From a bacterium (GTDB lineage: Bacteria > Bacillota_I > Bacilli_A > RFN20 > CAG-826), in contig CAVDQJ010000006.1 in assembly GCA_963611005.1 (NCBI GenBank), positions 1 to 29,178 on the forward strand: 29,178 nt of DNA, read 5' to 3'. Below the pieces are notes generated by a model that had not been told where the DNA came from, made no database searches, and saw only the letters and a program-made list of their open reading frames with translations. Both the position numbers and the translations under genes were made by a program. Numbering within the stretch: position 1 is the first letter of the stretch; the number at the start of each line of letters is the position of its first letter. Below are positions 1 through 29,178 of this stretch, piece after piece.

Positions 1-2
1 GA

Positions 3-887
3 GTAACGGCTCCTTTATTTGTATTAAGTAAAACAGGTATTAATGATGATTTAAATGGAATAGAAAAGCCTGTAAATTTTGATATTGATTTAAATAATAA
101 AGATATTAATTTAGAAATAGTACACTCACTTGCTAAATGGAAAAGATTAAATATAGATAAATATGGTTTAAATGTTCATGAAGGAATATATACAGAGATG
201 AACGCAATTAGAAAAGATGAAGTAAGAGATAATTATCATTCTATTTATGTTGATCAATGGGATTATGAAGTTATTATTTCTAAAGAAGATAGAACTAAAG
301 AATTTTTAAAAGAATATGTTAAAAAGGTATATAAAATAATAAGACAAACTGAATTATATGTTGAAAAAGAATATAAAATACCACATGTTTTACCATCCAA
401 TATTAGTATTATTGAATCTGAAGATTTATTAAAATTATATCCAAAATTAAATCCAGATGAACGTGTTAAAAAATATGTTAAAGAACACAAAGCTGCTTTT
501 ATTTTAGGAATAGGTTATCCATTAAGTGATGGAGTTAAACAAGATGGAAGAGCACCAGATTATGATGATTGGAAATTAAATGGAGATATATTTGTATATA
601 ATCCAGTACTAGATGATGCGTTAGAACTTTCTTCAATGGGTATAAGAGTAGATAAGACTTCTTTAAAAGAGCAATCTAAATTCGATCATAAAGAAGGTAA
701 TTTAAAATTGATGTTCCAAAAGAAAGTTTTATCCGAAGAAGTACCTTTCACCCTTGGAGGAGGAATTGGTCAATCAAGAGTATGTATGTTTATGCTTAAG
801 AAATTACATATTGGTGAAGTACAATCAAGTGTTTGGGATCAAAAAACTATAGATTTCTTAAAAGATAAAGGAATAAATCTTTTATAA
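3..887 (+). CDS. asnA: Aspartate-ammonia ligase (asparagine synthetase A), 5'-truncated by the window edge
   Basis: The frame is open from position 3 (VTAPLFV...GINDDLNGIEKPV...EIVHSLAKWKR), upstream of the called ORF at 198. AsnA motifs HSIYVDQWDYE, DGRAPDYDDW, ELSSMGIRVD and GGGIGQSR..M..L.K.HIGEVQ are present. Confidence 0.95.
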   Translation, partial: VTAPLFVLSKTGINDDLNGIEKPVNFDIDLNNKDINLEIVHSLAKWKRLNIDKYGLNVHEGIYTEMNAIRKDEVRDNYHSIYVDQWDYEVIISKEDRTKEFLKEYVKKVYKIIRQTELYVEKEYKIPHVLPSNISIIESEDLLKLYPKLNPDERVKKYVKEHKAAFILGIGYPLSDGVKQDGRAPDYDDWKLNGDIFVYNPVLDDALELSSMGIRVDKTSLKEQSKFDHKEGNLKLMFQKKVLSEEVPFTLGGGIGQSRVCMFMLKKLHIGEVQSSVWDQKTIDFLKDKGINLL

Positions 888-906
888 AGTATAATTAAAT
901 TAATTT

Positions 907-933
907 TTAGCACTCAACTATTGCAAGTGCTAA
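907..933 (+). promoter_or_regulatory. CIRCE element (HrcA operator)
   Basis: TTAGCACTC-aactattgc-AAGTGCTAA matches consensus TTAGCACTC-N9-GAGTGCTAA with one mismatch. It lies directly upstream of a chaperone gene. Confidence 0.93.
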
Positions 934-949
934 AAAGTAGATTTATAAT
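921..949 (+). promoter_or_regulatory. sigma70/sigmaA promoter of htpG
   Basis: TTGCAA (921-926), 17 bp spacer, TATAAT (944-949). SD AGGAGG at 964-969 precedes ATG 979. Confidence 0.8.
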
Positions 950-978
950 ATATTTGATAATTTAGGAGGTTATCAAAT

Positions 979-2901
979 ATGAAAGAAACAAAAGAATTTC
1001 AAACAGAATCAAAACAATTATTAAATTTAATGATTAACTCCATATATACCAATAAAGAGATATTTTTACGTGAGTTAATCTCTAATGCTAGTGATGCTAT
1101 AGATAAGTATAAATATCTTCAACTTACTAGTGATGGAAAATTACCTGTAAAAGACTATCAAATTACTTTAAAAGTAAATAAAGAAGAACGTACTATTACT
1201 ATTTGCGATAATGGTATTGGTATGAATAAAAACGATTTAGTTAAAAACTTAGGTACTATTGCTTCAAGTGGAAGTAAAGCTTTTTTAAAGAAATTTAAAG
1301 ATGCAAAAGATAAAGAAGATTTAAATATAATTGGTCAATTTGGTGTAGGATTTTACAGTGCTTTTATGGTAGCAAGTAAAATTGAGGTAATCACTAAAAA
1401 AGATGATAAAGCATTTAAATTTACAAGCGATGGTATTAAAGAATATATAATCGAAGACGCAACTAAAGAAGATAGTGGTACAGAAATTAAATTATTCTTA
1501 AAAGGAAATAAAGATGATGAAGATTATTCTTTATTCTTAGAATATTATGTAATTGAAGATTTAGTTAAGAAATATAGCGATTATATTAGATATCCAATTA
1601 AAATGGATGAAATAGTTAAAGAACCTAAAAAAGATGATAAAGGTGAAGTAATTAAAGATGAATATGAAGAACATATCGAAACTAAAACTTTAAATAGTAT
1701 GATTCCTTTATGGAAAAAAGCTAAAAAAGACGTAACAGATAAAGATTTAAATGATTTTTATAAATCTAAATTCAATGATTATGAAGATCCATTTACATCA
1801 TTATTTATAAATGTTGATGGATTTGTTAAATATAATGCTTTAGTTTATATCCCTTCACATGCTCCATATAACTTATATAGTGAAAATTATGAAAAAGGAT
1901 TGGATTTATATTCTAAAGGAATATTTGTTAAAGAAAAATGTAAAGAATTAGTACCTGATTATCTTAAATTCTTAAAAGGTATTGTAGATAGTGATGATTT
2001 TGACTTAAATATTTCAAGAGAAATGCTTCAAGCTTCACCTGTTTTAAGAAAAATTCAAGATAATATCGAAAAGAAGGTTTTAGATAAATTAAAAGATATT
2101 AAAGAAAAAGAATATGATAAATATTTAGAATTCTTCAAACAATTTGGTGATCATTTAAAATATGCTATTTATGAATCTTATGGAGCTAGAAAAGAAAGTT
2201 TACAAGATTTATTAGTATTTAATTCATTAAATAATGAAAAGCCAATTTCTTTAAAAGAATATAAAGATAAATTAAAAGAAGGCCAAAAATACATATATTT
2301 TGCAAGTGGAAAGAGTTTAGATTATATCAAAATGCTTCCTCAAATTGAAAAATATAGAAAAGATGGTATCGACGTTTTATTACTTGATAAACGTATTGAT
2401 GAATTTACAATCATGATGCTTAGAGATTATGATAAAGTTGAATTTAAAAATATTAGTGATGAAGCAAGTAATGAATTAACAGATGAAGAAAAGAATAATC
2501 TTGATACATTAGTTGCAGAAAATAAACGTATTCTTGATGATATTAAAGAAAGTTTATCAGGAAAAGTTGATGAAGTTACATTCTCTACAAAATTAGTTGA
2601 TTCTCCTGTATGTATTACTACTAAAAATGGATTAAGTTTAAATATGGAAAATACATTAAAAGAAGAAGCTGAAGAAAATAACTTTACCGACAATAATGTA
2701 AAAGCTACTAAAGTATTAGAAATTAATCCTAATCATGAATTATTCAAAGCATTTGAAAAGATTAAAGAAGATGATGAAGCTATTAAAATGTATGGATCAA
2801 TTCTTTATGATGAAGCTATGATGCTTGAAGGTTATGAAGTAACTGATAAAAAAGAATTTGTTAAAAAACTTAATGAATTGATGATTAAATCAATTAAATA
2901 A
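979..2901 (+). CDS. htpG: Molecular chaperone HtpG (Hsp90)
   Basis: Motifs IYTNKEIFLRELISNASDA, DNGIGM, NLGTIASSG, IGQFGVGFYSAFMVA, LNISREMLQ and LEINPNH; 640 aa. Confidence 0.97.
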   Translation: MKETKEFQTESKQLLNLMINSIYTNKEIFLRELISNASDAIDKYKYLQLTSDGKLPVKDYQITLKVNKEERTITICDNGIGMNKNDLVKNLGTIASSGSKAFLKKFKDAKDKEDLNIIGQFGVGFYSAFMVASKIEVITKKDDKAFKFTSDGIKEYIIEDATKEDSGTEIKLFLKGNKDDEDYSLFLEYYVIEDLVKKYSDYIRYPIKMDEIVKEPKKDDKGEVIKDEYEEHIETKTLNSMIPLWKKAKKDVTDKDLNDFYKSKFNDYEDPFTSLFINVDGFVKYNALVYIPSHAPYNLYSENYEKGLDLYSKGIFVKEKCKELVPDYLKFLKGIVDSDDFDLNISREMLQASPVLRKIQDNIEKKVLDKLKDIKEKEYDKYLEFFKQFGDHLKYAIYESYGARKESLQDLLVFNSLNNEKPISLKEYKDKLKEGQKYIYFASGKSLDYIKMLPQIEKYRKDGIDVLLLDKRIDEFTIMMLRDYDKVEFKNISDEASNELTDEEKNNLDTLVAENKRILDDIKESLSGKVDEVTFSTKLVDSPVCITTKNGLSLNMENTLKEEAEENNFTDNNVKATKVLEINPNHELFKAFEKIKEDDEAIKMYGSILYDEAMMLEGYEVTDKKEFVKKLNELMIKSIK

Positions 2902-2905
2902 ATTT

Positions 2906-2933
2906 AAAGCCAGGAGTAAATCTCCTGGTTTTT
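2906..2933 (+). terminator. Rho-independent terminator after htpG
   Basis: CCAGGAG-taaat-CTCCTGG hairpin followed by TTTTT. Confidence 0.88.
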
Positions 2934-2935
2934 AA

Positions 2936-2964
2936 TTGAAAAAGATTTGAGTTATATTTAAAAT
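2936..2964 (+). promoter_or_regulatory. Putative sigmaA promoter of the cat-like gene
   Basis: TTGAAA (2936-2941), 17 bp, TAAAAT (2959-2964), ending 8 nt before ATG 2973. No SD is present. Confidence 0.55.
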
Positions 2965-2972
2965 ATTTAAGT

Positions 2973-3620
2973 ATGTATAAAGTAATTGATTTAAAAACTT
3001 ATCCTAAAAGAAAGCAATATAATTGGTTTTCAACTTTTTCTAATCCTTGTTATGGAATAGATGTAGAAATAGATGTTACTAATCTTGTTAAATATAGTAA
3101 AGAAACAAATACATCCTTTTTTATTAATTTTTTATATTTAGTAAATAAATCTATGAATTCTGTTGATGAATTAAGATTAAGAGTAGTAAATAATGAAGTT
3201 AGATTATATGATGTAATTAATCCAGCATTTACTGTTATGACTTCTTCTAAAGTATTTGAAAATGCAGTAAGTAAATGGGATGATAATTTCATCGAGTTTT
3301 ATAAAAACACTAAGGAAATCATAGAGAAAATTAAAAATCAAGATGAAGTAAATGAAAAATATAATGATAAAAATAATTACGATTATTATTATATGACTTG
3401 TTTACCTTGGCTTGATTATAAAGCGATGTGTCATCCTATTCCTAGTGGAGATGTTGAATCTTGCTCAGTTCCTAGGGTTTGTTGGGGTAAATATACTTTA
3501 AAAGATAACAAGTATGTATTACTTTTAAATATTACAGTTTCTCATGCTCTTGTTGATGGATATCCATTATCACAAGCTTTTAAGGCTGTTCAAGATAATG
3601 TTGATAAGCTAAATTTTTAA
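2973..3620 (+). CDS. CatA-like O-acetyltransferase (chloramphenicol acetyltransferase type A family)
   Basis: 215 aa. N-terminal IDL..YP.RK.Y..F, internal TCLPWLDY and PRVCWGKY, and C-terminal VSHALVDGY matching the CAT active-site H-x-x-x-D-G motif. Substrate is not demonstrable from sequence. Confidence 0.85.
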   Translation: MYKVIDLKTYPKRKQYNWFSTFSNPCYGIDVEIDVTNLVKYSKETNTSFFINFLYLVNKSMNSVDELRLRVVNNEVRLYDVINPAFTVMTSSKVFENAVSKWDDNFIEFYKNTKEIIEKIKNQDEVNEKYNDKNNYDYYYMTCLPWLDYKAMCHPIPSGDVESCSVPRVCWGKYTLKDNKYVLLLNITVSHALVDGYPLSQAFKAVQDNVDKLNF

Positions 3621-3750
3621 TAAAAATATTTGCATATAAATTTTATATTAAAATTTAATATCTTTCTTTAAATGGTGTGTTTTAATTTGGTAAAATAATT
3701 GTAATTAGTTGTTAAAAAAAGTTTACTAATTTTAAATAAGGAGATTTTTT

Positions 3751-5370
3751 ATGGAAAATAAAAAACAAATGAAGTTTATATTTGTTACTGGTGGTGTTGT
3801 TTCTAGTTTAGGAAAAGGAATTTCAGCTGCATCAATTGGTAGGTTATTAAAAAGAAGAGGTTTAAATATCTTTTCAATGAAGCTTGATCCATATTTAAAT
3901 TACGATCCAGGTACAATGTCTCCTTATCAACATGGTGAAGTTTTTGTTACTCAAGATGGTGCTGAAACTGACTTAGATTTAGGGCACTATGAAAGAATTA
4001 TTAACACTTCTTTAACTAAAGAAAGTAGTGTTACAAGTGGTAAAGTCTATTCAACAGTTATTGAAAAAGAAAGAAGTGGTGCTTATTTAGGAGCAACCGT
4101 TCAAATTATTCCTCATATCACAGATGAAATTAAAAGAAGATTAATTGAAGGTTTTAAAGCAAAAGGAGATACAGATGTTTGTATTGTTGAAATCGGTGGT
4201 ACTGTTGGTGATATTGAATCTCTTCCATTTTTAGAAGCTATTAGACAAATGAGAAGGGATTTAGGCTATGAAAATACTTTCTTTGTCCATAATACATTAG
4301 TTCCTTATTTAAAAACTACAGGTGAAATTAAAACAAAACCTACTCAACATAGCGTTAAAGAAATTACAGGTTTAGGTATTCAACCAGATGCTTTATTACT
4401 TAGATGCGAAATCCATGTTGATAAAAAGAGTAGACAAAAAGTAGCTTTATTTTGCAATGTTAGTGATAATGCTGTTATTTCTGTTGAAGATGCTAATATT
4501 ATTTATGAAGTTGCATTAAATTTACAAAAACAACATTTAGATGATTTAATCGTTGATCATTTAAGACTTAATTGTAAAGATCATGCTGATATGAGTGATT
4601 GGGTTGAATTAATTAATAAAATTAAAAAGATTAAGAAAGAAGTTACTATTGGTTTAGTTGGAAAATATGTTTCTTTACACGATGCTTATATTTCAGTTTA
4701 TGAATCTTTAAAATTTGCTGGATATAAATATGATACTAAAGTTAATGTTAAATGGATTGATAGTGAAAATTTAACTAAAGATAATTTAGAAGAAGAATTA
4801 AAAGGTTGTAAAGGTATTATAGTTCCTGGAGGTTTTGGTGTAAGAGGAACTGAAGGTAAAATGCTAGCAATTGAATATGCTAGAGTTAATAAAATACCTT
4901 ATTTAGGCTTATGTTTAGGTATGCAATTAGCATTAATTGAATTTGCAAATCATGTTTTAAATTTAAAAGGTGCTAATTCAACAGAGTTTGATGAAAATAC
5001 AAAATATAAAATTATTGATTATTTACCAGAACAATATAAAGGTATTAAAATGGGCGGTACATTAAGACTTGGTAATTATGATTGTAAATTATTAGAAAAT
5101 AGTAGAGCTCATGAATTATATGGAAAAGATTTAATTCAAGAAAGACATAGACATAGATATGAATTTAATAATGAATATAAATCGTTATTTGAAGAAAAAG
5201 GAGTGGTTTTTAGTGGGGTTAATCCACAAACTCATCTTTGTGAGTTAATAGAATTAAAAGATCATCCATTCTTTATGGCATGTCAATATCATCCAGAATT
5301 TAAATCAAGACCTTTAGACCCACACCCATTATTTGCAGGTTTTATAGAAGCGAGTTTAAAAAATGAATAA
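3751..5370 (+). CDS. pyrG: CTP synthase
   Basis: [38 protein letters not shown], glutaminase [15 protein letters not shown] and QYHPEF. SD AAGGAG upstream. Confidence 0.98.
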
Positions 5371-6298
5371 GAATTATAAACAAAATTTAAAAGTAAGAAA
5401 TATTAAAGAAACACCTAATAAATTTATTAATAAAGACAATAAAGAATTTGTAGTTAAACATAATTCGACTTTATTAGATTATTTGATGAACGATTTAAAG
5501 TATTCAAGAAACAATGCTAAAAATTTCTTATCTCATCATTTAATTGCTATAAATGGAGTACCTGTTTCACAATTTGATTATTCTATTGTTAAAGGTGATT
5601 CTTTAATTGTAGCAAAACATCCTATTAGAAAGAAAAAACGTAGTGATTTGCCTATAATTTATGAAGATGAATACATTATTGCTATTGATAAACCATATGG
5701 ATTATTATCTGTTGCTAGCGATAAAGAAAAGAATTCCACAGCATTTAGAATGGTTAGTGAATATCTTCAAGAAAAAGATAAACACGCAAGAATTTATGTA
5801 GTTCATAGAATCGATAAAGAAACTAGTGGTGTTTTAATTTTTGCTAAAAACGAAAAGATTAAGGATTTATTTCAAGATAATTGGAATGAATTAGTTAAAA
5901 AAAGAGGATATTATGCGGTTTGTGAAGGCATATTTACAAAAAAAGAAGATACTATTACAAATTATTTAAAGATGAACAATTTAAATTTGATGTATATTTC
6001 TAAACCTGGAAAAGATGCATATAAATGTATAACTAGTTATAAAGTCATTAAGGAAAATAAAAAATACAGTATGGTAGATGTTAATATTTTCACAGGTAGA
6101 AAGAACCAAATTAGAGTTACTTTAGGTAGTTTGGGACATTATATTTTAGGTGATGATAAGTATGGTGAACCTGAAAATCCTGTTAATAGATTGTGTTTAC
6201 ATGCTTATGAATTAGACATTATTAATCCAATAACTAAAAAAGAATACAAATTAGTTGCTAAAGTACCAAATATTTTTAACGATTTATTAAAAAAATAG
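5363..6298 (+). CDS. RluA/RluD-family 23S rRNA pseudouridine synthase with N-terminal S4-like region
   Basis: [17 protein letters not shown], catalytic [27 protein letters not shown] and RLCLHAY. Confidence 0.92.
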
Positions 6299-6314
6299 AT
6301 TATAATTTTAACAT

Positions 6315-7958
6315 ATGTTAAAGCATTTTAAAGATAAGTTATTAGAGACGCTCATTTCAATACTTCCAATGGTAGCAATACTAACCATTATTTTTTTAGT
6401 TAGCTATTTTAATCCTAGTGCATTTGGTGGTATTGATAAGGATGGAAATAATGTTCCTTTAATTAGTTTATCAACTTATCTTCCTTTCTTAATTTGCTCA
6501 TTTACTTTAGTTATAGGAAGTGCTTTATTCCAATTAGGTGCTGATAATGCATTGAGTAAAGTTGGTGGAGAAATCGGTGCTCATATTACCAAAAAAGGGT
6601 CTATTATCTTACTTGTTTTAATTACTACAGCATTAGGTGTTTTAATTTCTATTGCTGAACCAGATTTGACTGTTTTTGGTGATATTATTGGACCTCAAAT
6701 AAATAAGACGTTCGGTACATGGATTGTTAAACTTGTAGCTGGATTAGGTGTTGGTGTTTTATTATCAATTGGTTTAGTTAGAATTATTCTTCAAAAATCT
6801 ATAAAAATAGTATTTTTAGCAGGATATGTATTGATATTTGCTTTAGCTTGTTTCTTTGGACCTACTGAAGGTCAAGCATTTTTATCAATCGCTTATGATA
6901 CAAGCGGAGTTACTACTGGACCTGCAACTGTTCCTTTTGTTATTGCGTTTGGTGCAGCTGTTGCTAGTGCTCGTGGTGGTAAAGATATCGCCAGTGACTC
7001 TTTTGGTTTAAGCGGAATTATGTCTTTAGGTCCTGTTGCTACAATGCTTATTTTATGTCTTGTAGTAAAACCTGAAGCTAATGTTGGAAATATTGAAGTT
7101 TTAACATGGCAACAACAAATTAATAATGGAATTTTTGTTGAAATGATTGGTGAAGTTTTTATGGGTGTAGGCCCTTTACTTTTATTTTTCTTAATTTATA
7201 ATTTTGTATTCTTAAAATTAAATAAAAAGATGTTATTTAATATATTATTAGGATTTGCATATACAATCGTTGGACTTTATATATTTTTAGTTAGTGCATC
7301 TTTAGGATTTAAAGGATTAGGTCTTGAACTTGGTGAAACAATTGGATCTAATGGTGCTGCTGCTAACGGAAATAGATTAATGTTATATCTTTTCCCTGCA
7401 CTTGGTTTATTAACTGGTATAATGATTGTTTTAGGTGAACCATCTATTTCTATTTTAACTACTCAAGTAGAAGAAATTAGTGGTGGTATTATTAAGAAAA
7501 GAATAATGAGTGTTACACTTGCTTTAGGTGTTGGTTTAGCAATTGCATTAGAATTATGTAGAAATGTATTCTGGGGCGGGTTCTCAAGCTATTATTTATT
7601 TGTACCAATTTATTTATTAGCTATTTTATTAATGTTCTTTATACCTGATATATATACATCAATTGCATTTGATAGTGGTGGTATCGCAAGTGGAACAATT
7701 TCTGTCTGTTTTGTTTTACCATTAGTTATTGGTATGTTTAGATCTATGTATCCACATGATAATACAGCATTTGCTAACTACAATGGATTTGGTGTTATTG
7801 GTATGGTTAGTGCTTTACCTATTGTTTGTATTGAGGCTTTAGGTTTATTAGCTAAAATTCAAGGCAGTATTATTCAAAAACAAGCAAGAGCAAGAGTTTA
7901 CGAATACGAAGATGTTCAAATTATACATTTTGAGGATGATTTAAATGGGAATATTTAA
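6315..7958 (+). CDS. DUF1538-family polytopic membrane protein (two fused homologous halves)
   Basis: Many hydrophobic segments. Duplicated motif pairs IAEPDL / LGEPSI and AYDTSGVTTGPATVPF / AFDSGGIASGTISVCF are typical of DUF1538 as I recall the family. Confidence 0.85.
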   Translation: MLKHFKDKLLETLISILPMVAILTIIFLVSYFNPSAFGGIDKDGNNVPLISLSTYLPFLICSFTLVIGSALFQLGADNALSKVGGEIGAHITKKGSIILLVLITTALGVLISIAEPDLTVFGDIIGPQINKTFGTWIVKLVAGLGVGVLLSIGLVRIILQKSIKIVFLAGYVLIFALACFFGPTEGQAFLSIAYDTSGVTTGPATVPFVIAFGAAVASARGGKDIASDSFGLSGIMSLGPVATMLILCLVVKPEANVGNIEVLTWQQQINNGIFVEMIGEVFMGVGPLLLFFLIYNFVFLKLNKKMLFNILLGFAYTIVGLYIFLVSASLGFKGLGLELGETIGSNGAAANGNRLMLYLFPALGLLTGIMIVLGEPSISILTTQVEEISGGIIKKRIMSVTLALGVGLAIALELCRNVFWGGFSSYYLFVPIYLLAILLMFFIPDIYTSIAFDSGGIASGTISVCFVLPLVIGMFRSMYPHDNTAFANYNGFGVIGMVSALPIVCIEALGLLAKIQGSIIQKQARARVYEYEDVQIIHFEDDLNGNI

Positions 7959-8370
7959 GAAAAAGAAAAAAGAAAAGGTTGAAAAAGTTAAAAATATTAA
8001 CGAAAAACCATTTGAAGAGACAAACAAAGTTGAAAAACTTAAACTTTTATGTGTTATCGTTAATCGTAATCAAGGTCAATTTTTTGTCAATCAGTTTTTA
8101 GATAATGATATCGCTTGTGCTTTTGATGTTTACGGAAGAGGAACAGCGCCTAGAGAAATTTATGATATCATTGGTATGAATGATAATAAAAAGGATTTGG
8201 TCATAGCATTAATTAAAGCTAGTGATATTGAAAAGATAAATAAAATTATTCAAACTAGATTTAATGTATCAAAACAAGCAAAAGGAATATCGTTTACAAT
8301 TCCAATTGATTCAATGGCAGGAGTTGTAATGTATAAATTTTTAACTAATAATAGAGAAAGGAGAGGCTAA
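7945..8370 (+). CDS. PII-like (GlnB superfamily) protein 1
   Basis: KLLCVIVNR...GRGTA...KKDLVIALI...KGISFTIPIDSMAG pattern with a lysine-rich N-terminal extension. Overlaps the DUF1538 stop; GAGG SD upstream. Confidence 0.75.
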   Translation: MGIFKKKKKEKVEKVKNINEKPFEETNKVEKLKLLCVIVNRNQGQFFVNQFLDNDIACAFDVYGRGTAPREIYDIIGMNDNKKDLVIALIKASDIEKINKIIQTRFNVSKQAKGISFTIPIDSMAGVVMYKFLTNNRERRG

Positions 8371-8371
8371 T

Positions 8372-8716
8372 ATGGATAACAAAGGTGAATTAATAATTGC
8401 TATAGTAAATAAAGGTTATAGTGACCTTGTTATGGCTGCAGCTATTAAAGGTGGAGCAAGAGGTGGAACTATTTTTAATGCTCATGGTACTGGAAATCCA
8501 GAGATGGAAAAATTCTTTGGTGTTCCAATTCATCCAGAAAAAGAAATGGTTTTTATTATTGTTGCAAAAGAAATTAAAGATAAATGTTTATTAAATATTT
8601 ACCAAGATGCTGGTCTTGAAAGTAAGGGTCAAGGTATTGCTTTCTCTTTACCTGTTGAAGATATGGTTGGTTTTACTCCAATACAAAAAGAAGAGAAGAA
8701 AGAAGAAACTAAATAG
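8372..8716 (+). CDS. PII-like (GlnB superfamily) protein 2
   Basis: LIIAIVNKG...VMAAA..GGARGGTIFNAHGTG...EKEMVFIIV...GQGIAFSLPVEDMVG. SD AAGGAGAGG upstream. Confidence 0.85.
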   Translation: MDNKGELIIAIVNKGYSDLVMAAAIKGGARGGTIFNAHGTGNPEMEKFFGVPIHPEKEMVFIIVAKEIKDKCLLNIYQDAGLESKGQGIAFSLPVEDMVGFTPIQKEEKKEETK

Positions 8717-9527
8717 AATAATAAATCTTCTTTACTACGTTCTTATTAATTTTTAATAATAAAGAAACTGAATTAATGGCGTCTTTTCCAGAGATGCCAT
8801 TTTTTATTAATAAATTTAAATTTTCTTTAATTTGATTTTCATCAATTGTATCTTGAGAAAGGTTATTCCCTTCAACAACTAAAACCATTTCTCCAATTAA
8901 TTCTTTTGGATTATCGTTTATTGTTTTTAAATCAGTACGTATAAATTCTTCGTGAAGTTTTGTTAATTCTCTAGCAATTGTTATTTTTCTATTACCTAAA
9001 ACATCATAAAGGTCTTTTAAAGTTTCGTTAATTCTATGTGGAGATTCATAAAAAAGTAGTGTAAATCCTAACTCTTTTAATGATTCTAATTCTTTAATTC
9101 TTTCAGAGCTTTTAGATTTTAAAAAGCCATAAAATAAGAAATGCGAAGCATCTAATCCGCTTGCAACAAGTGCGTTTATAAAAGCATTAGGGCCACTAAT
9201 AGGAGTCACAGTAATGTCGTTTTTTATAGCTTCTTCAGCAAGGATTGCACCTGGATCTGAAATGCAAGGATAGCCTGCATCAGACATATATCCAACATTT
9301 TTACCATTTAAAATATCTTCAATTATTTTGTTAGATTCTGATTTTTCGTTGTGTTCATGACAAGAAACACATTTCTTTTTAATATATAAAAGATTCAATA
9401 GTTTTGTGGTATTTCTTGTATCTTCACAAGCTATATAATCGCAATTTAAAATAGTTTCTTTGATTCTTGGAGAAACTTCTTGAAGATTGCCAATAGGTGA
9501 AGGAATTAAAAAGAGTGAGCCTTTCAT
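8709..9527 (-). CDS. rsmI: 16S rRNA (cytidine-1402 2'-O)-methyltransferase
   Basis: LFLIPSPIGNL, IACEDTR, SDAGYPCISDPG, FYESPHRI and ARELTKLHEE. I moved the start to ATG 9527 (MKGSLFLI), which abuts the upstream stop. Confidence 0.95.
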   Translation of the reverse strand: MKGSLFLIPSPIGNLQEVSPRIKETILNCDYIACEDTRNTTKLLNLLYIKKKCVSCHEHNEKSESNKIIEDILNGKNVGYMSDAGYPCISDPGAILAEEAIKNDITVTPISGPNAFINALVASGLDASHFLFYGFLKSKSSERIKELESLKELGFTLLFYESPHRINETLKDLYDVLGNRKITIARELTKLHEEFIRTDLKTINDNPKELIGEMVLVVEGNNLSQDTIDENQIKENLNLLIKNGISGKDAINSVSLLLKINKNVVKKIYYSI

Positions 9528-9528
9528 A

Positions 9529-10329
9529 CTATTTTTTAAGTTTTTTATAGTCATCGTAAGTTATAAATTCAACGCTTTCTTCGTTTTCAATTCTGATAAC
9601 TCTAGAAAGAATGTTATAACTTGATACCTTATAAGTTGAGCCATTATATTTAACAACAGTGCCAATAGCAGGATAAAGTTTTTTGATTGTTGTATAAGCT
9701 TCATCTTCGAATTTTAAACAACACATAAGTTTTCCGCATTGACCACTTAATTTTGGAATATTAATTGAAAGCATTTGGTTTTTAGCTTTGTTTAATGAAA
9801 CTCCTTCAAATTCTTTTAAGAATGTAGAACAACATAAAGGAAGTCCACAAACTCCAATTCCACCAATTATTTGAGCTCTTTCACGAACATTGACTTGTTT
9901 TAATTCAATTCTACAATGTAATGTAGAAGCTAATAATTTTAATAAATTTCTAAAATCAACTCTATCTGCAGCTATGTAAGTGAATAAAACTTTACTTTTA
10001 TCTAAAGTATATGCACAATCAACTAAATCCATATCTAATTTTTCTTGTTGAGCAAATTTTTCAAAGATTTTTTTAGCGTTTAATGCTTCTTTTTTGTTGT
10101 TTTCATATGTTTGTAAATCACCTTTTGTTGCTTTTCTTGTAATTGGAATAACTTCAAAAGGAGTTTTTACATCCTCTAATAATTTAGGATCTTGAGTAAC
10201 TTTTCCTAATTCAATTCCAACAACAGTAGTAACAACTACATTATCACCAACTTTAATAGATGGATCTTCTGTAGAAAAGAAATAGTTTTTACCTGATTCG
10301 TTAAACGCTACGCTAATACAATATTTCAT
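9529..10329 (-). CDS. ricT: PSP1-domain protein RicT/YaaT (Fe-S subunit of the RicAFT/Y-complex family)
   Basis: RVDFRNLLK.LA....RIEL.Q, GGIGVCGLPLCC, KLSGQCGKLMCCLKFE. Located downstream of holB as in Bacilli. Confidence 0.93.
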   Translation of the reverse strand: MKYCISVAFNESGKNYFFSTEDPSIKVGDNVVVTTVVGIELGKVTQDPKLLEDVKTPFEVIPITRKATKGDLQTYENNKKEALNAKKIFEKFAQQEKLDMDLVDCAYTLDKSKVLFTYIAADRVDFRNLLKLLASTLHCRIELKQVNVRERAQIIGGIGVCGLPLCCSTFLKEFEGVSLNKAKNQMLSINIPKLSGQCGKLMCCLKFEDEAYTTIKKLYPAIGTVVKYNGSTYKVSSYNILSRVIRIENEESVEFITYDDYKKLKK

Positions 10330-10334
10330 AAAAT

Positions 10335-11306
10335 CTATGCTCCAAAAATTTCTTCAATAAGGTTAATAAACATCAATGATGTATTTAAATTATAATTCAA
10401 TTCGTTACGATAATTCATCAACTTTAAAATTGCATCATCAATGTTAATTACATTTTCAACAATTAGTTTAATATATTCTAAAGATTCTTTCATTATTAAG
10501 TTTTCATTTAAAGAAAAACGTAATGATTCTTTAAATAAAACAACTAGTAAATCTAAAAAGAATCTAATAGATTGTTTTGTTTTCAATTTTTTAATAATTT
10601 GAGTTTCAGTATATACTCTTAATTCAACTTTATTAGGTATATATTTAATAAATGTGTCTAGATAATTTAATGCTTCTAAATAGTCCTCATTTTCTGTTTC
10701 TTTTTTAATAGTTTCAGCATCATTATAAAAAAACGATAGTATTTCCGCATTCTTTTTATCAATTGATAAGGATAAACATTCTTCAATTAACTTATTTTGA
10801 TCTAATGGAGAAAAGTGAATAATTTCAGTTCTACTTAAAATTGTAGGTAGAACTCTATATTCATTTTCAGTAGTTAAAAACGCAAAAGTATTTTGATCAG
10901 GTTCTTCTAAAAATTTTAATAATGCATTTGTTGCATCTGGAGCCATATTCTCTACCATGTTGATTATATATACTTTTATACCTAAACTTTCGGTAGCACT
11001 TTGAGAAAATTTCGTTTCTAAATCTCTAATGTTATCAATTTTAATTTGATCTTTTTTTCCATCGATTAATATAAAATCCATATAGTTTCCATCATCAATT
11101 CTTTTAGAAATTATATTTTCTTCATATAGATAGTCTCCAGTTGATGAAAGTAAACATTTAACAAGATATTTAGCTATTTCTAAAAGAGGAGTGCCTGTTG
11201 GACCTGATAATAAATAAGCATGAAAAAAATTGTTATTTTTCAAATAATTTTTAAAAATTTTATATGGTATTTCTTGATATGTTTTTAAATAATTAGCGTA
11301 ATCCAT
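10335..11306 (-). CDS. holB: DNA polymerase III delta' subunit
   Basis: HAYLLSGP.G, IKIDNIRDL, KVYII, NALLKFLEEP and LPTILSR. Located between tmk and ricT. Confidence 0.9.
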   Translation of the reverse strand: MDYANYLKTYQEIPYKIFKNYLKNNNFFHAYLLSGPTGTPLLEIAKYLVKCLLSSTGDYLYEENIISKRIDDGNYMDFILIDGKKDQIKIDNIRDLETKFSQSATESLGIKVYIINMVENMAPDATNALLKFLEEPDQNTFAFLTTENEYRVLPTILSRTEIIHFSPLDQNKLIEECLSLSIDKKNAEILSFFYNDAETIKKETENEDYLEALNYLDTFIKYIPNKVELRVYTETQIIKKLKTKQSIRFFLDLLVVLFKESLRFSLNENLIMKESLEYIKLIVENVINIDDAILKLMNYRNELNYNLNTSLMFINLIEEIFGA

Positions 11307-11919
11307 CTATTTTTTCTTTGATAATTTTATAAGTAGTTTCTACAACTTCATCAAGAGGTTTACTAGCATCGATAACTACATATCTTTTGTTATATCTTTT
11401 GCTTAATTCTAAAAAGGTATCTCTTACTTTGTTATAGAAGTTTAAAGATTCTAAATCTAATCTATTAACTTCTCTATTTTTGTTTTTATTAATTCTATCT
11501 AATCCGATTTGAGGTTCTAAATCAAATAAAATTGTTAAATCAGGAAGGGTGTTTTCAGTAGCGAAAAGATTGATGTTTAAGACTTCATCAACACCTAAAT
11601 TTTTGCCTCCACCTTGATAAGCTAAAGAAGAATCTAAATATCTATCACATAAAACTATTTTATTATCTTTTAATGCTGGCCAAACTTTTTCTACTAAATG
11701 TTGTCTTCTGCTTGCTGCAAAAAGAAGTGCTTCAGTTCTATTATCTAATTCAGTATTAGCTTTGTCTAAAATAACATTTCTAATTTGTTCAGAAATTTTG
11801 ACTCCGCCAGGTTCTCTACTAAGAACGATAGGATAATTTTCATCTAATAATTTTTTATAAATAATATCTGCAACTGTGCTTTTGCCGCTTCCTTCTCCGC
11901 CTTCAAATGTAATAAACAT
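11293..11919 (-). CDS. tmk: Thymidylate kinase
   Basis: MFITFEGGEGSGKST, REPGG, EALLFAASR and LCDRYLDSSLAYQG. Confidence 0.97.
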   Translation of the reverse strand: MFITFEGGEGSGKSTVADIIYKKLLDENYPIVLSREPGGVKISEQIRNVILDKANTELDNRTEALLFAASRRQHLVEKVWPALKDNKIVLCDRYLDSSLAYQGGGKNLGVDEVLNINLFATENTLPDLTILFDLEPQIGLDRINKNKNREVNRLDLESLNFYNKVRDTFLELSKRYNKRYVVIDASKPLDEVVETTYKIIKEKIDGLR

Positions 11920-11931
11920 ATTAAATCCCCT

Positions 11932-12531
11932 TTACTTTAATGTAGTTCTTCCTTCTAATGCTTTTTGAATTGTTAGTTCATCAGTGTAATCTAAGTTACC
12001 ACCCATTTGTAAACCATAAGCTAAACGAGTGATTTTAATATCTTTGTTTTGTAATATTCTAGCTAAATATAAAGCAGTTGTTTCGCCTTCAATTGTTGGA
12101 TTGGTAGCTAGAATAATTTCTTTTATATTTTCTTTATCAATTCTTTCAACTAATTCTTTTATTCTTAAATCGTCTGGTTTAATTCCTTTTAAACTTGAGA
12201 TATCTCCATTTAATACATGATAAATACCTTTAAATGTACCCATTTTTTCAAAATTATAAACATCTTTATAATTAGATAAAACAATACAAGTAGAATGATC
12301 TCGAGTGGTAGAAGTACATATTTCACAAACATTATCTTCAGTTAAAATACCACAATTTGGACATTGATGTATTTTTTCTTTAACTTCTTTAATGTTTTTA
12401 AGTAAGTCTTCAACTTGAGAATCTGGCATATTTAAAATATTAAAAGCCATTCTTTCAGCAGTTTTTCCTCCAATTGAAGGAAAATTTTTAAAAGAAGTAG
12501 TTAATTTATTAATTGAATTTAATTCTTTCAT
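11932..12531 (-). CDS. recR: Recombination mediator RecR
   Basis: HhH PSIGGKTAERMA, Zn finger CPNC...CEIC, Toprim EIILATNPTIEGETTA and TRLAYG. Confidence 0.97.
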   Translation of the reverse strand: MKELNSINKLTTSFKNFPSIGGKTAERMAFNILNMPDSQVEDLLKNIKEVKEKIHQCPNCGILTEDNVCEICTSTTRDHSTCIVLSNYKDVYNFEKMGTFKGIYHVLNGDISSLKGIKPDDLRIKELVERIDKENIKEIILATNPTIEGETTALYLARILQNKDIKITRLAYGLQMGGNLDYTDELTIQKALEGRTTLK

Positions 12532-12839
12532 TAAAACATTCCAGGAGCTGCCATTGATTTAAATTTAGCTGACAATTCTTCGTTAGCTTGATCAATTTTT
12601 TGTTTTGCTCCGTTATATGCTAAAGTAATCATATCTTTTAACATATCTTCATCATCTTTATTAAGAATATCTTTATCTAAAAATTCAATGGAAACTAATT
12701 CCATATTTCCTTTTAAAACGACTTTAACAGCTCCGTTAGCTGTAAAATCAAATTCTGTTTCGTCTAATTTTGCTTGAGCTTTTTCGAATTCTCTTTGCAT
12801 TTTTTGCATGGCTTGAACCATTTGTTGATAACCTGGCAT
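12531..12839 (-). CDS. ybaB: YbaB/EbfC nucleoid-associated protein
   Basis: QKMQ..., GAVKVVLKG and D.EDMLKDMITLAYN. Conserved dnaX-ybaB-recR order; SD AGGAGG. Confidence 0.9.
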   Translation of the reverse strand: MPGYQQMVQAMQKMQREFEKAQAKLDETEFDFTANGAVKVVLKGNMELVSIEFLDKDILNKDDEDMLKDMITLAYNGAKQKIDQANEELSAKFKSMAAPGMF

Positions 12840-12851
12840 ATTTATTTCCTC

Positions 12852-14579
12852 CTAATTAAATTCAATATTATCAATATCAATTTCGCTTGCTTTAGGTAAT
12901 TTATTTAACTGTTGAAGATTTAAGTAATGTTGATACGCAGCAGTTGATCTTCCTCTATCTAAAGCGTAAATATGATATGAATTCCCTGTTATTTTTTTAA
13001 TAATATTAACAAAAGACTTTTGATTTTCTTTTATATTTACTTTCATTGCAGGTGCTTTAAAATCGTAGACAAGGATTATAAATTTATCATTTACTATATA
13101 AGGTCTACCATCTTTTAAAATCATTGCAAATGGAAGTTCATCATCTTCTTTAAAATTGTATAAAGCAGACCAAACATCAATTAAATCACGTTTAAGTTGT
13201 TTATTGCCTGTAACCATAATTTTAACTAAGTCATCATCATTTAATAAATAAGAATCACCTTCAATAGCAACTAAAGTGTTATTTGTAGAAGTTGGAGTTT
13301 GCATAACAGGTTCTTCAATTTTAACTTCAACTTTTTTAGGTTCTGTTTCAGGTTGATTGATAGTTTCTATTTGAATAGAAGTAGGTTTAATTTCTTCAAC
13401 CTTATTTTCTACAATTTCTTCTTTATGAGGAATAACTATAGTTTCTTCAACTTTTTTAGGTTCTACTTTCTTTTCTTCAAAAACTATATTATTTATTGGC
13501 TCTTTTTTAGTTTTAATAGCTTTTAATAAATATATTTCAAATACAAATGAAGGGTTAGAAGATGTTTTAAATTGATTTTTACATTCCATAAATAAATCAA
13601 TTAATGAATTAATATCTTCATCATTAAATAATGAATTAACATATTTTGCATCATCTTCCTTTATATATTCAAGTAAAGTAGAACTATTGGTTTTAGAATA
13701 AACCAAACTATCTTTAAGAATGAGTAAAAGTTCATTTGTTAATCTTGAAATGTCAATGTTTCTACCGATATATTCGTTTGTTTTCTCTAATATTAATGTA
13801 GTTGATTTATTTTGAATTAATTTTAATAAATCTAATTTTTCTTTAACATTAGTTAAACCAAAAACTTTTTCAATGCTGTCTTTTGTTAAATTAGTTCCAC
13901 AATAAGCGATTAATTGATCAAGCAAAGATAAAGCATCTCTAGCTCCACCACTAGCAAGTTCAACGATAGATTCTAAAACACCATTTTCGTATGTAATGTT
14001 TTCGTTTTTTAATACCCTAACTAATAAATTTGTTAAACTTTGATCACTAATTTTTCCAAAATCATATCTTTGACATCTACTTAAAATTGTAGGTAGTAAT
14101 TTATAAGGTTCAGTAGTGCATAATATAAAAACTACGTATTCAGGTGGTTCTTCTAATGTTTTTAAAAGCGCATTAAAAGCATTGTTTGTCATCATATGAA
14201 CTTCGTCAATGATATAAACTTTATATCTTCCCTTTAATGGAGCATATTTAACTTTATCAATTAAATTTCTTACTTCATCAACACCAGAATTGCTTGCAGC
14301 ATCGATTTCAATAACATCAGGGTTATTTCCTTCATTTATTTGAATACAGTTTTCGCAATGATTACATTGATGTCCTAAACCTTCTTCACAATTTAAAGCT
14401 TTAGCAAAAAGTCTAGCAATACTCGTTTTTCCTGTTCCTCTTGGACCACTAAAAAGATAAGCATGTGCTATTTTTTTAGTTATAAATGCATTCTTTAAAG
14501 TTTGAACAATTGCTTCTTGTCCAACTATTTCATCAAATGTTTGACTTCTATACTTTCTATAAAGTGCTAAATAATTCAT
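12852..14579 (-). CDS. dnaX: DNA polymerase III subunit gamma/tau
   Basis: ALYRKYR..TF.EIVGQ, HAYLFSGPRGTGKT, Zn CNHCENC, EIDAASN, IIDEVHM and NALLKTLEEPP. Confidence 0.97.
   Translation of the reverse strand: MNYLALYRKYRSQTFDEIVGQEAIVQTLKNAFITKKIAHAYLFSGPRGTGKTSIARLFAKALNCEEGLGHQCNHCENCIQINEGNNPDVIEIDAASNSGVDEVRNLIDKVKYAPLKGRYKVYIIDEVHMMTNNAFNALLKTLEEPPEYVVFILCTTEPYKLLPTILSRCQRYDFGKISDQSLTNLLVRVLKNENITYENGVLESIVELASGGARDALSLLDQLIAYCGTNLTKDSIEKVFGLTNVKEKLDLLKLIQNKSTTLILEKTNEYIGRNIDISRLTNELLLILKDSLVYSKTNSSTLLEYIKEDDAKYVNSLFNDEDINSLIDLFMECKNQFKTSSNPSFVFEIYLLKAIKTKKEPINNIVFEEKKVEPKKVEETIVIPHKEEIVENKVEEIKPTSIQIETINQPETEPKKVEVKIEEPVMQTPTSTNNTLVAIEGDSYLLNDDDLVKIMVTGNKQLKRDLIDVWSALYNFKEDDELPFAMILKDGRPYIVNDKFIILVYDFKAPAMKVNIKENQKSFVNIIKKITGNSYHIYALDRGRSTAAYQHYLNLQQLNKLPKASEIDIDNIEFN
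13325..13464. repeat. 20-bp exact direct repeat in the dnaX linker, copies 120 bp apart
   Basis: CTTCAACTTTTTTAGGTTCT at 13325-13344 and 13445-13464. Both copies encode EPKKVE on the minus strand. Confidence 0.85.
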
Positions 14580-14649
14580 AAATCTAGTTTAAATTATACA
14601 ATAAAATATACTTATTATAAAGTTTATAATGCTTAGATTTTTGCTATTC

Positions 14650-14671
14650 ATATTTAAATTAATTTAAATAT
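14650..14671. repeat. 22-bp perfect AT-only palindrome in the dnaX/prfA divergent intergenic region
   Basis: ATATTTAAATT|AATTTAAATAT. Confidence 0.8.
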
Positions 14672-14712
14672 TTGTTATTATTTTTAATAGTAAACACGAG
14701 GAGTTTTTAATT

Positions 14713-15786
14713 ATGGATAAAAATATGCAAGATAGACTTGTAGCAAGTGAAAATAGAGTTAAAGAAATTGATGAATTATTAAGTGATCCAAATGTTACTA
14801 ATGATTTAAAACGATTTAAAGAATTAAGTAAAGAAAGAAGTTATCTTGAACCAATTGTAGATAAATTTTTAGAATATAAATTTAATAAAAGTAATATGGA
14901 TGATGCTTTAATTATGAGTAATGATTCTGACCCTGAAATTAGTGCAATGGGAAAAGAAGAATATAAAAATAGTTCAGATAAATTAGTGCAAATAGAAGAA
15001 GAAATTAAAGTTTTATTATTACCTAGAGATCCAAACGATGGAAAAGATATTATTTTTGAAATCAAGGGAGCAGTTGGTGGAGATGAAGCTGATATTTTTG
15101 CCGGTGATTTATTTAGAATGTATATCAAATATTGTGATGCAAAAGGTTTTAAATACAAAATTTTAGATGAAAACCCTTGTGGAGTTGGCGGATATTCTTA
15201 TATTTCTTTTGTTGTTAGTGGAGATGATGCTTATTCACATTTAAAATATGAATCTGGTGTCCATAGAGTTCAACGTGTTCCTAAGACTGAAGCAAATGGT
15301 AGAATCCATACATCAACAGCAACTGTTGTTGTTATGCCAAAACTTGAAGTTAATGATGTTAATATCAGAACTGAAGATTTAAAAGTTGATAGATATAGAT
15401 CTCAAGGAGCTGGAGGACAAAACGTTAATAAAACTGAATCCGCTGTTAGAATTACACATATTCCAACCGGAATTGTAGTTTCATGTCAAACTGAAAAATC
15501 ACAAATTCAAAACCATGAAATTTGTATGGAAATGTTAGCTAGTAAACTTGCTCAATTAGAAATCGAAAAGAAAGAGGCAAGTGAAGCTCAATTTAGAAGC
15601 AAGATCGGTAGTGGTGATAGAAACGAAAAAATTAGAACTTATAACTATCCACAAAATAGAGTCACTGATCATAGAATTGGTTATACAATTCAACAACTTG
15701 ATAGAGTTATGGAAGGTGAATTAGATAGTATTATTGAAGCTTTAATTAACTATGATCAAGAACAAAAAATAGCTGGGAATAAATAA
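14713..15786 (+). CDS. prfA: Peptide chain release factor 1
   Basis: LKYESGVHRVQRVPKTE (PxT motif), GRIHTS, GAGGQ and KIRTYNYPQNRVTDHRI. SD GAGGAG. Confidence 0.97.
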   Translation: MDKNMQDRLVASENRVKEIDELLSDPNVTNDLKRFKELSKERSYLEPIVDKFLEYKFNKSNMDDALIMSNDSDPEISAMGKEEYKNSSDKLVQIEEEIKVLLLPRDPNDGKDIIFEIKGAVGGDEADIFAGDLFRMYIKYCDAKGFKYKILDENPCGVGGYSYISFVVSGDDAYSHLKYESGVHRVQRVPKTEANGRIHTSTATVVVMPKLEVNDVNIRTEDLKVDRYRSQGAGGQNVNKTESAVRITHIPTGIVVSCQTEKSQIQNHEICMEMLASKLAQLEIEKKEASEAQFRSKIGSGDRNEKIRTYNYPQNRVTDHRIGYTIQQLDRVMEGELDSIIEALINYDQEQKIAGNK

Positions 15787-16664
15787 TGAATTTAACAAAT
15801 AGACAAGTTTTTATTAAAACAAAAAAAGAAATTAATGATAAGGAAATTGATGTACCTTCATCAGTTATTAATGATTTACTTTTAAAAGTAAATGGATTTG
15901 AAAGTTTTACTGATTTAATTGTTAATTTTGATAAAGAGATTAAAGATATTGAAACTTTTAATTCGTATTTTGATAGAATAAAAAATGGTGAACCTTATCA
16001 ATATGTAATTAATGAGGCAAATTTTGTAACTCTACCTTTATATGTAGATAAAAATGTTTTAATACCTAGAATTGAAACTGAAGGATTAGTTACGATTGTA
16101 AGAAAAATAATCGAAGACAATAAGATGAATCATGAAACGATAGTTGATATGTGCACTGGTTCAGGATGTATCGCTTTGTTTATGAAATCTATTTATAAAG
16201 ATTCTAAAATCATAGGAACAGATATTGATATTAATGCATTAAATGTTGCAAAAAGAAATAGTAAAGAACTTGCGTTAGATGTTGATTTTATATTAAGTGA
16301 TAAATTAGAACATTTATTAAAAAACCATATTAAATGTGATGTGTTTTTATCAAATCCTCCATATGTTAAGAATAAAGAAGATATTGAAAAGAAAGTACGG
16401 GATTATGAACCTAGACATGCTGTTTATTTAGAAGACAATAATCTTTTTTATGAAGAGTGTTTTAAACATTATAAAGATTTTTTAAATGATAAATTTTTAA
16501 TGGCTTTTGAAATTAATTATGATCAAAAAGATGAATTAACTTCATTAATAGGAAAATATTTTAAAGATGAAACAACAAGTTTTGTATTCTTAAAAGATAT
16601 TTATGGCAAAGATAGATATTTAATTATCGAAGGAGGCTATGATGTTAATTATTTCGAAATGTGA
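15786..16664 (+). CDS. prmC: Release factor glutamine methyltransferase
   Basis: GEPYQY, VLIPRIETE, DMCTGSGCIA and SNPPYV. Follows prfA; ends in TGA. Confidence 0.95.
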   Translation: MNLTNRQVFIKTKKEINDKEIDVPSSVINDLLLKVNGFESFTDLIVNFDKEIKDIETFNSYFDRIKNGEPYQYVINEANFVTLPLYVDKNVLIPRIETEGLVTIVRKIIEDNKMNHETIVDMCTGSGCIALFMKSIYKDSKIIGTDIDINALNVAKRNSKELALDVDFILSDKLEHLLKNHIKCDVFLSNPPYVKNKEDIEKKVRDYEPRHAVYLEDNNLFYEECFKHYKDFLNDKFLMAFEINYDQKDELTSLIGKYFKDETTSFVFLKDIYGKDRYLIIEGGYDVNYFEM

Positions 16665-17250
16665 TTATAAAAAAGCCGTAACTGTTTTAAAAAATGGTGG
16701 ATTGGTTGCTTTTCCTACTGAAACTGTTTTTGGTCTTGGTTGTTTAGCAAGTAAAGAAGAATGTTTTAATCAATTATGTAAAGTTAAAAAAAGACCCGCT
16801 GATAAGCCTTTCACATTGATGTGCTCATCGATTGAACAAGCTAAGCCTTATGTTGAAATCGATGAAACTGCATTAAAAATTATAAAGAAGTTTTTTCCAG
16901 GTCAATTAACTTTGATATTAAAAGCTAAAGAAGGAATTAAAGATTATTTAGATTTAAAAACTGGTTATATTGGAATAAGAATTCCTGATGATGAATTTGT
17001 ATTAAATATGATAAGCGAAATTGGTGAACCATTACTCGTAACTAGTGCTAATATTTCTGGTCAACCTGTTGCATTAAATGATGAAGATGCACTTAAATAT
17101 TTTAAAGATAAAATAGATATAATTGTTAAAGGTCATGGATATAGCAATGTACCTTCAACAGTTGTAATGCTTAAAGATAATAAATTAAATGTTTTAAGAC
17201 AAGGAATTATTAAAAAAGAACAATTGGAGGATGCAATAAATGAAAAATAA
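16639..17250 (+). CDS. tsaC: L-threonylcarbamoyladenylate synthase (YrdC domain only)
   Basis: VAFPTETVFGL, K.RP..KP, PGQLTLIL, GIRIPD and TSANISG. SD AGGAGG at 16631-16636 may favour ATG 16642. Confidence 0.93.
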   Translation: MMLIISKCDYKKAVTVLKNGGLVAFPTETVFGLGCLASKEECFNQLCKVKKRPADKPFTLMCSSIEQAKPYVEIDETALKIIKKFFPGQLTLILKAKEGIKDYLDLKTGYIGIRIPDDEFVLNMISEIGEPLLVTSANISGQPVALNDEDALKYFKDKIDIIVKGHGYSNVPSTVVMLKDNKLNVLRQGIIKKEQLEDAINEK

Positions 17251-17692
17251 TTTAAAAATTGTTATTGGTTCAGATCATGGTGGATTTGAATATAAAACCG
17301 AAATAATTAAAGAATTAAAGAAAGATGGATATGAAGTTATAGATGTAGGTACAAATAGTAAAGATAGTTGTAATTATGCTGAATTTGCTATTAAAGCTGC
17401 ATTAAAAGTATCATCAAAAGAAGCTGATTATGGAATATTAATTTGTAATTCTGGTGAAGGAGTTGCAATAGCAGCTAACAAAGTTAAAAATGTTAGATGT
17501 GGTATCGGATACAATGATGAAGTCGCTATGTTAATAAAACAACACAATAATGCAAATATGATATCATTTGGTGCTCATTTTACTTCATTAGATGATGTTA
17601 TTAAAAGAATTAAAATATTCTTAAATACAGAATTTGAAGGCGGAAGACACGAGACTCGTGTTAATACAATTATAAATTTTGAAAATAAATAA
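17240..17692 (+). CDS. rpiB: RpiB/LacA/LacB-family sugar-phosphate isomerase (ribose-5-phosphate isomerase B)
   Basis: IGSDHGG, GILICNSGEG, AANKV, HNNAN and FEGGRH..RV. Confidence 0.92.
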   Translation: MKNNLKIVIGSDHGGFEYKTEIIKELKKDGYEVIDVGTNSKDSCNYAEFAIKAALKVSSKEADYGILICNSGEGVAIAANKVKNVRCGIGYNDEVAMLIKQHNNANMISFGAHFTSLDDVIKRIKIFLNTEFEGGRHETRVNTIINFENK

Positions 17693-17705
17693 AATTTTAT
17701 ATGTT

Positions 17706-17751
17706 AAAACCTCCTCAAACTTAACGTCTTGTTAAGTGAAGGAGGTTTTTT
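17706..17751 (+). terminator. Terminator-like hairpin after rpiB whose 3' arm contains the comFA Shine-Dalgarno
   Basis: AAAACCTCCT (17706-15) pairs with AGGAGGTTTT (17740-49). Inner stem ACTTAAC/GTTAAGT with a GTCTT loop. T6 run at 17746-17751. Confidence 0.8.
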
Positions 17752-18897
17752 ATTACAAAGTTTAAGTGTGAGTTATGTGGTAATGAAGATTTAAAATATG
17801 TTGGATATAAAAACAATAAGCCTTATTGTAGAAAGTGCATTTCTTTTAAAGGTGAATCTGCGGATTTAAATATTAGTTTTATAAAAAAACAAAGTAAAGC
17901 TTTTCTAAAATATGGATTAAGTGAAGATCAAGAAAGAATATCTAACCAACTTTTAGATAATTATAAAAACCACATAAACACACTTGTTTACGCAGTATGT
18001 GGAGCAGGCAAGACCGAACTTGTTTTTAAAGTTATTGAGTATTCCCTATCAAAGAAATTTAAAGTAGGTTTTGCTGTTCCACGTAAAGACGTTGTTATTG
18101 AATTAGCTGTTAGATTTAAAAATACTTTTAAGAATAATTTGATTACTTCATTATATGGCGGGAATACTTCAAACTTATATGGTGATATTATATGTTTAAC
18201 AACCCATCAATTATATAGATACAATAATTATTTTGACTTGTTGATTTTAGATGAAATTGATGCTTTTCCGTATAAAGGAAATGATGTATTAAATTCTTTG
18301 TTTAAAAGAAGTGTAAAAGGAAACTTTATATTAATGTCAGCTACACCTGATGACTTAACATTAAAAGAATTTTCAAAAGGTAATAATAGAATTGTTGAAT
18401 TATTTACTAGATATCATAAAAAGCCTATCCCTGTTCCTCAAATTAAATTGAGTTTCTCAATATTTAAATATTTATTCTTAATAAGAAAATTAAAATATTA
18501 TATTAAAAATGACATGCAATGTTTTGTGTTTACACCAACTATTGACGAATCGAAAATGGTGTTTAATATAGTTTCAAAATTTGTTAAAAAAGGAAATTAC
18601 GTTAACTCAAAAAGAGATAATCGAGCTAAAATAATCCAAGATTTTAGAGATAAAAAATATATGTATTTAATAACTACAGCAGTTTTAGAAAGAGGAGTGA
18701 CTGTTAAAAATTTACAAGTGATAATATTTGATGCAGATAGTGAAATTTATAATAAATACGCATTGCTTCAAATTTCTGGTAGAGTTGGAAGAGTTATAGG
18801 TTATGAAAAAGGTGAAGTTTATTACTTGTGTTCAAGAAAAACTAAAGCAATGGAAGACGCAATTGAATTCACAAAAAAAGCAAACTCAAATTTGTAA
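17752..18897 (+). CDS. comFA: ComFA-like DEAD/DEAH-box helicase/translocase (competence DNA uptake); probable non-canonical ATT start
   Basis: The frame is open from the TGA at 17737-39. Upstream of the called ORF it encodes FKCELCG...PYCRKC (Zn site), Walker A YAVCGAGKTE and AVPRKDVVIEL. It continues with ILDEIDAFPY, MSATP, TTAVLERGVT and QISGRVGR. There is no in-frame ATG/GTG/TTG before 18139. Confidence 0.88.
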   Translation: MTKFKCELCGNEDLKYVGYKNNKPYCRKCISFKGESADLNISFIKKQSKAFLKYGLSEDQERISNQLLDNYKNHINTLVYAVCGAGKTELVFKVIEYSLSKKFKVGFAVPRKDVVIELAVRFKNTFKNNLITSLYGGNTSNLYGDIICLTTHQLYRYNNYFDLLILDEIDAFPYKGNDVLNSLFKRSVKGNFILMSATPDDLTLKEFSKGNNRIVELFTRYHKKPIPVPQIKLSFSIFKYLFLIRKLKYYIKNDMQCFVFTPTIDESKMVFNIVSKFVKKGNYVNSKRDNRAKIIQDFRDKKYMYLITTAVLERGVTVKNLQVIIFDADSEIYNKYALLQISGRVGRVIGYEKGEVYYLCSRKTKAMEDAIEFTKKANSNL

Positions 18898-19525
18898 AGT
18901 TTGTTTCAATGAAATCCATACTGATTCTTTTCATTCTTTAATTAATAATTTAAGCATTTGTTCGAGATGTCTTAAAAATTATGAACCAAAATTTAAAGAA
19001 TTTAAGTTTAATGGAATAGATGTTTTATCAGTTTATGAATACAAAGATTTAATAAAAGAGAAACTATTTGTTTTTAAAGGGTGTTTTGATTATGAGTTAT
19101 TTTCAACTTTTTTTAGCCAATATTCATTTGAATTAAATTTAAAATACAAGGGATATAATATAGTTTTTATACCTTCTAATAAACATAGTGATGCACAAAG
19201 AGGATTTAATCATGTTGTTGAAATGTTTAACTTTTTAAAGCTTAAAAGGCTTGATATTCTTAAAAAAGTTGGCGATGATAAACAAGCAAATAATAGCTAT
19301 AGAAAAAGAAAAGAAGCGGGAAAACATATAGTTTTAAGTAAAAGAGTTGATTTAACAAATAAAAAAATATTAATAGTTGATGATGTTATTACAACAGGCT
19401 CAACATTGTATGCTGCAATTAATGAAATTAGAAAACTAAATCCAAAGACAATAAAAGCGCTAGTTATGTCAAAAAGAGAGTTCGATACAAGATTCAATAA
19501 AAGCAAAATTGATATTATTCAATAA
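18803..19525 (+). CDS. comFC: ComFC-family protein (Zn ribbon plus phosphoribosyltransferase-like domain); start uncertain
   Basis: CKVC...CSRC, RGFNHV and ILIVDDVITTGSTL. Directly after comFA. Confidence 0.88.
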   Translation: MKKVKFITCVQEKLKQWKTQLNSQKKQTQICKVCFNEIHTDSFHSLINNLSICSRCLKNYEPKFKEFKFNGIDVLSVYEYKDLIKEKLFVFKGCFDYELFSTFFSQYSFELNLKYKGYNIVFIPSNKHSDAQRGFNHVVEMFNFLKLKRLDILKKVGDDKQANNSYRKRKEAGKHIVLSKRVDLTNKKILIVDDVITTGSTLYAAINEIRKLNPKTIKALVMSKREFDTRFNKSKIDIIQ

Positions 19526-19532
19526 AATCATT

Positions 19533-19561
19533 TTGTTTACCATTATATATAATGGTATAAT
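19533..19561 (+). promoter_or_regulatory. Putative sigmaA promoter of secA overlapped by a 20-bp perfect palindrome
   Basis: TTGTTT (19533-38), 17 bp, TATAAT (19556-61) with extended -10 TG. Palindrome TACCATTATA|TATAATGGTA at 19538-19557. Confidence 0.7.
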
Positions 19562-19591
19562 TTAAAAGAATATACGCAAGGATGGTATGTT

Positions 19592-22183
19592 ATGGGAAAT
19601 ATTATTGAAAAAATTTTTAGAATCGATGCTAGAACATTAAAGAAATATGATAGACAAGCTCGTAAAGTTGAATCATATGCAAAAGAAATGGCTGCATTGA
19701 CTGATGAGCAATTAAAAGCAAAGACAAATGAATTTAAAGAAAGACTTTCTAAAGGTGCTACATTAGATGATATTAAGTTTGAAGCTTTTGCTGTTTGTAG
19801 AGAAGCTGGAAAAAGAGTTTTAGGAATGTATGCATTCCATTGTCAAATTATTGGTGGTTTAGTTTTAAACGATGGTAATGTTTCTGAAATGAGAACTGGT
19901 GAAGGTAAGACATTAACTGCTACAATGCCTGTTTACTTAAATGCTTTAAGCGGAAAAGGTGTTCATGTTGTTACTGTTAATGAATATCTTGCTCAAAGAG
20001 ACTCTAATGAAATGGGTCAAGTTTATAGATGGTTAGGTTTAACAGTTGGTTGTAATTTACATTCTTTAAATACGATGGAAAAGAAAAAAGTTCATCTTTG
20101 CGATGTTACTTATACAATTAACTCTGAACTTGGTTTTGATTACCTTAGAGACAATATGGCACCAACTGTTGGTCAACGTGTTTTAAGAGGATTGAATTTC
20201 TGTATTGTTGATGAAGCTGATAGTGTTTTAATCGATGAATCTAGAACACCTCTTATTATTTCTGGTGGAGCAAAAGCTAGTGCAAGTCAATATACAGTTG
20301 CTGATAGATTTGTAAAAATGTTAACCGCATCAACATATCGTGATGATGAATATAAAAGAAAACATCCAGATTATGTACCTGATGGTGATTATGAAGTTGA
20401 TATTAAGACTAAATCAGTAAATTTAACTGATTCTGGTGTTGATAAAGCTGAAAAGTTATTTGGTATTCCAAATCTTTATGCTCCTCAACTTCAAGATCTT
20501 GTTCATAGAATTCATCAAGCTTTAAAAGCAAATTACATCATGACAAGAGATGTTGAATATTTAGTAGATCAAAATAATGAAATTCAATTAATCGATCAAT
20601 TTACTGGACGTGTTTTGAAGGGTAGAGAATATAGTGATGGTTTACAACAAGCTATCCAAGCTAAAGAAGGTGTAAAGATTAAAGAAGAAACTGTTACTTT
20701 AGCTACTATTACATATCAAAACTTCTTTAGATTATTTAAAAAGATTGGTGGTATGACTGGTACTGCTAAAACAGAAGAAGAAGAATTCCAAAAAATTTAT
20801 AATATGAGAGTTATTTGTATCCCAACAAATAAACCTGTTATTAGAGATGACGCTGTCGATTTTGTTTTTGCTCATAAAGATGCAAAAATTAAAGCAATGG
20901 TTAAAGAAATTCAAGAAAGACATGAAAAAGGACAACCAATTCTTATTGGTACACCTTCAGTTGAAGCTAGTGAAGAATTAGCTAAATATCTTGATAAAGC
21001 TAACCTTAAATTTGAAATGTTAAATGCTAAAAACCATGCAAGTGAAGCTGAAATTATTTCTCACGCTGGTGAAAGAGGAAGAATTACTCTTGCTACTAAC
21101 ATGGCTGGTCGTGGTACCGATATCAAATTAACACCTGAAACTCGTGCTTTAGGTGGACTTTGTGTATTTGGTTTAGAAAGACACGAATCAAGACGTATTG
21201 ATAACCAATTAAGAGGACGTAGTGGTAGACAAGGTGATCCTGGTTTTTCAAGATTTTATGTTTCTTTAGATGATGAACTTATGGTTCGTTTTGCAAATGA
21301 TAGATTAAGAAAGATTTTTGATGGATATGGTGATGAAGCTATTGAATCTAAAATGTTATCAAACGCAATCACAAGTGCTCAAAAACGTATTGAAGGTCAA
21401 AATTTTGATGTCCGTAAAAACTTACTTGATTACGATGATGTTTTAAGTAAACAAAGACAAATTATGTACGCTAAACGTGACCAAATTTTATATGCTGATG
21501 ACATCACAAGTTTATTAAATGAAACATTTGCTGATTGTGGACAAGCTTTAGCAAAAAGAGCAATTCCAGAAAATTCTGCAAATAAATCGGTAAGCGGTGA
21601 AGAATTAGTTAAATTATGTGTTCCTAGATTTATTAACGAAGGCGTTATTAAACCTGCATTATATGATGATGCTGATCCTAAAGAAGTTGGTGAAGATTTA
21701 AGAGACATTTTATTAGATTCTTATAAACATAAGAAAGAAAAATTTGATGCTGAACAAATTGAACAAGCTGAAAGACAAATTACTTTAAGATGTATTGATA
21801 GAAACTGGACACAACAAATTGATAATATGACTAGATTTAGAGAATCTGTTGGTCTTAGAGGTTATGGTCAAATCAACCCTCTTCAAGATTATGTCAATGA
21901 AGGTTGGGCAATGTTTAGAGAAATGCTTGAAGTTATCTCTCTTGAAGTTGTTTTAAATTTATTAAATGTTAAAGTTCAAGAAAAAGAACAAAAGAAGGAT
22001 TCATTTACAATTAATGTAACTCCACAAAATGAAGTTAAAGAAGAAGCAAAACAAGTCGAAAAAGCTGAACAAATGAAAGTCGTTAAAGAAGAAGAAAACG
22101 CAAAGGAATTGGATATTACAAACATCGATAAAGATGCTAAAGCAGCACCTGAACATAAATATGATGATATCCATACTAATTAA
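19592..22183 (+). CDS. secA: Preprotein translocase ATPase SecA
   Basis: EMRTGEGKTL, VHVVTVNEYLA.RD, GFDYLRDNM, IVDEADSVLIDE, ATNMAGRGTDI and RHESRRIDNQLRGRSGRQGDPG. Confidence 0.98.
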   Translation: MGNIIEKIFRIDARTLKKYDRQARKVESYAKEMAALTDEQLKAKTNEFKERLSKGATLDDIKFEAFAVCREAGKRVLGMYAFHCQIIGGLVLNDGNVSEMRTGEGKTLTATMPVYLNALSGKGVHVVTVNEYLAQRDSNEMGQVYRWLGLTVGCNLHSLNTMEKKKVHLCDVTYTINSELGFDYLRDNMAPTVGQRVLRGLNFCIVDEADSVLIDESRTPLIISGGAKASASQYTVADRFVKMLTASTYRDDEYKRKHPDYVPDGDYEVDIKTKSVNLTDSGVDKAEKLFGIPNLYAPQLQDLVHRIHQALKANYIMTRDVEYLVDQNNEIQLIDQFTGRVLKGREYSDGLQQAIQAKEGVKIKEETVTLATITYQNFFRLFKKIGGMTGTAKTEEEEFQKIYNMRVICIPTNKPVIRDDAVDFVFAHKDAKIKAMVKEIQERHEKGQPILIGTPSVEASEELAKYLDKANLKFEMLNAKNHASEAEIISHAGERGRITLATNMAGRGTDIKLTPETRALGGLCVFGLERHESRRIDNQLRGRSGRQGDPGFSRFYVSLDDELMVRFANDRLRKIFDGYGDEAIESKMLSNAITSAQKRIEGQNFDVRKNLLDYDDVLSKQRQIMYAKRDQILYADDITSLLNETFADCGQALAKRAIPENSANKSVSGEELVKLCVPRFINEGVIKPALYDDADPKEVGEDLRDILLDSYKHKKEKFDAEQIEQAERQITLRCIDRNWTQQIDNMTRFRESVGLRGYGQINPLQDYVNEGWAMFREMLEVISLEVVLNLLNVKVQEKEQKKDSFTINVTPQNEVKEEAKQVEKAEQMKVVKEEENAKELDITNIDKDAKAAPEHKYDDIHTN

Positions 22184-22185
22184 TC

Positions 22186-23293
22186 ATGGAATTATATGTT
22201 TTAAAACAAAAAATAAGTGAGGCGTTAGGTTATTTAAAGCAACTTAACGAATCACTTTGACATTCCTAAATTAGAAGGAAAAATCAAATGCATTGAAACA
22301 GAAATGTTAGACGAACATTTTTGGGACAATATAAGAGAAGCTAATAAAAAAATAGAAGATAAAAACGATATCGATTATAAAATTTCAACTTATAAAAAAT
22401 TGGATATAGTTTTTTTTGGACTAAATGATTTTGTAAATTCTTTAAGTGAGAATGACGTTGAAATGATTGAGCTTGCAAGCAATGATTATTCTGATAATAT
22501 TAAAATTCTTAATGATTTAAGACATCAAATTTTATTCAATGGTGAATATGATTCTTTATCATGTACATTAACTATTCATCCTGGAGCTGGTGGAACTGAA
22601 GCTTGTGATTGGGCGAATATGCTTTTAAGGATGTATGAACGTTTTTGTGAACAAAATAAATTTAAATATAGTGTAATCGATTATGAACCTGGTGATGAAG
22701 CTGGATTAAAATCGGTTGTTTTAATGGTTGAAGGAAAAAATGCATATGGAATGCTTAAGGGTGAAAAAGGGGTTCATAGATTAGTTAGAATATCTCCTTT
22801 TGATAGCAATGCACGTAGACACACTTCTTTTGCTAGTGTTAATGTTATTCCTCTTTTTGATGATTCAATAGAAGTTAATATTGATCCAAAAGATATAGTT
22901 GTTGATACATATAGAAGTGGTGGAGCTGGTGGTCAAAACGTTAATAAGGTTGAAACTGCTGTTAGAATTACTCACATTCCAACTGGAATTGTTGTATCTT
23001 GTCAAGTAGAAAGATTTCAAATAAAGAATAAGGAAATCGCTATGAATATGCTTAAATCTCAATTATATGAATTAGAGTTAGAAAAGAAAGAAAATAAACT
23101 TAAAGGTATTGTTGGAGAGAAAAAAGACATAGAATGGGGAAGTCAAATTCGAAGTTATGTATTTTGTCCTTATACATTGGTTAAAGATAATAGAACCGAG
23201 TATGAAGATACTCAAGTTGATAAAGTAATGGATGGAGAAATAACAGGCTTTATATATGCTTTTTTAGAAATGGAGGCAAAGAAGAATGCTTAA
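22186..23293 (+). CDS. prfB: Peptide chain release factor 2, expressed via programmed +1 frameshift (join 22186-22257, 22259-23293)
   Basis: ATG 22186 gives [24 protein letters not shown] ending in CTT TGA C. The +1 frame (DIPKLEG...) is continuous with the called ORF at 22304. SPF and GGQ motifs and WGSQIRSYV are present. Confidence 0.95.
22255..22261 (+). other. RF2 programmed +1 ribosomal frameshift site CTT TGA C
   Basis: Exact canonical motif at codons 24/25 of prfB. Confidence 0.93.
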
Positions 23294-24350
23294 AATACTA
23301 AAAGAGAAAAGGATAACTAAAAGACAAGTTTTTAAATTTATCTATAGATTATTTTTAGTTCTTTTAGGAACATTTATTTTAGCATTTGGAACTGGTATTT
23401 TCTTAGTACCATTTGACATCAATACTGGTGGAGTTAGTGGTTTAGGATTATTATTAAAAGAGTTATGTTTTACTGTTGATATTTGGTCATATATCATTTG
23501 TTGGTCTTTATTTTTGATTGGTTTTTTTCTTTTAGGAATTAAATTCACATTATCTACTCTTATTTCAACTATATTTTATCCTGTGTTTTTATCTTTAATT
23601 ATAAGAACTAATTTTTCTGTATATTTTGTTAATTTACTTGCTGGACAAGAAAACGCTGCTAGTTTAGTCAATGGAGTAATAACGATTTCAAATACAATTT
23701 TAGAAAACATGGATATAGGTAGATTATTAATCATCGGTTTATTTGGTGGAGCTTTTGTAGGAATTGGATGTGGAGTTACTTTTATTGGTGGAGGCTCAAC
23801 AGGTGGGTTAGATATTTTGGCTTTTATTTTTAAAAGATATTTTAACTTTAATGTTTCTTTAGTTACTCTTTTAATGGATACATCGATTATTATAATTGGA
23901 CTTGTCGTTAATTTAGCAACGAATAATGCTATGGTTTATATAAAATTTATCGTAAGTTTAATTGGTATTATTGGTGCTTTTAGTTGTGCTTTTGCTATTG
24001 AATTTATCTATAATGGTTTAGAAACTTCTTATGTTTGTGACATTATTACTACAGAACCTGATAAGATTAATGAATATGTTCAAACAAAATTAGAAAGAAC
24101 TACAACAATTTTTAAAGTAGTGGGTGCGTATTCAAAAGAAGAAAAAACAATGTTAAGACTTGTTTTTTCAAAAAGAGAATATTCTCAAATTAAAGATGCT
24201 TTAGCTAAAATTGATCCTAATGCATTTATTACATTTACAAAAGCTAAACTCGTTACTGGTGAAGGATTTGAAAGAAATGAAACGAGAGATTCTTCATTTA
24301 TTTCAGATGTAGTTAAAAAGGCTAAGGAGAAAAAAAGAGATGGGAAATGA
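23286..24350 (+). CDS. YitT-family membrane protein (DUF161 with C-terminal DUF2179)
   Basis: [33 protein letters not shown] and IDPNAFI. Confidence 0.9.
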
Positions 24351-26322
24351 TGGTATTTTTCATATTGTTAGCGATTTTAAACCAACTGGAGATCAACCAA
24401 AAGCTATTAAAGAATTAAGCGAGGGTGTATTTAATGGTAAAAAGGTACAAGTTCTTTTGGGTGCAACTGGAACTGGTAAAACTTTTTCAATGGCGAATGT
24501 TATAGAAAAAGTTCAAAAACCAACATTAATACTTGTTCATAATAAAACTTTGGCTGCTCAATTGTATTCCGAGATGAAGGAATTATTTCCTAATAATAGA
24601 GTTGAATACTTTATTTCTAATTTTGATTTTTATCAACCTGAAGCTTATTTACCAAGTAGTGATACATATATTGATAAATCTTGTTTAATGAATGAAGAAA
24701 TTGAAATGATGAGAGTTAGCGCGGTTAATTCTATTGTAAGCAGAAAAGATACGATTATTGTTGCTAGTGTTGCTTCTATTTATGGATTAACAGATCCTGA
24801 AGAATATAAAAAACTTATTTTTGAAGTAAGAGAAAATGAAGATATTGATAGAAGGAAATTTTTTAAAAAACTATTAGATTCTTCATACAAAAGAAATGAT
24901 ATAGATTTAACTCCTGGAAAATTTAGAGTGCATGGTGATTTAATTGATATTATGCCTCCTGATGGTCAAGATTGGTATATCCGACTTGATATGTTTGGTG
25001 ATACTGTAGAAAGGATATGTAAAGTCGATTATTTAACAGGAGAAGTAAAAGAAAAATATAAAATTTATAATCTTTTTCCTGCTTATGATCATGCTGCAAC
25101 ACAAGAAAGAATCAATAAAGCTTGTGAAGAAATATTATCGGATTTAGAAGATAGAATTAAATATTTTAAAGAACAAGGAAAACCTCTTGAAGCTGAACGA
25201 ATTGAAATGAGAACAAGACAAGATGTTGAAAATTTAAGAGAATTTGGAATTTGTCCAGGAATTGAAAATTATTCTCGATATATTGATGGAAGAAAAGAAG
25301 GTGAAAAACCATTTTGTTTGATGGATTATTTTCCTAAAGATTATCTTTTAATTATTGATGAAAGCCATGTAACAATCCCTCAAGTAAGAGGTATGTATAA
25401 TGGTGATAGAAGTAGAAAAACAACGTTGGTTGAATATGGATTTAGATTACCTTCTGCTTTAGATAATAGACCACTAAATTTTGATGAATTTGAAGGTGAA
25501 ATCAATCAGTTAATTTGTTCATCAGCTACGCCTGGTGATTATGAATTAAATAAAACGAATGGTGAATATGTTGAGCAAATTATACGTCCTACAGGGTTAT
25601 TAGATCCTGTAATAGAAATTAGGCCCTCTCTTAATCAAATAGATGATTTAATTTGTGAAATTAAAGATAGAATTTCTAAACACGAAAGAGTAATGGTAGT
25701 TACCTTAACTATTAAAATGAGTGAGGATTTAACTAAGTATTTGAAAGATCAAGGTATTAAAACAGTATATTTACATAGTGAGTGTAAAACACTTGAAAGA
25801 ACTGAAATTATTTATCAATTAAGAAAAGGTAAATATGATGTTTTAGTTGGTATTAATTTATTACGTGAAGGCTTAGATATTCCTGAAGTTAGTTTAATTG
25901 CTATTTTAGATGCGGATAAAGAAGGATTTTTAAGAAGTGAAAGATCTTTAATCCAAGTTGTAGGTAGAGCTGCTAGAAACGAAAATGGTAAAGCTATAAT
26001 GTATGCTGATAAAATAACTGAATCAATGCAAAAATGTATTGATGAAACTAATAGAAGAAGAGAAATTCAAATGGCATATAATTTAGAAAATGGAATAGTT
26101 CCTACAACTATTATTAAAGCGATAGTACCTCCTATTTCAATTAAAGAAGATGAAGAAGTTGATTATAAAGGTAAATTAACAAAGAAAGAACTAGATAAAA
26201 AGATTAAAGATGTTGAAAAAGCAATGAATAGAGCTGCTAAAGATTTTGAATTCGAAAAAGCGATAAAACTTAGAGATACATTATTTGAATTAAAAGCATT
26301 AAGAAATGGTGGAAATTTATAA
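24340..26322 (+). CDS. uvrB: Excinuclease ABC subunit B
   Basis: PTGDQPKAI, LLGATGTGKTF, HNKTLAAQLY, YQPEAY, IDESH, GFRLPSALDNRPL, GINLLREGLDIPEV and a C-terminal UVR motif FEKAIKLRD. Confidence 0.98.
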   Translation: MGNDGIFHIVSDFKPTGDQPKAIKELSEGVFNGKKVQVLLGATGTGKTFSMANVIEKVQKPTLILVHNKTLAAQLYSEMKELFPNNRVEYFISNFDFYQPEAYLPSSDTYIDKSCLMNEEIEMMRVSAVNSIVSRKDTIIVASVASIYGLTDPEEYKKLIFEVRENEDIDRRKFFKKLLDSSYKRNDIDLTPGKFRVHGDLIDIMPPDGQDWYIRLDMFGDTVERICKVDYLTGEVKEKYKIYNLFPAYDHAATQERINKACEEILSDLEDRIKYFKEQGKPLEAERIEMRTRQDVENLREFGICPGIENYSRYIDGRKEGEKPFCLMDYFPKDYLLIIDESHVTIPQVRGMYNGDRSRKTTLVEYGFRLPSALDNRPLNFDEFEGEINQLICSSATPGDYELNKTNGEYVEQIIRPTGLLDPVIEIRPSLNQIDDLICEIKDRISKHERVMVVTLTIKMSEDLTKYLKDQGIKTVYLHSECKTLERTEIIYQLRKGKYDVLVGINLLREGLDIPEVSLIAILDADKEGFLRSERSLIQVVGRAARNENGKAIMYADKITESMQKCIDETNRRREIQMAYNLENGIVPTTIIKAIVPPISIKEDEEVDYKGKLTKKELDKKIKDVEKAMNRAAKDFEFEKAIKLRDTLFELKALRNGGNL

Positions 26323-26347
26323 TTAATTTCTAATAATTTTCGTCAAG

Positions 26348-26376
26348 TTGATTTAGTGCATAAAACTTTTTATAAT
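26348..26376 (+). promoter_or_regulatory. Putative sigmaA promoter of the first GT2 gene (leaderless geometry)
   Basis: TTGATT (26348-53), 17 bp, TATAAT (26371-76), then 6 nt to ATG 26383. Confidence 0.7.
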
Positions 26377-26382
26377 ATTTAT

Positions 26383-27339
26383 ATGAATTTTGAAGTAAGT
26401 GTAATAGTACCTATACATGGTGTTGGCAAGTTTTTAAATAATTGTTTAGATTCTTTAAATAAGCAAACTTTCAAACTTCCTTATGAAGTTATTTGTGTTA
26501 GTGATAATTGTAACGATAATTCTGATGAAATTATTGATTTTTTTGTTAATAAATATCAAGATAAATTTAAAAAGATTTCTGTATGTAATAAAAATCCTTC
26601 TGATTCTAGAAATGATGGTTTAAAAATTGCTCAAGGGAGGTTTGTTACATTTGTAGATGGTGATGATGCTGTAAGAGAAAGATTTCTTGAAGAACTTTAT
26701 AATCTTCTTGCAAATAGTGATTCTGATATTGGATGTTGTAGTTATTATTTTACTTATGAAGATATGGAAAATAAAAAAAGCAAAGGGTTTGCTTCTTTGT
26801 TTAAAATACATAATGAATGTAGCCCTAAACAAGCAAGAAAAGCTTTATATAATGATGTTAAGATAAGGGGCTACGTTTGGAATAAAATTTTTAGAAAACA
26901 ATTTATAGATGATAATCATATTCGCTTTAACAAAGATTATTTATCTTGTGAAGATTATAATTTTAATTCAATTTGCTTAGCAAAAACAAATAAATCAATT
27001 AAATTCACACCATATAGAGGTAATCTTTATTTTCAAAGGAAAGATTCATTTTTGCATCAATCTAGTCCAGTGAAAATGGCAGACTCTTTTTTAAGAGCAT
27101 ATTCTTTTTTAAGAGCTTATGAAATTTTAAACAAAGTAGATTTAAATACTAAGACAATGTATCATTCTAGAAAATTATTCATTAAGATAGATTTTTTCAA
27201 GAATCATAAACAAATTGATGAATATAAGAAAACAAGAAAACAATTTTTAAATAAACTCAATTCAATTAAAAATGCAAAAGATTTAGAAATTTTTGATCAA
27301 AGCATCATTGAGGATGTAAAAAAATATTCCGATAAATAA
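26383..27339 (+). CDS. Glycosyltransferase family 2 protein (copy 1)
   Basis: VSVIVPIHG, RNDGL..AQG.FVTFVDGDD, VWNKIFR and CEDY. ATG 26383 is preferred over GTG 26356 because it aligns with the paralogue start. Confidence 0.92.
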   Translation: MNFEVSVIVPIHGVGKFLNNCLDSLNKQTFKLPYEVICVSDNCNDNSDEIIDFFVNKYQDKFKKISVCNKNPSDSRNDGLKIAQGRFVTFVDGDDAVRERFLEELYNLLANSDSDIGCCSYYFTYEDMENKKSKGFASLFKIHNECSPKQARKALYNDVKIRGYVWNKIFRKQFIDDNHIRFNKDYLSCEDYNFNSICLAKTNKSIKFTPYRGNLYFQRKDSFLHQSSPVKMADSFLRAYSFLRAYEILNKVDLNTKTMYHSRKLFIKIDFFKNHKQIDEYKKTRKQFLNKLNSIKNAKDLEIFDQSIIEDVKKYSDK

Positions 27340-27361
27340 GAAATTAAATACGACTTTTAAA

Positions 27362-28222
27362 AAATATGATTATCTTATAGTTGGTTGAGGTTCATATGGA
27401 AAAATCATTGCCAATTTTAAAGGTAAGTTTTACCATACGCTATTTAATATGACAATATTTAATGTAATGTGTGAATGACGACAAAAGAAGAAGCTATTGC
27501 TTAAATTGATTCTCAAAAAATAATATTGAAAACCCATCTAACTTAGAAGAACAAGCGATATTGTTAGTGGGTACAGACATTTTTAATACGCTTGTTAAAA
27601 GTTATACTAAAAAAGGGGTGATAAATATGAAAATTTACCTACTTTTATCATTAAAAGACTTATATAAAGATTTGAATATACTAACAATCACTATAACGAT
27701 AAATATCAAAGCATACCAACTTTAGGGTATACAGGATTAGTTAAAAGAATGATTAGAGGAGCTGATGTTATTTTAAATAAGGATTATATTAAAAATAGGG
27801 ATGAATTAAACGCTTTAGCAGATAAAATTAAATATACTGGTCCAATTAATGAATTTTTTAATTATAAGTTTGGAGATTTAGAATATAGATCTTTAAAATT
27901 TGAAACTTTTTAAAGTTGAGTAACCTTATTATCAAAATAACTGCGTAATTAACTATATAGAAAAAGAGATTCCTTATACTAGGGTTTTTGAATATAAGTA
28001 TTTTTTAGATACCAAATTAGATGTTACATATGTTACAAAGGAATATCCTTAAAAATATGAAAAATGATTGTAGGGATATTATCCAATTATTAATGATAGA
28101 AATTACTTTTATATAATAAATATTTAAAAGAAGCTGATAAATATGATAATATTTTCTTTGGAGGAAGACTTGGAAAATATAAATATTTCGATATGGATGA
28201 TGTTATAAAGGAAGCATTTTAA
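27362..28222 (+). pseudogene. glf: UDP-galactopyranose mutase pseudogene
   Basis: Fragments KYDYLIVG*GSYG, IANFKG..Y...FNM, NPSNLEEQAILLVGTDIF, DKYQSIPTLGYT, YTGPINEFFNYKFGDLEYRSLKFE, PYTRVFEYKYF and FGGRLGKYKYFDMDDVI. These are broken by multiple stops and frameshifts and an N-terminal internal deletion. Boundaries are approximate. Confidence 0.9.
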
Positions 28223-28246
28223 TGATTTTGCTAAGTTAAAGTAATT

Positions 28247-29178
28247 ATGGATATAGAAGTAAGTATAATTGTTCCAATTCATGGAGTAGGCGCATATTTA
28301 AATAAATGTCTGCAATCTTTAGTAGATCAAGATTTTGATTTACCTTATGAAGTTATATGTGTTAGTGACAACTGTAATGATAATTCTGATGAAATCATTG
28401 ATTCCTTTATTAAGAAATATCCTAATAAAATTGTAACTATTTCAGTGTGTAATAAAAATCCTTCAGGAACTAGAAATGATGGACTTAAAATTGCTAGAGG
28501 AAAGTATGTTTTGTTTGTTGACGGTGATGATAGTGTTTTAAAAAGTTATATTTCATCTTTATATAATTGTGTTGTTAAGCATGATTTAGATATTGGATGT
28601 GCTAATTTTTATAATGTTGTTGAAGGAAACGAATCTAAATTATTAAAAGAATTTACATCTAATTTTGTTGTTAAAAAAGAATCTAATATTAAAAAAGCTA
28701 GAAAAGCTTTTGCTTTAGATGTTCAGATAAGAGGTTTCGTCTGGAATAAAATTTATAAAAAGCAATTTTTAATTGACAATAACATTGTTTTTAATGAAAC
28801 TATATTACCTTATGAAGATTCTATTTTTAATTTTTTGTGTTTTAATAAAACTAATAAAAATGTTGGTTTTTGTAAATATAGGGGATACTTATATCTTCAA
28901 AGAAAAGTATCTTATACAAAAGGTACAAAACAATTAGTTTTGATGGATTCTATTATCGATGGCGTTACTTTTATAAGAGCTTATGAACTTTTAAATAAGA
29001 CAGATTTTCCTTATAAAAAGTACTATTTTTCTAAGAAATTTTTACTAAAATATAACTTTAAATCTAATAAGAAACAAATTGAAAATTATAGTAGAGTTAA
29101 AAAGGAATATCTAAAGGAATTTAATCGTATAATAAATACCACTGATATCAACTCTTTAAATAAAGATGTTGTCGATAT
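28247..29178 (+). CDS. Glycosyltransferase family 2 protein (copy 2), 3'-truncated by the window edge
   Basis: Not in the ORF track because no stop falls in the window. The frame is open from ATG 28247: MDIEVSIIVPIHG...RNDGLKIARGKYVLFVDGDD...VWNKIYK...YED. Confidence 0.92.
   Translation, partial: MDIEVSIIVPIHGVGAYLNKCLQSLVDQDFDLPYEVICVSDNCNDNSDEIIDSFIKKYPNKIVTISVCNKNPSGTRNDGLKIARGKYVLFVDGDDSVLKSYISSLYNCVVKHDLDIGCANFYNVVEGNESKLLKEFTSNFVVKKESNIKKARKAFALDVQIRGFVWNKIYKKQFLIDNNIVFNETILPYEDSIFNFLCFNKTNKNVGFCKYRGYLYLQRKVSYTKGTKQLVLMDSIIDGVTFIRAYELLNKTDFPYKKYYFSKKFLLKYNFKSNKKQIENYSRVKKEYLKEFNRIINTTDINSLNKDVVD

Follow-up and report, generated by a model that had tools for sequence, protein, structure and literature searches.

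How does a bacterium translate a competence helicase when no start codon of the usual kind precedes the conserved N-terminus, and what does it mean that the ribosome-binding site of this gene is also one arm of a hairpin? Both questions are raised by comFA in a window of 29,178 nucleotides (the whole stretch of DNA analyzed here, contig CAVDQJ010000006.1 of assembly GCA_963611005.1; GTDB lineage Bacillota_I, Bacilli_A, RFN20, CAG-826), which comes from a fragmented MAG (165 contigs, 89% complete) of an uncultured bacterium with a small genome.

A comFA gene without a canonical start codon

The gene and its immediate surroundings comprise the following features:

17240..17692, + strand: rpiB-like gene (ribose-5-phosphate isomerase B; Pfam LacAB_rpiB, E 2.5e-50), the last gene upstream of comFA
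17737..17739, + strand: in-frame TGA closing the comFA frame upstream
17739..17746, + strand: Shine-Dalgarno (SD) sequence AAGGAGGT, duplex with a generic anti-SD -12.8 kcal/mol
17746..17751, + strand: T6 tract, serving as SD-start spacer and as putative terminator tail
17752..17754, + strand: ATT, the likely comFA initiation codon, the sole near-cognate codon in frame after the SD and the one indicated by the start-column comparison
17752..18897, + strand: comFA, 381 codons plus stop, with a four-Cys motif, Walker A, and DEAD, ResIII, and Helicase_C domains
18139..18141, + strand: TTG, the first canonical in-frame start of comFA, with an SD duplex of merely -0.4 kcal/mol
18803..19525, + strand: comFC (ComF family, phosphoribosyltransferase fold; Pfam Pribosyltran; NCBIfam TIGR00201 below cut-off)

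The comFA product has an SF2 helicase core with Walker A (AVCGAGKT, residues 81-88) and Walker B motifs, a DEID in the translation, and Pfam matches above cut-off to DEAD (E 3.7e-12), ResIII (5e-12), and Helicase_C (1e-13). Ahead of this core lies a cysteine motif of the form CxxC-N16-CxxC at residues 6-29 (C6, C9, C26, C29), which is kept in all aligned relatives; an N-terminal four-cysteine metal-binding motif of ComFA was reportedly described by Chilton et al. in 2017. NCBIfam has no ComFA equivalog, its best matches being UvrB, RecG, and PriA, all far below cut-off, and a PDB sequence search with ComFA returned just generic SF2 helicases (XPB, UvrB, RecG). As is typical of ComFA-type gene order, comFC follows directly downstream; its NCBIfam ComF-family match scores 61 bits against a cut-off of 233. 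The start of comFC is uncertain, with the ATG at 18803 overlapping comFA by 95 nt. Work on the B. subtilis and S. pneumoniae proteins describes ComFA as a DNA-dependent ATPase that is needed for DNA uptake (as outlined in PMC9005727). Searches of this 89%-complete assembly turned up no ComEC, ComEA, or ComGA; the three nearest relatives do have ComEC.

From 17740 onward the comFA frame runs uninterrupted to its stop codon (18895-97), and no in-frame ATG, GTG, or TTG occurs until the TTG at 18139, 129 codons after the ATT at 17752. The Cys motif and Walker A both lie upstream of that TTG; hence the conserved N-terminus is out of reach of any canonical start, given the TGA at 17737 and a first ATG/GTG/TTG at codon 130. 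The GGAGG of the SD ends at 17745 and is followed by six T (17746-51) and then the ATT, a working distance of 6 nt, and this ATT is the only in-frame ATT, ATA, ATC, or CTG codon between 17740 and 17800. The preliminary description of the locus had reported just this arrangement, viz., an upstream TGA bound, about 129 start-less codons bearing a Zn motif and Walker A, and an SD at 17739-46 with its GGAGG 6 nt before ATT, and it holds base for base. A GTG at 17736-38 was considered as the start and rejected, since it is out of frame, and the equivalent GTG of relatives is in different frames or blocked by stops. Reading TGA as Trp (code 4) opens the frame just to the TAA at 17722-24, still with no canonical start, and code 4 was dropped in any case as SecA and other genes are intact under table 11.

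Such a start is exceptional within this genome. Among its 687 non-overlapped ORFs with 100 codons or more, comFA is unique in having a strong SD before ATT/ATA/ATC with no canonical start one or two codons away; its SD duplex ranks among the strongest in the genome, and the only other clean ATT-start case is infC (AAGGAGG, 8 nt, ATT). Inspection showed the other long start-less ORFs to be low-complexity frames on the antisense strand, stretches containing N, or a broken gene.

We then surveyed the start column in 59 comFA loci, which came from 58 of the 60 genus genomes searched. ATA (19), ATT (17), and ATC (4) together account for 40 of the 59 loci, with ATG (15), GTG (2), and TTG (2) in the other 19; these counts were made by script, with locus L074 re-read by eye as ATG. 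The near-cognate state is thus kept in most comFA orthologs of the genus, and in the nearest clade it is exclusive, with ATT in this genome, ATA in a relative with 92% amino acid identity, and ATA and ATC in the next two, where the preliminary description had asked for ATG to be looked for. One near-identical series sharing GGGGAATTTTTT continues with ATA, GTG, ATA, ATG, ATG, and ATA, respectively (L005-L008, L083, L103). Six comFA loci outside the genus start with ATG (5) or GTG (1). On the ComFA tree, at least seven switches separate ATT/ATA/ATC from ATG/GTG/TTG, five of them forced by supported branches. The comFA SDs of the genus are strong (typically -8 to -13 kcal/mol). The whole-gene dN/dS against three relatives is 0.049, 0.152, and 0.160, and for codons 2-129, i.e., the part without a canonical start, it is 0.059 and 0.146, showing in these alignments that the N-terminus is under purifying selection. 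Translation of comFA therefore likely starts at the ATT at 17752, as had been proposed, and it is the comparison with relatives that makes the support for this strong.

A predicted hairpin that would bury the Shine-Dalgarno sequence

Upstream of the ATT, the SD is part of a hairpin that begins 14 nt past the rpiB-like stop codon (TAA, 17690-92), with a further feature:

17706..17715, + strand: 5' arm of the hairpin, AAAACCTCCT, containing the anti-SD ACCTCCT (17709-15), paired by RNAfold with 17740-49

The outer helix pairs AAAACCTCCT with AGGAGGTTTT (17740-49) over 10 bp, and an inner 7-bp stem joins 17719-25 with 17731-37. The fold reaches -23.6 kcal/mol, against -11.4 +/- 2.8 for shuffled sequences (z -4.4; 0 of 200 shuffles as stable), with the T6 directly behind the stem, which bears out the earlier claim that the SD is fully paired with an upstream anti-SD and followed by a U-run. 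Its anatomy (a GC-containing stem, a direct T-tract, and a position downstream of a stop codon) is that of an intrinsic terminator, and from these sequence features we read it as the probable terminator of the rpiB transcription unit. A simple terminator scan reported none here; its loop limit of 3-8 nt excludes an interrupted hairpin of this kind. An rpiB-like C-terminus lies upstream of comFA in 42 of the 59 genus loci by a script motif search that misses some.

Conservation of the hairpin was assessed by tabulating its arms, testing for exact complements, and applying a swap control. Within the genus the arms form at least ten different compensating pairs, and the exact complement of a leader's own SD 6-mer is present in 14 of 51 SD-bearing leaders, against a cross rate of 3.4% in the swap control; the hairpin thus recurs in relatives with compensating changes in its arms. 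In a MAFFT alignment of 32 leaders the 5' arms are out of register because loop lengths differ. An anti-SD overlap is not a general habit of this genome, as none of 110 other genes led by GGAGG-N4-9-ATG had an exact anti-SD 6-mer in its upstream 50 nt.

The preliminary description had taken comFA to be damped at three levels (termination, SD occlusion, and a weak start). The hairpin itself stands, but the relatives fit a dedicated damping device less well: those with a separate terminator further upstream have no anti-SD arm, and in six loci the stem leaves the SD out. The hairpin looks more like the terminator or insulator of the upstream gene. Loci with ATT/ATA/ATC starts have a median hairpin duplex of -14.3 kcal/mol versus -8.7 for those with ATG/GTG/TTG, an association that is not established once relatedness is taken into account (5 independent pairs, median p 0.5).

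A box shared with other competence genes

The loop of the hairpin holds an element that the earlier description did not include and that is new in this analysis:

17724..17731, + strand: box core ACGTCTTG at the hairpin apex, a shared 8-mer; the extended box spans 17724-17745 and reaches the SD
17703..17709, + strand: GTTAAAA, the -35-like block of a proposed promoter, overlapping the A-run of the 5' hairpin arm and deduced from aligned boxes

Five of the 19 occurrences of ACGTCTTG in this genome stand in a box-SD-start order, i.e., 6-8 nt from the box to the SD and start, viz., before comFA, recA, dprA, a 60-aa ORF with radC, and a 326-aa ORF. The last of these is a membrane ORF, and the 60-aa ORF precedes radC. 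Across the genus the box pattern gave 31 matches versus 3 controls, with a core of the form (G/A)C(G/A)T(T)CTTG and variants GCGTTCTTG or GCATTCTTG in relatives, in which it precedes comEA(-comEC-holA), dprA, recA, and rpsF-ssb-rpsR. By Pfam and NCBIfam the genes downstream of the box are ComEA, DprA, RecA, RadC, and S6-SSB-S18, so that one conserved element is common to the late competence operons; the other box-bearing genes start with ATG.

A second block lies about 21-25 nt upstream of the box. In 62 distinct CTTG-aligned box instances, position -21 is A in 90% and position -25 is G in 50%; for one of 63 instances (L022) the wrong CTTG served as anchor. The block is AT-rich in a genome of 27% GC, and just two columns stand out. 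In eight SD-less leaders an ATG or GTG lies 8-11 nt past the C of the box CTTG/CTTA, which is where the start site would give a leaderless mRNA. A 67-nt RNA from 17734 folds weakly (-7.4 kcal/mol, z -1.2) and has the SD open in the centroid, while a longer RNA from 17695 retains the hairpin (-26.3 kcal/mol). Our best reading of the box is that it is part of a competence promoter that would fire inside the terminator. A promoter within the hairpin had been one of three switches suggested earlier, next to an antiterminator and an sRNA, and the two-block element in the loop, common to recA, dprA, comEA, ssb, and radC, lends that suggestion indirect support.

A sigma-70 consensus scan gave no + strand promoter here. 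Two conventional assignments were set aside: with a TATAGT-like hexamer after CTTG as a sigma-A -10, transcription would begin within the SD, and for an ECF-type promoter (CGTC as -10, AAC as -35) there is no AAC at the right distance in the five promoters of this genome. As for a factor that could read the box, the only Sigma70_r2 match in this genome is the primary sigma, and one contig end carries a second sigma fragment. A 218-aa ORF adjoining rlmB, on the minus strand at L121:5-661, resembles the sigma-70/ECF superfamily along its full length but scores 30 bits (cut-off 42.9), short of every curated cut-off; a divergent sigma-H/ComX-like factor is a plausible candidate for the box reader.

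Alternatively, the box might act on RNA or as an operator: comFA would be transcribed from upstream, its SD locked by the hairpin, and an sRNA, RNA-binding protein, or repressor would recognize the loop and open or close the whole competence set. The box indeed often lies between the anti-SD arm and the SD, its TCTT can pair with the AAGG of the SD, the recA box core is a perfect 12-bp palindrome, and the stem that encloses GTCTT has changed on both sides in step (CTTAAC/GTTAAG in this genome vs. TATAC/GTATA in relative G007), which would fit an RNA stem or a dyad operator. There is also a parallel in Listeria, where several com operons have a sequence around their SD in common that serves joint control, and where the sRNA RliE pairs with three com mRNAs, among them comEA and comFA, at the SD and start (both as presented in PMC1807966). 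However, the box also stands off any start codon, at distances of about 50 and about 150 nt ahead of dprA (G024) and rpsF-ssb (G062), an anti-SD arm is missing from many box genes (in this genome from dprA and recA), and the SD-less variants place ATG or GTG right behind the box. Moreover, a second conserved block at a fixed upstream distance fits a two-block promoter. An sRNA partner comparable to RliE was not found here, Rfam returned no family match (two chance-level matches, E 2.4 and 5.1), and no antisense box copy stood out among the 31 pattern matches. On balance, we consider a role in RNA or as an operator unlikely.

The combined reading and its place among known systems

Taken jointly, these observations favor a reading to which we give a probability of roughly 0.6: a likely ATT start, an rpiB-terminator hairpin that buries the SD, and a nested competence promoter that frees it. 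The hairpin (17706-17751) would end rpiB transcription, with the SD and T6 as its 3' arm and tail, and any read-through RNA from rpiB would carry comFA with the SD buried. From the promoter in the loop, shared with the recA, dprA, comEA-comEC, ssb, and radC loci, a transcript with a predicted start near 17736-17740 would be without the 5' (anti-SD) arm; with that arm missing there would be no hairpin to terminate transcription or to cover the SD. Translation would then proceed from the ATT behind the strong AAGGAGGT, and the weak start would probably keep the ComFA level low. This suggests that ComFA dosage is under tight control. A more far-reaching version is possible, if distinctly tentative: selection throughout this genus of gut Bacilli would keep ComFA on AUU/AUA/AUC as the sole IF3-gated, throttled protein beside IF3 itself, a new promoter with the core ACGTCTTG, read by a SigH/ComX-like factor, would be nested in the terminator, and a single hairpin would end rpiB, silence read-through, and vanish upon promoter firing.

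It is also conceivable, though we regard it as quite improbable, that the hairpin is the rpiB terminator alone and the ATT nearly neutral, a strong SD letting six start codons drift with no selected regulatory role. The presence of all six codons at the start column, the repeated switches on the tree, the strength of the SDs across the genus, and the non-significant association of ATT/ATA/ATC with the hairpin are all in keeping with such drift. If ATG were free to fix, however, a near-cognate majority in the genus and a nearest clade having all three near-cognate codons and no ATG would be unexpected; further, the other box genes use ATG, and the pattern recurs in no other of the 687 genes but infC, whose weak start is known to be functional. 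A last reading has assembly or sequencing introducing the ATT by mistake, or a silencing loss of ATG, with comFA then dead or truncated from the TTG at 18139; the preliminary description had allowed for a sequencing error or a silencing change. This is close to refuted. The assembly is fragmented and ComEC and ComEA were not found in it, but the nearest relatives, assembled independently, show ATA, ATA, and ATC at the homologous column, the frame is intact across 381 codons with low dN/dS (0.06-0.15 for codons 2-129), and the TTG has no SD and would drop the Cys motif and Walker A.

Non-canonical starts have precedents in E. coli infC (IF3) and pcnB. In S. aureus, infC (AUA), cvfC1 (AUU), and ccpN (AUA) have extended SDs and about 10% of AUG expression (as given in PMC13009471), and E. 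faecalis ebpA starts at ATT, which lowers its expression (according to PMC4447247). Like infC, cvfC1, ccpN, and ebpA, comFA likely has an AUU/AUA-type start behind a strong SD, and the infC of this genome too apparently starts with ATT; unlike in those genes, the comFA codon drifts among ATT, ATA, and ATC across the whole genus, and its use may depend on IF3. Our literature search found no report of a non-canonical start for comFA or any competence gene, and comFA would add a competence gene to the very few bacterial genes in which such a start is conserved. There is also a practical side: a gene caller limited to ATG, GTG, and TTG picks the TTG at 18139 and loses the metal-binding motif and Walker A, and a comparable miscall is expected in about two thirds of the species of the genus, so that ComFA would be taken for truncated or broken in competence surveys of gut metagenomes.

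The box likewise has counterparts. In the streptococcal ComX (sigma-X) cin-box regulon and the S. aureus SigH competence regulon, a short element lies near the transcription start of late competence genes. Similarly, the element described here is common to comEA-comEC, comFA-comFC, dprA, recA, ssb, and radC, and the candidate sigma-70-family factor beside rlmB is small and divergent, below family cut-offs. In contrast to the ComX regulon, the box (ACGTCTTG, GCGTTCTTG, or GCATTCTTG) does not match the cin-box (TACGAATA), nor does it match a sigma-H -10, a leading (T)ACG being alike in some genomes. Through the shared box, the competence regulon of this uncultured lineage becomes open to testing; it would comprise recA, dprA, comEA-comEC, ssb, radC, and several small proteins of unknown function.

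Finally, the locus would be a clean example of a promoter, as proposed here, nested in a terminator hairpin. As in the overlapping terminators of compact genomes, a stem and T-tract follow the stop codon, with the 3' arm doubling as the next SD and the T-tract as its spacer; unlike such terminators, this hairpin has a 24-nt loop with an inner stem and a conserved promoter-like box.

The comFA reading frame and its start codon

Re-reading of the window sequence confirmed in every detail the leader layout proposed in the preliminary description, namely an ATT codon behind a strong Shine-Dalgarno (SD) sequence that is paired in a hairpin followed by a T-tract. The comFA frame is open from 17740 to its stop at 18895-97, with zero in-frame ATG, GTG or TTG codons in 17740-18138. 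A start set of ATG, GTG and TTG yields an ORF from TTG 18139 (252 codons), and the wider start set of NCBI table 11 yields one from ATT 17752 (381 codons). This ATT is the sole in-frame ATT, ATA, ATC or CTG among the first 20 codons and follows the SD AAGGAGGT (17739-46) and a T6 spacer. The encoded protein has DEAD, ResIII and Helicase_C domains; its cysteines 6, 9, 26 and 29 and its Walker A motif (residues 81-88) would both be lost with the TTG call.

Features bounding the comFA leader in the window
17690-92, plus strand: TAA ending rpiB (Pfam LacAB_rpiB)
17737-39, plus strand: TGA closing the comFA frame upstream (read from the window sequence)

A gene for a ComF-type phosphoribosyltransferase, followed by secA, lies 3' of comFA, as is usual for the comFA-comFC neighborhood. 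The start candidates of this comFC (window 18803-18897) share one frame, viz., ATG 18803 (a 95-nt overlap with comFA), TTG 18863 and ATT 18890, the last directly 5' of the CxxC motif, and each lacks an obvious SD.

The window is contig C6 of a small and fragmented assembly (0.97 Mb, 165 contigs, 27% GC, 89% complete) from an uncultured, small-genome member of the Bacilli. We collected comFA 5' regions from all genus genomes in the collection; the gene is present in 58 of 60, giving 59 loci, two of them in the same genome. Within the region from the upstream stop to the first cysteine, each in-frame codon that might serve as a start was listed with the strength of the SD before it. The script picked ATA at 20 loci, ATT at 17, ATC at 4, ATG at 14, and GTG and TTG at 2 each; L074 was corrected by eye to ATG (GGAGG-aata-ATG), and L098 may be read as ATT or ATA. 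After re-reading, the start column is ATT/ATA/ATC in 40/59 loci and canonical in 19/59, such that annotation would yield a shortened ComFA in roughly two thirds of the genus. Outside the genus, six comFA loci of further families in the same order begin with ATG (5) or GTG (1). Judged from the sequences, the start column is homologous across loci: six near-identical loci share GGGGAATTTTTT, which is followed by ATA (L005), GTG (L006), ATA (L007), ATG (L008), ATG (L083) and ATA (L103). In the nearest clade, the window's genome has ATT, G073 and G007 have ATA and G069 has ATC; the G073 ComFA is 92% identical in amino acids to the window's over the whole protein.

Comparison with three relatives places comFA under purifying selection (dN/dS 0.049, 0.152, 0.160), and codons 2-129 alone give the same values as the remainder of the gene (0.059, 0.146). 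In one further genome, G010, the comFA copy (L011, contig C36) has an in-frame TGA and an open frame of 273 versus about 380 codons, and may be broken or misassembled.

Weak starts are rare in the window's genome. It has 602 stop-to-stop frames that reach 150 codons or more, and in these the first canonical start comes a median of 4 codons after the stop, against 133 for comFA; the few frames exceeding comFA proved on inspection to be antisense low-complexity frames, N-containing stretches or a broken gene. Of the non-overlapped ORFs with 100 codons or more, 687 in all, 163 have a strong SD. In 24 of the 163, the strongest SD stands before an ATT/ATA/ATC codon that lies 5' of any canonical start; 23 of those have an ATG 1-2 codons further on that shares the SD, which leaves comFA. 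Under looser criteria, infC emerged as one additional clean case, with AAGGAGG, 8 nt and ATT, the next in-frame ATG being 12 codons on and without an SD. As these scans leave comFA and infC alone, the weak start is specific to ComFA and IF3 in this genome. The infC gene, coding for IF3, is the classical weak-start case.

Apparent second weak start in the window's genome
L031 about 2062-2064 (C80:9112-9114), minus strand: apparent ATT start of infC, from SD and spacing

Taken together, we place the probability that comFA translation initiates at ATT 17752 at about 0.9. If, with a strong SD in front, the start codon were free to drift almost neutrally, this would accommodate the ComFA tree of 32 full-length proteins, which needs at least seven switches from ATT/ATA/ATC to ATG/GTG/TTG or back, five of them forced by well-supported branches; given the confinement of weak starts to two genes, we consider it improbable. 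The fallback offered earlier, a silencing change or sequencing error at the ATT, is very unlikely, as is a protein starting at TTG 18139 (SD duplex -0.4 kcal/mol) or a comFA pseudogene, in light of the relatives' start column, the tree, the low dN/dS and the poor SD at that TTG.

We propose that ribosomes start at AUU behind the strong SD with a low ComFA yield. By analogy, the non-AUG starts of Staphylococcus aureus cvfC1, ccpN and infC give about 10% of AUG expression (PMC13009471), and the non-canonical start of Enterococcus faecalis ebpA (PMC4447247) serves as a further model for such a yield. The weak codon might also render ComFA sensitive to IF3, as at infC.

The hairpin upstream of comFA

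In the window, an outer stem of AAAACCTCCT (17706-15) with AGGAGGTTTT (17740-49) encloses an inner 7-bp stem (-23.6 kcal/mol, z -4.4; 0/200 shuffles fold as well). Across the genus, the hairpin recurs with different arm sequences and compensating pairs, among them CCTCC/GGAGG, CCTTCTTC/GAAGGAGG, CCCC/GGGG, CTCC/GGAG, CTCCC/GGGAG, TTCCTC/GAGGAA, CCCTCC/GGAGGG and ACACCC/GGGTGT, with GCGACT/AGTCGC or CACTAC/GTAGTG in six SD-less loci. An exact complement of the leader's own SD 6-mer lies within 50 nt in 14 of 51 SD-bearing leaders, compared to 3.4% for leaders with a different SD core, and was found for none of 110 other GGAGG-led genes of the window's genome. The arm-SD duplex averages -12.5 kcal/mol for cognate versus -9.2 for swapped pairs, values that are indicative only, the sequences being related.

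The hairpin lies just 3' of the upstream gene's stop (an rpiB-like C-terminus at at least 42 of 59 loci by a script motif search that misses some) with a T-tract behind it, and the anti-SD arm is missing where another terminator lies further upstream (e.g., L011, L012, L022, L093, L099). We accordingly read it as probably the terminator of the upstream transcription unit. It would end rpiB transcripts, its G+C-rich arm being supplied by the SD or, in leaders that lack one, by the first codons, with the side effect of hiding the SD on any read-through RNA. The median arm duplex is -14.3 kcal/mol in ATT/ATA/ATC leaders versus -8.7 in canonical ones; this comparison comprises 5 independent contrasts only, and a sign test is far from significant.

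A conserved box in the hairpin loop

The stretch enclosed by the two arms contains a box, (A/G)C(G/A)T(T)CTTGTATAGTGA, with the SD behind it; the box is kept across the genus while the arms vary. The 8-mer ACGTCTTG occurs 19 times in the window's genome versus 5 for a reversed control word, and 5 of the 19 are followed, in one common layout, by 6-8 nt, an SD and a start.

Genes preceded by the box in the window's genome
Window locus: comFA
recA (TIGR02012, 495 bits)
dprA (Pfam)
L056:1526-1705 (C116:7133-7312): 60-aa membrane ORF, then radC
L104:97-1077 (C59:6296-7276): 326-aa membrane-anchored ORF

The 60-aa ORF, situated between valS and radC, has one transmembrane helix, its own anti-SD arm (CTCCTT/AAGGAG) and no family match in Pfam or NCBIfam; together with its box it is conserved in G007, G069 and G073. 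The 326-aa ORF, of no known family, has an ATG 15 nt past GGAGG and in-frame ATT codons nearer the SD, and may represent another unusual start. An 18-nt box pattern (up to 2 mismatches) gives 31 matches in 20/60 genus genomes versus 3 for its reversed control. The genes behind it are comFA, comEA (SLBB and HHH_3 domains, followed by comEC and holA), dprA, recA, the small ORF with radC, rpsF-ssb-rpsR and several of unknown family, a set matching the late competence regulons of other Bacilli.

Several observations suggest that the box acts on DNA. Anchoring 63 box instances on CTTG (62 distinct, one of them mis-anchored) revealed a second block 19-25 nt upstream, typically G(G/A/T)ATAA(T/A)TT, with A at -21 in 90% and G at -25 in 50%. 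Certain comFA leaders lack an SD and have GTG or ATG inside or right after the box (L112-L115, L013, L015, L018, L078, L089, L094): ATG is 9-11 nt after the C of CTTG in six, and GTG 8 nt after the C of CTTA in two more types (four records). If transcripts start at these codons, the core would fall at about -13 to -6, with the second block at about -35. On that view, the variants lacking an SD would be leaderless mRNAs, and those with one would carry it close to the 5' end. In the window, the predicted transcript start is about 17736-17740, 3' of the hairpin's 5' arm; RNA from 17734 folds at -7.4 kcal/mol (z -1.2) with the SD unpaired in the centroid, while RNA from 17695 retains the hairpin (-26 kcal/mol). 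We hence lean towards a competence promoter nested in the loop, producing mRNA without the 5' arm. A sigma-70 consensus scan found no match on the comFA strand here, and the box does not match the cin-box or sigma-H consensus sequences.

A role of the box at the RNA level or as an operator is an alternative reading. However, about 150 nt separate the box from the rpsF-ssb-rpsR operon start downstream of it in G062 (L051:1083-1367, minus strand; long leader), which would place ssb in the same gene set, and about 50 nt upstream of dprA in G024. It is thus not tied to the ribosome-binding site, and we regard such a role as unlikely. The locus thereby provides a model, open to testing, in which a terminator harbors a promoter. 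Translation-throttling non-canonical starts, SigH/ComX-type regulons and terminators overlapping downstream signals are already known; our literature search found no conserved non-canonical start in print for comFA or any competence gene, and the box of this uncultured lineage, like the set of genes behind it, also seems to be undescribed.

Competence genes and candidate sigma factors

Searches of the assembly (89% complete) for ComEC (Pfam), ComEA (tblastn with proteins of two relatives) and a ComGA-type ATPase scoring above cut-off found none of the three. On a short contig (C129:2534-2715), mnmA is directly followed by holA where relatives have comEA-comEC-holA (L108, L109). ComEC is present in the three nearest relatives, G007, G069 and G073 (the last copy split over contig ends), and Pfam detects it in 14/24 genus genomes; given this and the incomplete assembly, we describe these genes as not found rather than absent.

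The genome codes for one clear Sigma70_r2 protein, the primary sigma. A divergent 218-aa ORF directly downstream of rlmB matches the sigma-70/ECF superfamily over its full length, albeit below all curated cut-offs (30 bits versus 42.9). It offers a lead towards a putative SigH/ComX-like factor; in Bacillus and Staphylococcus, sigH is located a short distance downstream of rlmB.

Sigma-like sequences
L121:5-661 (contig C117 of the window's genome), minus strand: divergent sigma-70-like ORF, 218 aa, directly downstream of rlmB
L119:1471-1707: second sigma fragment, then a 454-aa membrane protein

Finally, at one box in G018 (L063, contig C2) a terminator-like hairpin follows within about 45 nt with no ORF between, an arrangement that may denote a small RNA driven by the box element.
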